Shown one piece after another: positions 1-64,000 of a stretch of DNA of 64,000 bases (positions within the stretch are counted from its first letter, which is position 1; each line of letters opens with the position of its first letter). The DNA is from a virus. Its lineage: Duplodnaviria; Caudoviricetes. The stretch is from the IMG/VR virus record IMGVR_UViG_2922690425_000004, positions 1-64,000 of that record; one strand, given 5' to 3'. The position numbers and the translations under genes were made by a program. The notes under the pieces were generated by a model that did no database searches, had not been told where the DNA came from, and saw nothing but the letters and a program-made list of their open reading frames with translations.

Positions 1-123
1 ATGTTGAAAAAAGTGGTAATGCTGATCGTTGCGAGTAGTTTTTTGTTTACCTTAGCTGTACCTATTTATCTGGACAGTCATAATGGAGGATTTCAAGTCT
101 TTGCAACACATGGAGGAGCATAG
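1..123 (+). CDS. Secreted signalling pro-peptide (RRNPP-type, Phr/AimP/AloP-like), 40 aa
   Basis: Hand translation MLKKVVMLIVASSFLFTLAVPIYLDSHNGGFQVFATHGGA*: basic N-terminus, hydrophobic core, short Gly/His-rich tail. Any receptor gene would lie upstream, outside the window. Confidence 0.7.
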   Translation: MLKKVVMLIVASSFLFTLAVPIYLDSHNGGFQVFATHGGA

Positions 124-212
124 CAATATAGTTGGAACATTTAGGTTTATTGCTAACTATTTGATTAGTGTTAAATTAATTACACTTAATCACGTTGTAG
201 AGGTTTAGTGAT

Positions 213-253
213 AAAAAAAGGGGAACCCTCATTAATCTTGAGAGTTCCCCTTT
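213..253. terminator. Bidirectional intrinsic terminator ending the late operon
   Basis: AAAAAAAGGGGAACCCTCA-loop-TGAGAGTTCCCCTTT between convergent genes. Confidence 0.8.
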
Positions 254-257
254 GATT

Positions 258-671
258 TTACTGTTTTACTGGTGTTGCTGCTACTGATGTATCCAATAAT
301 CGGATACCTTTATGGACTAGAATTTCGATTAACTTCAATTCTTTATCGGTTGGTGTAACTTCCAGCCTATTCAACAATCCATCAACTGTTTCAACGACTA
401 CCTTTTCCTTTTGTTCAAATGTCAAAGTATCATTGGAATAATTATGTACATATTCAATTACTTCACTTGCCACATCTAAAACAAAATTAGCTTTGCCTTT
501 ATGCTGTTCAGCAATTGGAAGAACCTCTAAAATCAAATTGCCTACATCGACACTCCCAAGAATACTATCCGTATCACTCAGATTAACACCTCTTTTTTTA
601 AACCAAGCAATAACCAATACACCAATTAGTACAAACAACACTGTTCCACCAATTACATATATATCATTCAT
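258..671 (-). CDS. Membrane protein of the lysis module (possible second holin)
   Basis: Single N-terminal TM helix followed by KKR; last gene after the endolysin. Confidence 0.45.
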   Translation of the reverse strand: MNDIYVIGGTVLFVLIGVLVIAWFKKRGVNLSDTDSILGSVDVGNLILEVLPIAEQHKGKANFVLDVASEVIEYVHNYSNDTLTFEQKEKVVVETVDGLLNRLEVTPTDKELKLIEILVHKGIRLLDTSVAATPVKQ

Positions 672-703
672 TAAATTTCACCCTTTTTAATTATATTTAA
701 GTA

Positions 704-1573
704 TTATTTAAAGAAGCCTTTGCGGTACAGCACAGTAATTAAACGGTAAAAATCATAGCTACCGCCTGAAGTTGTATCTACAGCACCAGCATTCTTTGCT
801 GCTACACATGCTTCCATTGCCCAATCTGGAATCTTATCCATAGACAACTTGGAGGTCAATTGTTTCACTTGTTCTTGCAATGCTTGAAAATCTGCTTGTT
901 CTTGGATTGTCATAGGTTGATCTCCCTTGCTAATATTTTTATTTTGAACTTTCAATCTATTCAGTTCTTCCTGTATCTGAGGTAGAAAGTTCTTTTTAGC
1001 TGTTGCTACTGTATTCCCATCTCCCCAGAAATTCGTACCCGGACATGCCTTACTTGATTTGCCGGGAGTGAAATCACTAAGGCGTATACCAGTCCTAGTA
1101 AACCAACTATGATAGACAATATGATCTGTATTAATAGGAAGGTTAAATCTCTCAGCTAAACAGGCGTAGAGGTGAATAATGGTCTTCTTTTGTTCATCTG
1201 TGATTTTGTCTCCACCAGAATCAAAGTTGCCCACATTCTCGACACAGATACATTTATTATTAAAACCTCTAATCCCAGCAGGAATTCTATTTAGAGGTCT
1301 ATCAAGACTAATTGCAATTTGTCCGTTTTCTAGAGTCGTAATATTCTGTCCAGTAGCAGCCCAACCTTGGGATAGGTGATAGTTCCTCATTCCCTCTAAA
1401 CATTTAAATGTATCTTGTTGGGCAATTCCATTTACCATTTTTCTTGTGGAGTAATTAGGTGAAGCAGTGTGATGAACTTGTAAAAATTGAATAGTGCGAG
1501 TAACGACTTGTTTGCTTAGCCATTCACGGAACTCATTTCGCTCCATAAGTAAGAAGTTGCCTTGTTGAATCAC
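704..1573 (-). CDS. Endolysin, N-acetylmuramoyl-L-alanine amidase (Amidase_2) with C-terminal cell-binding domain
   Basis: VHHT, IVYH and KACPG zinc-amidase motifs; adjacent to holin. Confidence 0.85.
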   Translation of the reverse strand: MIQQGNFLLMERNEFREWLSKQVVTRTIQFLQVHHTASPNYSTRKMVNGIAQQDTFKCLEGMRNYHLSQGWAATGQNITTLENGQIAISLDRPLNRIPAGIRGFNNKCICVENVGNFDSGGDKITDEQKKTIIHLYACLAERFNLPINTDHIVYHSWFTRTGIRLSDFTPGKSSKACPGTNFWGDGNTVATAKKNFLPQIQEELNRLKVQNKNISKGDQPMTIQEQADFQALQEQVKQLTSKLSMDKIPDWAMEACVAAKNAGAVDTTSGGSYDFYRLITVLYRKGFFK

Positions 1574-1579
1574 TTTAAA

Positions 1580-2017
1580 TCACTCTCCTTTATTGTCAGC
1601 GTTATTTTTCGATTGTCTATTCTTCAATACTGCAATGATTTGTTTGATTTGAGGAGGAACAAGGAAGCCGATTCGTCCTGCATTTTCAGTAATACTAATC
1701 AGCTCATTGCTTATGTAAAACCAAATGGTACCCATCATAAATATTGACATGTCTAAAACAATGTCTGCTCTATGAGCAATAACAATGATGATTAACATAA
1801 AAGCTTTTTTTGCAAGTCCTATAAATCCTCTTTTGCTGCTAAGTCCAGCATTGGGAAGCCCTTTTTTAGCTTCAACGATACTTGCTATAAGTCCAGTAAC
1901 ATAATCAGCCAAGATCAGTAACGTCAAAAATTCCAGCCAAGCGTTCCATCCACCAAAAAAATAACCAAACGCGCTACCCAAGAAGGCAAACATTAAACTC
2001 AATAATTTATCATACAC
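1580..2017 (-). CDS. Phage holin (Phage_holin_4 family)
   Basis: DYVTG, GLSSKRGFIGLAKK and NELISITENAGRIG..VP motifs. Start moved to the GTG at 2017, which follows an SD. Confidence 0.85.
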   Translation of the reverse strand: MYDKLLSLMFAFLGSAFGYFFGGWNAWLEFLTLLILADYVTGLIASIVEAKKGLPNAGLSSKRGFIGLAKKAFMLIIIVIAHRADIVLDMSIFMMGTIWFYISNELISITENAGRIGFLVPPQIKQIIAVLKNRQSKNNADNKGE

Positions 2018-2085
2018 ACATCTTTCCTCAATTCTTGTAATATAAAAGACTCTCCATTGAGAAGAGTCTTCGTAAAATGTCTCTT

Positions 2086-3921
2086 TTATAAAATGTACCA
2101 ATACACACCAGATGAACGCCCCTTAACAATAATGAAGCTGCTTAAGTCGCTTACATCTCTTTTTCTAATCTGAGCAACAGCATTTAAATCAATTTCACTC
2201 GCTAATCTTGGATATAGGAAGCCGCCTAAGTCTGGTCTACTAATCATTACTTTAGACTCAACATTGTAAACATTTTTGATATCTACTATGGAATCCAAAT
2301 CACTCTTCTGGCGAATATCGATTGTTGCATCTAAATATTCGCGGTTCTTTACATACAGAGAACCCTCAACATCGTAGAAATTCTTAACCTCAATCCATGA
2401 TCCTAAGTCTGGACGTGAAACAATTACATTGGCATCTCGATAATCAAAAAAAGGTACTTGAACAAATGAATCTAAGTCATTATCTCCAACAGCTCTAATT
2501 ACAACGCTACTATTCAAATCAGGCTTGTTTACAACTAAGCTGCTATCTATATCTGAAAATCTCACGCCTTGAATCATTACAGTGGATTCAACATCACTAT
2601 TTATACGCTTATACTTAGATACAGTTAAGCTTGCAATCGTTTCTGGTCGTGATACAGTAATGAAGCTATCAATTGTAGATTCTCGCCTGTTTGCTACTGT
2701 TAGCTCACTTTCAAGGCTCATCTTAGGATCTACCGTTACCCTTGCTCCCAAATCAGGTCTGGATATCATTACTGATGAGTCGGGTGCAGATGTTCCAAAG
2801 TTAGCAACACTAATAGATGCAGGTATGTCGCTATTCTTGCGATACACAACTTTTAATGTACTGTTTATGTCTGGTCTGGAGATTGCTAATGTTGAGTCGG
2901 TATCATGCTGCATAAAATCTTTGTACTTGTGGACATATAAAGAAGCAGGAAGATAACTAAATCCAAAATTACTTTTAATCGTAAGACTACCTGTTACTTC
3001 TTTTCTACCAGCACCATAAACGAATAGAGTAGAATTTAGATCTCCTCGTCCAAAACTATAGTTCTGTGACGTAATATATTTAAGCTGAAGAACAGGGGCC
3101 TTAAGCGATTCTCTTGTATTAAAATAAGTTGGGTGTGAACTTTTCGATTTAATAATAAGTCCATAATTGATTAGCGATTCATCCTGCCAACGTTTAACCA
3201 AGTCAAACACATCGAATTCAATGTACTTATTCGTTCTATTGATGGTGTAAGAGTCTAATAATAGCTCAGTTCCATAAGGCTTATTGGCATATGTAATACC
3301 ATACTCACGCCAAAGCGTATTCGGCTGATACACTTTAATATCCGTGTCATCCGTAAAACTTCCACTATAATATAATCGTAACTTTGCATCTTCGAGTTTA
3401 TTTAGATCTGGTACAACAACTTTCAAATCACCAAAGTTTACAAATGACTCGAACTGTTCTGTGTCCGACTGTCCGATCATCATGGATTGCGTGTCGCCAT
3501 AGTTGACCGTTTGCAAGTCTAAACGACTACGTGTTGTAGCATCCTCGATTGGCTTTAAGTCCTTGGTGACTCTAGGAGCTTCCATTAATTCAAACTTGCC
3601 CAATAATCGATTATGAGGTCTAACCTCTAATGTACCAGACAAATAGTTGACAGAGGTTGATTCTAATACTGAATTGATTTCAGCATTACTTCTATATTTG
3701 ATATCTAATTGACTGCTAACGTCTGCTGATCTCTGAACACGTATAGTAATCGTTGTATCTACAGTTGTTTCTCTACGATAAGCAACCAACATTTCAGAAT
3801 TTACTTCATTTATTTCTTGTCGATAGAGTACAAATTTACCCTCCATACGATTGGAGGGCGATTTTATAAATATTTCACCGCCTAAATCATTATATGTATC
3901 CAAATAGTCACTTCCTAACAC
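2086..3921 (-). CDS. Tail fibre-like protein with DNRLRE/CBM96-type domain and beta-repeats
   Basis: EDAT..NYG..AKLRLY..WREYGITYANKP..DLVKRW..NYGLII pattern; repeated (I/V)SRPDL units. Confidence 0.65.
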   Translation of the reverse strand: MLGSDYLDTYNDLGGEIFIKSPSNRMEGKFVLYRQEINEVNSEMLVAYRRETTVDTTITIRVQRSADVSSQLDIKYRSNAEINSVLESTSVNYLSGTLEVRPHNRLLGKFELMEAPRVTKDLKPIEDATTRSRLDLQTVNYGDTQSMMIGQSDTEQFESFVNFGDLKVVVPDLNKLEDAKLRLYYSGSFTDDTDIKVYQPNTLWREYGITYANKPYGTELLLDSYTINRTNKYIEFDVFDLVKRWQDESLINYGLIIKSKSSHPTYFNTRESLKAPVLQLKYITSQNYSFGRGDLNSTLFVYGAGRKEVTGSLTIKSNFGFSYLPASLYVHKYKDFMQHDTDSTLAISRPDINSTLKVVYRKNSDIPASISVANFGTSAPDSSVMISRPDLGARVTVDPKMSLESELTVANRRESTIDSFITVSRPETIASLTVSKYKRINSDVESTVMIQGVRFSDIDSSLVVNKPDLNSSVVIRAVGDNDLDSFVQVPFFDYRDANVIVSRPDLGSWIEVKNFYDVEGSLYVKNREYLDATIDIRQKSDLDSIVDIKNVYNVESKVMISRPDLGGFLYPRLASEIDLNAVAQIRKRDVSDLSSFIIVKGRSSGVYWYIL

Positions 3922-3936
3922 CGCATTGTATTGCGA

Positions 3937-5988
3937 TTATACTACCACTTTGTTTGAGTTAATCTTAAGTTCGAATATACCATTTGGTACTGGCTTGGCT
4001 TCTATATCCGCTACAATCCTCACATAGAATTCCTGTGTTTCTAAAGGTTTGGTAAGCCCATATGTAATATAATCTGTTGCTAAAAATGGAGACTGAGTAC
4101 GTGATAATTCTATTGTTACACCTTCAGGCAATTTCTCTTTATTTACCTCAAGCAACAAATTATCAATAGGGTATCCAAGTTGATTCTTGATTACAACTTT
4201 TTGATCCAATGTAGTTTGACCTGCAAAGATCATACCAAAATCCAAATACTTTAGGATTCCTCCAAATGTATCGGATAGATACTCTCCAGACTCATCCATA
4301 AACATTAACCCTGTGTATGTTCCTGCAAAGGTTGTTTGCCAGTAATCTGTATTGCCCCAATAATCCTTAAATTCCACACGTAATTTATTGTCTTTATCAA
4401 AGAACATATCTCGTTCGGATATGTTGAGATTGATATCAACTGGAGATGGAGCAAGGCGAGTAAATGAACCATCATTCGGGAAGTAGGGGAGATCGTTCAG
4501 TAATACACGATACTGTACTTTACCTTTATCTTCGTCATTAACTTGTCCAAGAATCTTACCGCTGTTAAACGAAATTTGGATAGTAGCTTCAGTATTGAGA
4601 ACATAAAAAGATAAATTCTGAAATTTGGTGTCGTCAACATTTGCTTTGATAGCCAGTTGAGTGGCATCAATTTTTGTTGGGTTTAGGGACTCTTGGAGTT
4701 TGTCTTCTATGTAATATCCAAATCTAACTTTGTCACCCTGATTCTTAAAATCACTTTCAACTAGCTTTGAGATTTCTTTATACGACATTGCTTGCTTTTT
4801 AATTATGTTCAAATCATCAACAATTACTTCTATCCACTTACCATAACGATACGCCTTCCATGTCAAACCAGAATCAAATGACAGCAAAAACTTTGCATTA
4901 TCACTAGCACTCTTGAGTATCGTAATCGCCTGAAGGGAACCGGGTAGAGTGAAGTCGTTAGATTGTTTGATGAACTGACCGACAGGTAAAGCACCCAGCG
5001 AGAGATTAAATGGATTATTTGATTCATCTGTCCAAGTGACAACTTCAAAGTTGTTATGGATATCGTCTACTGGGGAATAATTAGCATTATACTCTAAAGA
5101 GGCTGTTGTCTTAGTTAATTCATCGGTGTAATAGAGAACATCTACATTGTCGCCAAGCTCGTCATAAAGAATGAAAGGTTCAGTTTCTAGCGAGATGGAC
5201 GATTCAGTCTGTTGTGGGTTATCCGTGTATTCAATAATATTGATCTCTTTATCTTGCCATTCCTCAGCAAGAGTAAATGGGGTAGTCTCAATAGTGAATT
5301 GAGCTTCTAGCTTATAAGGATCATCTGTGTAATAGCACAATTCAACATCGTCTTGAAGTTGTTGCCAAGCTGATTCAGGAATACCTGAAATATCGTTCAT
5401 ACCTGAATTGAGAAACTCTTCTTCTGTTGGCTTTTGCCCTGCTATATTAGCGTCAACAAAATTACTACCATCAAAGACCTTGTATTTATTATTATTATAA
5501 ATCAAATACTTTTTTTCATATTCTGGTGCCAACATCTCAATTTCGTAAATGTATAAATAATAATACATGCCGTTGTTTTGAGTAATATTCAACCTATAGT
5601 TACTATACCAATTATCATTTTGAAAATTGTATTCCCTTTTTTGTGTAGTACCCCACACTCCACCTGCCCAATTGGTTTGATCTGTCTGAGTATCTAATAC
5701 AGTCCAATTTCCCCCGTCATTCGAACCTTCGAACGTCCAATTCTTTGGAGCGCAAGTTCCATCTTCACCACCAGCTACTATAGTATACTTTTTTATATTC
5801 TGAGCTTTGGCGAAAGTGTATTGAATTACTGCTTTGTTAATCCCTCTGCCAGTTTTCCAAATAGTATCTGTATTCCCATCAAACGCCATCCATGCGTCAG
5901 TGAATGTACTATCAACAGAAGTCGCACTTACTACTCCACTTGGAGCAGTATTAGATGTCATAGATGGTATTACATTTTTTAAGTACAC
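3937..5988 (-). CDS. Tail/receptor-binding protein with discoidin (F5/8 type C, CBM32-like) domain
   Basis: PSMTSNTAPSG..AFDG..PKNWTFEGSND..YRLNI; about four ~35-aa YTD/WTD repeats. Confidence 0.7.
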   Translation of the reverse strand: MYLKNVIPSMTSNTAPSGVVSATSVDSTFTDAWMAFDGNTDTIWKTGRGINKAVIQYTFAKAQNIKKYTIVAGGEDGTCAPKNWTFEGSNDGGNWTVLDTQTDQTNWAGGVWGTTQKREYNFQNDNWYSNYRLNITQNNGMYYYLYIYEIEMLAPEYEKKYLIYNNNKYKVFDGSNFVDANIAGQKPTEEEFLNSGMNDISGIPESAWQQLQDDVELCYYTDDPYKLEAQFTIETTPFTLAEEWQDKEINIIEYTDNPQQTESSISLETEPFILYDELGDNVDVLYYTDELTKTTASLEYNANYSPVDDIHNNFEVVTWTDESNNPFNLSLGALPVGQFIKQSNDFTLPGSLQAITILKSASDNAKFLLSFDSGLTWKAYRYGKWIEVIVDDLNIIKKQAMSYKEISKLVESDFKNQGDKVRFGYYIEDKLQESLNPTKIDATQLAIKANVDDTKFQNLSFYVLNTEATIQISFNSGKILGQVNDEDKGKVQYRVLLNDLPYFPNDGSFTRLAPSPVDINLNISERDMFFDKDNKLRVEFKDYWGNTDYWQTTFAGTYTGLMFMDESGEYLSDTFGGILKYLDFGMIFAGQTTLDQKVVIKNQLGYPIDNLLLEVNKEKLPEGVTIELSRTQSPFLATDYITYGLTKPLETQEFYVRIVADIEAKPVPNGIFELKINSNKVVV

Positions 5989-6016
5989 TTATTTACCTCC
6001 TTTCGATTTTATACCC

Positions 6017-7192
6017 TTATGTAATGGTCGCACCCTTAATTAGTGTTTTAGTTGTGTCCACAGAATGTCGAAACACTTTACCAGAGCCTACAATAGTTGA
6101 GTTCTTACTTACATATCCTTTGTGTTTTACAGTGTCAGATAAATCAATTTGAGCAGATTTATCTAGCCCATGTCTAATAAAATCATCTTCCTGAATTAAA
6201 GATAAAGATTTAACTGTTGAATAAGAAATAACTCCATACATTTCAATTTCATCAATTTCCAAATAGCTTATATCGCCATTTATCTGCTCTGTATTTAGTC
6301 TGTACTTTTTATAGTTCCCCGATTTAGAGATAGTGAAAATTTTCTTCGTTCCGCTAACCCAGTCCGTTACACTTTCTCTTTGATCTAGAAGCACCCATTG
6401 ACTGCCTGTATGTCCCTCAATAGTCCATTTCTTGGGTGCGCGAGACACACTGGCAGGCTTAATTGCATAGCTTTTGATTTCAGTTAAACTTGAAAATTCA
6501 TAACTTATCCATGCAGGCAGGGAGGCATATGAAGTCAACCATGTTCCATTTCCACCGCTAACACCATCAAACACTCTATATGGATAATTAGTCCCCCACG
6601 TACTACTAGCTTCAACTATACCACTAGGAGTATTATTGCTTGTCATTTTAGGTATTAAAGTTGTATCACTTATTACCATAGGTGCATAAGCAATATATTG
6701 ATTATCAATAGATAATAGAAATTTATCATCATATATGTACTCGTACATCTCCCAACCCGTCATGGTAATCCTAGCATGGTTTCCGCTAATACCATTTATG
6801 TTAAGTCTGTAACACTGATAAGACTGTTTATTGTCAGTCACATACTTTTTCGTTTGACTTGCTGTCCAACCTGTTTGGTTAGATTGTGTGTCAAGAACAG
6901 TCCAATTCGTATCATCATTGGAACCTTCAAACGTCCAGTTTTTTGGAGAACCCTGATACTCTGTAGAATGTGATGTTATATTGTAATTTTGTACAACAAT
7001 CGGGCTGGAGAATTTATACTTAATCCATCCTGCAATTGTGTTATTAGTTGCCCAGTAACTACCTGTTCTATCAAATGCCCTCCAAGCATCATTTGTGCTA
7101 GGATTGTATGTTGAACTAGCACTAGCCACACCTGAAGGCGTTGCTGCTGAAGTCATGGCTGGTACTGCATTGGTGCTTGAAAGATGCCCCAT
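6017..7192 (-). CDS. Tail fibre protein with two discoidin domains
   Basis: Two copies of MTS..PSG..PKxWTxEG..YRLN; shared C-terminal GKVF motif. Confidence 0.7.
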   Translation of the reverse strand: MGHLSSTNAVPAMTSAATPSGVASASSTYNPSTNDAWRAFDRTGSYWATNNTIAGWIKYKFSSPIVVQNYNITSHSTEYQGSPKNWTFEGSNDDTNWTVLDTQSNQTGWTASQTKKYVTDNKQSYQCYRLNINGISGNHARITMTGWEMYEYIYDDKFLLSIDNQYIAYAPMVISDTTLIPKMTSNNTPSGIVEASSTWGTNYPYRVFDGVSGGNGTWLTSYASLPAWISYEFSSLTEIKSYAIKPASVSRAPKKWTIEGHTGSQWVLLDQRESVTDWVSGTKKIFTISKSGNYKKYRLNTEQINGDISYLEIDEIEMYGVISYSTVKSLSLIQEDDFIRHGLDKSAQIDLSDTVKHKGYVSKNSTIVGSGKVFRHSVDTTKTLIKGATIT

Positions 7193-7207
7193 AAAATCGC
7201 TCCTTCG

Positions 7208-8656
7208 TTATTTAAGCGTTATACTATTTACTCTGTACCGATTCATGTCAATGACATGTGTAAATGTTTTGCCAGCACCAAAACTAACGTTTGATGACCG
7301 TACATCAATAAGTTTATTTAAACGGTTGCTTAAGTTTAGTGCACTGTCAAAGTTCATTCCGTATTTTTGAAATGACGATTCATTGCTATCTGGAATTTCA
7401 ATTAAGCTGGAGATGTTCAATAGTTCAAACATCTTTAGTTCCCCAATACTTGTGTAGTCTGTAGCTCCATTGTTTGCTGTCCAGTTGATTCTATAAGACA
7501 TAAACGCCTTAATATTATCAATTTCAAATACCTTATCAGTTGTGGGAGTACTCCAAATTTGTTTAGATTGTCTGTCTAATACTTCCCACTTCCCATCAAA
7601 TCCATTTGTGCTATCATTGGAACCTTCAAATGTCCAGTCTCTAGGTAAACGCTTATAGTAGCTACTCAGTGTTCCATTTCGAACTGCATATTGGCTTATA
7701 ATTTTAGGAGACGTAAATTTATATCCTAAGAATCCAACACCGCCCGAACTACTTGTAGAACAGTAGCCTTCATTTTCGTCAATTTGGTTGAAGGCTAAAT
7801 AAGCTTCATTGACCCCCATCGCACCTTTTGAAAAAGCCAATCCAGACGGTGCAGCATTGTTTGTCATTTTGGATATGATTGTTGAGTCTGAAATTTTTTT
7901 TGGGATAGTCGAAATGATCTTATTATTTGTTTTGAGTATTACTTTAATATACTTAAGACTTCCCCATGCATAATCGCCGTTGTATACGCCATTCGTAGTT
8001 GTTTGAGTAGTTGGATTATAATCATCATCAAAAGTTGTGACTATGTTTCCATCATCAGACGTAAAATTAATGGCTATTACACAATTAATAAAATCCCTAA
8101 CAGCAGTATCTTTACTAGAAAAAGTAGGTAGAAAAGAACAATTAATATATTCCAATTTTTTTACTGTTGCACCAGCAGAATTACCAGCAAAAATAGGGTA
8201 CGTCGTAGGAGAGTGAGGCTTGTTATCCCATACGCAATTTCTGAACGAGAGATTAATGACTGAACCATCAAAGAAATACTCATATGTTCTGCCATCATTA
8301 CCCGGTGAAGGTCTCTGTATGATAAGCCCGATAAATGTGTTAGTCTTATTCATAATGAACCCACCAGCAGTGACATTTGTCAAACTGAGGATGACGCGTT
8401 TAGCCTTATCTCTAAGTGTAATTGTCGCTATAGTGATCTCGTAATTAGCATTAAGCACTGATGTAAGTCTTGGCTCTGTATATGTTCCTTCTTTAACAAT
8501 ATAGATTAACGTTTTATCAGCAGTAACAGAAGCGACTGCTTTACTTATTGTCTTAAATGGAGAAGTAGCAGATCCAGTATTTGTATCCAAACCTGTTATT
8601 CCATCTACATATAAAACTTTAGTAAATGAATCAATAAATCCACCAAAACTAGGCAT
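7208..8656 (-). CDS. Tail fibre protein, beta-helix-like (DUF1565-like) N-terminus plus discoidin domain
   Basis: LYVDGITGLDTNTGSATSPFKTISKAV..EGTY; C-terminal PRDWTFEGSND. Confidence 0.65.
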   Translation of the reverse strand: MPSFGGFIDSFTKVLYVDGITGLDTNTGSATSPFKTISKAVASVTADKTLIYIVKEGTYTEPRLTSVLNANYEITIATITLRDKAKRVILSLTNVTAGGFIMNKTNTFIGLIIQRPSPGNDGRTYEYFFDGSVINLSFRNCVWDNKPHSPTTYPIFAGNSAGATVKKLEYINCSFLPTFSSKDTAVRDFINCVIAINFTSDDGNIVTTFDDDYNPTTQTTTNGVYNGDYAWGSLKYIKVILKTNNKIISTIPKKISDSTIISKMTNNAAPSGLAFSKGAMGVNEAYLAFNQIDENEGYCSTSSSGGVGFLGYKFTSPKIISQYAVRNGTLSSYYKRLPRDWTFEGSNDSTNGFDGKWEVLDRQSKQIWSTPTTDKVFEIDNIKAFMSYRINWTANNGATDYTSIGELKMFELLNISSLIEIPDSNESSFQKYGMNFDSALNLSNRLNKLIDVRSSNVSFGAGKTFTHVIDMNRYRVNSITLK

Positions 8657-8685
8657 TTTTTATCACCACTTTCTGTATAAAATCG

Positions 8686-8943
8686 TTATTTTATAATGAT
8701 GCTTGTAATGTCGAAATACTTCTTCAGGTCAATTGTAGATTTAAATACCTTACCTGATACGAGTGTTCCATTGTCGCTCATAGGTTGAGAAATTGTTTTA
8801 ACAGTCCGATTTAAGATACTTAGATCATCCATACCCTTTGTCATAAAATTATCTTTAGTAGGGGAGGATGTAGTAACTGTTTGCCATGCTCCATTTAAAT
8901 AGGTTTTATATGTTCCGTTGTCATTAATTAAATGTTTTTGCAT
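8686..8943 (-). CDS. Small tail-fibre-associated protein made of the shared C-terminal module only
   Basis: Start at ATG 8943 after AGGAGG; FMTKGMDD..GKVFKSTIDL motif shared with neighbouring fibre genes. Confidence 0.55.
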   Translation of the reverse strand: MQKHLINDNGTYKTYLNGAWQTVTTSSPTKDNFMTKGMDDLSILNRTVKTISQPMSDNGTLVSGKVFKSTIDLKKYFDITSIIIK

Positions 8944-8957
8944 TACGTAAAGTCCTC

Positions 8958-9536
8958 CTAACTTTGGACACTTGACAGAGAGTCGACTTTCTTCCATGTA
9001 GATTTATCAATTGTTGTTCTATATAGTTGTCCATCTTCAGTCCAAGCCGAGTCCTTGACATAATCTAGCGTGTAATTACGTTTCATCTCTAAGTAATCAT
9101 TGGATGTATTTAGATAATCATTGGTATAGCGATCATCGTTAAACTCATCGACGGTGAAGTTAAGATTCTCAGTAGGAGAACTGAACAGCTCAATCTTGAT
9201 ACGTGCATATGTATTTGTAGGTGATTGGATAGAACCATCGGTACCAACTTCTGCATAAGGAGACCATTCGATACCATCAATTGAAGATTGCGTATAAATT
9301 TTAAATGTTGAAGTTGTACCATTAATAATTGTATTTTTTACAATCTTTTCAAAGGCTTTGATCTTATCGGCAATGTAAATCATATCTGATTGCCAAGAAC
9401 CACTTGAAGCATAAACTATCTTACCTGTGTTACTTTTCTGTAGTTCTACTAGTTGAAGCTTGCCGTCTTTATAAACAGTGTTTTCATATTTACCTTTGGA
9501 TAAATCTATTGGGATTCCAATCTCACTTATAGTCAT
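8958..9536 (-). CDS. Phage tail/baseplate protein, hypothetical
   Basis: Beta-rich; coupled to neighbouring tail genes. Confidence 0.5.
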   Translation of the reverse strand: MTISEIGIPIDLSKGKYENTVYKDGKLQLVELQKSNTGKIVYASSGSWQSDMIYIADKIKAFEKIVKNTIINGTTSTFKIYTQSSIDGIEWSPYAEVGTDGSIQSPTNTYARIKIELFSSPTENLNFTVDEFNDDRYTNDYLNTSNDYLEMKRNYTLDYVKDSAWTEDGQLYRTTIDKSTWKKVDSLSSVQS

Positions 9537-10151
9537 TTATCTCAGCTCCCAATGGATATTGCCACTCATGTTAGCTTTAAGTGGAGCACGTATCTCTTCA
9601 GAAACAATCCCATTGCAACGAATGATTAGTTTGCCATCAAGATCTTTATTGGAAGTAATCTTGATTTGGAAATACGTTATACCTCTTAATGGCATAGAGC
9701 AAATGCATTGGAAATTAATATTTGCATCTAACAACAACATTTCTTTTTTGTATCCAATGTTATATTGTTCAATTCTACTATCGAATTTCCCATGTTCTTC
9801 TCTGGTTAATAGGCTGGCATTGGATGAAGCATCTTTGTATTGAATGATGTCGTTATACAGGAAGGTTCGTCCTGTTAACTGATATTCATTTTCTTCTGTT
9901 GCGTATGAAATCATAAAACGATCACTATTAACGTTGAATATGCCGTTAGCAACATCAAAATATACTTGTGACCCTTCACCAATATATCCAAAGGCAAGTA
10001 GCTTTTCTTTATTTATAGAGTAAAAATTATTGTATTGATTAATCTGTGTGTCATATTCAGATAAAAAAGTATTATCCCAATAATCCGCTACCCAAATATA
10101 ACTCTGATGAGGGAGAGGAGAGTATCTATATTGCATGTTACCTAAAATCAT
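9537..10151 (-). CDS. Phage hypothetical protein (tail module)
   Basis: AGGAGG SD; position in the tail operon. Confidence 0.5.
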   Translation of the reverse strand: MILGNMQYRYSPLPHQSYIWVADYWDNTFLSEYDTQINQYNNFYSINKEKLLAFGYIGEGSQVYFDVANGIFNVNSDRFMISYATEENEYQLTGRTFLYNDIIQYKDASSNASLLTREEHGKFDSRIEQYNIGYKKEMLLLDANINFQCICSMPLRGITYFQIKITSNKDLDGKLIIRCNGIVSEEIRAPLKANMSGNIHWELR

Positions 10152-10167
10152 CTTGTACCTCCTAGAA

Positions 10168-10197
10168 AATAAAATGACAGGGGTTATCCCCTGTCAT
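10168..10197 (-). terminator. Intrinsic terminator after exon 2 of the intron-containing gene
   Basis: Perfect 10-bp stem ATGACAGGGG/CCCCTGTCAT followed by a T-rich tract on the minus strand. Confidence 0.8.
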
Positions 10198-10213
10198 AAA
10201 CATCAAAATTTGC

Positions 10214-11104
10214 TTATACGTAACGATAAGAACCTGAATACCGTCTCTTTCGAGATACTTTAACACTCAATTAAGAGTCGGAGTAGACTATACCATTATC
10301 CCATTAGGACACCCTTATTATAGTCGTTGAAGGTCTTCCTTTATAAGGAATTTCCCTGCTTGATTATTCATTGAATTCAACCCTTAGCACCGATATTCCG
10401 GCTTTTATTTCAGCATAGGTCATCTTCTTATTTTTTTCTGTCTTTCGACCACATTCACGTTTGTCGTTACCAACTGCGTTGTAGTATAAGAAGCTTTAGA
10501 ATTTTCCAGCAATTTAAAGGGTTTTCACCACATCATTACTGATATAGGGGGCTACTTAATTAACCCGTAACTTAAAGTTTTGTTTACCGCTTGAAGCATC
10601 TAATGGTACCGCGCATTGCAATGTCACTGTAGCATAATTACCTGCTGCATCTAACGGTGTACCGTTATTGGCTACACCAAGAATCTCTTTTGCTCCCGGT
10701 TTAAATGGTGTATCATAAACGGAACCATCCCAATTTTTTGTTGTGCTACCCGTTGTTCCAATGGGCTTAGATGCTATTTTACCAATCTTTGAACTATCTT
10801 GGTCAAGATCGGTTTCATTTAGAGAGTCCACTTGAGCGTGGAACCAATTGTTTTTGACTACTTCTACTACATTTCCTACGGTATCGCCTGTGCCACCTGT
10901 CATGTCTCTAGTGGTAATTGTGCAATCTTCCATTTTAGCTACATCTGTTTTGCCCGTTCCTTTTGCTGCATCGTATCGATTATTCCAAATATTAACGGTG
11001 ATGGGTGAGGATTTTGTATCTGCATCTATTACACCAAAATCTTGAGTTACAATTTCGGTTGCATGTGTAGAGTTAAACCACGTAATCACGGGTTGTTGAG
11101 CCAT
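10214..11104 (-). CDS. Phage tail/baseplate structural protein, spliced: join(11104..10563,10232..10214), 186 aa
   Basis: Exon 1 (542 nt) plus exon 2 (19 nt) is 561 nt in frame, ending QNFKLRVSYRYV*. Confidence 0.75.
10233..10562 (-). ncRNA. Group I self-splicing intron, 330 nt, no internal ORF
   Basis: Minus strand has P (AAATTGCTGGAAA), Q (AATCAAGCAGG), R (CTTCAACGACTA) and S (ATGGTATAGTCT) in order. 5' junction GGGT|TAATTAAG resembles T4 td; terminal G at 10233; the IGS pairs with both exons. Confidence 0.9.
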
Positions 11105-11116
11105 TATGTATCACTC

Positions 11117-12268
11117 CTAAGTTCTAACTGTTATTGTTACTGTTAAATTTTGAATATTAATTCCATTCTTAATTGTGTTAACTCTAAAAAGATCTCCTGC
11201 GTTAACGGTCTTTGTTTTGATTTCTACTGATTTATCATCGAAATGCTTTAGTGCTTCAAAGTGAATCTTTTTATTCAAGATACTAGTCCAAGTATTTAAA
11301 TCTCGTGTTTTTTCTATGTCTAGTTCTGTTTCTGTATCTCCATATGTACCTAAGTAAGCCTTGATTTCTACGATCTCACCGTTGAAAGGAAAGGCTGCTA
11401 ATCCAAATGGTTCTACAAATACATAAGAATCCTTGCATAACACAATAACTCGATCTTGTACTTCTAATGGAATATCATTTACTTTTTCAAGCAACGCTAC
11501 CGTCATTAACCCATCTTTATCCTTACTAACTGGCTGAAGGTTGTCTCCAAACAGGTCAATTGGAATCCAGCGATTACCATCATAGCGATATCGGATGCCA
11601 TCTTTTGTAGTTTGAACTGTCCAACCAAGTTCGGGGTGAGGGTAGGTAGCAGTCAGTTCCTGCATATCTCTAACATAAGGTTTGAAAGCAAGTTTTGTTG
11701 TTTTATATGCATCTATCGCATTGTTAGCTGCATTGTTAGCTAAATCTGCTGCCTGATTGGCATTGTCTGCTGCTTTTTCTGCTGTAGTTGTAGCAACATG
11801 AGATTGTCTAATAATTTCTTCGAGTCTTCCAATTGCCAATTGAGTGTCGTTTAGCCGTTGATATGCTTCATCTACTATATCTTGCAGGGTTTTTACGATG
11901 TCGGGATGACGTTGTACCATTGCATAGATACGTGATGCAGGTTGCATGACTAAGCCTTTACCCATATAGCGACAAAGTTTAGTTGTACCTTCTAGGGAGG
12001 GATGGACTTGGATAGCTCCAGTTTGATATTGGACAAGAAACTCATTTTCGTTTAGATAGGGTCGATTTTCAAATACTTGTTGACTAATTTCAGTCATACC
12101 TGCAATTGATACACCGTGAGCAGAAGAAGGGAGTTCAAGCAAAGTTATTAAACCATTCAATACTACAAGTGAATCAGCACGAGATTTATACGGATCTTCG
12201 GGTGTCCCTTTGCGTGTAATCATTATTACGGGGTCATTTAACTCTAAATATGTATGTAGTTCTGGCAA
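11117..12268 (-). CDS. Baseplate/fibre-anchoring protein with Ala/Asn-rich coiled coil
   Basis: AEKAADNANQAADLANNAANNA stretch; YPHPELGWTV..YRYDG..W motif; tail operon. Confidence 0.5.
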   Translation of the reverse strand: MPELHTYLELNDPVIMITRKGTPEDPYKSRADSLVVLNGLITLLELPSSAHGVSIAGMTEISQQVFENRPYLNENEFLVQYQTGAIQVHPSLEGTTKLCRYMGKGLVMQPASRIYAMVQRHPDIVKTLQDIVDEAYQRLNDTQLAIGRLEEIIRQSHVATTTAEKAADNANQAADLANNAANNAIDAYKTTKLAFKPYVRDMQELTATYPHPELGWTVQTTKDGIRYRYDGNRWIPIDLFGDNLQPVSKDKDGLMTVALLEKVNDIPLEVQDRVIVLCKDSYVFVEPFGLAAFPFNGEIVEIKAYLGTYGDTETELDIEKTRDLNTWTSILNKKIHFEALKHFDDKSVEIKTKTVNAGDLFRVNTIKNGINIQNLTVTITVRT

Positions 12269-12279
12269 TATTTCACCTC

Positions 12280-12732
12280 CTAACTTGATATATTTATCTT
12301 TTCATTTCCAGTTTCGATAGTGGTATCTGTGTCCAGCATAGTTTTCACAGGTGAACCAATCATTGCAACAGCTTTACCATTATAGAAAACCTTAGCGCTA
12401 CCTCCTGAAACTTCACCTTCACCAGAGCCGCTTTTACCGGGAGAAACTGATTTAATGCTACCTCTGGGAGCTGATGGAGTAGGGTTGGCAACCCAATGTT
12501 CAGATGTTTTATCACCAACAGTAGCTATGGGTACATTATTTATAAAAATTTTATTGTCAGAGGAAACTACGCCTTCGACATCTGCATCGGTTGAACCATG
12601 ACCTGTATACCACCTTGTTTCTTTACCGCCATCACCATCGCTGTGTCTTTCACTCCATTCATAGGAGAATTTTACATAATCATTTTTGGTAGATAATTTT
12701 GTTGTTGAACCATTCAATGCTACTCCAGCCAT
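12280..12732 (-). CDS. PAAR-like spike-tip protein
   Basis: KIFINNVPIATVGD and GSAKVFYNGKAVAMIGS PAAR-type repeats. Confidence 0.7.
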   Translation of the reverse strand: MAGVALNGSTTKLSTKNDYVKFSYEWSERHSDGDGGKETRWYTGHGSTDADVEGVVSSDNKIFINNVPIATVGDKTSEHWVANPTPSAPRGSIKSVSPGKSGSGEGEVSGGSAKVFYNGKAVAMIGSPVKTMLDTDTTIETGNEKINISS

Positions 12733-12743
12733 ATATCACACTC

Positions 12744-13382
12744 CTAAATGCGTTTATATTGATATCTCCATTTAATATCTGCGTCTCCATCGACTTTGAA
12801 TACATTTTTCCCAACAGGCAGGTTTAAATAGTTGTCGTTGAAATCTTTGTATCTATACGTAACAGCAAGTGTGGTTTCAATATCTTGGCGTTCATTGTTT
12901 ACATACACTGTTTCCCCATCGACAAGCCCAGTAAACTTGAACTGTTCGTTATGATGAGATGTATTAGTCATGGTAAAATCACCGCTACCAACTTTTGTGA
13001 TCCATATTTCAGGTTGGCAGGGGAGGTCACCTTTGTTGTGAAACACAAGTACTGGTTGAAAATGTAGGGTTATATTAGGATCAAAGAAGGGGTGAATACT
13101 GTAATCTGTCGTTTGAATGATTGCACGAATACTTAATTTGGTATTGTAGAGAGGAGTGTCTTCATTTATTTCTGGTATTTCTCCACCGTTAACGCAGTTA
13201 CGCCATTCAGACCAATTGTATCCATCATCTGATTTGCGAGACTGAACAACAATAGTTGATCCTTCAGGCTGTGTCTGATTCCACGATATTTTGCTTAATG
13301 CACCGTCTGTAACAATTGGAATAGTGACGGTAGGATATGTATAAATGCCATTTTTATTTGTGAGCGAATTCCAAGTAGCCAT
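12744..13382 (-). CDS. Distal-tail (Dit) C-terminal-like protein
   Basis: NKGDLPCQPEIWI..GETVYVNNE..YLNLPVGKNVFKV resembles the Sipho_tail C-terminal domain. Confidence 0.6.
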   Translation of the reverse strand: MATWNSLTNKNGIYTYPTVTIPIVTDGALSKISWNQTQPEGSTIVVQSRKSDDGYNWSEWRNCVNGGEIPEINEDTPLYNTKLSIRAIIQTTDYSIHPFFDPNITLHFQPVLVFHNKGDLPCQPEIWITKVGSGDFTMTNTSHHNEQFKFTGLVDGETVYVNNERQDIETTLAVTYRYKDFNDNYLNLPVGKNVFKVDGDADIKWRYQYKRI

Positions 13383-13384
13383 AG

Positions 13385-14029
13385 TTATTCAATCTTCCCA
13401 TAGGGTCTAAAGTTAGATGCCACTCCAGCTTCTTTCCACTTCAGCATCTTATAACTAACCCATGAAGCATTCTTGTCATAGATTGTTTGACCATCTGCTA
13501 ATCCCCATGTAGGCTCAACGTCACCTGATTCACCAGCTTGGAGACATACATAAAATCGACCATTGTCAATGACAGGAAGAACGATATCATCTTTTTTATA
13601 TTGAGTAGTTGCTTGCCAAGTATTACTGCCTCGAACATCGCCAAATTCTATTTCTACTGACACTGGAAAGACTGGTTCAGTTAAGCCTGAATATCCTGTT
13701 TGAATACATTTATAAATATGTCCGTTATCTACAGTAGGAACAATTAAATCGCCATTGGTATATTGTTTGAGTTTTTGCCATGTTGGAGCACTTGTCCCTG
13801 AACGGGTGTTTACCCATCCGATATAGTCGCCAGATTTAGGCGTTTTCTTGTAGAATCGCTTTGCAATTGGATATGCCCCAGATAAAGGAAGGGAATCAAC
13901 ATAATCATCGCTATCATCATCTAATTTTTGAAAGTTGTCAGCTAATTCGTTTAAAGTATTCTCGATATCATCTGTTGCAAAGTTGGGCTTTTTAAGACCT
14001 AGTTTTGTTGTCGTTGTTGACATAGACAC
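13385..14029 (-). CDS. Tail appendage with two CBM5/12-like repeats
   Basis: TTKLGLKKP..ADNFQKLD fibre N-terminus; two WQ..QY..D.(I/V).P..DNG..Y.C.Q.G.SG..EP repeats. Confidence 0.55.
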   Translation of the reverse strand: MSMSTTTTKLGLKKPNFATDDIENTLNELADNFQKLDDDSDDYVDSLPLSGAYPIAKRFYKKTPKSGDYIGWVNTRSGTSAPTWQKLKQYTNGDLIVPTVDNGHIYKCIQTGYSGLTEPVFPVSVEIEFGDVRGSNTWQATTQYKKDDIVLPVIDNGRFYVCLQAGESGDVEPTWGLADGQTIYDKNASWVSYKMLKWKEAGVASNFRPYGKIE

Positions 14030-14042
14030 TCTCCTTTCTTAA

Positions 14043-14663
14043 TTAGTTTGAAATTTCATACCACTTCTTCCCACGAAATTCAGTCCACATTGTCTTATTA
14101 GGATTCAAGGTGAGCTTACCGTTTTCGATTATTACTTTATTTTTCTCGCCAGTAGTATCGTTCACCTGTACATCAAAAGGTTGATAGCGCCAATTGTAAA
14201 CTGGTGGATTATAAATAGAAGAGTAAGCGTAGGGAGCATCGCATCTAAAAGTAAGAGTGACATATCCTTGTCGCACACAATTATGAACCAGATTTATATC
14301 GTCCACACAAAGAGCATAATATATTTTTTCTGGATCATCTGAGAAGAAGAGAGGTTGATAATAAGATTGTTCAGTTAGCCACTTAGCAACTCCTCTAATT
14401 TTTACATCATCCCAAGTATCCTCAAAAGCGAACGACACATTAAACTTAAGTGGTTCTTTTTTTGTTTGTTGGAAATAGGGTTTATCTCTACCCTTGATAG
14501 ATACTTCATTTATGGATCGTGAAGCAGCGAATATTTCTTCTTGCATCCCAGACGACATATTCACGTTTACGATTCCATAGAAATCAGATTGGATGCCAGC
14601 ATAAGAAAAGTAGAGAGATTCGCGTATTGTAATATTGATCACCTCCATATTTAAATTGGGCAT
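14043..14663 (-). CDS. Distal tail protein (Dit), N-terminal part
   Basis: YFSYAGIQS..KWLT..PLFFSDDPEKIYYA..GYVTLTFRCDAPYAYS. True start may be ATT at 14633. Confidence 0.75.
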   Translation of the reverse strand: MPNLNMEVINITIRESLYFSYAGIQSDFYGIVNVNMSSGMQEEIFAASRSINEVSIKGRDKPYFQQTKKEPLKFNVSFAFEDTWDDVKIRGVAKWLTEQSYYQPLFFSDDPEKIYYALCVDDINLVHNCVRQGYVTLTFRCDAPYAYSSIYNPPVYNWRYQPFDVQVNDTTGEKNKVIIENGKLTLNPNKTMWTEFRGKKWYEISN

Positions 14664-14790
14664 AATAAAAAAGCCTTTGTGTATAAGGCTTTTAATAGGG
14701 GAGAAACACTATAAAATTGGGATTTTACGGACTATTCTCGTCTAAAAATGATGAGTTATTGAGGGATATTTCAAGTTGAAATAAGCCTAT

Positions 14791-15060
14791 CTAATTCACA
14801 CTCAATTCATCTAAAGTTTTTCGATATTTTTGTTGACCTTTTTTTAGAGATTTTAATACATTGTAAATAGAGAACTTTTTACTGGCATCATTAGGCTCAA
14901 TTATAGCGTATCCATTTCCGACATATTTAATAGTGTGATTGTTACGCAAATCAATAGATACATTCTTCTTTAACCTGTCTAGCATTTGTGAATCAGCATA
15001 TGGATTTGCTAATTGATGTCTACTTAGAGGTTGCTCATTACATCGAACATTACTCCTCAC
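14791..15060 (-). CDS. Hypothetical protein (accessory)
   Basis: GAGGTG SD upstream; 89 aa. Confidence 0.4.
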   Translation of the reverse strand: MRSNVRCNEQPLSRHQLANPYADSQMLDRLKKNVSIDLRNNHTIKYVGNGYAIIEPNDASKKFSIYNVLKSLKKGQQKYRKTLDELSVN

Positions 15061-15166
15061 CTACACACCTCATTTCTTTGGATCATACAGCACGAAAAAT
15101 GTGTAACTTTTGCTCAGTACTTTCTTTGGCATTGGCAACTCAATTTTCGTGTGATAAAATATAGTC

Positions 15167-15305
15167 AAGAAGCATATACTAAAAAAGAGTAGAGATGCGA
15201 CATCATCTCCACTCTAAAACAACAGCCGCTTATAAGGGCGGTGGCTGTGTTAACAAAGGCGTAGAAATAGACCGTTTACCTTTGCTTAGGGCGGTCTATT
15301 TCTTA
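15167..15305 (+). ncRNA. Antisense antitoxin RNA of a type I TA locus
   Basis: TTGGCA(15132)-17-TAAAAT(15155) promoter; internal hairpins; terminator AGAAATAGACCG..CGGTCTATTTCT overlapping the toxin stop. Confidence 0.7.
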
Positions 15306-15379
15306 TTGTGGAAAGAAAGTATTAGCACAACCAAAGTCGCAAATGAAATCATAAGCGTCAATGTTTGATATACCTCCAC
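15296..15379 (-). CDS. Type I toxin, holin-like (BsrE/BsrG-type), 27 aa
   Basis: MEVYQTLTLMISFATLVVLILSFHNKK; SD AAAGGAGGTG; GTG start; convergent sRNA. Confidence 0.8.
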   Translation of the reverse strand: MEVYQTLTLMISFATLVVLILSFHNKK

Positions 15380-15494
15380 AAGCATCACCTCCTTTGCAGG
15401 AGACTAGCCGACCGCCCATCTAAGCCTTTCCGTTGTTAGAGATAGTATAATATATCTTTACGATACGATAGAACTAACAATTAACTGCATGTCA

Positions 15495-16187
15495 TTACTT
15501 GTCAAAATAATAAGAAATCTTATATTCACCAGAGAAATTATCCACATCAAATGTGACTTTTTTATAGACAGGAGTACCCAACCCATTTGTTACTTGCATG
15601 TCATATAGAAAGCTAAAAGATCTCCCAAGCCGGTCATCTCTTACTACTATTTTACTGCTATCGTTCTCAAGAACAGTAAAGTGTTTGTTATCAAGGTGAA
15701 TCTCTTTCTCTTGCTCTAGAAATTCATCAAAAGTAGGGTATACTTCCTTCAAATACTTGTCATAATATTCTCTGTCATATGTTGTGACTTCATTTCCTTC
15801 ATACTCATAACTATCCTGTGTATTAACATACTTAAAATCTATTACATTTATATAGTCATCAAAACTCTCGCTTTTAAATCCACCCACATACTCTCCATGT
15901 TGTAAAGCTTTCAGATAATTATCTACTGTTGCTTTAGCTTTTTGTTCAGGAGTATTGAAATAAACTGTTATCACTGAGATTGCCAAGAAAAGTATCAAAG
16001 CAACTCCATATAATATTGTTCTTGGAGTTAACAATTTACTTTTTGGCGAATCAGATTGAATCAACTCATTTATCACATTCTCACTAGTATCTTCAGAAGC
16101 GCCACTTGATTCTTGTTTGGCTCCACATTTGTTACAATATAAACTTTCATCCTCTAGCGAACTATTGCAATTAACGCATAATTTCAT
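15495..16187 (-). CDS. Zinc-ribbon membrane protein (accessory; possible superinfection exclusion)
   Basis: CVNC..YCNKCG ribbon, one TM helix, extracellular domain; own promoter-like TGGTATAAT. Confidence 0.6.
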   Translation of the reverse strand: MKLCVNCNSSLEDESLYCNKCGAKQESSGASEDTSENVINELIQSDSPKSKLLTPRTILYGVALILFLAISVITVYFNTPEQKAKATVDNYLKALQHGEYVGGFKSESFDDYINVIDFKYVNTQDSYEYEGNEVTTYDREYYDKYLKEVYPTFDEFLEQEKEIHLDNKHFTVLENDSSKIVVRDDRLGRSFSFLYDMQVTNGLGTPVYKKVTFDVDNFSGEYKISYYFDK

Positions 16188-16277
16188 TTAAAATAGTCCC
16201 ACCTCTCAAATTATACCAATAGTTTACCATGTCTTGGGTAATGGGTCTATAGTATTATGAGAGAGATGGGGATAGGA

Positions 16278-16712
16278 CTAAATAAACAAAGCAACCTCTA
16301 GAGAAGTCGAATATTTTCCCCTTGATACATATGTGTCATAAATAAGTTCTGGATCATCCGTCTTGAAACGGTTGAGTTTGAAAGACTCCATAGGCTCTTG
16401 AAACAATTTCTCCAATGCTGCTAGTTTGTCTCGATAATAGTCATAAGTAAATGTTGCTCTGTCGGTGTAGCTATAAGCGTCAATACGTTCTTTCCTCATT
16501 AAAGTGAGAAGGGACAGTTCACTTATATTGAGCGTTTTACGTTCAAGAAACTCGTTGAGTCGTTCGACTGTGTTAAGCATAAATTTCATTTTGTCGATGA
16601 TGATAGTTGCTTTAGGTGAGATATCGAGAAAGTAACAGAGCTGCTCTAGTGTTAAGTTAGGATGATAGGGAACTTTCCGAGTTTGTACAGCAACAACATT
16701 TACGATAGACAT
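16278..16712 (-). CDS. Hypothetical protein co-transcribed with the Zn-repeat nuclease
   Basis: AAGGAG SD then ATG at 16712. Confidence 0.5.
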   Translation of the reverse strand: MSIVNVVAVQTRKVPYHPNLTLEQLCYFLDISPKATIIIDKMKFMLNTVERLNEFLERKTLNISELSLLTLMRKERIDAYSYTDRATFTYDYYRDKLAALEKLFQEPMESFKLNRFKTDDPELIYDTYVSRGKYSTSLEVALFI

Positions 16713-16736
16713 ATGTATCTTCTCCTTCAATTTGGA

Positions 16737-18278
16737 TTAAGATAGAGCAGGGGAGACAGGGACAGGTAAGATATTTAGTTGGGTGAGCTTTTCGTTTAGT
16801 ATTGATTCGATGTTGTCAAATTCGGTATACTTGATTCGTATCAATGGGATGTTATGTGACTCGCAATAGTTGTCTTTGATCTTGTCTTTCTTTTGTTGGA
16901 GCTTGAACGTTTTTATGCCACCAAAATATTCAATGGGTTCGTAGTGTTGCTTACCGTCGAATTCTATTAGACAAATAGGTTCATTGTAACCGTCAAATAT
17001 GGCAAAATCAAAGCGAAGAGCAATTTTGTGCTTACAATTAGGATTTGAATATTGCCTAATGAAATTAAGTGTACTAGAAGAAAGATAGTCTACTATTCTT
17101 GCTTCTCCTTTTTTTTCATTGATACATGGACATCTACTATCGCCTCTAATTAAGTTAGAAGGAGTAGGTCTATAAGTTCTTCCGCATGGAATATGAAGTA
17201 CATCGATTTTAGTATTTGCACCGAGATATTCCCCTATAACTTGATAGTCATCCCCAACAGTATTCAATAACTCTTCTCTAAATTCTTCTGTGGTTTTCTT
17301 TTCATTCTTGAAACAATTAGGACATCGGCTCCCATTTCTATTTTTAGTGCCAAGGAAGCTAGCAGGAGATACTAAATATTCATGTAAGCAAGTGTTATGT
17401 CTCATTTTTATTTTAATATTATTATTTAGGTATTCTCCTAGTACGGAATACTCATTTTCAACTAATGCAAATACTTCTTTTTTAAATTCATCGGTAGTCT
17501 TTTTTATTTTACCAAAGCAATGAGGACAACGTTTCCCTGCTATAAAATTCTGAGGTTCTGTAACGTACTCCTTATGGCATTCATTATGGATAAACTTTAT
17601 ATTTGTTCTAGCATTTTTGTAGTCCCCCAGAACATCATATTCACCGTGAGTCTTATCTCTGACATACTTTTTAAATGTGTCTGTTGTGTGATATTTAACA
17701 CCACCATGGCAGTGACTACACCGTGTTCCAGAGTTAAACACCGTAGGTGCCATATGGATTATGTTTCCACATGTGTTATGTTTGATTTTGACTTTCGTTT
17801 GACTATTAATAATATCATCCATTAATTCATATTCATTTCCCACTTTATCGAATATCTGCTCTTTAAAAGTGTCTGTAGTAAGAGGTATATTTTTAGCGCA
17901 CTTAGGGCATCTCTTACCAGACAAAAAGTTTGCTGGTTTCACTTCATAAATGTGACCACAATCCATATGTTTTACTTTTAATTTATGTTCATTCGTCACA
18001 TACTTTTCAAGAAAGACATAGTGTCTTCCTGTTAGTTCATACACTTCCTTTTTGAAAGTTTCATTTGTTTTTCTGTTCGATTTTTTACATATAGGGCAAC
18101 GTCTACCGTCAATAAAATGCCCTAACCTTACCTGTTGAACATTTCCACACTTATGATGTAAAACAGAAATTTTATCAAAAGCTCCGGTGTATTCACTAAC
18201 TAAACTGTATTCGGAATTTGTTATGTCTTTTATTCTTTGTGCTACAGTATCAGCACTTAATTTTTTAGCAATTTTCAA
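16737..18278 (-). CDS. Zinc-finger-repeat endonuclease: six ~63-aa HxxC..RCxxC-type repeats plus a C-terminal Vsr/DUF559-like PD-(D/E)XK domain
   Basis: Repeats visible; FDFAI..IEFDGKQHY..DKIK..LIRI. Promoter TTTACA-17-TATAAT (18344-18316) puts the start downstream of the track's 18350. Confidence 0.7.
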   Translation of the reverse strand: MKIAKKLSADTVAQRIKDITNSEYSLVSEYTGAFDKISVLHHKCGNVQQVRLGHFIDGRRCPICKKSNRKTNETFKKEVYELTGRHYVFLEKYVTNEHKLKVKHMDCGHIYEVKPANFLSGKRCPKCAKNIPLTTDTFKEQIFDKVGNEYELMDDIINSQTKVKIKHNTCGNIIHMAPTVFNSGTRCSHCHGGVKYHTTDTFKKYVRDKTHGEYDVLGDYKNARTNIKFIHNECHKEYVTEPQNFIAGKRCPHCFGKIKKTTDEFKKEVFALVENEYSVLGEYLNNNIKIKMRHNTCLHEYLVSPASFLGTKNRNGSRCPNCFKNEKKTTEEFREELLNTVGDDYQVIGEYLGANTKIDVLHIPCGRTYRPTPSNLIRGDSRCPCINEKKGEARIVDYLSSSTLNFIRQYSNPNCKHKIALRFDFAIFDGYNEPICLIEFDGKQHYEPIEYFGGIKTFKLQQKKDKIKDNYCESHNIPLIRIKYTEFDNIESILNEKLTQLNILPVPVSPALS

Positions 18279-18421
18279 CGCCTCCATCCGAACTTCAATA
18301 ATATCGAATAATGATATTATATTACGCCTAGTGTAATTTGTAAACCGCACTAAAGCAATTTTCTATCTTGCTGACTAAACTCTGTGTTAATATGGAACTA
18401 GAAACCTGAGGAGGATATTTA

Positions 18422-18646
18422 ATGATCAAGATTAAAATTTCAGAACAATTAGGAAAACATAAAATGACTCGTAAAGAGTTGGCTAAATTAACTGGTATTC
18501 GTGAAGGAACCGTTGGAATGTTATACAATGAAACGATAAAACGAATAGATGTCGAATGGTTAGATAAGTTATGTAAAGTATTTAATTGCACGTTGACGGA
18601 CATTATAGAATATGTTCCAGACAGCGAAGATCCGCAGAACGAATAG
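18422..18646 (+). CDS. Cro/C1-type HTH regulator (HTH_26/YozG-like)
   Basis: MTRKELAKLTGIREGTV..LDKLCKVFNCTLTDIIEY; divergent from the nuclease. Confidence 0.85.
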   Translation: MIKIKISEQLGKHKMTRKELAKLTGIREGTVGMLYNETIKRIDVEWLDKLCKVFNCTLTDIIEYVPDSEDPQNE

Positions 18647-18718
18647 ACTAAGTTAGAGTACATATAATTATTAGCTTCATATTTACAGACAAAAACAATT
18701 TAGAATATAAATAAATAA

Positions 18719-18746
18719 CAAAAGAGCCTCTAATAGGCTCTTTTTT
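18719..18746. terminator. Bidirectional terminator
   Basis: AAAAAGAGCCT-CTAAT-AGGCTCTTTTTT. Confidence 0.75.
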
Positions 18747-18765
18747 GTCTACTTATTTATTTTAA

Positions 18766-19500
18766 TTACATCATATAGGCTTCAAGTACAATATAATTTG
18801 AGCTTTTTTTGTCTAATAGATCAATTGGTCTTTGCCCGTCCTTATTTTTGATTTTAGCATTTGCTTTGTAAGTGATTCCAGTCAGTTCCCCTAAATAAAA
18901 GTTGTTTTTATTTAGGATTGCTTCGTGAAGCGGGGAATTCCCCATATTATTCAAAATGTTCACGTTCAACGCATTCTTCTTAATCACAAGGTATGTCGCA
19001 TAATCATTCTTACGAATTACCCAGTGCAAAATTGAATCTCCATTTTCATCCTGACTGTTAATCGTCAGCTCACCAGAAGCAATCGCTGCTGCAATCTTCT
19101 CGCTATCCAGTTTATCTCCTTTTGTGTATTGATCCACGCTAAAGGTTTTACCTCCTTGCTTAACCGCTGTTGTTGCTGGCTCAATTTTTGTGCTTGTTGT
19201 AGCTGATGGGGCAGAGGAGGGAGCAGGTGTTGTTCCATTGCTTTTCACTAGCTCAATTTTACCGCCACTAGCACTTGCTACATTATAGCCCATTGCTGAA
19301 GCTGTATCTCTAAGAGGAAGATAAGCTTTACCGTTCACATTGATTGGGCTGTCGCTCAATTTCGCTTGTTCTCCATCAACTATGATCTTTGTAGGTGTCA
19401 ATGTTGCTTTTAAATATGTACTTGCTCCTGCTACGCCACTAACTGCTACTGCAACACCAAATATTGCACCAGCAAGGAACGTTGGAATTCGCTTTTTCAT
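18766..19500 (-). CDS. Secreted protein with copper-amine-oxidase N-terminal (stalk) domain and ankyrin repeats
   Basis: Signal peptide; IIVDG..PINVNGKAYLPLRD; GDSILHW and GNSPLHEA ankyrin motifs. Confidence 0.75.
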   Translation of the reverse strand: MKKRIPTFLAGAIFGVAVAVSGVAGASTYLKATLTPTKIIVDGEQAKLSDSPINVNGKAYLPLRDTASAMGYNVASASGGKIELVKSNGTTPAPSSAPSATTSTKIEPATTAVKQGGKTFSVDQYTKGDKLDSEKIAAAIASGELTINSQDENGDSILHWVIRKNDYATYLVIKKNALNVNILNNMGNSPLHEAILNKNNFYLGELTGITYKANAKIKNKDGQRPIDLLDKKSSNYIVLEAYMM

Positions 19501-19661
19501 TGTATATCCTCCAATTATTCGATTAGCATATGATTTTACACATACTTACAATATATATCGGATAGGAGGGAGTGGAAGTTTATAGGAAACAGCCTTACTA
19601 GTTAAGAGATAATTCGTGATTAAACTGATTGCTCAGCTAATCCAAAATATCTTTTGATTAA

Positions 19662-19777
19662 ACACAAAAGAACTCACAATATTGTGAGTTCCCTTGATTA
19701 GTCTTTGGGTAAAGCATAGTATTGGATAAAACATAGTCTTTTTAAAAATTAGTTTTAGGTAAAGCATAGTCTTATTT
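19662..19777 (-). ncRNA. Putative small RNA of about five tandem 16-17-nt repeats downstream of the NYN gene
   Basis: Consensus promoter upstream; units AAGACTATGCTTTACCT / AAAACTAATTTTTAAA / AAGACTATGTTTTATCC / AATACTATGCTTTACCC / AAAGACTAATC; terminator palindrome at 19670-19691 followed by a T tract. Confidence 0.65.
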
Positions 19778-19783
19778 ATAACA

Positions 19784-19812
19784 ATTATATTCCTTGGATC
19801 AGTATTTGTCAA
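19784..19812 (-). promoter_or_regulatory. Perfect sigmaA promoter overlapping the NYN stop codon
   Basis: TTGACA(19812-19807)-17 nt-TATAAT(19789-19784). Confidence 0.85.
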
Positions 19813-20687
19813 ATATTTCTGATGTATTTTTTATAAACATTTTTTATAAATTCATCGTTAATGCAATTACTTATTCGATTAATGGGATTGTTGGAATTAA
19901 ACAAGTATAAATATTCATCAGTAATTATTCCTTCAAATTCTTTTCCATATTCAACGCCTTCATTATTTTTTAGGCGATATTTATGAATTATTATCTTTCC
20001 TTCTAATTCAAGTTTATTTAGAAGGCGCACAAATTCGTATTCAAAGATGTTGTACCACGACAAGCTGTTTTCCGTGAATCTCTGTAAAGACAATAGTGGA
20101 GGTGTTTTCTGTTTATCTACATACTCTTTTTTTATATGGGCATTAAGATTGTGATATATATTTTCAGTAAGATGAGAGTCATTTTTCGCTTCTATTTCGT
20201 ACAAATCCTCAAAAAATGAATGAGATGTTGGTGTATGTAGTATTAAATCACTACTATTCTGAGAAGTAATAAGATGAACAAACCCCTTTTGCTTTTTGAT
20301 CGCTTTTATTAAAGGAGTCATATCTTTATCGTCTGATATTAAGACTACGCCATCAATTAGATTGTTTTGAAAAATCATTTCCATTGTATCAACTGCTATT
20401 TGAATATCTGCACAATTTTTTCCAGTGTTAGATGTGTGCCTTGTTTCAATACCAAACTCATGTAGTTTTGATTGATGGCGTGAGTTATACATATCAGGCA
20501 AATCGAAATTACAATATGCTATAATGTCAATTACATTCATAGATTTACCTTGTAAATACTTTCTTAAACGATTAAAAAAATCCTTCTCAAAAACATTGGT
20601 GTAGTCATTTCTTAAATTGTAGTGTACATTTTCATAATCAATCATAACACAGACGTTTCTAATCATTTCATTCACTCTGTTCATCAC
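19809..20687 (-). CDS. NYN (LabA/DUF88, PIN-like) ribonuclease domain protein with C-terminal winged-helix-like region
   Basis: VMIDYENV, KNCADIQIAVD and VLISDDKDMTPL carry the conserved acidic residues. Confidence 0.85.
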   Translation of the reverse strand: MMNRVNEMIRNVCVMIDYENVHYNLRNDYTNVFEKDFFNRLRKYLQGKSMNVIDIIAYCNFDLPDMYNSRHQSKLHEFGIETRHTSNTGKNCADIQIAVDTMEMIFQNNLIDGVVLISDDKDMTPLIKAIKKQKGFVHLITSQNSSDLILHTPTSHSFFEDLYEIEAKNDSHLTENIYHNLNAHIKKEYVDKQKTPPLLSLQRFTENSLSWYNIFEYEFVRLLNKLELEGKIIIHKYRLKNNEGVEYGKEFEGIITDEYLYLFNSNNPINRISNCINDEFIKNVYKKYIRNI

Positions 20688-20796
20688 TCTCCTATAATTC
20701 TACTATACGACATATGGGAACATATTCCTATAGAACAAATGTTTTATATAGTCGTATAGTAGGAGAGAGGAGAGAGAAAGATAGTAGTCTTAAGGT

Positions 20797-23700
20797 TTAC
20801 ATGAAGTCGTAGCGAGTACCGTTGAAGGTGATTTTGCCATCAGCAGAGAGAACGATGGAGGCTTTACCGTTGGAGATTTTTATTTCATTTTGGTTGCTTA
20901 TTATTGATACCTGATTTGCTTTTGCGATAAAATTCCCGCCATCACTGTTTATAACAATACCTAAATCTTGTAAACTTACACTTCTTTCTTTTCCGGTGTT
21001 GCTTGCTCCATACAAAAAATCAAAAGAACCATTAGGTTTATTTATAAAACCTTTGCCGCTTTTCTCAGTTGCTCCATCACCAATACCCATTTGGATATAT
21101 GGAGTTGCAGCATCGCCAGAACCATCAAATGAAAACTTAGCTTTTACTTTTTCTTCCATACTATATTCCAAGACGGGCCATTCAGTTTCATCTACAGTCA
21201 TTTCTCCAGATTGAGTTGAGTTTTTCCAATACAAAGCTCTGCCATCAGCCAATTTCTTTTGTGTGCCAGCACCATTGACTTTCCCAGTGATCCATTTTGC
21301 TTCGTTACTTTCTATTCGAATGTAGTTCGACCAATCAGTAAGAGCAGCATTTGTTAAAGTCGATAGTTTACCCGCTACAAGCGAGCTTACAAAGCCCTCT
21401 GTGGCTGTAACTATATTAGCTGCCAGTAATTGAGTATCAATCATCCCAGCTCCAATCAAATCCCACCCATTGAGGTCGAATTTGCCGTTTCCAGTGTCGG
21501 CAAGAAATCTACCATCAGGCTTGGTGAGCAACACATTCTTGAATCTGGCACGACCGTCCATGTAGATCGCCGCTGGCGCACTGTCTTGCTGGAGACCGCC
21601 TACCCGAAATCCCGATGAATCCAATACGATTACTCTGTTTCCTCCACCAACTATTACCTGACCATCTTGGAATACTCCACCTTTTGCATACATTACACCG
21701 TCTGGCGACACTCGGAACGGGGAATCCGAGAACTGCTCTGATCCCAAGTAGATACCCTGCATATCGGCAGAAAATACATAATTACCTTTACCTATACGAA
21801 TTGATCCATCAGCAATAATACTATCACTAATTCTCAAATTTTGAGCATTTAACAATCCATCCAAACTAGTCCACAATGTTTTTTTATATGTTGTTCCACT
21901 TTTCTGGTCAATAAAGAAACCTGAATCACTATCAATTCCTACATGATTAATTACACTAGTATTGCCACAATCAGTAGAAGCGTAATGATTAAATCGTAAC
22001 CCAAACTTATCTGGATTTTCTTCCAATAGCCCAAGCTTAACGACTTCACGTTTACATCTATCCTGAATGGTTAGTTTAGAGCCTTCGATAGTGAATACAC
22101 CAGTTGTATCACCAATTACTACACGTTCACCAAGGATAATTTTTCCAAGCACTTGTTCTGCAATCAATCCATCGGCGCTGAGGGCTGTCTCGAATTTTTG
22201 CCCTCCTGAGCGTGTAAGACCAATCGCCCCCGACGTCATTTTAAGGTATCTCATGGGATTTTTTTCATCATAAACAGTGATGCCAGTGTGATCCAGTGTA
22301 ACTGTTTCATTAATCGCCATCTCTAAACGCTCTTTTTCTCTATTCCAGACATTTTCAAACAGCTTATTCATTTCACTTGAATCAAACACTGCTTTATCAT
22401 ATTTGAACTTATTTAGATCCAACGTAACTCCATGAGTCCGTACATCTTGAAACAACTTATCAAATTCATTGCCCATTCTACTTACATCTTTTACATTAGA
22501 TATCGTCAGACTAATATTCGACTGTTCATAATCATATTCAATCTTAATTATTCTTGCCGTAACATCTACGCCAGTTGGCTCATATTTGATGTTAACGAAA
22601 TCACCAAGATTCATCTTCTTCCAATCATATTGTGCTTCAATTATCTCTAAGAAGTTAACAATATCGATCTCCATGCTAAGTTGTGGACGTAGCAATTCTT
22701 TGAACTTCTTCATTGTTTCATCGTACAAATCTTGCTCATCTATGTATTTACTGTCTGAGTAGTCCTGCGTAATAATATATGAGTCGCTTAACTCCATCAT
22801 TTGCTCATGTGTAAAGTTCTTATCATATGCAAATGTACTTCTCAGGTTGCTTATCTTGTTGGAAACAGTAGTCAAATTAGCTTTAACAGCATCAATTTCA
22901 GCTTGTTTCTGTTTAATCTGCATTTCCTTATTATCTAAACTGTATCGCTCAATAATCTTTGAATCAGTGCCAGAATCATACTCATCTATGCTAATGTTAC
23001 ATACCTGAATGTATACACCCGTATTGCCACCGCTAATAGAGACATTGACATGATCCTGATATCGAACCTTACCCAGAAGTCTCCATTGATTAGAAGAAAC
23101 GGCTTTATTCGATCTATCTAAACTAACTGTAACACCAGTTGTGTCATCAACCTTAATCATAACCGCATAACCAAAATCAGAAGACAATTTGAAGCTACGT
23201 GAACTGCTACCAGAATGCTCATACTTCTCAAAAAACATCTTCAAATCAAATTGTTGAGATATTTTCGTATCTGCAACTACAACTTCATTTTTTACTAGCT
23301 TATCCATATCAACTTCAAGAAGAGCTAGTTGCTTTTCATAGCCTTGTTGTTCCTTGAGGTATGCATTAAACTCTGTTTTCTTTGATTCAATTAATGCTTC
23401 AAAGTCGAGTAGGGCATGACACAACGAATCACTCATGTAATCACTGTGTCTAATGACATTCCGATTAGCATCCCGTTCAAATGGATACATGAAATATTGA
23501 AAGCTTTCTACATAGTTTTGCCCAGTAGGATTTACTTTTTCAAATGTCATGTCATCCTGACCAAACCCCTTTAACCTTGTGACTATAGGTTCAGAGGTTG
23601 AATGTCTAGTCATCGATTTTAAATACTTATTCCAACTAAAGGTCAATCCTTTATTTGTACCAGTCAGTTCAGGTTTTTGTAATGAAATGGTGTTTTTATC

Positions 23701-24252
23701 AGTATTGAAAATCGTTATAGCATTGTATGTTTCACCAACTGTCAAAATCGCATCTAATACATTTGTACTTGAGAAGTCAAATGCCCTATAAGTTAATTTG
23801 AAATCAGCATCAATGTAGTCGATTTTCCAAGTTGTTGGTGCAAGAATTTCATTCAATATTTGTTCGGCATGATACGATTCTACAGTCAATCCCCGTATTG
23901 CAAAACCAACTAGAAGACCAGCGGTAGAAATACAATTCAACGTACGAATATCGGATTCATCTGAACTAGAATCTTCAATGCTTTTAATATAGTACCAATC
24001 AACATTATTCCCATTTACGACTTTAATTAGATATCTTTCTCGAATTAGACCGATGTTTTTATTCGGTACTAAGCGATGATTGACATCGATGTAAAAGGGG
24101 ATTGATAACTCTAATTCATTAATATCGTGCCATGTGGTAGAAATTTCATCATTAAACGCCTCACTTATTTTGCTTATGATTGTCCTATCTGGTCTACATA
24201 AGAAATATTGAGGTTGAATAGGTTTTAAATTGTAATCAATTTCTCCCAGCAA
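20797..24252 (-). CDS. Tail spike/hub protein (Tal, prophage-tail endopeptidase-like) with C-terminal beta-helix
   Basis: Follows the tape measure; TRLKGFG..GQNYVESFQYF; coiled coil; gp5-like beta-repeats at the C-terminus. Confidence 0.75.
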   Translation of the reverse strand: MLGEIDYNLKPIQPQYFLCRPDRTIISKISEAFNDEISTTWHDINELELSIPFYIDVNHRLVPNKNIGLIRERYLIKVVNGNNVDWYYIKSIEDSSSDESDIRTLNCISTAGLLVGFAIRGLTVESYHAEQILNEILAPTTWKIDYIDADFKLTYRAFDFSSTNVLDAILTVGETYNAITIFNTDKNTISLQKPELTGTNKGLTFSWNKYLKSMTRHSTSEPIVTRLKGFGQDDMTFEKVNPTGQNYVESFQYFMYPFERDANRNVIRHSDYMSDSLCHALLDFEALIESKKTEFNAYLKEQQGYEKQLALLEVDMDKLVKNEVVVADTKISQQFDLKMFFEKYEHSGSSSRSFKLSSDFGYAVMIKVDDTTGVTVSLDRSNKAVSSNQWRLLGKVRYQDHVNVSISGGNTGVYIQVCNISIDEYDSGTDSKIIERYSLDNKEMQIKQKQAEIDAVKANLTTVSNKISNLRSTFAYDKNFTHEQMMELSDSYIITQDYSDSKYIDEQDLYDETMKKFKELLRPQLSMEIDIVNFLEIIEAQYDWKKMNLGDFVNIKYEPTGVDVTARIIKIEYDYEQSNISLTISNVKDVSRMGNEFDKLFQDVRTHGVTLDLNKFKYDKAVFDSSEMNKLFENVWNREKERLEMAINETVTLDHTGITVYDEKNPMRYLKMTSGAIGLTRSGGQKFETALSADGLIAEQVLGKIILGERVVIGDTTGVFTIEGSKLTIQDRCKREVVKLGLLEENPDKFGLRFNHYASTDCGNTSVINHVGIDSDSGFFIDQKSGTTYKKTLWTSLDGLLNAQNLRISDSIIADGSIRIGKGNYVFSADMQGIYLGSEQFSDSPFRVSPDGVMYAKGGVFQDGQVIVGGGNRVIVLDSSGFRVGGLQQDSAPAAIYMDGRARFKNVLLTKPDGRFLADTGNGKFDLNGWDLIGAGMIDTQLLAANIVTATEGFVSSLVAGKLSTLTNAALTDWSNYIRIESNEAKWITGKVNGAGTQKKLADGRALYWKNSTQSGEMTVDETEWPVLEYSMEEKVKAKFSFDGSGDAATPYIQMGIGDGATEKSGKGFINKPNGSFDFLYGASNTGKERSVSLQDLGIVINSDGGNFIAKANQVSIISNQNEIKISNGKASIVLSADGKITFNGTRYDFM

Positions 24253-24300
24253 TGTATCACCTCTTTAAAATAGTGATGGGGGAGAGGTAATCCCCACCGA

Positions 24301-27300
24301 TTATAGATTAAAGCCATAATTATTTCCTAGAACGCCTCTCTTTGATTGTGTTTTAGCGGCATCAATTAATTTGGTTAAGATGTTCGATCCTGACTCCTTA
24401 TCATTTGCATGAATTTCAACCTTTTCAAAATGAAAACTGTTAACATTTGAAGCAGTAGACGTATTATTATTTCTAACAAAGTTGGGGGTAAAGGTACTTT
24501 TAACTGAATCAACAATGCCACGGGTTACATCAATGATTTTCAACAAATTCCCCGTATCACTCTTATTAAGAACTAATTCCTTTTCATGAGCCAACAGAAA
24601 TTTACCGCCAGAGAAAGTAGGGGTCATACCTCCTGTATCAGCACTAAACACTTTCTGTTTAACCAGATAGTCGTAGCTTCCATCTGGAAACCCCCATTTT
24701 GAGCGCATTGCATCATTTTCAGATTTAAGGGACTGAAATTGTGCTTGAAGACTTTTAATTTTATTGTTATCTGGTTTCTTTTCACGTTGTAACTGAACGA
24801 CTTGTTTAGAAATACTTTCAGCCTTTTGCTTGTTGGAAAGGTATTTCTGCCAATCTCCCTTTTCTTTTTCCTTATTGCTGCCATTACCTGAACCATTTCC
24901 GTTTCCATCGCCAGTTCCAATGCCCGTGTTATTGCCGATTCCACTATCTAAATTCAAGAAGTCGTTAAGTTTGCCTTGATCCATCGAAAGACTGTCCAGC
25001 ATATTTTGCATTTGCTTACTTGTTTCCAATGATTGCTCTTGAAGGAAGGTGAAGAACTTAGAATACTCGCCTTTTAGTTCATCAATCACAGATTTTACCT
25101 TAGTCTTGTCATTGGACATGAGGTCTTGCTTCATTCTATAGAATCGTTGTTCGTCTTCAAGAATGTCATCATACTTCTGCTCAGTAAGTTCTTTTTCTCT
25201 ATCGATGTTATCTGTAATTGCGTCATGAGTTCGATCTTCAGCATCTTTGGTTTTATCAAGGTACTTTTTGCGGTCTTCTAACTGGTCATTCAAGCCTTCT
25301 TTACGTAATTCACGCTCACGGTCAAGTTTAAACTTATCGATCTCTTCATTCTTTGCATCTAGTTGATCGGTTAAATCTTTCCTTTTAGCCTTAGCTTCAT
25401 AGGAATTATTAAGAGCAAGCTCATTAATTTTATCCTGTATCTTTTGGCGCTCATCTAGTTTCTTTTTGAGTTCCTTGTCATAGTCATCAGATTCGCTTGT
25501 TCGATCTAACTCCTGAAGCTGGCGTTTAATAATCTCTTCAAATCGATCAGACTCTTCTTCGAGATTTTTTAATCGAGCTTCATGTCTCTTATCTTCAGCT
25601 TCTTTTTGTTTATCGATAGCCTTTAAAGCTAAATCCTTCTGTTTCTCAATCTGTTTTTTGTATGCTTCAATAATCTTATCAGCAGCCGCAGATTTGATAG
25701 AGTAGATAGCATTGTTATACTCAAGGTTCTTCAGCGTTAGATCTTGAAGACGTTTAGACAATTCCTCTTTATTCTGTAAATTCAACTTTTCATTTTTCAA
25801 TTGTCTCTCTACAGCTAAAATCTCTTTCTCTGTAGCTACACGTTGCTCATTTATCAACCCGATCTGAGTAATAAGCTCTTGTTGATATGCCTTCGAGTTT
25901 TCGTCCAACGATTCCATACGAGCCTTGGACAGAGCTATCTTATCAGCAGCAGCATTAATCTTTTTCTCATATTCATCAAGATTAGAGACAATGACAGCAT
26001 AGTATTTTTCTTGTTTCTGTTGTTCTAGTTCCCACCACTTTGTACTATTCGAAGCTTTCTGCTTATCAAACTCACCAGATGTAATCTTATTTTGCTTAAC
26101 TAGATTATCAAGATTGATATTCTGAGAGACTAATTCCTTTTGTTGCGCTGTCAGTGACTTAATTTGAGAAGATTCTTCTTTTCGCCAGTTTGCTGATACT
26201 TGATCATACTTAGCCTGTCTACCTTGAGATTTAGCAATGTCAGCGTCCAAAGCATCCAGCTTGTTCTGACTCATAGTTACGTAGTTCTCAATATAATCAA
26301 CACGAGCTTTATAAATGTTATCGTATGTAGTTGTTCTATTTTTCCGTGCATCTTCTTGTGCTTTTGCTAAATCCGAGGCTGAAGGAAGGGTGTATTTGTT
26401 TTTAGATTTACCACCTGAAACAGAGGAGGTATCACCATCGTAGTATCTCAATACGTTGCCAACATAATTTACATCACCATAAACCTTACTACCAGTTTTC
26501 TGCTTTTGTTTAGCAGAGAACTTCTTCATGTTCTCTACACTGTAGCCACCATTTTTATTGAAATAATCCAATATTCCTGGCCCCATATTATACATAGCCA
26601 AAGCGATTTCAACGTTGCCCGTTTGATTGAGATATTTTGCAAACATTGAGGTGCCAGTTTTAATACTGCTTTCAACATTAGTGTTTTTACCAAGGCTGCT
26701 AACCTGCATTACATTTTTAATACCATTAGCGCCGTTACCTGACTCTTGTTGAATGATTGCCTTAATTAACGCAGGATCAACGCCATTCGTTGAAGCGTAT
26801 TTGTTTATCAGATCAGCATTTTTACCTGTAACTTTACTACTAGATGCAACAGAAGTTGAAGTAGGGAGGGCAGAAGCACCGGGAATGCGTGTAGCTCCAT
26901 CATAACGAGTTGCCCAATATTTGTCGTTTAGATTGCCTTGCTTTAATCCCGAATTGCCCATTTGCATAAAGTTTCCATCGCCCATATAAACACCTACATG
27001 GGAATGTGCTTTGCCATTGGTATTGAAGAATACCAAATCGCCTTTCTGCAATTCCTTTTTACTTGTTACAGCAGTACCTTGTTTGGCTTGTTCAGCGGCA
27101 GTGCGAGGCAGCTTAATATTAAGGAACTCCTTAAACATTTCCTGCACAAACTGAGAGCAATCCGATGTTGCTCTTTGTACAAACTCATCGTATGTACCTT
27201 TGTATTCGCCGTTTATTTGTTTATATTTAAATGCACCAGAAGAGGAGAGGGATAAAGCTTCTTCTATCATCGAGTCTAAGCCAGTTCCACCTTTTGTAGT

Positions 27301-30300
27301 AGTGGTGACTTTTGTAGACACTAGCTTAGATGGATCTTTAATGCCTTCTGTGTACAATTCAGCTTGCTTTTCAAGAAGTTTTATCTGTTCCTTCAGGGCT
27401 TTTCCGTATTCCTCTGTTCCTTTTTTTAATCGACTCATTCGGCTAGTCTGCGCATCTTGAGCAGCAGCAATCGCTTTAAGTTTCTTCTGAGTTTCGGTTA
27501 AAATTTCATTAGTTTCTGACAAAGAGTCGTTGTATTGATCGTTTTTCTTGGTGGCTTCTTTGCTAATTCCAAAATTAGGATCAGAATAAATACCCAGTAA
27601 TTCTTTTCCCTTAGATGCCTTTTCTTCTAACTCCTGAACGCTTTTAGAAATCTCATCATACTGCTCTTTAAGTGCATCGTTTCTGGCTTTTCTGGCTTCT
27701 TCAAACATGGGGTTATAATATACTGTCTTACCCAAGTTGAAATCAAACTTCTCTTCATAGCCCAAACCCTTACGCATTTCAGGAGACAGTGCTGCGATCT
27801 TTGCGTTTGCTATTTCATCCTCAATAGCCGCCAAAGCTTTTTTAGCATCTGCTAAATCTTTTACACTCTTTAACTCAAGACCGTATCCGTTTATAGTGCT
27901 AATGGAAGCATTAATCGCATTTAAGCTCCGTTGCTTATCTCCTTCAATTGACTGCTTAATCATTTTCAACTGAGCTTCTCTTAGATCGTTGACTGCCTCA
28001 GTTTCTAATATGTATCCATCTTTGACTTTTTTCACACTAGCGGCTAATTGAGGATTTTTTTTGATTAATTCTGCAACTGTTTCTGCACTCAAATAGCCAT
28101 TTTTTTGTTGATCATACAATGCTTGATTTAAGGTTTTGAGTTCGGAAGAGCTGTCGTCAAGAGCTTTGTTTAATTTTTCAAAAGCATCAGAAGCGTCATC
28201 TGTTGCATTAGCCATTTTACTATCAGCACCAGCTAATTGATCGGTTGCTTCAATGTTAGTCATGTACTTCTGATTAGCATCGTCCAACTCTTTAGATAAA
28301 GTTTGTTGCTTGCCAGTAAATTCATCAACTTTACTTTGAGCCATAGCAATCATTTGATAGTAACCTTGAATCGTTTCTGGGGATTTTGCAAAAGCACCTG
28401 CAATTGAATTGTCATTCATTATTGTATCTAGATCATTTTTATACTTCTTTAAATCTTCTTTTGCTTTTTTTAGTGCTTCTTCATTATTTTCGTATTCATT
28501 CTTCTTTTTATCATAGGCTCCACGAGCTGCTTCGGTATTCGCTTCAGCAGCAGCTTGTTTTTTTTGTTTTAATAGTTCGATTTCATACTTGACTGCATCT
28601 TCACTGAAATGTGCAGCTTTTAATCTTTTCAATCCTTCTTCTGTTGCGGTTATACCAACAGCTTTATACATTTCTTCTAATTGTTTTTGAGCGGTTGCTT
28701 GTTGTTGGGCAGAAAGTGTACCGCCGTCCATAGCTTTCTTGTATTTGTTGATAGCGTCTGCAACTTTAGGCAAGAAATCGATTTGTCGCTTATATTGATT
28801 GATTTGCCGTTCTCGCGCCTCTATACTGTCATTTATCTGTTGAGTTTCGTCACGCTGCGCTTTTTCTGCTGTACCCAAGCCCACAGCCAATGAAGCTAAC
28901 AATCCAATGACAACAGATATTCCCATTGTTGCTATACTTGTTGTAACAGCAGCTCTAGCAGATGCAGCAGTCTGCGCATTTATCGCAACAGTTGTTGCCT
29001 CAGTTGCTACTGTTCTCCCAACCTCAGCAGTCGAAGCGGTTCTTGAGGTTACAGCATGGGCGGCATTAGCAACAGAACTTGCAGTAACAGCGGCAGTCTC
29101 TTCGTTTGTTACGACTATCATGCCTTGTCTCATAGCTTTTACAACAATCATTGAATCAATAGCCGTTTTGATAGGAGATTTAAGTGCAACAAATGCCGCC
29201 CCTAGTGCAACTATAGCTGTACTCACACCAAAGATTGATGAAGGTATTTTTGACATACCAATAAATAATTGATCAGTAATATCAAGTATGGTCTTTATCA
29301 TACTACGTAATCCATCATTACCAGCTGTGTTGAAGATATCAATGAATGACGTTTTTACCTGTGAGGCTTTACGGGAAATGGTATCCATTTGAGTAGTTAA
29401 GTATTCTAATGTGCTTCCAGTAGATCCAATAGAGTATGCTGTACCCAATAAGATATCACCGGGTTGGAGGGATGCTGCCAACTTCGCATACTGATAGACA
29501 CCGCGAGAAATGGCTGCATAAGATTGAGTTAAATCATAATTCTTATCGATTACCGCAATAGACAAATCCAGCAAGATATCTTCTGCCTTACGCCATTCTT
29601 CAACACCATTTACAACTTTCTTAGTCTCAACACCAAGACTCTCAATTTCATTAACAGCCTTACTGGTTCGGATAGTACCCAATACGGTTTTCCACATGTT
29701 ACCTAAGTTTTCACCAGATAATGCGGTATTACGCATACCCGATGAAATCAGACCGTTCATGAAATCAAAACTAACGCCTGTTTCTTGGGCAATTTTACCT
29801 GTGCGCTCAAATGCTGCACCTAAGTCTCTAGCAGGAGCCATAGTTTCGTGTGCTACCTTACTCCAAGAATCAAGGATTCGACCACCATACAGTTGTGCAT
29901 CATTTGTATTCTTAAGTTGCACACCATATTGAGCTAGCACCGATTCCATTGATTTTGTGGCATCTTCAAGACTCACCAAGTCAACTGTGGAAAGCATAGT
30001 AGATTGACGTACTAGGGTCTGAACAACACCGACATCTTTATACATACGACCCCAGAGACGTGCAGACTCAATTACATCAGTGATGGCGGCGGCTTGGTCG
30101 TGCGCTGTTTGAATGAACTGCCTTGACTCGTTATTAACCTTTTGCATATCCAAAGAGCCTTTTTGTAGACCTTGAAAGTAGTGCTCATTTGTTTGAATAT
30201 ATCCAGCCATGTGACTCTCAATGTCAATCATGCCTTTAAATCCGGCAGTAATACTAGAAAATACAGTGCCGTATAATGCACCAGCAATCATATGTGCACC

Positions 30301-31389
30301 AATAGACTTAATTGCATGGCTAACTTTTTCACCAAAACTTGCAACCTGTGTACTGGCTGATTTAGCTGAAGACTCCACATCTCTAAACCCTTGCTGGATT
30401 TGCTTCATTTTTTGTTTCAGGTTTGCATCATTAATGTCTAATTTTGAAGCAGAAGAGAGAAGAGAAGAGAGGTCAGTCTGATTAACACTTGAGCCATACT
30501 TAGTATTCAATCTTTGTGCGTTGGTTTCTGCTTGTTGCTTAAACTCTTTTAGATTCTGGATTTTTTTCTGATTTGCTTGACGTTCAGCGACTTCTTGCTG
30601 ACCAAGTGAACGAACCCACCAGTCCTGATATTCCTTACGAGTCGCCTGAATTGCATCCTGATTCTTTTTATCGGCTGCACGTTGTCTATCTGCATTTTCC
30701 TGAATGGCTTTTTGCTGGTTTGTGGCTAATTGACGTTCAGCCGTGTTTACTCTTTCCATGGACTTAATACGTCCATCGTACATCTGATTAACAAGAGACT
30801 CTTGATCTTTCAGTGTTTTAGCATGGTTGATTATCTCGTCGTACTTTTTTACAATGCCATTTTGATCAATATTAGCTGTAACTTTTTGTCCAGTTTCTTT
30901 GTTTTCATATGTATTTTTATAACCAACTACTTGACCTTTACCATTCTTAATAGCTTTCTCATTGGCTAATGCATAGCCTTTTAACTCAGATTCCAACTGC
31001 TGAATTGACTTTCGTTGTTTGTCATAAGCTTCAGTCTCTTGCTGTAATTTTAATCTATGCTCATCAACAGTTTTGTTGGTCTTAGTGATAACAGAATTAT
31101 CGGCTAACCGTTGCTGTGTTACTTTTTCTATGCTTCCATCTAATCTTTTATATGTTGTAGTGGTTTCACTAACAATCTTATTTTGTTGCTCCATTGCTAA
31201 ATTTAACTTATTAGCAGCGGATACAAAACTATTCATACTTGCTACAAAGCTCTTATCAATATTGATCTTAATATTCAAACTTTGAAGGGATGGGTGTTTA
31301 CTTAAAGCCTTCAATTTTTCATTAATGTTACCTATACTAGCTCCAATATTTAGGTCAGCTTGTACTAAAATCTTAAGCATATCTGCCAT
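24301..31389 (-). CDS. Tape measure protein with NlpC/P60 peptidase and lytic transglycosylase domains (YomI/CwlP-like)
   Basis: 2362 aa, coiled-coil; SDCSQFV..LPRTAAEQ..GDLVFF..HVGVY; ALIKAIIQQES..ALAMYNMGPG. Confidence 0.9.
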   Translation of the reverse strand: MADMLKILVQADLNIGASIGNINEKLKALSKHPSLQSLNIKINIDKSFVASMNSFVSAANKLNLAMEQQNKIVSETTTTYKRLDGSIEKVTQQRLADNSVITKTNKTVDEHRLKLQQETEAYDKQRKSIQQLESELKGYALANEKAIKNGKGQVVGYKNTYENKETGQKVTANIDQNGIVKKYDEIINHAKTLKDQESLVNQMYDGRIKSMERVNTAERQLATNQQKAIQENADRQRAADKKNQDAIQATRKEYQDWWVRSLGQQEVAERQANQKKIQNLKEFKQQAETNAQRLNTKYGSSVNQTDLSSLLSSASKLDINDANLKQKMKQIQQGFRDVESSAKSASTQVASFGEKVSHAIKSIGAHMIAGALYGTVFSSITAGFKGMIDIESHMAGYIQTNEHYFQGLQKGSLDMQKVNNESRQFIQTAHDQAAAITDVIESARLWGRMYKDVGVVQTLVRQSTMLSTVDLVSLEDATKSMESVLAQYGVQLKNTNDAQLYGGRILDSWSKVAHETMAPARDLGAAFERTGKIAQETGVSFDFMNGLISSGMRNTALSGENLGNMWKTVLGTIRTSKAVNEIESLGVETKKVVNGVEEWRKAEDILLDLSIAVIDKNYDLTQSYAAISRGVYQYAKLAASLQPGDILLGTAYSIGSTGSTLEYLTTQMDTISRKASQVKTSFIDIFNTAGNDGLRSMIKTILDITDQLFIGMSKIPSSIFGVSTAIVALGAAFVALKSPIKTAIDSMIVVKAMRQGMIVVTNEETAAVTASSVANAAHAVTSRTASTAEVGRTVATEATTVAINAQTAASARAAVTTSIATMGISVVIGLLASLAVGLGTAEKAQRDETQQINDSIEARERQINQYKRQIDFLPKVADAINKYKKAMDGGTLSAQQQATAQKQLEEMYKAVGITATEEGLKRLKAAHFSEDAVKYEIELLKQKKQAAAEANTEAARGAYDKKKNEYENNEEALKKAKEDLKKYKNDLDTIMNDNSIAGAFAKSPETIQGYYQMIAMAQSKVDEFTGKQQTLSKELDDANQKYMTNIEATDQLAGADSKMANATDDASDAFEKLNKALDDSSSELKTLNQALYDQQKNGYLSAETVAELIKKNPQLAASVKKVKDGYILETEAVNDLREAQLKMIKQSIEGDKQRSLNAINASISTINGYGLELKSVKDLADAKKALAAIEDEIANAKIAALSPEMRKGLGYEEKFDFNLGKTVYYNPMFEEARKARNDALKEQYDEISKSVQELEEKASKGKELLGIYSDPNFGISKEATKKNDQYNDSLSETNEILTETQKKLKAIAAAQDAQTSRMSRLKKGTEEYGKALKEQIKLLEKQAELYTEGIKDPSKLVSTKVTTTTKGGTGLDSMIEEALSLSSSGAFKYKQINGEYKGTYDEFVQRATSDCSQFVQEMFKEFLNIKLPRTAAEQAKQGTAVTSKKELQKGDLVFFNTNGKAHSHVGVYMGDGNFMQMGNSGLKQGNLNDKYWATRYDGATRIPGASALPTSTSVASSSKVTGKNADLINKYASTNGVDPALIKAIIQQESGNGANGIKNVMQVSSLGKNTNVESSIKTGTSMFAKYLNQTGNVEIALAMYNMGPGILDYFNKNGGYSVENMKKFSAKQKQKTGSKVYGDVNYVGNVLRYYDGDTSSVSGGKSKNKYTLPSASDLAKAQEDARKNRTTTYDNIYKARVDYIENYVTMSQNKLDALDADIAKSQGRQAKYDQVSANWRKEESSQIKSLTAQQKELVSQNINLDNLVKQNKITSGEFDKQKASNSTKWWELEQQKQEKYYAVIVSNLDEYEKKINAAADKIALSKARMESLDENSKAYQQELITQIGLINEQRVATEKEILAVERQLKNEKLNLQNKEELSKRLQDLTLKNLEYNNAIYSIKSAAADKIIEAYKKQIEKQKDLALKAIDKQKEAEDKRHEARLKNLEEESDRFEEIIKRQLQELDRTSESDDYDKELKKKLDERQKIQDKINELALNNSYEAKAKRKDLTDQLDAKNEEIDKFKLDRERELRKEGLNDQLEDRKKYLDKTKDAEDRTHDAITDNIDREKELTEQKYDDILEDEQRFYRMKQDLMSNDKTKVKSVIDELKGEYSKFFTFLQEQSLETSKQMQNMLDSLSMDQGKLNDFLNLDSGIGNNTGIGTGDGNGNGSGNGSNKEKEKGDWQKYLSNKQKAESISKQVVQLQREKKPDNNKIKSLQAQFQSLKSENDAMRSKWGFPDGSYDYLVKQKVFSADTGGMTPTFSGGKFLLAHEKELVLNKSDTGNLLKIIDVTRGIVDSVKSTFTPNFVRNNNTSTASNVNSFHFEKVEIHANDKESGSNILTKLIDAAKTQSKRGVLGNNYGFNL

Positions 31390-31456
31390 TACGTTTAAGT
31401 CACTTCCTTTTTTTACTTTAGAAAAATAGAAAAAAGAAGAGACTTAATATCTCTTC

Positions 31457-31879
31457 TTACTGTTCATCCTTATATTTAATTTGTTCTACAATTTCACAGA
31501 AACGAACATACCAATCTCCTTCGATACCAGTAAATTCGGTTGGGCCACGATTGATCACCGATTCTTTAACAGAAAGGAGCATAGCTTTTCGTTCTTCTGT
31601 TTCATCAATTACAATTTCTTCATTATAAAGCTTGTTTAACTCAGAAAGCCGTTCATTATCATTCTCGAAGGTATATTTTCCGTTTTCAATAATGGGATTG
31701 CCATCTTTATCTTTAGTCACATAATCAAGGTTGATATCATCTGCATCATTTAAAAGTTCTGTGTAATGTTCAGTAAGCAACCCTTTGAATTTAACTCTAT
31801 GTCGAGTATCAGTTCGGTCTGTTTTTAGTTTATCTAGATAAGCTATAAAATTTTCAAGTTCAAATTTGTATAGTTTCAT
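31457..31879 (-). CDS. Phage hypothetical protein (possible tail chaperone)
   Basis: Acidic 140-aa protein directly before the tape measure; YVTKDKDGNPII motif. Confidence 0.5.
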   Translation of the reverse strand: MKLYKFELENFIAYLDKLKTDRTDTRHRVKFKGLLTEHYTELLNDADDINLDYVTKDKDGNPIIENGKYTFENDNERLSELNKLYNEEIVIDETEERKAMLLSVKESVINRGPTEFTGIEGDWYVRFCEIVEQIKYKDEQ

Positions 31880-31944
31880 ATTAGCTCCCTTAACATTAAG
31901 ATATCTAATTGTGATAAAAGGATAGTTTTACTAGGTACAGTTAA

Positions 31945-32946
31945 TCAAAAAATCTGATTCTTCTCATCTTCGAAATCACGTAAATCATAAATAGATGTGG
32001 TGGAGATATCATTGTGATGTGCAACGAACTTCGAAACTATTTTAATATCCTTACCACTTTCTAAAAGATAGGTGATACATGAATTTTTAAAAATATGTAC
32101 GTTAACTCTACGCTCTAAAATATCAGAGAGAGTGTTTGAACAAAAATCATCTGCCCAAGCAGGAGACATAGCCTTTATCTCATTACCGTATTTAGTGGTA
32201 AAGATATATTCACTTTCATAGCCACGAAAATCTACCCATTTTTTCAAATGAGGAACAACGTCTAAGGGGATCATATATTGAATCGGCTTCCCATCTATCG
32301 ATTTGCCTTTTCCTCTTACGTTATGAGTCATAATATAATTCTTGTCTTGTTGAACTTCATAATCCAATATTTCAGTCTTGAACTGAATAATTTCCGAACG
32401 TCTCGCACCAACTCGAAAAGCTGTGGCTAACCAAGCCATACCTAGCCAATTTTCATCTTCTTCTAAAACGCTCATCATCATATCGTACTCATCTTTTGTG
32501 ACTTTTACTTTTTCATAAACACGATTTTTTGAAATTGGAGGGAGACCACGTGTAAAATTTCTAAAGTTTTTGTAGTTTTCATCTTCTTCTGCAATAATAT
32601 TTTCGATGTGATTACAGAAACTTGAGATAACAGACTTCCTAAAGCTGATTGCGGATGAGGACATTTTCCTATTGTCTCGTATAAAACTCAGATAACGAAG
32701 AAAGTCTCTCTTTGTAATTTTGTAGAATGGTTTGTTGTTCATTGAAGCAACCATGTACCAACCAAACTGTCTAATTACACTTGTGTACTGCTTGCGAGAT
32801 TGAGGGGAGAGGTCTTGTACAGAAACAAACTCTTCAGCATTAAATCTATAGTCTTCATTGACTTGCTGCCACATTTCGTCTGTTACTTCTGGTTGTTTTT
32901 TCGCAGGTTCGCGTAATGTATTCTTTTTAATTTCTTTCCTTGCCAT
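31945..32946 (-). CDS. Tyrosine recombinase-family protein (YomM-like)
   Basis: GARRSE, GKGK, HIFK and HHNDISTTSIY motifs; SPbeta-like position. Confidence 0.8.
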   Translation of the reverse strand: MARKEIKKNTLREPAKKQPEVTDEMWQQVNEDYRFNAEEFVSVQDLSPQSRKQYTSVIRQFGWYMVASMNNKPFYKITKRDFLRYLSFIRDNRKMSSSAISFRKSVISSFCNHIENIIAEEDENYKNFRNFTRGLPPISKNRVYEKVKVTKDEYDMMMSVLEEDENWLGMAWLATAFRVGARRSEIIQFKTEILDYEVQQDKNYIMTHNVRGKGKSIDGKPIQYMIPLDVVPHLKKWVDFRGYESEYIFTTKYGNEIKAMSPAWADDFCSNTLSDILERRVNVHIFKNSCITYLLESGKDIKIVSKFVAHHNDISTTSIYDLRDFEDEKNQIF

Positions 32947-33082
32947 TCACATCATTCCTTACGTATGTTTATAAGGACACTTTTGAATAGATGCCCAATC
33001 CTAATTCCCGTTTGGCTTGTTTTTCTCATAGCCACCAATATATTCATTAAAAACACTCCCTAAGTTTTAATAAATAGCTTTT

Positions 33083-33517
33083 TTACTTAACTTCCACATC
33101 AAGTCCTTGACGTGATAATCCCCTATGAAGTGCCGCAACATGAGCATTAGTATCATGCAGCTTCTCGACAGTCTTCTCAACGAATGGGCGAGGACGACCA
33201 GAATAAGCGAATTCGAAATCGTAACCCTGACCAGTTTCTACGACTAAACCAACATTCTTACTTCCATCCATACGATGACTTTCAATGGATACAATATCCT
33301 GTCCAATCATATCAACAATCATATTGCGCTCATCTGTTAGCCCCCCTTGATCACGCTGTCTTTCGTAGACTGTGGGAGTATATACATCATAAACATTTTC
33401 CTGTATTGATTGTTCCATATTAACTTTTACTGTATTAGCGACATCAACTTGCAAAGTTGAGGCGATTTTTTGCTTCAACAATCTTTCCAATTCAGCAAAA
33501 CTATTCGCTATTGGCAC
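33083..33517 (-). CDS. Tail completion/neck protein (HK97 gp10-like, YomN-like)
   Basis: VYDVYTPTVYER..RPRPFVEKT motif. Confidence 0.55.
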   Translation of the reverse strand: MPIANSFAELERLLKQKIASTLQVDVANTVKVNMEQSIQENVYDVYTPTVYERQRDQGGLTDERNMIVDMIGQDIVSIESHRMDGSKNVGLVVETGQGYDFEFAYSGRPRPFVEKTVEKLHDTNAHVAALHRGLSRQGLDVEVK

Positions 33518-33980
33518 TAGAGTTAGCTCCGTTACTATTCATTTCTTCATTTGCTTTTCTTTCAATCTCAGCAAAATTATCTGCTATTTCCTTAAAACGC
33601 TTCTCTAATTTTTTGACCTCAATCTCAGGCAATTTATTTGCTACTTCTACGAAAATGTTTGTGTTCAATAAATTCTCATATACCTTAATCAAAGTCTGAA
33701 AGTCATTCTTGTTGGGAATGGGGAGGTCTGTAAATTCGCGTAGCATCAAAGTAGATCCAATTTGTGACGCAATTTGGCTGAAAGTTAATTCAGTAAGTTG
33801 TGATTTTTCAATCCCTTGTACAACTTCTATTAGTCCTGTAAAGATGTTGTTAATTGAACTTTCCTTAAAGTTTTGCTTGATGGCTACTTCAAATTGACCA
33901 TTCAGAATGGGATATGTTTGCGTCTGTTCTAGTTCTTTGCTGAGTTTATTCAATTCTGAAACTGTTAATTTTTTAGTCAA
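33501..33980 (-). CDS. Tail assembly chaperone-like protein (YomO-like)
   Basis: Helical acidic protein; LREFTDLPIP motif; synteny. Confidence 0.45.
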   Translation of the reverse strand: MTKKLTVSELNKLSKELEQTQTYPILNGQFEVAIKQNFKESSINNIFTGLIEVVQGIEKSQLTELTFSQIASQIGSTLMLREFTDLPIPNKNDFQTLIKVYENLLNTNIFVEVANKLPEIEVKKLEKRFKEIADNFAEIERKANEEMNSNGANSSANSE

Positions 33981-33995
33981 TAATCACACTCTCCT

Positions 33996-35090
33996 TTAAT
34001 GTGGAAATGTTTCATCCAGTACTTTAGACCATTTTTCTTCCCATCTTTTACTATCAAACGCCATTGAAACTTCTCGTGCATTCTTACCAAATGTTTCAGC
34101 TTTATCTCTATTGTGATATAAATATTCAATTGAATTACATAGATTATCTACAGTAGGCTTAATCAGTAGTCCATTGTATCCATCAATAATTAGATCACTT
34201 AATCCACCTACGCAACTAGCTATAACTGGTTTTCCAAATGCCTGTGCTTCAATGCAGCTCAAACTTGTACCTTCTGCACCGAGAGTGGGGATTAAAACTA
34301 TATCTGCTTGTTCGTAAGCACGATACATTTTATTCATATCAAAATGTTCCCATCGAACTCGATCTTGAGTATTTACCCATCGCTTAAATTGTTGTTCGCC
34401 TTCAATTGTTCCTCTACCTACAAAATAAAATTCCATATCTTCGTACTTGGGGAGAAGTTTCTTAGATGCTTCAGCCGCCAACAAATATCCTCTTAATTCA
34501 TGAAGTCTACGAGGAATAAGCACTGTGAACTTACCTTTTCCTTTTTTCTCTCTAGGTTTAAAGGTGTCGGTATTAACATAGTTCGGTATGTATTCAAATT
34601 TATCATATAGTTTTGGATATAAAGCTTTAGTCCAACCAATAGTGTTTGTATCTACAGAAACAATTTTTCCTACACGGCGGTAGCAGTCTCTAATGTATTC
34701 GTTGTATCCTTTAGCGTGATACCAGCTTTGAATTTCATTATCCCACCAAATACCATGTGAAATAGCAATAGAGTTCTTACGTGCTTCGGGAAAAGCCAGA
34801 GTGGCTACAAAATAGATAGTATAATCATAATTTTCCGTCCGTTTATGAAACTCAATTGTTAGATCTGGAAAAGATTCTTTGTCACCAATGGGGCAGGGGA
34901 TACCAGTTATTTTTACATCCTTGAAGTTCTTTACCCAAGGTGTAGTAGATGCTTGAAAAACGTCTACAATATAATTCTTTTTTCTTAATAGACGTACTAG
35001 ATCAATTAAATACCTTTCGCCGCCACCCATTTGAGTATATGTTCCAGTTAAATCAAAGAATTGCGTTGTTAAAAGTGCTACCTTTTTCAT
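33996..35090 (-). CDS. Glycosyltransferase family 4 (GT-B)
   Basis: GGGERY, IPNYVN and EGTSLSCIEAQAFGKPVI (EX7E). Start moved to ATG 35090 after an SD. Confidence 0.9.
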   Translation of the reverse strand: MKKVALLTTQFFDLTGTYTQMGGGERYLIDLVRLLRKKNYIVDVFQASTTPWVKNFKDVKITGIPCPIGDKESFPDLTIEFHKRTENYDYTIYFVATLAFPEARKNSIAISHGIWWDNEIQSWYHAKGYNEYIRDCYRRVGKIVSVDTNTIGWTKALYPKLYDKFEYIPNYVNTDTFKPREKKGKGKFTVLIPRRLHELRGYLLAAEASKKLLPKYEDMEFYFVGRGTIEGEQQFKRWVNTQDRVRWEHFDMNKMYRAYEQADIVLIPTLGAEGTSLSCIEAQAFGKPVIASCVGGLSDLIIDGYNGLLIKPTVDNLCNSIEYLYHNRDKAETFGKNAREVSMAFDSKRWEEKWSKVLDETFPH

Positions 35091-36087
35091 CCTTTTCTCC
35101 TTTGAAAAATTCCTTAATAGCGCTGTTAATGATTTCAAATCTATCATCCCATGAATTGTTTTTAGCCATTTTTTTAGCTTTATTTTTGTATTCGATACAC
35201 TTAGATACTTTAATTGCTTTATGAATATTTTTTATGAATTCTTTATGGTTTCTGCTTACAAATACAACATCTTCATAATCATCCATTTCAGGAATATCGG
35301 TTGCTACCACTGGAGTACCATGAGCAAGTGACTCATAAACTTTTAAAGGATTGCTGAAGTCACTGATTTGACAGCGTTGGAAGGGGAGAAGGGTAACATC
35401 AGCGTGACGATAATAGGCTTGAAGTTCTAGGTATCCCTTTGAACCCAAATAATGAACCCCTTTAGGCATTTCTTTAATACCCCAAGGAAGTCCAACAACA
35501 AAAACTTGATATTTCTTCGCAACTTTCTCCAAAAGTAATAGATCGCACCAATTGGACGTGAGCGCGCCTGAAAACAATACAATAGGCTTATTCTTTTTAG
35601 TGTATGGAATCAAGTCTTCAGGAATAGGAAAGTCGAGATCTCCTAATTTTTTAAAACAGGCATTTCGAACCAAGTGTACATTTTTATGTTGTTTACTTCT
35701 TAGTTCTAGCAGAGGTTTGGAGGCAGCCAATAAAATATCTGCCTTACTTACCATGTTGTCTTCCTCATGTTCATTTTCTGGGAAATTGTCCAGTGAATCA
35801 TAAACAACCAAGTCGGCTTTAATACTTTCTAAATCTGTATGTCGCATAGCCCAAGATGAAAAGTAAATATCAACTTTAGGGTGTCTTTTTAAAAAAACTT
35901 CCCAATTATGATACACCTCAAGTGTGTCAGAGATGCGATCACGCACTTTATCGGTTCGTTGAGTGTAGTTAACCCAATAGACCATATACCCATTCTCAGA
36001 GAAATACTTCATTAAATGGTGTGGTCGTTGCTGCAATGGCTGGTCGTAATCAATTGTATTAGCATAAACAATCGTTTTTTGTTTCAT
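35053..36087 (-). CDS. Glycosyltransferase, GT-B fold (TuaH-like)
   Basis: QRPHHL, VVYDSLD and SNPLKVYESLAHGTPVV motifs. Confidence 0.85.
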   Translation of the reverse strand: MKQKTIVYANTIDYDQPLQQRPHHLMKYFSENGYMVYWVNYTQRTDKVRDRISDTLEVYHNWEVFLKRHPKVDIYFSSWAMRHTDLESIKADLVVYDSLDNFPENEHEEDNMVSKADILLAASKPLLELRSKQHKNVHLVRNACFKKLGDLDFPIPEDLIPYTKKNKPIVLFSGALTSNWCDLLLLEKVAKKYQVFVVGLPWGIKEMPKGVHYLGSKGYLELQAYYRHADVTLLPFQRCQISDFSNPLKVYESLAHGTPVVATDIPEMDDYEDVVFVSRNHKEFIKNIHKAIKVSKCIEYKNKAKKMAKNNSWDDRFEIINSAIKEFFKGEKDEKGSTFNNAIL

Positions 36088-36097
36088 TTATTTCTCC

Positions 36098-36844
36098 CTA
36101 AGATATTTTTTCTAAACATTCTGGACTCATAATATGGTGCGAGAATGTACCTAAATCACAAAAAAGCTCAAAACCTTTCTCTTGAGCCATTTTACAGAAG
36201 TATGCGTCTTCTCCTTGCGGGTGAAACCCATATTTTATAGATTTAAATACTTTACGGCTTAACATTATAACTGCCCCTGTAAGATCAACTCTTATAAGAG
36301 ATGAAGAGTGGAGAGAGGGTGCATTTTTTACTTGATTGGTTACAACATGTTCATAATAACCCTTACTATTGATCTTCATGATGTTGGGGAACAGATATGG
36401 CTTCTCAGGGCGAACAATGTGCCCATTCCAAATCAATCCTGATATGATATCCTTGTCCGATTTGAGTAGATTATTAATGATATCAGGTTGCACGAGGATA
36501 TCTGTGTCTATAAACATCAGATAATCAGTTTTGGTTTTTGACATGATATAATTCCGTAATTTACTCAAATGAGTATATATGAAGTTGTTTCTAATGTTTA
36601 AGTCTCTTTTATCTACAGGAGCATTTCGATTGTATACCTCAACTCTAATATTTTTATATATGTGCCTGTATTGCTTTTTAAAGTTGTACAATAAATTTAA
36701 AGAATTATCAGTTGAATCATTGATTACAAATATGAATTCAATTAAGTTAGTAGGATAATTCAATTCCAATAAGCTTTTTAGATATTTATCTAAAATCCAC
36801 TCCCGGTTACGAACAGGCGTTGCAATTGTAACAGTTTGGTTCAT
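36098..36844 (-). CDS. Glycosyltransferase, GT-A fold (GT2/Anp1-like)
   Basis: TPVRNRE, INDSTDNS, LRN, FIDTD (DxD) and GEDAYFC motifs. Confidence 0.85.
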   Translation of the reverse strand: MNQTVTIATPVRNREWILDKYLKSLLELNYPTNLIEFIFVINDSTDNSLNLLYNFKKQYRHIYKNIRVEVYNRNAPVDKRDLNIRNNFIYTHLSKLRNYIMSKTKTDYLMFIDTDILVQPDIINNLLKSDKDIISGLIWNGHIVRPEKPYLFPNIMKINSKGYYEHVVTNQVKNAPSLHSSSLIRVDLTGAVIMLSRKVFKSIKYGFHPQGEDAYFCKMAQEKGFELFCDLGTFSHHIMSPECLEKIS

Positions 36845-36858
36845 ATAATCTCCCTTGT

Positions 36859-36891
36859 AAAAACAAAGAGCCGAAGGGCAACCTACGGCTC
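36859..36891 (-). terminator. Intrinsic terminator after the tail tube gene
   Basis: GAGCCGTAGG-TTGC-CCTTCGGCTC-TTTGTTTTT on the minus strand. Confidence 0.7.
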
Positions 36892-36904
36892 ATAAGTTCT
36901 TTAC

Positions 36905-37681
36905 TTATTTTTCATAAATAATTTCTTCTTTCATTACTTCAACCCCATTCACGGTTACAGGGAACAAATCAAACGTCAAACTGAGAGAACTTGGATCTCC
37001 AGAAGGGGAATAGTTGACCGCGTAGTTTGGCTGAAGTTTAGCCTTGCGGAAAATTTGTTGAGAGCCGACCATCTTACCAGCTTTCTCATCAGCATACAAA
37101 GTGTCTCCAGCAATAAATACGTATCCCGGAAATCCTTTGGTTGTATATGAGAGTTTTGCTGCATTTGGAGTATTGTATTGATAGTAAACCTCAACATCAC
37201 TGCCAACTTCGATAGTTGCAGTAGTGTCTAATGTTACTACATTATCAGTAATGTCTTTAATGGGTTGTGCGTCAGCCATAATCCCGTTTATGTATGCAAA
37301 CACCTTAACATTAGTTTTATCACCAATTGGTGTTTTGTCTAATGTGATCTGTTTTGCTCCAGAAGTACCCTTCATAACAGTCAGAATTTGAGACTTATAA
37401 AGATCTTGTGCGCCCTTTTCAATAGGTTCTCCAGCCAGCATAGCAAGATGTTGCAAAGTGAAGATTTGAGTCTCTACTTTAAGTGTAGAGTCCTTTTCAC
37501 CCGACCAAGCAATACGCTTTGGATTCCCATCGCCACCTCTTGCAAACACTGTCTCTGATGTCCATTCGTTACTGGTAGTCGTAGCGTAATCAAAAGTCAT
37601 AAGAGGTGTACTTGTTACAAAATCGAAAATTTGAAGATTGAGATTGTTTCTAGAGCCGTATCGTCCTAGTTGTATTGCCAT
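36905..37681 (-). CDS. Major tail (tube) protein (YomU-like)
   Basis: ETVFARGGDGNPKRIAWSGEK and GDPSSLSLTFD; synteny; followed by a terminator. Confidence 0.75.
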   Translation of the reverse strand: MAIQLGRYGSRNNLNLQIFDFVTSTPLMTFDYATTTSNEWTSETVFARGGDGNPKRIAWSGEKDSTLKVETQIFTLQHLAMLAGEPIEKGAQDLYKSQILTVMKGTSGAKQITLDKTPIGDKTNVKVFAYINGIMADAQPIKDITDNVVTLDTTATIEVGSDVEVYYQYNTPNAAKLSYTTKGFPGYVFIAGDTLYADEKAGKMVGSQQIFRKAKLQPNYAVNYSPSGDPSSLSLTFDLFPVTVNGVEVMKEEIIYEK

Positions 37682-37706
37682 AAAGGATAGTTCCTCCTAA
37701 TTTATA

Positions 37707-38432
37707 CTATAATTTTGTTTTCTCCATCCACTCAGGGATAGAGTTGTCTTCAGGTAAGGTTTTTTCATTAGACCATACTGGTAAGAGTCTATTGTAATTT
37801 TCTTTCTTGTTCACTCTTTCAAAATGCTCATAAACTTGATACACCGTAAGTGAGCCAACATTAAATATATTGATCCCATTTCCTTCGAAATTGCAGAGGA
37901 TAGATAAAATATCTTTGAATTCTAGCTGATTTTCCGTGTTATTGTTGTTTATTTGCGACTCATACATTTGCATTCTTCTATAAAACTCTTCTGCTGTACT
38001 ATTTGCTGCCTCTATTTTTTCTTGAGAGTCAGATGATACATTTAGTTCTTTTATAACTAAATCAAATTCTCTAAAATTGCTTTTGTTTATAAAATCTTTT
38101 CCATCCAACAAAAAACAGGATGTTTCAATATTGAAACTAACATGACCTTTAACGAAAAAGGAGAAGGCCTTACATATTTCATTTCTAATAGACGGAACTT
38201 CGATTAGCACATCATAGTCAGACTCATTCTTTATTTTTGAAAAACTGTCTTTGTCCAATCCAAATAACCCTACTAAAATTTTCTCTTTATCAAACCCCAC
38301 TAAAGCTAGATTAACTAAATAATTTAAATATCCAATTTCACCGATCTCATTAACTGTAGGAGAGAACACGGATATTCCCTCTTTTGTTGTATAAGGTAAA
38401 CCAAGAAATGCTTGTAGGCGATCGATAATCAA
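37707..38432 (-). CDS. Phage structural/hypothetical protein (YomV-like)
   Basis: PTVNEIGEIG..LTVYQVYEHFER; synteny. Confidence 0.55.
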   Translation of the reverse strand: MIIDRLQAFLGLPYTTKEGISVFSPTVNEIGEIGYLNYLVNLALVGFDKEKILVGLFGLDKDSFSKIKNESDYDVLIEVPSIRNEICKAFSFFVKGHVSFNIETSCFLLDGKDFINKSNFREFDLVIKELNVSSDSQEKIEAANSTAEEFYRRMQMYESQINNNNTENQLEFKDILSILCNFEGNGINIFNVGSLTVYQVYEHFERVNKKENYNRLLPVWSNEKTLPEDNSIPEWMEKTKL

Positions 38433-38441
38433 ATAATCACC

Positions 38442-38915
38442 TCAATTAAAATCCCAAAGTTTGTACTGTATGTAATAACCTAAATAATTTTCATTCACAA
38501 ACATTTCGTCCATTCGATAAAATTGCAAATTACCAATGCCGAGATTTCTGTTCTCGTTAAACAGCTCGTCTATATAGGCTAAAATATGATCATATCTTAA
38601 TACCTCATACTCAGTAAGAATTAAATCCTTATGCACTAAAACTTGAAAATGCAGCAACCCCGACTTGAACTGAGAACCAACAGGTTTGTAATCTCTAAAA
38701 GAAAATGTCACATAAGAGGAAGCTTTATCAGCCAATTTGGGAACGTGATTAAAAGGAAAAATATTGTTATTGATCAACTCTGAGGTATCTTCGATATCGG
38801 GTTGATCTAAATAATTACTTTGTTCATACCAAACTGACTTGCAAAGTTTATGAGAACTCAATAAATGGTTCAGTACGATCATGCGATTTTTGCCTAACTC
38901 CTCAAATCGAGACAT
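38442..38915 (-). CDS. Tail terminator-like protein
   Basis: NIFPFNHVP..IDELFN..GIGNL; position between head and tail genes. Confidence 0.5.
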   Translation of the reverse strand: MSRFEELGKNRMIVLNHLLSSHKLCKSVWYEQSNYLDQPDIEDTSELINNNIFPFNHVPKLADKASSYVTFSFRDYKPVGSQFKSGLLHFQVLVHKDLILTEYEVLRYDHILAYIDELFNENRNLGIGNLQFYRMDEMFVNENYLGYYIQYKLWDFN

Positions 38916-38916
38916 G

Positions 38917-39426
38917 TTAGTTCACAATAAAATCTCTGGTCAGTACATATTCCAGAAAACCACTAGTGTTCATATCCCTTGTGTCATCAAATGTAGCGAC
39001 GACCTTATCTACCTGATCTAGAGTAAGTGGAGTAGTTCGGTGAATTTCCTCGCCAAGACTATTACGAACTTTGACCTTGTAGTAATTACCGTTAGGTTGT
39101 AGATTGCCAAGTTCATATGTAAGGGCAATGCATTTTAGTGCTTCAAGTGCTGATCCTTTGTCGGCGTGTGTCTCTTTGGAAAATGCCAATTTAAGCTTAT
39201 TATCTGTAGCAATTGAATAAGCATATTTAAACTGTGGATTAATAGCCACGTCTAGGTCAGCATCAATGATTTCAATTGTGGGTGTAGCACTAATGATTAC
39301 AGAGTTATCAATCCCAGATGAGTGCTGCATTGAGTAGGGGAGGGGAGAAAAAATAAGCCAATTATTTGTAGCTCCTTGAATAAATTGCTCAAGCTTAAGT
39401 TCTCCAAAACGGATGATGGCTTGCAT
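38917..39426 (-). CDS. Phage hypothetical structural protein
   Basis: SD; tightly packed within the operon. Confidence 0.5.
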   Translation of the reverse strand: MQAIIRFGELKLEQFIQGATNNWLIFSPLPYSMQHSSGIDNSVIISATPTIEIIDADLDVAINPQFKYAYSIATDNKLKLAFSKETHADKGSALEALKCIALTYELGNLQPNGNYYKVKVRNSLGEEIHRTTPLTLDQVDKVVATFDDTRDMNTSGFLEYVLTRDFIVN

Positions 39427-39437
39427 GGATACACTCC

Positions 39438-40634
39438 TTATAGTAATGATTTTATTTCTATTTCTTTTGTTGCATAAGCTAATCTGGTAGAGTTTTCGAC
39501 ATGCAAAATAACTCTGCCTTTCTTGTTGTTGGCTTTAATTTTACAGGCTTGTCCATCTTGTTCGATTATACTGGCTAAAGTGGTGGGTGCTAAACCATCA
39601 GACTCGGTTAACCAAAAACAAGCTTTGTCTTGTCGAGCAATCCCATTATCCTTAAATGAACAAGTATATGATTTGGTCATATTGTATTTAATGAATTCGT
39701 CGCCTGTAATGTGGGCAGTATAATTATTTGTAGTACAGGACGTAACATTAACTCGAATAGTTTGAGAAATATTTCTGAATGAAATGGTTATTTTACATGT
39801 TCCTTTTTTCAAAGGAGCCACTAGGCCAGTAGGAGAGACTGATAAGATACTTTCATCATCCACAGAATATGTAATTTGATCATCAACTTCTATTACCTTT
39901 GAATTATTGGTTAATTCAATATTCAACTGAAGAGTTTGATTTTCTTCTATAGCCACAATATCCTTAACATTCAAAACCTTTAGTTGGTAGTTAGCGATGT
40001 TACCATTGTAATCAGCAATCCCAAGCTCTAAATTATCGGCAGGGATTAAATCTTGCTCTTCTAGTGTCAAATTTATCAACCCGTCAATTAAACGATTAAT
40101 CCCCACAGTCTTCCAAGCGCGTCCATCAATAATAAACCGTCTATTTTTCTTTATTCTTTCGGTCTCATTGTTTTTTTGAACTGTTATTTGTCGTCTTTCA
40201 TTAGGCATCATCAGAATTCTTCCTTCTTGGATGCCAAAATTAGACGATGTATCCGATTTGAAAGAAAATGGAGTTTCTTGAATTTCTCCTTGATCGTCTA
40301 ACCACTTGAGAGCTGAATAACAAACTAAAATCACACCACGATGATATATTTCCATATCATCAACATGATTACATAGCCAAGTTTTATCTTTCCATGTAAC
40401 CAAATCACCCATTTTTAACGGATAATTCAATGCGGCAATATTCTTCTGTTCTCGTATATCTCCGTCATCAGTTATCCAAACTTCCTGGTTGATATCTCCG
40501 TTGATACTCACTTGATAATAGCTAGGAGAATGTGAAAAAGTTGAATTCATAACGTGCTTAGTCTGGACAATGTTTCTGTCTCTAGCAGTTGTTTTACAGT
40601 TAGAAAGATATGACTTGTACGCCTTGTAACTCAT
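39438..40634 (-). CDS. Head closure-like protein with Ig-like (Big_2) domain
   Basis: YSVDDESILSVSPTGLVAPLKKGTCKITI Ig motif; synteny. Confidence 0.6.
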   Translation of the reverse strand: MSYKAYKSYLSNCKTTARDRNIVQTKHVMNSTFSHSPSYYQVSINGDINQEVWITDDGDIREQKNIAALNYPLKMGDLVTWKDKTWLCNHVDDMEIYHRGVILVCYSALKWLDDQGEIQETPFSFKSDTSSNFGIQEGRILMMPNERRQITVQKNNETERIKKNRRFIIDGRAWKTVGINRLIDGLINLTLEEQDLIPADNLELGIADYNGNIANYQLKVLNVKDIVAIEENQTLQLNIELTNNSKVIEVDDQITYSVDDESILSVSPTGLVAPLKKGTCKITISFRNISQTIRVNVTSCTTNNYTAHITGDEFIKYNMTKSYTCSFKDNGIARQDKACFWLTESDGLAPTTLASIIEQDGQACKIKANNKKGRVILHVENSTRLAYATKEIEIKSLL

Positions 40635-40635
40635 A

Positions 40636-41070
40636 CTAATTCACGCTCATATTTTTCAAATAGTATTGCATCATTAACGAATCAGCACGTTCAACAGCTT
40701 TATCACGTAATACAGCTTTTTCTTTAAAGTTCTGAGATTCGCTATACCTTTTCCAATCAGTTGAAGAAATCGCCAATCTCATGTCAAGAATATTGTTTAC
40801 CTCTTTTTCAAACCATTCACTAAGCATTAACTGTGACAGTATTTCTTGTTCTAACTCCGTTAAATCAGCAGTAAAGTTTCTGTTTTCCTCATCTCTGTCA
40901 GAGAGATCATTTTTACAGTAGCTGAACTTAACCAAGCCTGATTTAAGAAATCCCGTAAGATAATTTTCATAATCTTCAATCGAGTTTAGGAACATTTCAT
41001 CAATTGTATAGTCCTGAATTTTTCCTTGAAATCTCTCGAAGATTTTTGAATATGGGGTCATAAAAACCAA
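40636..41070 (-). CDS. Head-tail adaptor (YomZ-like)
   Basis: TPYSKIFERF..DLTELEQEILSQLMLSEW; synteny. Confidence 0.55.
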   Translation of the reverse strand: MVFMTPYSKIFERFQGKIQDYTIDEMFLNSIEDYENYLTGFLKSGLVKFSYCKNDLSDRDEENRNFTADLTELEQEILSQLMLSEWFEKEVNNILDMRLAISSTDWKRYSESQNFKEKAVLRDKAVERADSLMMQYYLKNMSVN

Positions 41071-41075
41071 TCCCC

Positions 41076-41774
41076 TTAAACGTTATTTTTAACTTTTGCT
41101 AACTCATACAAGTCCTGATTTACTAGCTTACCAATCGCATCAATTTTATATCTGTCCTGAAACTTTCTATCATTGCTTGCAATGCCTACTACAATTCGCT
41201 CAACTATGTTCTCACGTAGAGTAGGGGAAACAGAGTTTAAAGTATCTGTGATTTCGTTGATGTCCAAGGAGATAATATTCTCGATTGCTTCACGACTAAT
41301 AAAATTTTGATATACATCTTCTAGGTACAGAGCTTTTACTGCTTTCTCGCTTTGGATCAGAAATGCTCCTTCATGAGCAAACTTAGTATGGTTGTCTACA
41401 ATTGCTCGTACATCTTCGAAGGTAATCAGCTTCGATGTTCCAAAATCATTAAATCTAATAGTAGAATTAGTAGCCGTTAGATTCAGTCCACCATTAGTTA
41501 AAGAAATCACCCTGATGTATTCGCGGGGATCAATATCTAACTTATCTTCAACAGACTCAAACAGTGAATTTACCTTTCTGGTTTCTGTTTTAATCTCCTC
41601 ATGAGAGGTTTCGAGTTCTTTATTTTTCTCTAGCAAACCATTAACTAGGGCTGTGAGTTCAGCAACTTGATCTTCTAACGCTTTTTCTTTTACAGTTTTT
41701 TGAACAGGTTCGTTACTAGGAATATCTATTGTATCTGTATTATTAGCTGACTCCATTTTTCGTGTTGCCGCCAT
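41076..41774 (-). CDS. Phage hypothetical protein (YonA-like)
   Basis: Follows the capsid gene; synteny. Confidence 0.5.
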   Translation of the reverse strand: MAATRKMESANNTDTIDIPSNEPVQKTVKEKALEDQVAELTALVNGLLEKNKELETSHEEIKTETRKVNSLFESVEDKLDIDPREYIRVISLTNGGLNLTATNSTIRFNDFGTSKLITFEDVRAIVDNHTKFAHEGAFLIQSEKAVKALYLEDVYQNFISREAIENIISLDINEITDTLNSVSPTLRENIVERIVVGIASNDRKFQDRYKIDAIGKLVNQDLYELAKVKNNV

Positions 41775-41842
41775 TCTCTATGCCTCCCTATTATTTGAAT
41801 TGAAAGAAGGTCAGTAAGCTTAACACTTACCGACCAGTAATA

Positions 41843-42952
41843 TTATGCAAATTTATACAAACCGTAAGCTGCTGCTGTAATTAATTGAACATCGTAGTGT
41901 TGTGAAACAGAATAGCCTGTAGTTTGATCTGCATTATCTTCTGGTTTCGTTTGTGTAATCACTGTGTTTCCTTCGAATCCAATCTTGACCAACTTATCAG
42001 AACCAGAAGAAAGTACAATAGCGAAATCACCATCAATAGCAAAATCATCACTATTTGGTTTCAAACGTTGCCCAATTTCAAAAAGCTCTGTGCCTTGGAA
42101 ATTACCCAAATGTCCATTTTTATTAAACTCTTGTCCAAGACCAAATTGAAGGTATTGGTTCTCAGGTAGAATACGGGCAAGGGCAGTCTTAGTGCCAAAC
42201 ACTACACTCTTATCCGTATTATTTGCTGCGGAAACACGTTGGACTAGATTATTAAAGGCAGTTGAAGTAAATGCTGCGTTTTCTTTGAAATTTGCGCCCA
42301 AAGTATTAAAAGAATCGTAAATAGCAGAGTAAATTCGAGTAGTAATATCTGTTTCGATTGCTTGTGCTACACGAGCAACCCATGCGCCCCAATTTGTTTT
42401 ACCTGCAAGTACACGATATAACTCTTCATAAATTTCTACAGTACGGCGTTGAGCGGTGAGGGTCACGTCTTTTCCGAACAAACGTTGCCGTTGATTACCT
42501 CGTTGACCATTAGCTTTAGTACTAACGACAAACAAGTCTGGACTATCTACGTGAAACACCAGTTGATCGCCCCAGTTTACATTTTTAACTTCTGCGAACT
42601 GGTAAAAACTATCCAAAACTGTTTCAGGGATTACGATATCCAAAGTTTGAGCTACCAGAGCAAATGTTGCCCACTGGATATTAGGGTTAGAAGCCATCAT
42701 ACCTTCAGTAAAATTGGTATCAGACGGAATGCCTGCTAGACGGTAAGCTTCTTTTTTCAAGCCTTTGGTGAACAGTTCTTGTTTTGCATCAAGGGTTACG
42801 CCATCATTCGCATATTGAGCATACTTATTAAAACGACCATCTTTGTTGCGGTTTTGATAACAATAGTGGTACCAAGCTTCTACACCAGCTTGTACAACAT
42901 CTTTTTCATTTTGCGACATATTAAAAAACTTAAGGCTACCATAGTTTTTCAT
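41843..42952 (-). CDS. Major capsid protein (YonB-like)
   Basis: 369 aa; FAEVKNVNWGD, VVFGTKTAL and LVKIGFEG; followed by a terminator hairpin at 41809-41835. Confidence 0.75.
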   Translation of the reverse strand: MKNYGSLKFFNMSQNEKDVVQAGVEAWYHYCYQNRNKDGRFNKYAQYANDGVTLDAKQELFTKGLKKEAYRLAGIPSDTNFTEGMMASNPNIQWATFALVAQTLDIVIPETVLDSFYQFAEVKNVNWGDQLVFHVDSPDLFVVSTKANGQRGNQRQRLFGKDVTLTAQRRTVEIYEELYRVLAGKTNWGAWVARVAQAIETDITTRIYSAIYDSFNTLGANFKENAAFTSTAFNNLVQRVSAANNTDKSVVFGTKTALARILPENQYLQFGLGQEFNKNGHLGNFQGTELFEIGQRLKPNSDDFAIDGDFAIVLSSGSDKLVKIGFEGNTVITQTKPEDNADQTTGYSVSQHYDVQLITAAAYGLYKFA

Positions 42953-42981
42953 ACTAAATTAGTTCCTCCGATTATTATGTA

Positions 42982-43488
42982 TTAGGCTTCTTTAATTACT
43001 TGCAGTTTAGTTGCTGGAACACGAGAGCGCCCAACGGAAATAGTTGTTTTTTCAAGAACCAACAGCGCTACTTTAGTTGTTCCAAGGGTTGCGCTAGCAA
43101 TGCCTTTATATTTACCATCCTGTGGAATAACGTATTGATCCACAACTGTTGAGCCATCGATGCCGTCATCCGTGATAGTGAATGTGTCACCATTTTTAAG
43201 GCGAAATGCACGAGCAGGAGTATTAGCTTTATTGGTGAATAGAGCAGGGTCACTTACGTCAATTCGGAAGCCATTGACCTCTGGAATCTCTGGGCTTGCA
43301 ACCAACAGCACTTCTTGAGCAGCTACATCAGTTGGAGTTGCAGCAATACGAACTTCTGGGTTTCCTGCCAGCACTCCTTTTAGAACTACAAAGCTACCGT
43401 TATCAACCGCCTCAGGCAATTGAACAGACTGAATAAAGCTGTCTACTTTAGTACCAGCCATCAGATTAAGATTTACAATTGTACTCAT
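42982..43488 (-). CDS. Capsid decoration/cement protein (YonC-like)
   Basis: VDNGSFV..ARAFRLKNGDTFTI; lies between scaffold and capsid genes. Confidence 0.55.
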   Translation of the reverse strand: MSTIVNLNLMAGTKVDSFIQSVQLPEAVDNGSFVVLKGVLAGNPEVRIAATPTDVAAQEVLLVASPEIPEVNGFRIDVSDPALFTNKANTPARAFRLKNGDTFTITDDGIDGSTVVDQYVIPQDGKYKGIASATLGTTKVALLVLEKTTISVGRSRVPATKLQVIKEA

Positions 43489-43506
43489 TAAATATATTTC
43501 CTCCTA

Positions 43507-45027
43507 TTAATTGTTTTGTTGAGAAAGTCTATCCCAAACTGTTTTAGGTGTTTCTTTATTTTGCTCGCCATCATCTGGAAGTCCCATTGAAATAAAGTTA
43601 AAGTTCTTCGATTTGGTGGTTTCGATAATACGATCACATACGTAAGATTTAACTTCCTTTTCAAATTCAGAAAAAGTAGCAAATGAAGAACGCTTTTCTG
43701 TAAACTTAGCTTTTTCATCTTCGGTGAGAAGAGTAGGGTAAGAATTAAATAGCTCATCAATTCTTTCTACATCTTCAGCTTCTTTAAATTTTAAAATTTC
43801 TTTCTGAAGCTCGGTGATTTTCTCGTCTTTATTTGTAATTTGAGACTCTACTTCAGTAAATTTTTCTTGAATTTCTGTCAATGTTTGATTCAATGAAAGA
43901 ATGGCCTCATCTTTACTCTCGATTTTTTCAGTAAACTCAGCGACCAGCGTTTCTTTCTCGTTTTTTTCCTTGTTTAAGACTTCTGTTGCTTCGCTGCTAA
44001 TTAAATCGATAGTGGACTTAAAGGTGTTGATCGCATCATCGGCTTCATCTCCATCTACCCAATCTACAGGAGAATATTTAATTCTTGTCAGAGTGTTGAA
44101 ATCAATTACAACATTATCTCCTTGCATACTGTAAGATGCTTTCTTATACTTGTATCCATCTTGAACATCGCAAAGATAGATATAATTTTCATCAAAGTCA
44201 CTAAGATAATAAGAGCATCTTTCTACTGACTCTCCATACCAATTAGTACCTATGTATTTCTGTTTACTAAGGGCGTTATCAATCTCTTCGTATAATTGAT
44301 TAGTAGTCAATTTGAAAAGGGCTGCAATTTCTTTTTTGTTTTTTTGCAATTGGACATTATCCTCCTTACTTTTATCTGTTTGTGTATTAGCATCATTAAA
44401 ATGATGTAGAAATGAATTTAACTCTTTCATTTTTTTGGTAAAGTCATCATCCAAAGAAAAATGCTCAATTTTTGCGTGAGCGTTAATCATACCAGTGCCG
44501 TATTTATTGCCCAATAAAGTAACGCCAGTATACCTAAATGATCTAATATTCAATATTTTTGTCTCTTTGTTGTACTCAGATTCATCAATTACAATTTCGA
44601 TTGACAGCTTAGTTTCTTCTTGGTTGTTGATGATATCCATCTCATCTTGTGCGTAGACATTCCATATGTATCCATCTACAACTGCATAATTTCTCCCATC
44701 AATTTCTTCATAATGATAGTTGTTATTAACGGCAGAAATTACTCCGATGGGCTTTTCGATATATGTAATTTTATCTTCGTCTTCATCATATTCCATTTCA
44801 TGCTCACCAAAATCATCGCCTTCTATATGGGCCAAAATAGGAATATTAACGACAGATGATTCAGCATTTTTAAGAACATCGAAATCGATGTTACTTTTAT
44901 TGTTGTTTACACCATCATGAGATATCCACATTCTAAGTCTTGAAAATCTAGAATCGTTAAGAGGTTCGATTTCATAATTCTCGACGAAAAGAGTAGCTTT
45001 TTTATCCTTATTTTTTATAATTATCAC
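43507..45027 (-). CDS. Prohead protease/scaffold protein (YonD-like)
   Basis: HDGVNNNKS..NIPILAH..SIEI..GVTLLG protease-like N-terminus; acidic coiled-coil C-terminus. Confidence 0.7.
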   Translation of the reverse strand: MIIIKNKDKKATLFVENYEIEPLNDSRFSRLRMWISHDGVNNNKSNIDFDVLKNAESSVVNIPILAHIEGDDFGEHEMEYDEDEDKITYIEKPIGVISAVNNNYHYEEIDGRNYAVVDGYIWNVYAQDEMDIINNQEETKLSIEIVIDESEYNKETKILNIRSFRYTGVTLLGNKYGTGMINAHAKIEHFSLDDDFTKKMKELNSFLHHFNDANTQTDKSKEDNVQLQKNKKEIAALFKLTTNQLYEEIDNALSKQKYIGTNWYGESVERCSYYLSDFDENYIYLCDVQDGYKYKKASYSMQGDNVVIDFNTLTRIKYSPVDWVDGDEADDAINTFKSTIDLISSEATEVLNKEKNEKETLVAEFTEKIESKDEAILSLNQTLTEIQEKFTEVESQITNKDEKITELQKEILKFKEAEDVERIDELFNSYPTLLTEDEKAKFTEKRSSFATFSEFEKEVKSYVCDRIIETTKSKNFNFISMGLPDDGEQNKETPKTVWDRLSQQNN

Positions 45028-45041
45028 CTCCTCAAAAGGAT

Positions 45042-46589
45042 CTAACGATTATTCAAATCTAAGTCTCTTGTCTTTGCACCATCATCACTAAGATCGTTAT
45101 CAGATACTTTTGGGCGACCGCTATCCTTATTACCGTTCTGCACGTGGGAACTGGAAAGGGGAACGAGATATTTTTCAACAAGGTTAATACTGTTTTCATA
45201 AGCCAACAGACTTTGCATATCTTCAGGGTTGATACCCATAGCCAAAGAGACCAATGTTTTAGAAAATCCAAACTGTCCAGCTTTAAGGTACTTTTCGAAC
45301 TTTTCATCTCTGTTGAACACTGTTATATCAGGAAAGACTACTTTATGACGATATTTTCCCGTTTTGCTTTTTAGATAACTGTTGATAAAACGCTCAAACT
45401 GGCGATACATATGAATTACATAACTTTCATCGACCTTGATTGATGCTTGAAGACCGGAAGCATTAACAGTCCCCGAACCAAATAATATAGGAGTAGAGCC
45501 AGCAGCTTGATAAAAATTATCCTGACTAAAACCAACTATGTTATTTTGAGTTTGTGATTGATTAAAATCCACCGTTTTTAACTCAAACGGGGTAGTGGCA
45601 ACTTTTACTCCATTCGGAACGCCAGCTTGGAGGATAGCAGTATATTGACCTGCAACATTTGGATCAATAGCAAAGTTATTAGCTACCGATGCCCCCTTGG
45701 TGTCACTCTTCATTGGAATTTGTCCAACAATTATCTTCCAAGTTTCAAGCTCGGTTTTTGTTTTCAGTAAACCTTTGTAATGTTCTATTTCGGCACTATC
45801 TAAAAATAACCCCATTAAAGGAGGAGTAAGCCCAGCTCTTGTTTCGTCGAATTTAAACACTGGAGCTTTTATAGGATCAAGAGGTTGCCAATAAAAATAA
45901 CGATCTTTTCTGCTCCCAGCATTGGCGAAGTCACTGTAATATTCACTAAATTCAGGAGCAAAATCGTTTATATTCACACCTGATTGTAAAAAATAATACA
46001 TATTAAAAGCATATTGATATCCATATTCAGTTTTATTGATGATTTTGCAGTATTTTGCTGGCATTTCTTGCAAAGCAACAGAATCACCGAACTCACGAAC
46101 ATAGTAAAATTTAGCGTCTTCTAAGATTACACCTTTTAAAATGTTTGGAAAGGTAGACTTGGGCGATATTTTTTCTACGATATCAACGGCTTTACGTCTA
46201 GATTTTTTAAAAGCAGTAGATTTCATATCCTCTTCATCTGCATTAGTTGCAACTATAAATGAGTCGAAGGTAGGTATAGTAGAATAGTAGTTAACTAATC
46301 GATTAAACTGCATTACTACATTAAAAAGATACTGACTTAAATCCTTTAAGGCATCTTCGTTTGCTTTTGGATTTTTAATCATTTCTTCAATCTTTTTTCG
46401 ATCAAATGTAGTAGGAGACATATTTAGGGATTTCAGCAATTCATTTTGCCATAGTGGACTAAATAGCGAACCACTTTGATAACTACTGGAGAGAGCTTTT
46501 GCAAATTGCAATGCATAATCTTCACTATTTTCTATTTTGGGTGGAGCTATGTTTACATTAGGCGTATCCTTGTTGTTTTTTCTTGTCAT
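45042..46589 (-). CDS. Portal protein (YonE-like)
   Basis: 515 aa directly after the terminase; C-terminal PLSSSHVQ..GRP. Confidence 0.75.
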   Translation of the reverse strand: MTRKNNKDTPNVNIAPPKIENSEDYALQFAKALSSSYQSGSLFSPLWQNELLKSLNMSPTTFDRKKIEEMIKNPKANEDALKDLSQYLFNVVMQFNRLVNYYSTIPTFDSFIVATNADEEDMKSTAFKKSRRKAVDIVEKISPKSTFPNILKGVILEDAKFYYVREFGDSVALQEMPAKYCKIINKTEYGYQYAFNMYYFLQSGVNINDFAPEFSEYYSDFANAGSRKDRYFYWQPLDPIKAPVFKFDETRAGLTPPLMGLFLDSAEIEHYKGLLKTKTELETWKIIVGQIPMKSDTKGASVANNFAIDPNVAGQYTAILQAGVPNGVKVATTPFELKTVDFNQSQTQNNIVGFSQDNFYQAAGSTPILFGSGTVNASGLQASIKVDESYVIHMYRQFERFINSYLKSKTGKYRHKVVFPDITVFNRDEKFEKYLKAGQFGFSKTLVSLAMGINPEDMQSLLAYENSINLVEKYLVPLSSSHVQNGNKDSGRPKVSDNDLSDDGAKTRDLDLNNR

Positions 46590-46613
46590 CGTTCACATCC
46601 TTTCTGTATAGAT

Positions 46614-48371
46614 TTATTGCGATATGTATAGGTAATCTAATACATTAAAGCTATCTTCTTCGCGTTTGAAATCTTCAAAATTCTTCAAATAATATAGGAC
46701 ATAAGCTAGAGCAGCCCAAATATCTTTCTCTGTTTTCTTTACAACTTGTTCTACACCTAATTTTCCACCTTGTTTTTGAACCAATTTCAGATTTGCTACT
46801 TGATCAATAAGTTGATCACTTTGAAAATGAGCTGCTTTAATCTGATTGATTTCTAAATCTTTATCTTTTGAGTTTTTTGGTTTATTGGTTAATTCAAGCA
46901 TTTTCTCTGGAATTAACAGCTTTAATCTACCGCTTTCAACAAAATCAATAAAATTAGTAATGATATCTGTTTGGATTCCTTGTGCTTTTAAACTATATAT
47001 TTTTTGAGGTGCTATACTATTTTGAGGTGATTCATCGGTATTGATGGTATCCCAGCTATCGTAAGGGTCATTCATAAGAGGGTCTAGGGTTTCCTTCATT
47101 AACTCTTCGACGACACCTTGACCTATACCGTTGGCATCGACTACAGTAACATTGCCTCCATAATGCCTATCTAATCTTTTAATAAACATGGCTTGTTCGT
47201 TGAAATTAGTTCCGTTTGGTGGAACGAAAATATTACATACTGTTGCAGTTTTAATGGTGCCATTTAAATTTCTTTCAACTTCCATCACTACGAATGCAGA
47301 TTTATTGTTGTTGTTTGACTGTGAACGTGCAATATCAGCTCCGATAAAGTATTCCCTATTTCTCTTTGGATTGATAGTCGCTTGTTTAATTGTGCGTAGC
47401 TCCATAAGTTTGTTAATATTCACAATAGCTCCATCACTTACTCCGCACCATCTAGACTCGTAGTTTTGAGCAAATGATATTGCGCTAGTAGTGGGGTCAT
47501 CCTTTTTAGCTAATATCTGCGCGCGCGTCTCACCCCTGCCGTAATGACAAGGTAATTCCCAACTTGCACCCAGTACTATTTTACCTTTAAGATTAGCCAT
47601 TTCATCGATCATGTTGTTTAGTCGAATGAATTCATCACTGCCGCGGTAGCCGCTAGTAGTTAAATAATTGATCATACCATTTAATTCATAGGGATTAATT
47701 GTAGATTGTTTACCAATGGTTCTTCTCGGTACATTTACTACAGGTTCCAAAGCGTCTTTAAACAAAGCATTGTTCAATAGTGCTGATTCCTCAACATTCA
47801 GTCTTCTTCTGCGCTGACCTTTCGAGTGTTGCGAATTCGCAAGGACACTATAAATTGCACCAGACGAAAAGACTACTTCTACTTGGTCTTTTGAGAAACT
47901 AGACTTTACAATTTCATTATTCATAAGTGGGAACCATTTAATTATTTCATTATGTTTCTCTTCGCTTATTGAAGAGGCATTTTCTCTTGTTTGAGCACTC
48001 ATAGCGATTGTGATGTCTGGGAAGTGAATGCAGGTGTGGTAAATACTCATCAGCTCAAGCATTGTTTTACCAAATCCACGGGGAAAAACACCATAGGTGC
48101 TAAGAAACCTACTCATTGAACGTAAAAAAACTCTTTGGTCAAGATCTAATCTCATACCACCTTTTTCCGGTGATATTAAGTCATAAAAAAGATCGGGGAA
48201 CCACTTACTCCATTGGATAAAAGTAATCCATTTTTCTAGATTCTTATCGAAGCTACTTTCTTTTTTTTCGTCTAGTTTTACACTGCTATTAAAATCGGGA
48301 TTGTTATTTGTTCTAGAACTCATTCTAGTATGCTTGAAATTATCGCTTTGAAAATTCTTATGGCTAGCCAT
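46614..48371 (-). CDS. Terminase large subunit (YonF-like)
   Basis: Walker A PRGFGKT; Walker B-like LNVEE; nuclease GADIAR, VVDANGIG and KDIWAA. Confidence 0.9.
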   Translation of the reverse strand: MASHKNFQSDNFKHTRMSSRTNNNPDFNSSVKLDEKKESSFDKNLEKWITFIQWSKWFPDLFYDLISPEKGGMRLDLDQRVFLRSMSRFLSTYGVFPRGFGKTMLELMSIYHTCIHFPDITIAMSAQTRENASSISEEKHNEIIKWFPLMNNEIVKSSFSKDQVEVVFSSGAIYSVLANSQHSKGQRRRRLNVEESALLNNALFKDALEPVVNVPRRTIGKQSTINPYELNGMINYLTTSGYRGSDEFIRLNNMIDEMANLKGKIVLGASWELPCHYGRGETRAQILAKKDDPTTSAISFAQNYESRWCGVSDGAIVNINKLMELRTIKQATINPKRNREYFIGADIARSQSNNNNKSAFVVMEVERNLNGTIKTATVCNIFVPPNGTNFNEQAMFIKRLDRHYGGNVTVVDANGIGQGVVEELMKETLDPLMNDPYDSWDTINTDESPQNSIAPQKIYSLKAQGIQTDIITNFIDFVESGRLKLLIPEKMLELTNKPKNSKDKDLEINQIKAAHFQSDQLIDQVANLKLVQKQGGKLGVEQVVKKTEKDIWAALAYVLYYLKNFEDFKREEDSFNVLDYLYISQ

Positions 48372-49284
48372 TCACATCATCTTTTTCTAGGGTATTGTCA
48401 CTCATTTGACTTTCGTAATCTTCCGCTTTCTTACTATAAAAATCATAAATTTCTTTGTATTCACAGGAAGGGAGACCTCGTAGATCCCGAACATAATTAA
48501 TAAAGCACCATAACGTAACATCTACTTTGTCCTTAGGCTGCTCAATAAATTGCGGAAGGAGAGGCATTATTTCATAATTTTCTTCAACCATTCGTGCTAA
48601 CTGTCCAAAAGTATCTAAACCTCCAGATAAGTCTGCTTTACTCATTTGTGATGGCTTAAGCTTTCCTGCTTCAGCGACATCCTTTACCATTGCAGCCCAT
48701 TCTTTAGCTTCTTTGAAATTGCCTTTTGCTTTAGCAAGAGTTTCTTTTACTTTGTTAACACAAAATTCTCTAAAATATTCCTCATGCATCGTAGTCAAGA
48801 GTTGAAAACTAGTCTTTAACTGCTGATACTTATTTTCAAATAATGTATACTCTTCATCTGGATAGCCATAACCATACTTATCTTTTAGTTGATCTAGATT
48901 GTAATGTTCTTTATTAATTTGTTCATAATTAGTTTCATCTTTTTTTTCTTGTATTTTTGGGATGTCTTGTTCATCACTATCTTTCCAAGTTAGCTCTCTA
49001 TACTTTGGCAATCCAAGGGTTTTCATGTAAATACCAAAATGATCATGGTTTTTTATTTTAGCTTCTTCCTCAGAAGAGATCCATAAGCTATGTATGAATG
49101 GTCTGTTTATTTGCATTAGTATGTCTTTTGTGGTATCTAGATCTTCATAATTAATAGAATTTTTTAAACAGTTTTTACAAACACTCAACCGACCATCGCT
49201 ATCGAATTTATTATAGGATTTATAAAAATATGAAAGAGCCAAGCTCTTATTGCAAGAAATGCATAGCTTTTTTGTATCAGCCAT
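48364..49284 (-). CDS. Zn-binding protein overlapping TerL, probable terminase small subunit (YonG-like)
   Basis: CISC..CKNC; overlaps the terminase large start. Confidence 0.55.
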   Translation of the reverse strand: MADTKKLCISCNKSLALSYFYKSYNKFDSDGRLSVCKNCLKNSINYEDLDTTKDILMQINRPFIHSLWISSEEEAKIKNHDHFGIYMKTLGLPKYRELTWKDSDEQDIPKIQEKKDETNYEQINKEHYNLDQLKDKYGYGYPDEEYTLFENKYQQLKTSFQLLTTMHEEYFREFCVNKVKETLAKAKGNFKEAKEWAAMVKDVAEAGKLKPSQMSKADLSGGLDTFGQLARMVEENYEIMPLLPQFIEQPKDKVDVTLWCFINYVRDLRGLPSCEYKEIYDFYSKKAEDYESQMSDNTLEKDDVNG

Positions 49285-49457
49285 TATTTCACCTTCTTTA
49301 CATAGAAGAACATAATAAAATTCCCATTTGATTGTGAAAAAGCATGGGGTAGGAGGGAGCAGCCTGTTTAAAGACGGAAAGTCTCCCCATGAGAAACAAA
49401 TAATAAAAAGCCTGATAAGACTCAGGCATTTGATTTATGTATTCCTCAGACTCTTGA

Positions 49458-49727
49458 TTATTTCAATTTATTCACAATCTTCGTAATTTCTTCAGGAGTG
49501 ACAATTTGTTTTGCTCTTTTGTCAGTTCGATTGCCATAAATAAATGCTGCTCCATCTTCAGCATAAAAAACTACTGCTTGCTTATTAATAACTGGGTATC
49601 CGTGTTCTTCTTCAATATCTACTTCTACAGTCTTTTTGTTTAGAGCGTACTGTTCAGCCAAGTCTTTTTCACTTACAACATGCAAAATTTGATATTTATC
49701 TAAATATGCGTACATTATTTCCTCCAA
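49458..49727 (-). CDS. Hypothetical protein
   Basis: GGAGG SD near the start; terminator downstream. Confidence 0.5.
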   Translation of the reverse strand: MEEIMYAYLDKYQILHVVSEKDLAEQYALNKKTVEVDIEEEHGYPVINKQAVVFYAEDGAAFIYGNRTDKRAKQIVTPEEITKIVNKLK

Positions 49728-49747
49728 TAATATGTATGAATTTTATT

Positions 49748-50938
49748 TTATTTTACTTCTTGTAAATTGATATCTATTTTGTATTCAATTCGTCCGTCCA
49801 CATCAAAAATATGCATCTTTTGCATTGCATCCGAATACATACGTTTACTGACGGCATAAGAATCTACGCCGCAAAGACTGCCATTAGAAACTACCGTTGT
49901 TCTACCGAAATCTTTAACAGTATCATGATGAATATGGCCTTGGAAGATGTATTGAGGTATTACGCCAAGGAATTGAGGTAATTGTCGGGCTGAGGTCGTT
50001 ACATGGTCTAAATCGCCATGCACATATATGTGAGGCTTTTCAAATGATTCATCGATAAAATAACCATCTTCACCTTTTAATAGTTCAATATTCTCTAATT
50101 CTCTAAGGCGAGTTTCCATATACCAAGGAATGATGTTTTCAAAGTTTTCTTTTAATATAGCTTCATTTTTACTTTGAAAAGTCCGACTATGATTGCCAAT
50201 TAGGTTTATGACTCTTACTTTTGGTACAAACTTAGCAATCTCTGCAACGGCTTCAGACAATCGCTCTGATATGTATTGAGTTTGAGAGATGACATCTTCA
50301 CTCTGTTCAATTCTTGAAGTAAGATGTATAAACCCTGCAATTTGATCTCCAATAGAAGCTATTGTTAATTCGTCAACATTGTGTTTCTGACAATAATAAA
50401 TCGTTTTGGATACAAGATGATTAAATCTTTTATCAAACACACGTGGATTGTATTTGTTTAAAGAGTTATCCGATTCTTGTCCATAGTGAAAGTCTGAAAA
50501 AAGTACGTTTGCGCGAATATAAGAGGGGCTTTCCTTGACAGGAGAGTAGGGGAGAGGCTTAACTTGTTCAAGTCGCTTAATGCCAGATGAAATTTCATCT
50601 TTTAAGTGTTCAAACTTAGCAATCATTTTGATTTTATTGTTGAATTCGCGTTTTTGGTCTTGAAATTGATATTTTTGCTTTTGTAATTCAATTGTTTTGT
50701 CTTCTATTTCGCGTCTATACTCATCAGTTGACGACTTTTTCACGCCAATTGAGATGCCACGAGTAAGTAAGTGGAACTCTTTGCGATATTTAGACTCTGT
50801 GAAATCCTCATTGAGATATTCATTCATAAGAGTCGCGATTTTACCCCAAGACAAGCTCAACTCGTCCTTACAGGAGCCAATTCGTATAAGGTATTCTTCG
50901 TATGTCTCGTTATCTAGTGATTTGAGAGGAGTCATCAA
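49748..50938 (-). CDS. Calcineurin-like metallophosphoesterase (YonJ-like)
   Basis: SDFHYG, GD, GNH, HGD and GHIH motifs. Confidence 0.85.
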   Translation of the reverse strand: MMTPLKSLDNETYEEYLIRIGSCKDELSLSWGKIATLMNEYLNEDFTESKYRKEFHLLTRGISIGVKKSSTDEYRREIEDKTIELQKQKYQFQDQKREFNNKIKMIAKFEHLKDEISSGIKRLEQVKPLPYSPVKESPSYIRANVLFSDFHYGQESDNSLNKYNPRVFDKRFNHLVSKTIYYCQKHNVDELTIASIGDQIAGFIHLTSRIEQSEDVISQTQYISERLSEAVAEIAKFVPKVRVINLIGNHSRTFQSKNEAILKENFENIIPWYMETRLRELENIELLKGEDGYFIDESFEKPHIYVHGDLDHVTTSARQLPQFLGVIPQYIFQGHIHHDTVKDFGRTTVVSNGSLCGVDSYAVSKRMYSDAMQKMHIFDVDGRIEYKIDINLQEVK

Positions 50939-50946
50939 TACACTCC

Positions 50947-51141
50947 TTATTCTTCAATTACATGGCTTGGTTCAAAGTCGGAAGCAAGCGTCAGAGAGAG
51001 TGTGGTTCCATCAAATTCCTGTAGCAGTGATTTAACACCAAAAACTTGAACTCCATTTTTATCTTCATGTGTAATAGTCATGTCATCCATGTTAAACAAG
51101 CCAGTACGGTTAACTGTTTTGCTATCTTTATTTTTTGCCAT
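50947..51141 (-). CDS. yonK: YonK-family protein
   Basis: MAK..GLFNMDDMTIT..SLLQEFDG pattern; position before the YonJ-like gene. Confidence 0.65.
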   Translation of the reverse strand: MAKNKDSKTVNRTGLFNMDDMTITHEDKNGVQVFGVKSLLQEFDGTTLSLTLASDFEPSHVIEE

Positions 51142-51219
51142 ATGTATAGTTGCTCCCTTGGTAATTTTAATTTACGTAGCAATTACTTTTCTCTCTTGCA
51201 GAGAATATCATTATTCATA

Positions 51220-51548
51220 AAAGAGAAGAGGAGGTGATCAATCTCCTCAAACTTGGCATCTGGCTGCCTGTAATCGACAGCTGTGTTTCTGGTGAAATAA
51301 TAAATCAATTCAGGTCGGCGTATCCTGATCTCTGGTAACTTGCAGTTAAGCAAGCGCGTGGGGAGCCTTGACTCATATCTGGCTTGCGCCAACTTTACCA
51401 CTCACTCTTATATGGTGGTGAAACACCAATCTAAGACTATAACCTTATAGTGATTAATGGACAACTCAAAGCCTAATGTAAACACGGAATTGTGATTCCG
51501 CCGGAAGGGAGCGCCACGTTGCCCTATGGCGCGAACCAAATGGCTCTA
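51220..51548 (-). ncRNA. Candidate structured ncRNA (~330 nt)
   Basis: GC-rich intergenic block with at least seven hairpins, ending in a terminator-like stem (51228-51248). Confidence 0.5.
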
Positions 51549-51573
51549 TATATGTATGTGAAACTTTATAAAA

Positions 51574-51897
51574 TTACTGTTTTACTTGGTCTTTTAGTGC
51601 TTTTGCTGCTTTGAATGCTGGCTTTTTAGATGCAGAGATAGCGATTGTGGCCTGTGCTTTGGCTGTTTCGGGATCAACGCCTTGTTCCTTGAGTTCGCCC
51701 AGCAATTTAGGATTAATGCCATTACGGGCTGCTGTCTCGCGCACTTCGAAAGTACCAAAACCTGCAATTTTGACTTCTTCGCCTGTAGCCAATGTATTTG
51801 TAATTGTTGTAAGCAATGTGTCAACCGTTGTCTCTACGTCTTTTTTTGTAAATCCTGTTGCTTCTGCAATCGATTTTACCAATTCTGTTTTATTCAT
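51574..51897 (-). CDS. hup: HU family DNA-binding protein (YonN-like) with arm insertion
   Basis: MNKTELV..GEEVKIAGFGTFEVR..ARNGINP..KPAFKAAKALKD. Confidence 0.9.
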   Translation of the reverse strand: MNKTELVKSIAEATGFTKKDVETTVDTLLTTITNTLATGEEVKIAGFGTFEVRETAARNGINPKLLGELKEQGVDPETAKAQATIAISASKKPAFKAAKALKDQVKQ

Positions 51898-52093
51898 AAT
51901 ATAATTATCTCCCTTAGATTTGTTTTGGTATATTTTAAAAAAGATAGAGTCGTCCGCTTATACTTAGCCTATAGCCTTTTTAAGAGCAACAATAATTTGG
52001 TTAACCTTTGCCATTCGGAAGTCTCTATCATATAGCAATAATTAATGAGCTCAAAAAAGCCAGTGTTTATATGTATTTTTTGACGATATTTAA

Positions 52094-54655
52094 TTAAAAG
52101 TGTGGAGTTTTTTTAAAAGCCATTAAGAATTTATCTTTTTGGGCTTTATAGATAATGTTCAACATTCTTGATGAAATTTTATCCTTCTTGTGTTTAGATA
52201 TTTTCAATAGTAGGGAGTACATAGTATCTTGACTTACTTTTAGTTTATCGATGTAAAACTTATAATACTTTAATATTTCATCAATGTTTTCGTCGCGTTC
52301 TTCGTCGGATAGTGAATTATTATATACACCAGCAACCTTCATACACATGTCATCTATGTACTTAATAATTTTAGCTTGTTGCTTTCGATCTCCAGCTTTG
52401 AGGTTATGTTTGACTAGCATATCTTTAAAATCTACACTCTTTCTGTGACTTGCTTTATCAACCTCGTCCATTTCGTTAAAAAGGAAATCCATTGGGCATA
52501 GATACTCCGAAGTACTAATAGCCTTATTCTGGCTTACGTATTTCCAGAATAGAGGCTTCTCCTTTTTCAACTCTTTCGTCTTTGCAACAAAATCAATTTC
52601 TTTCTTTATGTCTATCTCAAACATTTTTTTTGCCAAATCAATACATATACCTGAGAGAACAGTGACAACATCAATTTTTTTCATTAATTCTGATAGTTCA
52701 GATTCACTATGCCCATTATTTAGTCTATCCCAATAAGTAGACATACATAGCTGACCAACATTAACTGTACGTCCTATGTATTTTTGACTTTTCGAAAGTT
52801 CTTTGTCAATCAACGACATATCGTAATTACAAACACGGTATTCCTTTTTGCTACTTTCAACTTTATTTATGCATACTCTGTAATTACCAAATAACTTTTT
52901 ACTGATTTTTAACAGATTATCGTCATCAATTAAAAGGACTGTATCGCTATCGTAATCGCATCCTGAGAGTATATCTTGTATAGGGAACCCAATAGCATTC
53001 ACACAGACGATATTATCAGTTAAATTAAAATATTTATCGATGTCGTTTACAAATATGTTTTTGGCAACTAAAACGTTACTTGGACTGGTATGCGGATTCC
53101 TGAATCCTGTAACCTCTTTTAGTCCGAACATGGTAGTATGTATCTCATTTTCCTTCAGAGATGGATTGTTTAAATCCAACTGACCTATAGCATGTGCAAG
53201 AAACTCCATTGGGTTACCCAACATAACTAGGTAGTCACCATGCATCCTAATCTTACCCCTCTTGATATGGTTTACATGTGCGTTTATTGTTTCAGTTCTA
53301 AACTTACGAAACATCTTTGTACCGACTATATCTCTATTTCGATAATATAAATCTACAAACATGTCATTGCTGTTGATTTCGTTTGCTGATTCTTTAATAA
53401 ATTCAATGAAATAGTTATCGTCATTTTTTAGTTTTTCTATGATTTGCTTATCGAAATCGGAAAAATTCTTGATGTCATCCCTAGTTATCGGTAAAGAATT
53501 GAGCATTTGATAGCTCGTTTGTTGAAGTATGTTCCCAAAATCATCGAAGCCACGCTTGGATTTTTTTTCGTGCTTACAAACACCGAAGGAATAATTGTTG
53601 TCTGTGACAATTTGTTTCCAGTGTTCCCACATAGCCAATTCCGAACCTAGTAGACTACTAAACTTCAAAGCTTTTAGGCTGGTAGGTGTAATAATCAAAT
53701 GAACATCTTTTGCTGGAATATTTAATCCAAACATATTAGTCAGTGTCCAGGCACTATAATCGATATTATCTGGGCATCGAGATTTTAAGTATTCTTGAAT
53801 ATTACAATTGAATGCGGCGCTCTTAAACATATGATTCCTTAGAAGCATCATACCTTTATTATTCTTAAAGTATCGGCTATCCAGTAAAGACTCACCGTCG
53901 AATAGACTATTTTTAATTACCGACTCGTCGGTGAAGCTATTCAAATAGCCATTAGTATCTGTACGAACAACATTGCAAGTTTTAGCGAATTTACTTTCAA
54001 CATCAGTAATGATCAGGATGTTTTTAGGGTTAATTGTAATTATATCTTCAAGAGAAGAACCAACTAAACTTTCATATGCTAAGAGAGAAGGATAATCCAC
54101 AGAAACAGAGGTTTCTGTAAAGTTTAAATTCATGCGGCTCCAAGAAATCATCGGAATGTATAGATCTTCTTTGATAAACAGACACTGCCCAATCCTGCTT
54201 TTAGCGCTTGATCTTTTATATACAACATATTTTACATCGTTGTAAATAAAGCCTTCAGTGTAAAGTTTTGTTCGTAAGTTTTCATTTGATAGATCTTGCC
54301 ATTTTTCAGAATTAATTTCGGATTTTATATTATGTATAAAGTCATTTAACTTCTGCTTGTAATCTAGTTTGTCATTCTCCATGGAAATTAGCTTTGAATT
54401 CAATCCCTTGATTATTTCTTTGCCTGATTTGACCTTTTGCTTAAATTTAACATTAATAATATCTAAAGATAACAGCTTGTCATTTGTTTTCTTCTTTGAT
54501 GTTCTTAAACCTATACTAATGAGTCTATTTAATTCTAAACTGCTTGGAATCATGCCTACGTAGTTTAAATCTAGGTTACGACCCCTAAACATATAATTGT
54601 ATATATCGCTTCCTTCGACAGAAGGAATATATACTGGTTTGTGTAATTCATTCAA
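52094..54655 (-). CDS. yonO: YonO-like single-subunit DNA-dependent RNA polymerase (cellular RdRP-related)
   Basis: 853 aa; KRSSAKSRIG, DGESL, FRNPH and catalytic loop GCDYDSD; position at the head of the late operon. Confidence 0.8.
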   Translation of the reverse strand: MNELHKPVYIPSVEGSDIYNYMFRGRNLDLNYVGMIPSSLELNRLISIGLRTSKKKTNDKLLSLDIINVKFKQKVKSGKEIIKGLNSKLISMENDKLDYKQKLNDFIHNIKSEINSEKWQDLSNENLRTKLYTEGFIYNDVKYVVYKRSSAKSRIGQCLFIKEDLYIPMISWSRMNLNFTETSVSVDYPSLLAYESLVGSSLEDIITINPKNILIITDVESKFAKTCNVVRTDTNGYLNSFTDESVIKNSLFDGESLLDSRYFKNNKGMMLLRNHMFKSAAFNCNIQEYLKSRCPDNIDYSAWTLTNMFGLNIPAKDVHLIITPTSLKALKFSSLLGSELAMWEHWKQIVTDNNYSFGVCKHEKKSKRGFDDFGNILQQTSYQMLNSLPITRDDIKNFSDFDKQIIEKLKNDDNYFIEFIKESANEINSNDMFVDLYYRNRDIVGTKMFRKFRTETINAHVNHIKRGKIRMHGDYLVMLGNPMEFLAHAIGQLDLNNPSLKENEIHTTMFGLKEVTGFRNPHTSPSNVLVAKNIFVNDIDKYFNLTDNIVCVNAIGFPIQDILSGCDYDSDTVLLIDDDNLLKISKKLFGNYRVCINKVESSKKEYRVCNYDMSLIDKELSKSQKYIGRTVNVGQLCMSTYWDRLNNGHSESELSELMKKIDVVTVLSGICIDLAKKMFEIDIKKEIDFVAKTKELKKEKPLFWKYVSQNKAISTSEYLCPMDFLFNEMDEVDKASHRKSVDFKDMLVKHNLKAGDRKQQAKIIKYIDDMCMKVAGVYNNSLSDEERDENIDEILKYYKFYIDKLKVSQDTMYSLLLKISKHKKDKISSRMLNIIYKAQKDKFLMAFKKTPHF

Positions 54656-54705
54656 ACAATTAATCCTCCAATACGAAAAACATACTAATTTATATGTATT
54701 CTTAT

Positions 54706-54948
54706 TTAATTTTGATTTATCTTGCTGGAACCAATGATTTCTATGGGTTTGTGGGGCTGTCTGTAATATTTTTTATGGGCTTCGTTTTTTAACCAAATTA
54801 CTTCATCATCAATATATGTATAATCTACTTCTTCAATTTCTGTATTCAGTGAAACATCCCTGTCATCAAAGTAATCTAGTTCAAAACCATCATAATATCT
54901 ATCCTCCCAAGTGATAATTGAATGATTCCCTTTATTCATTTTTGGCAT
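54706..54948 (-). CDS. Small acidic hypothetical protein upstream of the RNA polymerase
   Basis: AAGGGG SD; co-oriented with yonO. Confidence 0.5.
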   Translation of the reverse strand: MPKMNKGNHSIITWEDRYYDGFELDYFDDRDVSLNTEIEEVDYTYIDDEVIWLKNEAHKKYYRQPHKPIEIIGSSKINQN

Positions 54949-55013
54949 TATGTACTTATTTCCCCTTGTTTATTTATTTTGTTTTTCCAGAGATAGTTGG
55001 TCTCTGCATTAAC

Positions 55014-55093
55014 AATATATCATCTTCTATCATTACCGTCAACAATACATATTATTTAATTATATTTACTTATTGAAAAGAGAATAGTATAAT
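55014..55093. promoter_or_regulatory. Divergent sigmaA promoters (leftward to the polymerase, rightward to recombinase-rep)
   Basis: Minus strand: TTGACG(55042)-17-TATATT(55019) with extended TG. Plus strand: TTTACT(55065)-17-TATAAT(55088). Confidence 0.7.
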
Positions 55094-55120
55094 AGAAACA
55101 AGAGAAAGGAGCTGCATAAT

Positions 55121-56170
55121 ATGAGTGCATCGCTAAATAATAATTTGGTTGGATTACATACAAAAAGTGTAAATGAAGACATTGAAACTCATTTGAATAG
55201 TTTCGAAAGTAGATTTACTTCAAACACTTATAGAAATAGATTGGTTAAATTCTTTATGTGGTACAGAGGTAAAAATCTAGCTTCATTAAAAGAAGATGAC
55301 TTGCAGATTAGAAATGCTGATATTCTAAGATATCGTAACTTTTTAAAAGAATTAATAGACGAAGAAGGAAAGAGATTCTATACAAACACTACAATCAATA
55401 ATTTCATTGCAGCGATACAAAGCCTATATACATTTCTCGAAAAAAATGACTACAATGTAAAAGCAATTGTGACTCAAATAAAGCCATTATCTGATGATTC
55501 CGAACAATGCGGTAGACTCTATACTCATGAAGCTGAACAGATGGCTGTGATTGCCGAAGGGACAGTAAAAGGTGTCGAAAAATCAGCATTGATTCGCATG
55601 GCATACACAACGAGTTTTCGTAAAGGATCACTATTAAATCTTCAATGGGCAGATATAATCAAAACTGAATCTCATGATTACTATGAGGTAAATATTATAG
55701 GGAAAGGTGGGAAGAAACATGTAATGCCAATCTCTTCAGATCTATATGATTATCTACTAAAAATAAAGGAACAACCATACTATAAAAGATACAATGATAA
55801 TAAAATATTTCATTTAGGCACAAAAACAATTCAAAATATGATGGATTATCTAAAAAACGAACTGAAAATACCAAAAGAAAGAAACGTTGTGTTCCATAGT
55901 TTTCGGAATGTTGCTAGTATGTATGGAACACTAGAAGAAGCAAAAGAACACTACAATCATTCTAGTTACAATGTTACGGAACGTTACAGACATAAAGACA
56001 ATGATTTAAGTAATAGCCTCAGTTTACGTATCGGCAATCAAATCGACGATTCAATATTTGATGAATTGACAAAAGAAGAATTGATTGAGATTATTCTAAA
56101 TCAGCACGAAGGAGCAGTATTCCAAATGAAGAGGGAAGCCAAAAAAATAAAAGAAGGGAAGACAGAGTAA
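55121..56170 (+). CDS. Tyrosine recombinase with intact catalytic residues
   Basis: SFRKGS, GKGGK, FHSFR and NHSS..TERY; N-terminal SAM-like domain. Confidence 0.8.
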   Translation: MSASLNNNLVGLHTKSVNEDIETHLNSFESRFTSNTYRNRLVKFFMWYRGKNLASLKEDDLQIRNADILRYRNFLKELIDEEGKRFYTNTTINNFIAAIQSLYTFLEKNDYNVKAIVTQIKPLSDDSEQCGRLYTHEAEQMAVIAEGTVKGVEKSALIRMAYTTSFRKGSLLNLQWADIIKTESHDYYEVNIIGKGGKKHVMPISSDLYDYLLKIKEQPYYKRYNDNKIFHLGTKTIQNMMDYLKNELKIPKERNVVFHSFRNVASMYGTLEEAKEHYNHSSYNVTERYRHKDNDLSNSLSLRIGNQIDDSIFDELTKEELIEIILNQHEGAVFQMKREAKKIKEGKTE

Positions 56171-56179
56171 AGTCTGTGG

Positions 56180-56881
56180 ATGAATAAATCAAATATGGAC
56201 GAAAATAAAAACATAAAACAAAAGCGGAACAAACAATCTATTCATTTACCAACTAGTACTGTTAGAGACCCAAACATAAATGCGAATGACTTTTGTTTGA
56301 TTCTTTATCTTAAGTACTTAACGTGGAGGAGCGGAAACAGATACGAGTTTGATGTTTCTTTGTCTGAGTTGAAACAATTTTTGAATATTCAGGACAATAA
56401 AACACTCAAGTCTTCTTTTAATAATATTTTTAGAGAAGACTATATAACAAGAGAGATAAAAAAGATTCTACCCAATAACCCAATAAGGTTCTTTCTAAAC
56501 CAGAAGAAGTTTGATACCGACAGCAATTTAGACGAAAAGTTTTTTACATATCTTCCAATCAACATTTTATACGGAATGAAAAATCGGAAATTGGATAGAA
56601 AAGAAGTACGAATCCTTTATTATATTAAAAGCTATATTAATTACTCTGATCCTAAGAAGGAGTATTGCTTCACTGGTATAGAGAAGACAATGGTTACAGA
56701 ATTAAATATGGGCAAAAATACGATTCCAAAGTACACTGACATGTTAGTAAAAAAGAATTTGATTCGCATTGAAAAAAACAAACTTGAAACAAGCTATCAA
56801 TATGATGAGGAAGGAAATTTGATATTCACAAGATACAACAACCATTATTATCTGGATTTTAATAACATTGATAAACTATAG
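56180..56881 (+). CDS. Putative replication initiator (two winged-helix-like repeats)
   Basis: Two LP..(L/I)Y..K..C/HTH-like halves; iterons start right after the stop. Confidence 0.55.
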   Translation: MNKSNMDENKNIKQKRNKQSIHLPTSTVRDPNINANDFCLILYLKYLTWRSGNRYEFDVSLSELKQFLNIQDNKTLKSSFNNIFREDYITREIKKILPNNPIRFFLNQKKFDTDSNLDEKFFTYLPINILYGMKNRKLDRKEVRILYYIKSYINYSDPKKEYCFTGIEKTMVTELNMGKNTIPKYTDMLVKKNLIRIEKNKLETSYQYDEEGNLIFTRYNNHYYLDFNNIDKL

Positions 56882-56889
56882 AAATTTAC

Positions 56890-57060
56890 CTAGTCCCAAT
56901 TTATCCAAGTATCACTCCCAAAACATCCAAAATCTACTCCCAATTTATCCAACATCCACTCCCTATTCCTCCGGGAGAAATAGGGGACTAGTAATTAAGT
57001 TAATATATAATAGATAATAGATAAGTATATACAGTATTTAGAGATGGTTTCGCTACGCTT
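56890..57060 (+). repeat. Iteron array and AT-rich region, putative replication origin
   Basis: TCCC-led units at 56894, 56916, 56938 and 56960 (exact 22-bp period; consensus CTCCCAATTTATCCAA); inverted copy at 56978-56991; then an AT-rich tract. Confidence 0.7.
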
Positions 57061-58163
57061 ACCCAGCTCTTGGATTCTGATTTTTTTGGTGGTTGGGGGA
57101 TAATGATATTTCTTGTTGATATATTAGGTTGATTAGCAATTAAAAATTGGTGGAAGTAAAAGTTTGAGGTTAATCTGTATAAGGGGATGGTTGTGTTTTT
57201 AACTTAGACGTTTCAAGACCCAAGTTTAATCTACCTTTAAATATTTGTTAGGGAATACATATTATATAGGATATAAGACATTCTGAGATGGATGTCTTTT
57301 TTGTTGTCTGAGAAGCAGCTCAATCGTGATAGCAAATTATCTTGATCGTAAAAACGAAAAAATTGATAAAATTCCAATTAAGATAAAGATTTTGGTGTAA
57401 GTTATGTTTGATGTTACAAGTTGAATCGTAAAAGTATGGGCGTATAAAGAGTTTTTTGATAAATTTTAATTAGAAATAGTAAAAAATAGGATGGTTACAC
57501 AATTGTAATAAGAACTAAAACATAAATAAAGAAAGGTGATTTGCGATTGCATTTACGATTGAAATGAGAAGAAAAAACGTGTAAAAAGTTACAAAATATT
57601 AATATATTATAAAGGTGAAAAAATAAGTTGAGTGTGTGATTGGAAGTGTTACAGCATAATTTGTAAATTTTAGGTGGTGTCTGGATGTAAACTATCCCCC
57701 CTTATACCTCCATAGATACCATATAAGTATAGTTATGTAGTATCTATGTTTGAACATGAAGGGCTGATAGAGTGGTCGAGGTTGAGCTTGTCAAGTTAAA
57801 TGAAATTGTAAAAAAAATACTAAATAATATGTTTTGAATTTGAAATTTCTGGTCGGGTGATTTGGGTAGTTGGGAGAGCGATGAACCGTTGTAATCGCTA
57901 GTCAACGCGATTGACAATGTGCTAGACTTAAAACTAATCACATTAGTCTATAAACTATCACCATTAACATTAAAACTAAAACTCTCATAACATATATAAT
58001 ATCTTCTCTAATTGTCTACTATACTCACTCCATCAATTATCCTATCGCCATTGACCTGATCCAATAAACAAAAATAAATAAATCACACAAAACTATATAC
58101 AAAATAGTGGACTTATGCTATAATAATATATGTAAGGGATACACGCCGAAAGGTGGTGACACC

Positions 58164-58355
58164 ATGCTAGAATACATACCTTACATTGCTCTAATCATAA
58201 ACTTTCTCGGTTTTGCGCTTCGGGTTCTCAAATTCATCTTTGATGAAAAACGGGCAAGACGCAAAGAGGAAACAGAACGATTAGACAAGCTTAAAGAAGC
58301 TGAAAATGAAAAGAGTGCATTTCCTCCGAGAAAGGAAACACACTCAAAGCATTGA
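58164..58355 (+). CDS. YonT-like type I toxin (N-terminal TM helix, charged tail), 63 aa
   Basis: MLEYIPYIALIINFLGFALRVLKFIF..; AAAGGTGGTG SD; antisense promoter and terminator over its 3' end. Confidence 0.6.
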   Translation: MLEYIPYIALIINFLGFALRVLKFIFDEKRARRKEETERLDKLKEAENEKSAFPPRKETHSKH

Positions 58356-58402
58356 AGCTTCACAAAGACTAGGGGAATCGAAAGTTGATTCCCTTAGAAC
58401 AC
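58303..58402 (-). ncRNA. SR6-like antisense antitoxin RNA
   Basis: TTGCCT(58437)-17-TATTAT(58414) promoter; hairpin at 58371-58395; terminator GAGTGTGTTTCCT..AGGAAATGCACTC-TTTT inside the toxin 3' end. Confidence 0.6.
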
Positions 58403-58457
58403 AATTACATAATAGCATAATCATTGACTATAGGCAACGAAAGGGAGGGAATTGACT

Positions 58458-58628
58458 ATGAAGCGATTTATTAAACGTATACCATCAAATGTATTGTTTA
58501 TTATCTGTGGCATTGCATCTTTATTTATTGAGTACCCTAATTCAATAAGATTTGTTGCTTGGATATTAGCGGCTTTAATGATCGCATGGGGTGTGTTGGA
58601 CATAATAAGAGATAGAAATAATAAATAA
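58458..58628 (+). CDS. Small membrane protein (YoyJ-like position), 56 aa
   Basis: MKRFIKRIPSNVLFIICGIASLFIEYPNSIRFVAWILAALMIAWGVLDIIRDRNNK; SD AAGGGAGG. Confidence 0.6.
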   Translation: MKRFIKRIPSNVLFIICGIASLFIEYPNSIRFVAWILAALMIAWGVLDIIRDRNNK

Positions 58629-58937
58629 TTAAAAAGTAATAAATAAATGTGATATTCTAAACCAATATCGAATTGCCATTCTTATCCGCATCTTATGGTA
58701 CATTATAGCTATCACTATTGATTGGATGGGATCTGATGAATGATGATACATTGAAGAACTTAGAAATACCTCCTAAACTACAAGAACATTTGAATTTAAT
58801 AAAAAAGGTTATGGATAGCAATAATTGCAATAGTTGCGCTCTTTAATATATCATTCGTAGATAATATACACAAACAAGCCTAGATGAATTATGTCTAGGC
58901 TCTTTTTGTGCTTTTTAGGATCATACAAGCGATCTAT

Positions 58938-59156
58938 TTATTCGCCATCCTTGTCCGATTCCTCAACTGTAAATAACTCTTCTACGCTTATTCCTAATGC
59001 TCTAGCCACTGCAAACAAATTATTTATATTATGCTGCTCTGACTTATCGAACCGCGATATATAAGGCTGAGGGACTCCTGCATCTACTGCTAATTGAGAT
59101 TGCTTTATGTCTCTCTCTTTGATTATTTCTCTTAGTTTACCTTTGTATTTGAGCAT
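58938..59156 (-). CDS. XRE/Cro-type HTH repressor
   Basis: IKQSQLAVDAGVPQPYISRF..VARALGISVEELF. Confidence 0.85.
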   Translation of the reverse strand: MLKYKGKLREIIKERDIKQSQLAVDAGVPQPYISRFDKSEQHNINNLFAVARALGISVEELFTVEESDKDGE

Positions 59157-59187
59157 TATAATATCTCCTTTAACGTGGTTACTACAG

Positions 59188-59249
59188 TATACAATATTGA
59201 ATAAATAATTGGAAATATATTGACTACTGAATATACAATATTGTATAAT
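59188..59249 (+). promoter_or_regulatory. Promoter with palindromic operator between divergent genes
   Basis: TTGACT(59220)..TATAAT(59244); perfect palindrome TATACAATATTGTATA at 59232-59247; partial copy at 59188. Confidence 0.65.
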
Positions 59250-59285
59250 ATAAATATAAAAGTTGTACTAAAGGAGAAAGATTAA

Positions 59286-59435
59286 ATGAAGCATATAAGA
59301 GTAGTCAAACAAAACGGATCAACAATCATACATAAACTTGGAACTGACTTAGACATTCTTGAACTATCAACAGCGTTTCAAATGGATAGAGTTGAGTACC
59401 AAGGTGAGCATGTCTACATACATTTGAAAGGATGA
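59286..59435 (+). CDS. Small hypothetical early protein, 49 aa
   Basis: AAGGAG SD; MKHIRVVKQNG..VYIHLKG. Confidence 0.5.
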   Translation: MKHIRVVKQNGSTIIHKLGTDLDILELSTAFQMDRVEYQGEHVYIHLKG

Positions 59436-59442
59436 TATGTTG

Positions 59443-59526
59443 ATGAAATGGAGAATGAAAGATAAAGTGTCATTGTTGTTAAGTGTTTCGTTATGGGTTG
59501 TTGTAATAGTGAAAATTTATTACTAA
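59443..59526 (+). CDS. Small hydrophobic peptide, 27 aa
   Basis: MKWRMKDKVSLLLSVSLWVVVIVKIYY; AAGGA SD. Confidence 0.35.
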   Translation: MKWRMKDKVSLLLSVSLWVVVIVKIYY

Positions 59527-59576
59527 ATCAATATATAAGAATAATTAATATTGTTCCACGTGAAACGTAAGGAAGG

Positions 59577-59840
59577 ATGTGTTTACGGATGAAAGAAACT
59601 ATTTCTAATAAATTAATTGTCGAAGCATTGAACGCTGCTACACATGCAACCGGAATCATATACAAGGAACATACATCATTTGAACTCAGACGTGTAATGT
59701 TGGAGCTAGCTGAAAATGGAGCTTGCGATAGTGAATATGAAGGTGATGGTTATTTTACAATTGGATTAGTTGATACTATTCATATTAGTGAAATGTCGGA
59801 CATTTTCATAGCTAAGAATATGATTAAAAATTATTCATAA
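59577..59840 (+). CDS. Hypothetical early protein
   Basis: SD upstream; terminator at 59852-59877. Confidence 0.5.
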   Translation: MCLRMKETISNKLIVEALNAATHATGIIYKEHTSFELRRVMLELAENGACDSEYEGDGYFTIGLVDTIHISEMSDIFIAKNMIKNYS

Positions 59841-59976
59841 CACCTACTTTTAACCCGTCTAAAAGACGGTTTTTTTATTACTTTAATATACAAAAATAAT
59901 TAAATATATTGATATGATGATCCGTTTATGCTATAATAAATACATAAAGAACAAGAGATAACGAGGTGAAAACATA

Positions 59977-60072
59977 ATGAGTCAATCAAAATTAGCAATA
60001 ATAAAAAGCCAATGGCAACGCAGGCAAATCTTAAAAAGTCAAACTGTATTCGGACATTTGGTATTAAGATAA
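59977..60072 (+). CDS. Small basic peptide, 31 aa
   Basis: GAGGTG SD after a promoter; MSQSKLAIIKSQWQRRQILKSQTVFGHLVLR. Confidence 0.4.
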   Translation: MSQSKLAIIKSQWQRRQILKSQTVFGHLVLR

Positions 60073-60118
60073 TAATTCATTGTTAAAAATAAATAAAAAA
60101 CAAAAGGTGGTTGTTCAA

Positions 60119-60751
60119 ATGGGAAACATTAATAGTATGAACATGGTAGAAAAATTAGACTGGCTTTCTGAATCCTTAGCAACTGCAATTACAAATGTTG
60201 CATATACTTCTTGGAAGCACTTGAGTGATGAACAAAAAGAGCTGGTAAAAGTGGCATTTCATAAAGATCTGGAATCCAATAATATCGAAGTTACCGATGA
60301 ACTTATTAAAGCTGTAAAGGCTGAGTTTACAGGATCACCTATGACTTCGATGTTAGCTGAATACATAAGTAAATTTGCAAAGGTTGCTAAACAACTTAAA
60401 CCAGAACAAAAAGCAACTGTAATCAAATTTGATGAGTTCGGCTTTCCTATGGTTCTTCATACAGTTATCAAAGGTTCTCTGATTGAACCATATGCACAAT
60501 ATAGTGATTCACTTGTAATTGCTCATAAGCCCAAACAAAGACGCAAAGTATGGGAAACAAGGGTTTTGCCATATGAGGAACTAATGATATATGACGGATG
60601 GGTTGATATTGTTACTGACAAAGTAATGCACAATATAATTAAGTCAGATGAACATGTAACAGTTAAACAATCTAAATATAGATGTTTTGATAAGAATTTT
60701 CTGAGTGACATAAAAGGTTTAATTAATCAGCAGCCTGTAATAATAATTTAA
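60119..60751 (+). CDS. Hypothetical early protein
   Basis: Start moved to ATG 60119 after AAGGTGG. Confidence 0.55.
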   Translation: MGNINSMNMVEKLDWLSESLATAITNVAYTSWKHLSDEQKELVKVAFHKDLESNNIEVTDELIKAVKAEFTGSPMTSMLAEYISKFAKVAKQLKPEQKATVIKFDEFGFPMVLHTVIKGSLIEPYAQYSDSLVIAHKPKQRRKVWETRVLPYEELMIYDGWVDIVTDKVMHNIIKSDEHVTVKQSKYRCFDKNFLSDIKGLINQQPVIII

Positions 60752-60827
60752 ATGACAAGCAAATTCCTATATACAAAAATAAATAAATATGTTATAATAA
60801 TATTATAAATAAGAAGAGGTGATAACG

Positions 60828-63800
60828 ATGTGGTATGGTGATAAAAGAGAAGCAAAAGTGAATATTGCTATGGCTTTAGTTAATAAAGGATGGAAGATTT
60901 ACGGCTGGAAAGATGATGAATCTGATGCAATGACAGATTACTTCAGCCCTGCTGATTGGGATGGCATTGCTGAAAAGAACGGCTATGTTCTTTGCATCGA
61001 TCAAAATAATACACGTTACAGTGGTTATGAACAAAAAGAATACATAAGTGGGCACTCTCAATATAAAACAAATGCACGGATTCAAAAACTTGAAGCTATG
61101 ATGAATGATACAGCGTCAACAGAAAATGAAAAAGCTTCATGCGCTGTACTGATTGAGAAAGAAAGAGAAAAAGATGCTTCATTTGAGAAGTGGAGAGTAA
61201 CCGAGGTATACCCTGAATTCTCTTTTGGGAACCCACGTGGGACTACTTGGCACATTGAAAAAGATGGGCAAATTATCGCTAAGGGCAAAGGAGTATTTTC
61301 GGTCAATGACTACGATTGGGAGAACAAAGAGAAAACCGAGAAGCAGCAAAAAGCTGAGAAAGTAGAAGCACTAGTTAAGCGATTTGAAAAAGCAATTAAA
61401 GATGCAGGCGCATTGAAAGCTGAAGTAATTAAAGTAGAAAAGAAAGTCATTAAACCAGTTGAAAAAGAAGATAAAACTATCAATGTTAACGATGTACTAT
61501 CTTTCTCTTATCATGGGCATTTTTGGGTAGTTACTGATATTTACACAAACTCCAAAAAACAGTCCTGTGTAACTTACGAACTTTTGGGAAGTGAAAAGAG
61601 AGGCTATCAACGACTAAATGGTATGAGTGTTAAACGTTATTATCAAACATCCGAGAGATTGAACAAAGGAATTGAAGAAGGAACTGTTAAAGTACACACG
61701 TTGCAGGAAGTTATAGAATACCAAGAAAAAACAGTATTCAAGAAGACATCTCGTAAACAAACTGTATCTAATGTCCCAGCTATTGAAACAACAGAAGATA
61801 CACAGGAAGAAACTAATGAAATTACTAATGAAATTACCAATGTGTCTACAGAAGTAACCGTAACATATAACAATGAGAAGCAAGGTATTGAGATCCGTTT
61901 CCCGTCAAAACCTGAAAGCAATATTATTGAACAACTTAAAGCTTATGGTTTTAGATGGTCTAAACGTGGGTTTTGGTATGCTAAACAGTCAGATAAAACA
62001 AATCAATTCGCAAGTTCATTGCAAGCGGACTATAACAATCATAACAACACCGAATTTAACGAAACGGTTAGTATTGCAGTGTTTGAAGATATTAATATTG
62101 ATGACCTTCACATGTACATTGTCTCAGATGAATTACAATCACGTTTACATTCATCTAGTCTGTTTCAGGTCGACTATAAAAAGGATTGTTTCAATACATT
62201 TAACGAACTCCAAAAAGCCGCTCTAAATGTGCTATCGCAAGCAGACAATGAATATCTTCAATACCAAATTAAAAAGTACTTACAATCCTTTAAGCAGCGT
62301 TATTATAAACAATACATTAAAATACTCAATCATCGCGTTAATAATCCTTCATGGGCTGTTACTGGTCGAGGTGGATTAAACGTTCAACGTTACAACAAAA
62401 TGCAAGACAGATATGGGAATATGTTAAGTCAGCTTTCGGATATGAAAAAAGAGTTTGATAATCGTATGGATAAATTTAAAACTAGAATTTTGAAATTAGA
62501 AAAAGAAAGATTAGCTAAAGAAGTTAATGAAGTTGTAGAAATACCAAAATTTAAGATAGATCGTAAGCAAATCACCTTAGCTGGCTATACAGAGACAACA
62601 AGAGTGTACACTTATAAAAACTATATGATTGCTAAGACGTGGGGAATGTATCGTGTTTTTAAGGATGGAAAAGAGGTTGACACAAACTTAAAAACCACTA
62701 GCCGACTAGATGAGGCCAAAAGATTTGTAGCATATTTAATTAGCAAGGATGAACCAACAAGAACGAATGAAAATAATGATAAAAGACGAATTTTACAAGA
62801 AGAATCAGAAAATAAAAATAGCAATCAGCAGCAATATATTAGCAAGATTAATAAGCAAATCGTGTCAGCACAAAAGAAATTGAATGCCTTGTCTGGCGAT
62901 CATTTAACTAACACATGGAAACGCCAGCAAGAAGCAGCAAGCCGAGAACAGAAAAAAGATAATTTGAACTTAGAAATTAGTATTCTGGAACATCTAAAAG
63001 AAAAGGCAACTAATAACATAATGGATGAATTCGAAATGGCTTTATTGGTAGGTAGTTTTAGAGAAGATATGAGAATTAAATATAAATCAAGAGGTAAACA
63101 CAATTATGAGGTAAAATATCCGACTATTAATCCAGATGCCGATGTTAACGGTTGGTGGAATCAAGAAGTTCCAAAATTGCAGAAGCGCTTGAACAAAGCA
63201 GGAATACACAATACAGAGCAATACAATGAAGCAATAGATAAATATGCTGCACTTGTAAAAGTTACAGAAAGACCAGTCAATCCAGTTCAACAGAAGATTA
63301 AGAAAATGGAAAGCGAAGTTAAGCTCTGTAAAATTGATGGATACTTTCCGACTCCTAAAACTATTGTAGAACGTATGATTGAGTTGGTTGATATACAAGA
63401 TGGTGAGACTATTTTAGAGCCAAGCGCAGGTAACGGCAATATATTAGACGGTGTAAACGAGTATATACAAGACAATAACCTAAATGCAGAATTGCACGGT
63501 ATTGAGTGGAATCATACGTTACGTCAGATTCTAGAGTTAAAACAATACAAGTTAGTTGCTAATGATTTTATCGAATTTACGCCATTTACTAAGTACAATA
63601 AAATAATTATGAATCCACCATTCGAAAAAAGCAAAGACGTTGATCACGTATTAAAAGCATACGACTGTCTTAAGGATGGAGGAAGGCTCATTGCTATAAT
63701 GTCACCACATTGGACATTCGCTAATGATACCAAGAGTATTCAGTTTCGTAACTGGTTAAATGACAAGGGATATTATGAGAAACTTCCAGAAGGTTCATTC

Positions 63801-63878
63801 AAGGAGTCGGGAACCGGGGTCAATACAGTGTTGGTAGTTATTGAAAAAGTTGAAGAAGAGAGAGTAAGAGTAAACTAA
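60828..63878 (+). CDS. Large polyvalent protein with C-terminal N6-adenine methyltransferase
   Basis: YFPTP, LEPSAGNG (motif I), IIMNPPF (motif IV) and FKESGT; upstream GIEIRF..KP..LK..GFRW and PSWAVTGRGG segments. Confidence 0.75.
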   Translation: MWYGDKREAKVNIAMALVNKGWKIYGWKDDESDAMTDYFSPADWDGIAEKNGYVLCIDQNNTRYSGYEQKEYISGHSQYKTNARIQKLEAMMNDTASTENEKASCAVLIEKEREKDASFEKWRVTEVYPEFSFGNPRGTTWHIEKDGQIIAKGKGVFSVNDYDWENKEKTEKQQKAEKVEALVKRFEKAIKDAGALKAEVIKVEKKVIKPVEKEDKTINVNDVLSFSYHGHFWVVTDIYTNSKKQSCVTYELLGSEKRGYQRLNGMSVKRYYQTSERLNKGIEEGTVKVHTLQEVIEYQEKTVFKKTSRKQTVSNVPAIETTEDTQEETNEITNEITNVSTEVTVTYNNEKQGIEIRFPSKPESNIIEQLKAYGFRWSKRGFWYAKQSDKTNQFASSLQADYNNHNNTEFNETVSIAVFEDINIDDLHMYIVSDELQSRLHSSSLFQVDYKKDCFNTFNELQKAALNVLSQADNEYLQYQIKKYLQSFKQRYYKQYIKILNHRVNNPSWAVTGRGGLNVQRYNKMQDRYGNMLSQLSDMKKEFDNRMDKFKTRILKLEKERLAKEVNEVVEIPKFKIDRKQITLAGYTETTRVYTYKNYMIAKTWGMYRVFKDGKEVDTNLKTTSRLDEAKRFVAYLISKDEPTRTNENNDKRRILQEESENKNSNQQQYISKINKQIVSAQKKLNALSGDHLTNTWKRQQEAASREQKKDNLNLEISILEHLKEKATNNIMDEFEMALLVGSFREDMRIKYKSRGKHNYEVKYPTINPDADVNGWWNQEVPKLQKRLNKAGIHNTEQYNEAIDKYAALVKVTERPVNPVQQKIKKMESEVKLCKIDGYFPTPKTIVERMIELVDIQDGETILEPSAGNGNILDGVNEYIQDNNLNAELHGIEWNHTLRQILELKQYKLVANDFIEFTPFTKYNKIIMNPPFEKSKDVDHVLKAYDCLKDGGRLIAIMSPHWTFANDTKSIQFRNWLNDKGYYEKLPEGSFKESGTGVNTVLVVIEKVEEERVRVN

Positions 63879-63914
63879 TGATTTAGAATTTGAGGGAGGA
63901 AAGGCGGTGGTTAC

Positions 63915-64000
63915 ATGAGAAAGAATAAACCTCAGAGAAAGCCTGCTGGCGTATCACGGCTATATTGGAGCTATTTACAGGGGAACTTAGATCTTGCTGA
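63915..64000 (+). CDS. Start of a hypothetical protein (runs off the window)
   Basis: SD plus ATG; MRKNKPQRKPAG.. Confidence 0.4.
   Translation, partial: MRKNKPQRKPAGVSRLYWSYLQGNLDLA

Follow-up and report, generated by a model that had tools for sequence, protein, structure and literature searches.

In 1999, Landthaler and Shub reportedly found several ORF-less group I introns of subgroup IA2, with short exons, in orf142, the tail-tube gene of the Staphylococcus phage Twort. In prophages of the Bacillus cereus group, such introns interrupt genes for the tape measure (TMP-IVS1/2/3), the large terminase and the tail tube (Tourasse and Kolsto 2008, PMC2504315), and a 265-bp intron in a minor tail gene of the mycobacteriophages BAKA and Optimus was shown by RT-PCR to be spliced (Pope et al. 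2013, PMC3706429). Phage tail genes with introns of this kind are thus already on record (PMC2504315, PMC3706429), and these tape-measure, tail-tube and minor-tail cases make outdated the premise of a preliminary description of the present locus, that such introns are unusual in tail genes. Group I introns of bacteria and phages generally have an early stop codon within P1/P2 (PMC2504315). The T4 nrdB intron, whose endonuclease I-TevIII is defunct, is reported to be mobilised in trans by the free-standing MobE (PMC2790892).

Here we describe a 330-nt ORF-less group I intron that interrupts a tail-module gene near its 3' end. The gene belongs to a large SPbeta-like Paenibacillus prophage, a 160,162-nt provirus (IMG/VR record IMGVR_UViG_2922690425_000004) of which positions 1 to 64,000 form the window, that is, the whole 64,000-nt stretch of DNA analysed. 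With the introns reported for Twort orf142 it shares the lack of an ORF, a place among tail genes and a short exon; in Twort there are several introns in one gene, they are IA2 and the host gene is another. Closest by sequence are introns that interrupt ribonucleotide reductase in Kochikohdavirus phages of Enterococcus (phiEF17H and relatives; 73.6% identity over 87% of the intron) and the PolIII-alpha gene of Lactococcus phage AM1 (77.6% over 64%), found by nhmmer with our intron profile at E 1e-54 and 2e-46, respectively. These share the lack of an ORF, the core and the large P5 arm with the Paenibacillus intron but lie in DNA-metabolism genes of virulent myoviruses and have other P1 guides and target sites.

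With the B. cereus-group introns the present one shares a place in the virion/tail genes of prophages of spore-forming Firmicutes, within the most conserved stretch of the gene, as well as an early stop in P1/P2, a patchy distribution and a guide sequence adapted to its site (PMC2504315); it differs in its gene family (phrog_11814), in its host genus Paenibacillus and in its extreme position, which leaves a last exon of 19 nt. The BAKA/Optimus intron is likewise small, lies in a tail gene and was recognised against intron-less relatives, but its hosts are high-GC Actinobacteria, its sequence is unrelated and it is not at the 3' end of its gene; an endonuclease ORF is reported there only for a related capsid intron (PMC3706429). 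The T4 nrdB/MobE pair, as reported, resembles our locus in that an intron lacking a functional endonuclease is accompanied by a nearby free-standing endonuclease gene that could drive its inheritance, and is unlike it in that here there is an association only (three of seven assessable relatives) and the nuclease is of another type, with zinc ribbons and DUF2726 (PMC2790892).

Host gene and tail module

The intron-bearing gene and its neighbours are listed in the direction in which they are read.

20797-24252, minus strand: YomG-like tail protein (PF24049, Prophage_tail)
Between the YomG-like gene and the Dit-like genes, minus strand: block of accessory genes (gene order)
14043-14663 and 12744-13382, minus strand: Dit-like proteins (gene order; one Dit-like C-terminal-domain protein adjoins the PAAR gene)
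12280-12732, minus strand: PAAR-motif protein, between the Dit-like C-terminal-domain and YomF-like proteins (PF05488, 36 bits)
11117..12268, minus strand: YomF-like protein, 383 aa, the upstream neighbour (phrog_11315; PF27067 YomF_N on orthologues in relatives L002-L008)
10563..11104, minus strand: 5' exon, codons 1-180 plus two bases of Val181, ATG at 11104, ending GGGU (ORF list, PHROG match)
10562..10233, minus strand: group I intron, ORF-less, 330 nt (Rfam match, same-site homologues, RNAalifold and covariation)
10232..10214, minus strand: 3' exon, 19 nt, U UCU UAU CGU UAC GUA UAA (sequence, seven other alleles and intron-less homologues)
10164..10197, minus strand: terminator-like hairpin (10197..10174; 10-bp stem with six GC pairs) and T run, between the 3' exon and the start of the next gene at 10151
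9537..10151, minus strand: downstream neighbour, 204 aa, phrog_11178 (PHROG match)
8958-9536, 7208-8656 and 6017-7192, minus strand: tail-fibre-like proteins, beyond the 204-aa neighbour

The YomF-like gene marks this region as an SPbeta-type tail/baseplate module. Proteins with PAAR motifs are more familiar as spikes of type VI secretion systems and of contractile tails. The terminator after the 3' exon, which the preliminary description had also reported, is present as the hairpin and T run listed above; in L002 the intron-less gene has a similar hairpin behind it, so the terminator belongs to the operon and not to the intron. Within the same tail-gene region of this Paenibacillus SPbeta-like provirus, 15190-15438 on the minus strand matches BsrG in Rfam at 74 bits (gathering threshold 55); BsrG is a type I toxin RNA known from the SPbeta prophage of Bacillus subtilis.

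The host protein is a member of phrog_11814 (E 2.9e-57). Read without splicing, the ORF runs from 11104 to a stop at 10556 and yields a product that ends ...FKLRVN* and covers profile positions 3-169 of 174; because the alignment stops at 169, the last five profile positions are missing unless splicing takes place. The intron sits five codons before the end of the gene, and the 3' exon finishes Val181 and adds SYRYV and a stop codon, so that the ligated exons encode a 186-aa product with the C-terminus NFKLRVSYRYV*. The two alternative ends first proposed for this gene, ..LRVN* unspliced and ..LRVSYRYV* spliced, are both reproduced from the sequence, and the accompanying claim that splicing alters only the last residues holds, the change being a five-residue SYRYV addition after Val181. 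The AlphaFold model of a 92%-identical intron-less homologue, P0002, is an all-beta sandwich (pLDDT 95.3, pTM 0.89) whose last predicted beta-strand spans residues 178-185. Since the junction falls after the second base of Val181, the intron would cut this strand in half and splicing would supply S182-V186, the C-terminal half. On the predicted model, the earlier proposal that splicing supplies a final beta-strand holds for this C-terminal half.

Searches with the host protein returned no Pfam match, only weak pilin, TasA and GH123 N-domain matches in a Foldseek comparison with the PDB (E of at least 3.5e-3), only generic Ig/PapD-like matches with VIA-align (Z of at most 6.7, a range that the tool calls common), only uncharacterised phage proteins in BFVD (Bacillus phage SP-15, phage G) and, by tblastn in isolated phages, homologues that are all annotated 'hypothetical protein'. 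As fold and homology searches gave only generic or uncharacterised matches, 'tail gene', the term used in the preliminary description, is a statement about context: the gene does lie within the tail/baseplate module, and its product is an uncharacterised beta-sandwich of that module, labelled from its neighbours.

Intron identity and fold

Rfam family RF00028 (group I intron) matches 10265-10571 on the minus strand at 59.2 bits (E 1.8e-12; gathering score 50 bits) over the full model, 1-253, with the P, Q, R and S blocks aligned, and this is the one RF00028 hit in the whole 160,162-nt provirus record. The match ends at P9. The true 3' end lies 32 nt beyond, past the P9.0/P9.1 junction, and the last intron base is a G (10233), the omega G. 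Placing the 3' splice site one base earlier, after the G at 10234, would destroy the SYRYV frame and was rejected for that reason. At the other boundary the 5' exon ends in GGGU (10566..10563), and P1 consists of GGGUUA with UAGCCC, in which the exon GGGU pairs with the guide GCCC and a U.G wobble marks the splice site. The main internal elements are as follows.

10556..10558, minus strand: in-frame UAA at intron nt 5-7, in the P1 loop, which halts unspliced translation after ..LRVN
10554..10549, minus strand: P1 guide strand, UAGCCC (sequence reading)
10522..10517 with 10316..10311, minus strand: P3 (hand-built structure)
10325..10319 with 10292..10286, minus strand: P7 (hand-built structure)

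In the RNAalifold structure the P5 arm is large and branched (~150 nt). An ATG-led frame in this arm was considered as a peptide gene and rejected: it has 19 codons, is without a Shine-Dalgarno sequence, and its conservation tracks a covarying helix. No ORF longer than 30 aa was found inside 10233-10562, the longest being 30 aa, so the intron does not count among those that encode a homing endonuclease. The minimum free energy of the single intron sequence (-71.8 kcal/mol, z -1.36) is not better than that of shuffles; with the z-score by itself unremarkable, support for the intron comes from the covariance model and from covariation.

Group I introns can be allosteric, as in the c-di-GMP-II riboswitch-ribozyme of Clostridioides difficile, which has an adjacent sensor aptamer. 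A search of the window with Rfam at gathering thresholds found no riboswitch or other sensor RNA, the sole other hit being the BsrG-like RNA 4.6 kb off; with no sensor aptamer adjacent, the intron does not qualify as ligand-controlled. Introns of subgroup IA2 (the T4 td and Twort type) are said, following Michel and Westhof in 1990, to be defined by P7.1/P7.2 hairpins between the P7 5' strand and the P3 3' strand. This insert is absent here, 2 nt separating the two strands and the additional RNA lying in the P5 arm instead, and we assign no subgroup; the B. cereus-group introns are reported as IA1/IA2 (PMC2504315).

Comparative evidence for splicing

We collected 66 homologues of the host protein, all from Paenibacillus genomes, their prophages or metagenomes. 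The C-terminus ...R[VI]SYR[YF]V is present in ~50 of the 66 and is among the best-conserved parts of the family; the closest homologue, intron-less, 186 aa long and 92% identical, ends FKLRVSYRYV, in keeping with the expectation, set out beforehand, that intron-less homologues should end in an RVSYRY-like sequence. Eight homologues end in RVN or RIN plus unrelated tails. Other homologues (P0064-P0066 and L047:3001-3533, e.g. from Paenibacillus sp. PCH8) shift frame midway and end ..PLMQHHLLRE*; these are probably frameshifted pseudogenes in decaying prophages.

For the comparison of intron alleles, the loci of seven of the eight homologues with RVN or RIN ends were fetched (L003-L009) and joined with that of the window, giving eight. 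In all seven, this site is occupied, in the same codon phase, by a homologous intron with a length of 327-348 nt. The omega G is the last intron base in 8/8 alleles and is followed directly by an in-frame xSYR[YF][VI]* mini-exon that varies synonymously (Ser as TCT, AGT or TCA; Arg as CGT, CGC or AGA). This frame is read only after splicing, and its conservation is therefore indirect evidence that splicing takes place in vivo. The alleles score unevenly against RF00028, with L006 (66.3) and L009 (51.6) above 50 bits, L007 (46.4) and L008 (43.7) below, and the L003-L005 introns not reported by that search. A pattern scan of the viral contigs of IMG/VR brought up two further proviruses, L050 and L051, with the same intron at this site and phase, again ending in G before the in-frame mini-exon; the L051 intron is almost identical to that of the window. 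The same scan turned up a different group I intron, at L052:1700-3300 in a 130-kb provirus. It lies after CAGGGT, begins with a similar P1/P2 (guide GCCCCC) and has an apparent internal ORF preceded by GGAG; the remainder is unrelated, nhmmer matching only ~75 nt.

The alignment of the eight introns gave P1, P2, P4-P6, P7, P8 and P9.0/9.1 in RNAalifold, which placed the P3 bases in spurious pairs with the 3' end. Because RNAalifold cannot draw the P3/P7 pseudoknot, the structure was rebuilt by hand with P3 as a pseudoknot and the pairs were counted on that model. Standard pairs fill 96.6% of the pair cells across the eight alleles, and compensatory changes occur in 44 of 90 pairs, compared with 5-8 when the partners are slid by 1-3 columns; none of 500 shuffles reached the observed score. 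Covarying pairs are found in the core helices, with 3/6 in P3, 3/7 in P7 and 4/5 in P8. P1 itself shows a compensatory change, as the L008 exon ends in GGAU (an Ile codon, not Val) and its guide reads GUCC. The first base of the 3' exon, a synonymous codon position, and the guide base beside the wobble G form U:A in five alleles and C:G in three, and this covariation supports the first P10 pair.

The guide pairs with the last two bases of an Arg codon, and this codon is NGG (CGG or AGG) in all eight intron alleles versus 4/36 intron-less ones, in which CGT and CGC dominate (hypergeometric p ~3e-6). Selection for P1 or co-conversion from a donor could account for this bias.

Taken as a whole, the preliminary description of the element is confirmed: a 330-nt group I intron with P, Q, R and S motifs is recovered with the same boundaries and aligned blocks, the Rfam Intron_gpI search that it proposed clears the cut-off, and the intron is ORF-less as stated. 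The pairing of exon GGGU with intron GCCC through a U.G wobble is likewise seen, with U.G in 8/8 alleles and the compensatory change in L008. Its six-pair P10 (UUCUUA with UAAGUA) survives in part, since five of the six pairs form and the first covaries, whereas the remaining pairs are not conserved.

Distribution of the intron

We placed the presence of the intron on a FastTree phylogeny of 61 host proteins from which the C-terminal residues had been left out. Eight changes are needed for the eight intron-bearing rows, no fewer than with shuffled labels, and at least five of these gains or losses are forced by well-supported branches. The nearest relative of each intron allele is intron-less, and none of 36 loci in species-representative genomes that carry the gene has the intron. 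Pairwise identity ranges from 61 to 88% between introns (mean 74%) and averages 66% between exons, and intron identity tracks exon identity (r 0.72), which argues for long residence in this gene family. Such a pattern would fit repeated precise loss, repeated gain among relatives, or both.

A nuclease gene as possible mobility partner

Genes for endonuclease-like proteins occur in the window and beside several of the intron-bearing alleles.

16737..18350, minus strand: free-standing homing-endonuclease-like gene of the window, 537 aa (zinc-ribbon repeats plus C-terminal DUF2726 nuclease domain)
L003:3953-5164, L008:3944-5056 and L009:2100-2576: endonuclease-like gene directly behind the last exon and terminator (zinc-ribbon/CapR/DUF4379 repeats plus DUF2726)

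The 537-aa protein matches Pfam DUF2726 at 31.3 bits and, among PHROG families, phrog_559 ('HNH endonuclease', E 2.8e-121) and phrog_9084 ('homing endonuclease', E 1.5e-24); a PDB sequence search with it found no relative. Its gene lies ~6 kb upstream of the intron, in the accessory-gene block between the YomG-like and Dit-like genes, and its sequence is 36% identical to the ORF directly behind the intron-bearing gene in L003. The products of the adjoining genes are 370-403 aa long in L003 and L008, with a 158-aa called ORF near the contig end in L009, and these genes match families annotated as HNH, homing or intron-encoded endonucleases, phrog_559 and phrog_9084 among them, with E down to 1e-92. 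Such a gene adjoins the intron gene (within 3 kb) in 3/7 assessable relatives versus 0/37 intron-less loci (p ~0.003).

It is conceivable, though we regard it as somewhat unlikely, that a free-standing zinc-ribbon plus DUF2726 homing endonuclease of a new type drives the spread of the ORF-less intron in trans, for which it would cut intron-less alleles near the RVSYRYV codons; this would be compatible with a selfish intron. The nuclease gene immediately after the 3' exon in L003, L008 and L009 and at none of the 37 intron-less loci, the 36%-identical homologue within the window (16737-18350) and the strong PHROG matches to HNH, homing or intron-encoded endonuclease families all point this way, and trans-homing by T4 mobE of an intron with a defunct endonuclease is a reported precedent (PMC2790892). 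Against this, the window copy sits 6 kb away in the accessory block. In L004 the best that is seen is a weak CapR-type match (E 8e-9), located upstream of its YomF-like gene, and in L005, L006 and L051 the intron has no neighbour of this type. The sample is small and what it provides is an association; nuclease genes of this kind are also reported to be common at phage recombination boundaries anyway (PMC10448857). For the window, any link between the 537-aa nuclease gene and the intron would be hypothetical.

Discussion

The most reasonable explanation of these data, and one that we hold with considerable confidence from sequence comparison, is that the locus carries an ORF-less group I intron that is competent to splice and has long persisted, as a selfish element, at one conserved site of a tail-module gene family in SPbeta-like Paenibacillus prophages. 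The intron is almost certainly functional in splicing, as judged from its structure and its alleles. Its current mobility is putative; long vertical residence with repeated precise losses would fit the data as well as repeated gains do.

We propose the following course of events. The late tail transcript, from the minus strand, would run through the gene and the intron would fold, its guide GCCC pairing with the exon end GGGU to give P1, U.G wobble included. Cleavage after U10563 would then be the work of a free guanosine bound in P7; the 19-nt last exon would pair with the guide through its first bases (P10), the terminal G (10233) would enter the G site, and the exons would be ligated, to read ...CGG GU joined to U UCU UAU CGU UAC GUA UAA (junction CGGGT followed by TTCTTATCG). 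The spliced mRNA would be translated into the 186-residue protein, in which SYRYV would finish the last beta-strand, as in all relatives that lack the intron. On unspliced RNA, ribosomes would halt at the UAA in the P1 loop and so be kept out of the catalytic core; the resulting 182-residue product would most likely be a non-functional by-product. Between related prophages the intron may be gained or lost by recombination, possibly with a free-standing homing endonuclease acting in trans.

The preliminary description had suggested that splicing gates tail assembly or gives two isoforms. On this account the rate of splicing would set the ratio of the 182-aa (LRVN) to the 186-aa (SYRYV) product, thereby gating tail/baseplate assembly or providing two functional isoforms, which we consider very improbable; the same low probability attaches to a regulatory variant in which slow or condition-dependent splicing would deliver the LRVN subunit early and the SYRYV subunit later, timing or limiting baseplate/tail-tip assembly. 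Because the intron halves the last predicted beta-strand (178-185), the two products would differ structurally in the model, and since transcription and translation are coupled, a certain amount of truncated protein probably arises. The unspliced tails, however, differ from allele to allele, with lengths of 1-20 residues (N*, NC*, NLDSPLYQ*), and mirror the RNA helices P1-P3 with no protein constraint, while very close relatives that lack the intron have the same C-terminus. No sensor RNA is adjacent, and the intron is scattered on the host-protein tree as a selfish element would be, a pattern typical of selfish phage introns (PMC2504315). The variable, unconserved tails, the intron-less kin, the lack of a sensor RNA and the scattered distribution together argue against a selected second isoform or gate, and we do not retain the earlier suggestion.

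Least probable of all is a decayed relic that has lost splicing, the gene now ending at LRVN* and the SYRYV frame being a leftover: the intron holds no endonuclease gene and its Rfam score is just 9 bits over the cut-off, with four of the seven related alleles below it, but the core helices are maintained by compensatory changes, the terminal G, the wobble pair and the 19-nt exon frame persist in 8/8 alleles despite 61-88% intron identity, and the C-terminal motif remains among the best-conserved parts of the family.

The splicing-competent selfish intron that we favour leaves the known mode of group I intron action unchanged and is an ordinary selfish phage element. Its value is foremost one of annotation, as gene callers misplace the C-termini of this protein family at every intron-bearing locus. 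For this reason at least eight clusters of public proteins have wrong C-termini (P0007, P0012, P0017, P0024, P0031, P0044, P0047 and P0050), ending in RVN or RIN plus up to 20 intron-encoded residues instead of the correct SYR[YF][VI]; for P0047 this follows from the tail alone, for the other seven from DNA. The locus also extends the range of an intron lineage whose closest members by sequence, likewise ORF-less, split ribonucleotide reductase in Enterococcus phages and PolIII-alpha in a Lactococcus phage: otherwise found in nucleotide-metabolism genes of virulent Firmicutes phages, the lineage here occupies one tail-module site in temperate SPbeta-like Paenibacillus phages. Its comparative splicing signals are unusually clean, comprising the 19-nt exon frame, the compensatory change in P1 and the codon bias at the guide site. 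Finally, if the nuclease association holds, these prophages would provide a natural series for how ORF-less introns and free-standing endonucleases come together.

Follow-up and report, generated by a model that had tools for sequence, protein, structure and literature searches.

The NYN gene and its protein

The window analysed here is a stretch of 64,000 nucleotides of a tailed-phage genome (Caudoviricetes; IMG/VR record IMGVR_UViG_2922690425_000004). At the locus of interest lie a gene for a NYN-winged-helix protein, a promoter that overlaps the stop codon of this gene, a predicted non-coding RNA composed of tandem repeats, and an intrinsic terminator. All four are on the minus strand and the features are summarized in Table 1.

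Table 1. Features of the NYN gene and of the adjoining RNA in the window
Feature	Position	Strand	Description
5' leader hairpin of the NYN mRNA	20687-20767	minus	base-pairing between the SD (AGGAGAG) and CUCUCCU upstream of it; inverted repeats I1/I4
Gene of the NYN-winged-helix protein	19809-20687	minus	292 aa; GTG start at 20687, ATG at 20684; TGA stop 19809-19811; from the ORF list
NYN (PIN-like) nuclease domain	20193-20660	minus	residues ~10-165; invariant D17, D94, D100, D120, D122
Linker helix and C-terminal winged-helix domain	19812-20192	minus	residues 166-292
Promoter of the small RNA	19784-19812	minus	-35 TTGACA 19812-19807 (NYN stop codon inside), 17-nt spacer, -10 TATAAT 19789-19784; 12/12 match
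Predicted ~115-nt non-coding RNA	19661-19777	minus	start inferred ~7 nt past the -10 hexamer; ends at the T-tract of the terminator
Repeat unit 1	19757-19773	minus	AAGACTATGCTTTACCT
Repeat unit 2, deviant	19741-19756	minus	AAAACTAATTTTTAAA; a similar deviant second unit in locus L004
Repeat unit 3	19724-19740	minus	AAGACTATGTTTTATCC
Repeat unit 4	19707-19723	minus	AATACTATGCTTTACCC
Repeat unit 5, partial	19697-19706	minus	AAAGACTAAT; abuts the terminator stem
Intrinsic terminator hairpin	19665-19696	minus	14-bp stem including two G.U pairs, 4-nt loop, then T-rich tail

Over residues 12-147 the protein matched the Pfam NYN family (PF01936) with an E value of 5.3e-22; the score was 79.3 bits, the cut-off being 24.2. 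An earlier note on this DNA had stated that the conserved Asp residues are kept, and this was borne out, as all five positions were unchanged in 26 aligned homologues and in 44 of the 44 loci checked. The AF2 model of the whole protein had a pLDDT of 90, and the structural matches to the NYN fold spanned residues 8-165 of the model. Among these, the NYN domain of MARF1 matched the NYN domain model with a Z score of 18.5 (rmsd 2.9 over 149 residues) and VPA0982 with a Z score of 17.6. The model points to a MARF1-like RNase fold with an intact acidic active site, and ribonuclease activity is predicted from the fold and these residues.

The C-terminal domain was modelled separately with a pLDDT of 93, and most of its best 50 VIA matches were described as winged-helix domains. 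The structural matches included the winged helices of ORC2 (Z 7.7) and SelB-SECIS (Z 6.9) and the LOTUS domain of MARF1 (Z 6.1), the last of which did not stand above many other winged helices. Scores in the ESM Atlas search were below 0.8, too low to be informative, and no Pfam model, OST-HTH included, matched this domain at E up to 10. The mean pairwise identity among the homologues was 23% for the winged-helix domain compared to 51% for the NYN domain; judged from the alignments, such a much faster divergence is as expected of a domain that would read specificity. The search with PADLOC gave for the NYN protein and two homologues only weak domain-level matches (NYN nuclease model, HEC-09; E 2e-5 to 6e-4), and the three proteins are members of no system listed there. 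Among curated defence models, the NYN-winged-helix family is likewise represented at domain level only.

The leader of the NYN mRNA was predicted to fold into a hairpin with an energy of -35.3 kcal/mol (z -4.6), and none of 200 shuffled sequences was as stable. The hairpin is also present in L001, a 98% relative (L numbers denote homologous loci). As a trait of the family the SD-sequestering leader was rejected, being partial in L004 and L042 and absent in L003, L006, L043 and L046. No promoter-like site of at least 9/12 was found upstream of the NYN gene in the window. The leader in the window indirectly favours toxicity of the protein when made without the RNA.

The repeat RNA, its promoter and its terminator

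The stop codon of the NYN gene had been placed by the earlier note inside a perfect TTGACA-17-TATAAT promoter, and the scan confirmed this placing. The site is the sole promoter-like site on the minus strand within 19400-20900, and promoter-like sites in the scanned region were rarer than in shuffles (4 found, 8.6 expected). The predicted transcript is in accordance with the proposed RNA of about 115 nt closed by a hairpin terminator. The RNA is A/U-rich and G-poor and is predicted to be unpaired except for the terminator; no SD-like motif was seen in its body, as had also been claimed. Searches of Rfam with the RNA of the window (E up to 10) and with 12 homologous loci (E up to 0.1) gave no match.

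The claim of about five tandem units of 16-17 nt held in part. Tandem Repeats Finder reported an array at 19699-19774 with a period of 17, 4.5 copies, 70% matches and a score of 59, which supports the period and the approximate copy number; the close copies are three only (0, 0 and 1 mismatches to the consensus given in the earlier note), the second unit being deviant and the fifth partial. A partial last unit that enters the terminator was also found in L004, L009 and L044. The periods of 33 nt and 17 nt were near-equal in score (0.61 and 0.54), with the best value reached by none of 1000 shuffles, and the array can alternatively be read as a 33-nt double unit.

Recurrence of the gene and RNA pair among relatives

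The homologous loci were compared for a common layout, defined as a near-consensus promoter at or just past the NYN stop, a non-coding stretch of ~90-130 nt and a terminator. Of ~46 distinct loci with a homologue (identity as low as ~30%; Bacillota and Fusobacteriota), ~34 had this layout. Under a fixed criterion, a promoter scoring at least 10/12 no more than 72 nt from the stop and a terminator giving a transcript of 70-140 nt were present at 14 of 18 NYN genes and at none of the 115 other ORFs (at least 150 aa) of the same DNA. On inspection by eye, the layout was also recognised at the remaining four NYN genes, which fell below this threshold. The conserved downstream promoter, repeats and terminator that the earlier note had proposed to look for in homologues were thus present across clades and mobile elements. 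Repeat arrays occur at ~16 homologous loci, and in the clade of the window and several others the RNA is made up of 4-6 tandem A/U-rich units of 12-20 nt. The repeat periodicity was significant in most loci of the repeat type.

The sequence of the unit is locus-specific and its motif groups by protein clade: L010 with L042, L012 with L044, L011 with L043, and the window with L003, L004 and L006. At the level of sequence, the RNA unit co-diverges with the NYN protein tree. The genes 3' of the RNA vary between loci or are convergent (L003); the element is therefore not a leader for the downstream gene, and a leader or attenuator reading was ruled out on this ground. An apparent promoter past the homologue at L072 was also rejected, as it belongs to an hrcA gene with a CIRCE operator rather than a small RNA.

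The contexts of the module are mobile or defence-related. In the window it is carried by a prophage. One homologous locus lies on a phage contig beside an integrase and a portal gene, another on a ParA-like/resolvase/ArdC element, and a third has a PemK-family toxin gene ~0.8 kb downstream. A further locus is Tn7-like cargo adjoining a SIR2 protein, which matched the PADLOC candidate PDC-S25 with an E value of 1.8e-79. The homologue family is small, with 58 clusters at E<=1e-30. In the phage collection, blastn of the locus gave no match and tblastn gave one match at 25% coverage. The PLSDB plasmids gave NYN-domain-level matches only, in Burkholderia/Caballeronia, and no full-length relative, while IMG/VR contained only the 98% relative and two members of the distant clade.

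Clades with a different RNA or with none

In a more distant clade the gene is partnered by a long hairpin RNA without repeats. Compensatory changes were observed in 14 of its 38 predicted pairs, about half of them within the terminator stem; therefore the element acts as RNA. A weaker candidate for a downstream RNA was seen at L019. At the chromosomal Faecalispora/Clostridium loci L020-L024, and also at L025, L057, L064, L067 and L069, the catalytic residues are all kept and no adjacent RNA was detected; at L020, L023 and L025 no upstream RNA was seen either. In these clades either the protein is tolerable alone or another inhibitor exists. The retention of the active site there counts indirectly against toxicity of the protein without RNA. 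The functional reading of the earlier note, in which the RNA would bind or decoy the RNase and loss of transcription would free it for abortive infection, is accordingly to be qualified, given both the clades with a hairpin RNA and those without a detectable partner RNA.

Proposed mechanism

Since the same gene-plus-RNA pair recurs in distant relatives and on other mobile elements, the NYN gene and its RNA probably form an undescribed RNA-controlled nuclease module, a putative toxin-antitoxin or anti-phage system. The structural part of the earlier reading is upheld, and with the homologues at hand it is held more strongly than from the sequence of the window alone. The specific form of a type III-like module, with an RNA antitoxin and an RNase toxin, a new toxin fold, a reversed gene order and much shorter repeats, was judged to have about an even chance of being right.

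The type III-like module would consist of two parts carried by a mobile element, a NYN endoribonuclease with a winged helix and a cognate RNA of ~115 nt. The RNA would be transcribed from its own near-perfect sigma-A-type promoter overlapping the stop of the nuclease gene and would end at the intrinsic terminator. The NYN protein is proposed to bind at each repeat unit, which it may also cleave slowly, with the unit sequence read by the fast-evolving winged helix. As long as the RNA is abundant, the nuclease would be engaged by it and do no harm. Should the labile RNA cease to be replenished, as on phage-induced shut-off of transcription or after the element is lost, nuclease released from it would cleave RNA of the cell and of the phage, and the module would work as a toxin-antitoxin, abortive-infection or addiction system of a type III-like kind. 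Because there is no terminator between the gene and the repeats, the nuclease mRNA is expected to bear these repeats too, at its 3' end. In this phage, the leader hairpin locking the SD together with the consensus promoter of the RNA may place the RNA in large excess over the protein.

If the RNA does neutralise the nuclease, the type III-like systems would gain a family whose toxin has an unrelated fold (PIN/NYN); the RNA excess would be set differently, by a separate consensus promoter after the gene, and recognition would rely on short linear units and not on pseudoknots. For a group of bacterial NYN/LabA-like proteins that are so far uncharacterised, this would provide a function, and Bacillota would gain a further candidate defence module carried by a prophage. 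With locus-specific units and a fast-evolving winged helix, the pairs of RNA and protein would form a natural orthogonal set in which the encoding of specificity can be studied.

Several features stand against the type III-like form. The units of 12-20 nt are far below the 31-62 nt of type III repeats and are without pseudoknots, and some of the partner RNAs are non-repetitive. The clades without RNA, the leader that is not conserved across the family and the small size of the family also weigh against it.

Alternative readings

The pair may instead act as a functional ribonucleoprotein, in which the NYN enzyme processes the array to unit RNAs and the units bound by the winged helix serve as a cofactor, specificity determinant or guide. 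This reading is unlikely, although it accounts for the same linkage of gene and RNA and for the co-divergence of the RNA with the fast-evolving winged helix; the intact active site in RNA-less clades also agrees with a protein that need not kill alone, and the partial last unit and regular spacing suit cutting into units. Sequences complementary to the units, searched on both strands of the window and of the 160-kb provirus, gave chance-level matches only (3-mismatch matches in the window and one 2-mismatch match at 137016-137031). The units are moreover A/U-rich and wholly different between loci, the hairpin partner RNAs of other clades are unlike guides, and no helicase, Argonaute or other guide-using domain was found in the protein among the Pfam and structural matches. 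A bolder form has a slim chance: an RNA-programmed class of nucleases which would cut their own array to ~17-nt units, held by the winged helix, that set when, or on what, the nuclease acts. Phages, plasmids and transposons would in that case carry a minimal immune effector that depends on RNA and belongs neither to the type III toxin-antitoxin systems nor to CRISPR.

It is also improbable that the RNA is an independent regulator or sponge which titrates an RNA-binding protein of the host or base-pairs with host mRNAs, leaving the NYN enzyme as a mere nuclease of maturation or turnover. Small RNAs with repeated short motifs are known to sequester proteins, as in CsrB/RsmZ (CsrA) and CrcZ (Hfq/Crc), and the short repeated motifs here are typical of such RNAs; the consensus promoter and terminator of its own would further allow the RNA to arise without the protein. 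A conserved host factor should, however, hold the motif common, yet the unit sequence is specific to each locus and tracks the NYN protein tree. The provirus and the phage collection gave no repeat RNA apart from the one beside the NYN gene, and unit copies with at most one mismatch in the 160-kb provirus were those of the array only, with one extra 2-mismatch match to the unit at 137016-137031 on the plus strand.

The repeats could act as DNA, as tandem sites for the winged helix or another DNA-binding protein (autoregulation, roadblock, iteron-like), the promoter and terminator being incidental. Winged helices mostly bind DNA, as do most of the structural matches, and tandem repeats of 16-17 bp resemble operator arrays. 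The reading is nevertheless very unlikely, as the repeats always lie in one orientation between a near-consensus promoter and a terminator and the transcript unit has a constant length of 88-129 nt at the 21 loci where the script found both the promoter and the sRNA's own terminator. The transcribed strand of the homologous RNAs is consistently G-poor (4-17% G), the compensatory base changes in the hairpins that replace repeats in related clades indicate selection for RNA pairing, and the enzyme domain has an RNase fold.

A small peptide or a mere AT-rich 3' UTR is hardly credible: each good unit of the window has an ATG and the 44-codon ORF spans unit 1 through the terminator, but the RNAs of L006, L009, L010 and L051 contain no ATG, GTG or TTG and the other RNAs only short non-homologous frames with no conserved ORF or SD, so that this ORF was rejected as the functional product that the earlier note had allowed for, and a chance 3' UTR was excluded by the difference between NYN genes and other ORFs under the fixed criterion (14/18 and 0/115).

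Comparison with known systems

No description of a NYN or LabA nuclease paired with such an RNA was found in the literature searched, which covered type III toxin-antitoxin systems, antitoxins, sRNAs, anti-phage systems and ncRNAs. The protein resembles MARF1 and the bacterial LabA-like PIN-OST-HTH proteins in that a NYN RNase domain is fused to a domain of the winged-helix type for which recruitment of RNA is predicted. It differs from the NYN proteins with OST-HTH/LOTUS domains in that its C-terminal domain has no Pfam sequence match. For those proteins, Matelska et al. 2017 (PMC5499597) described no dedicated partner RNA gene.

The repeat RNA resembles CsrB/RsmZ and CrcZ as a small RNA with several copies of a short motif that would titrate an RNA-binding protein. 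In those systems the motif is universal and the proteins are global regulators encoded elsewhere, whereas here the RNA is tied to one nuclease gene and the motif is locus-specific.

To our knowledge, the type III toxin-antitoxin systems comprise three related toxin families only. Blower et al. 2012 (PMC3401426) reported type III repeats of 31-62 nt, with 1.9-5.6 repeats per array, upstream of the toxin and with a terminator between the two, and predicted that further type III families were still to be found. The contrast drawn earlier, that type III repeats are longer and upstream, agrees with that survey, though one toxIN locus has the swapped order.

The NYN module is similar to ToxIN, CptIN and TenpIN in the tight linkage of a predicted endoribonuclease gene to a non-coding tandem-repeat RNA, with a partial repeat as the last one, and in repeat number (4-6 here compared to 1.9-5.6). 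The constitutive-looking promoter and the terminator would likewise put the RNA in excess of the protein, and both kinds of module occur on phages, plasmids and islands with a repeat sequence that is locus-specific and evolves with the protein. The differences lie in the toxin, which has a NYN/PIN-like fold with a winged helix and is not a member of the ToxN, CptN or TenpN families, and in the order, the RNA being downstream under its own promoter overlapping the stop and the terminator following the repeats. The units are also A/U-rich, apparently unstructured and of 12-20 nt compared to 31-62 nt, for which pseudoknots are impossible, and part of the NYN family has a non-repeat hairpin RNA.

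The swapped toxIN locus, left by Blower et al. (PMC3401426) as an unexplained exception, has the toxin, then a predicted promoter, then the repeats and terminator. This is the same order as in the NYN module, with repeats and terminator 3' of the toxin and the promoter between, and by analogy it may serve as a precedent for the arrangement of toxin, promoter and repeats. That locus has a ToxN homologue and canonical long repeats, and the swapped order, an exception there, is the rule of the family here.

Organisation of the locus

The provirus record is 160 kb long and the window covers its first 64 kb, in which nearly all large ORFs, and every feature of the module, lie on the minus strand. 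The 292-aa NYN ORF is preceded by ORFs of 2362 and 1151 aa, which, judging by size and position, probably encode the tape-measure protein and another tail protein. The NYN stop falls inside a perfect TTGACA-17-TATAAT, the sole 12/12 promoter match of the region and the sole minus-strand promoter-like site there. From about 19777 onward the sequence passes through the repeat units into the terminator hairpin. Tandem Repeats Finder returned a period of 17 and 4.5 copies with 70% matches; in the window, a 33-nt period scored much like the 17-nt one because unit 2 differs from the other units. Motif copies with at most one mismatch in the 160-kb provirus are only the three good units, with one single 2-mismatch match at 137016-137031 (plus strand). 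These results are in accordance with the earlier note, which had placed the stop within such a promoter, followed by about five tandem 16-17-nt units and a hairpin. A lone AAGACTAC at 20781-20792 (minus), lying ahead of the NYN leader and directly past the stop of the tail gene, resembles the start of a repeat unit and may be a coincidence.

Features of the module in the window and long-hairpin RNAs at homologous loci
Feature	Position	Strand	Remark
NYN ORF, 292 aa	19809-20687	minus	Pfam NYN match, E 5.3e-22
-35 TTGACA	19812-19807	minus	encloses NYN TGA stop
-10 TATAAT	19789-19784	minus	17 nt past -35
Repeat unit 1	19773-19757	minus	
Repeat unit 2	19756-19741	minus	deviant
Repeat unit 3	19740-19724	minus	
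Repeat unit 4	19723-19707	minus	
Repeat unit 5	19706-19697	minus	partial
Terminator	19696-19665	minus	14-bp hairpin; T-rich tail follows
Long-hairpin RNA, ~100 nt	L018:3434-3530, L092:2419-2516, L101:2434-2535, L105:2447-2543, L091:2478-2572		slot after NYN gene

In the NYN mRNA leader (20687-20767, minus), the NYN Shine-Dalgarno is paired with CUCUCCU further upstream in a long hairpin (-35.3 kcal/mol, z -4.6), which has an inner near-palindrome, GGAATATGTTCC, in its loop region; hairpin or near-palindrome could be a translational lock or operator. The SD-pairing leader is common to the window and the 98% relative and is not a general family trait. Upstream of the NYN gene in the window, no site scoring 9/12 or better as a promoter was found. 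Given this and the SD-pairing hairpin, protein output would be expected to be low, whereas the RNA promoter is consensus.

Conservation of the layout

The NYN protein family is small (34 clusters in a word-indexed search); an exhaustive search gave 58 representatives at E<=1e-30 and 4570 at E<=1e-3, mostly sharing the NYN domain alone. Homologue DNA was drawn from assemblies, species-representative genomes, IMG/VR and metagenomes. The 98%, 69%, 56% and 46% relatives all carry a promoter at or just past the stop, 4-6 tandem A/U-rich units of differing sequence, and a terminator. An equal layout was seen in Intestinibacter, Pseudobacteroides, Paenibacillus and Fusobacterium genomes, a phage contig, an element bearing ParA, resolvase and ArdC genes, and several metagenome contigs. 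The stop codon also overlaps the -35 hexamer at homologous loci L003 and L010 and lies a few bases from it at L016, L027, L042 and L044. At 21 loci the script located both a promoter and a terminator belonging to the sRNA itself, and there the predicted transcript measures 88-129 nt.

By our own count, an RNA gene stands next to the NYN gene at about 34 of about 46 distinct loci, and about 16 of these RNAs are of the tandem-repeat kind. As a control, all ORFs of 150 aa or longer in the window and 17 loci were screened by a fixed criterion, namely a promoter matching 10/12 or better no more than 72 nt from the stop and a terminator making a 70-140-nt transcript; 14 of 18 NYN genes had this arrangement, against 0 of 115 other ORFs. 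The downstream promoter, repeats and terminator that the earlier note proposed to look for in homologues are clearly recovered, and the feature is real and conserved.

No RNA is detectable beside the gene at the chromosomal Faecalispora/Clostridium loci L020-L024 and at L025, L057, L064, L067 and L069, all with every catalytic residue kept. At L020-L024, one or two terminators come after the NYN gene; beyond them lies a stretch of about 300 bp between inverted copies of a CCTTTTCATTATATATAG-like motif, perhaps a small mobile element or an attachment site. The consensus-like promoter after the NYN homologue at L072 was rejected as that of a partner RNA; it belongs to a heat-shock operon, being followed by a CIRCE operator (TTAGCACTC-N9-GAGTGCTAA) and, judging by the protein's N-terminus, a putative hrcA gene.

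Types of partner RNA

The transcribed strand is G-poor in every RNA. A leader for the next gene was considered and rejected: downstream genes vary by locus and that of L003 is convergent, so the element is not a leader. In the Lachnospiraceae/Oscillospiraceae clade (30-34% protein identity) the promoter-to-terminator slot holds a long hairpin, free of repeats and absent from Rfam, with a conserved GAGC...GAGCUAGC core; compensatory changes affect 14 of its 38 predicted pairs (five loci), and roughly half of these 14 lie within the terminator stem. No Rfam family matched the partner RNA in the window or in 12 homologous loci.

More clades have other types. The RNAs at L016:3378-3492 and L027:3390-3508 have one or two UAAGAGUUGAUUUUU-like units and then a small covarying stem (UGAC/GUCA vs UGAUG/CAUCA), and those at L060:2385-2598 and L066:1183-1303 contain a stem GGCUUG/CAAGCC vs GACUUG/CAAGUC.

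Genomic context

The NYN-RNA family was found in mobile or defence-type DNA. The module lies among accessory genes past the tail genes in the window prophage, between integrase and portal genes in the phage contig, and with ParA-like, resolvase and ArdC genes in one element; at one locus a PemK-family toxin gene follows about 0.8 kb downstream. In Bacillus cereus (L006:501-2858) it is cargo of a Tn7-like element with TniQ/TnsD upstream, placed directly after a SIR2 protein matching the PADLOC candidate PDC-S25 (E 1.8e-79), with a DUF6414 protein alongside.

The accessory block of the window also encodes a 537-aa protein (16737-18350, minus) with about eight zinc-ribbon/treble-clef modules, a C-terminal DUF2726 (E 1.9e-7) and no PADLOC match. 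A 244-aa protein (18766-19500, minus) has a hydrophobic, putatively signal-peptide-like N-terminus, a copper-amine-oxidase N-terminal-like domain, ankyrin repeats and a weak PADLOC match to PDC-M72A (E 5.8e-5).

Protein structure and proposed mode of action

Three parts can be told apart in the AF2 model (pLDDT 90): the NYN domain at residues ~10-165, then a long helix, then a C-terminal domain. The NYN domain matched those of mouse MARF1 (Z 18.5) and VPA0982 (Z 17.6). The C-terminal domain, which has no Pfam match, was modelled alone (pLDDT 93) and matched mainly winged-helix domains (Z 6-7.7), among them the winged helix of SelB bound to RNA and the LOTUS domain of MARF1; the model establishes a generic winged-helix fold, implying no particular family membership. 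Mean pairwise identity is 51% for the NYN domain and 23% for the C-terminal part, as expected if the fast-diverging C-terminal domain reads the locus-specific RNA, which we infer. When 22 proteins were placed in a maximum-likelihood tree, the motif of the repeats tracked well-supported clades: UAAGAKUAUUAAU in L010 and L042, GAAUUGA in L012 and L044, AUAA..G.UUU in L011 and L043, and AAGAC/AACUU types in the window, L003, L004 and L006. Judged from these sequences, partner RNA and NYN protein evolve together.

A type III-like pair of RNA antitoxin and RNase toxin is proposed, with roughly an even chance of being correct; confidence stays there partly because the catalytic residues are all intact in several clades where no RNA was detected beside the gene. 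RNA excess would come from the second, consensus promoter past the gene, and the NYN gene's own transcript would likewise end in repeats. A ribonucleoprotein with the RNA as cofactor or guide is unlikely. An independent sponge or regulatory RNA is still more doubtful. That the repeats act at the DNA level is improbable. A peptide, or chance, can be practically dismissed: the RNA bodies of the window and homologous loci are essentially free of SD-like motifs, as the claim of a repeat RNA with no SD had it, four have no start codon, and no homologous reading frame is found among them. The conserved element is non-coding and would act as RNA. The function of the module is directly testable by simple genetics.

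Comparison with known systems

No description of a NYN and repeat-RNA pair was found in PADLOC, Rfam or the literature searched, and the architecture, which the earlier note's author did not recognise, appears undescribed so far. Against the type III criteria (PMC3401426), the module departs in toxin family, gene order and repeat length/structure and agrees in tandem repeats only; it is therefore not filed under ToxIN, CptIN or TenpIN. Its swapped gene order has one recorded precedent, the Lactobacillus jensenii toxIN locus (PMC3401426). In ToxIN, a terminator between repeats and toxin gene restricts toxin transcription (PMC3401426), whereas here RNA excess would be reached by the added consensus promoter after the gene. 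The NYN-OST-HTH proteins, long predicted to be stand-alone RNA-degradation systems, have a domain architecture parallel to that of the NYN-winged-helix protein but, unlike the module, no described partner RNA (PMC5499597). Despite its departures, the module may work like a type III system, and the pair is a variation on the RNA-antitoxin/RNase theme, or possibly something further off.
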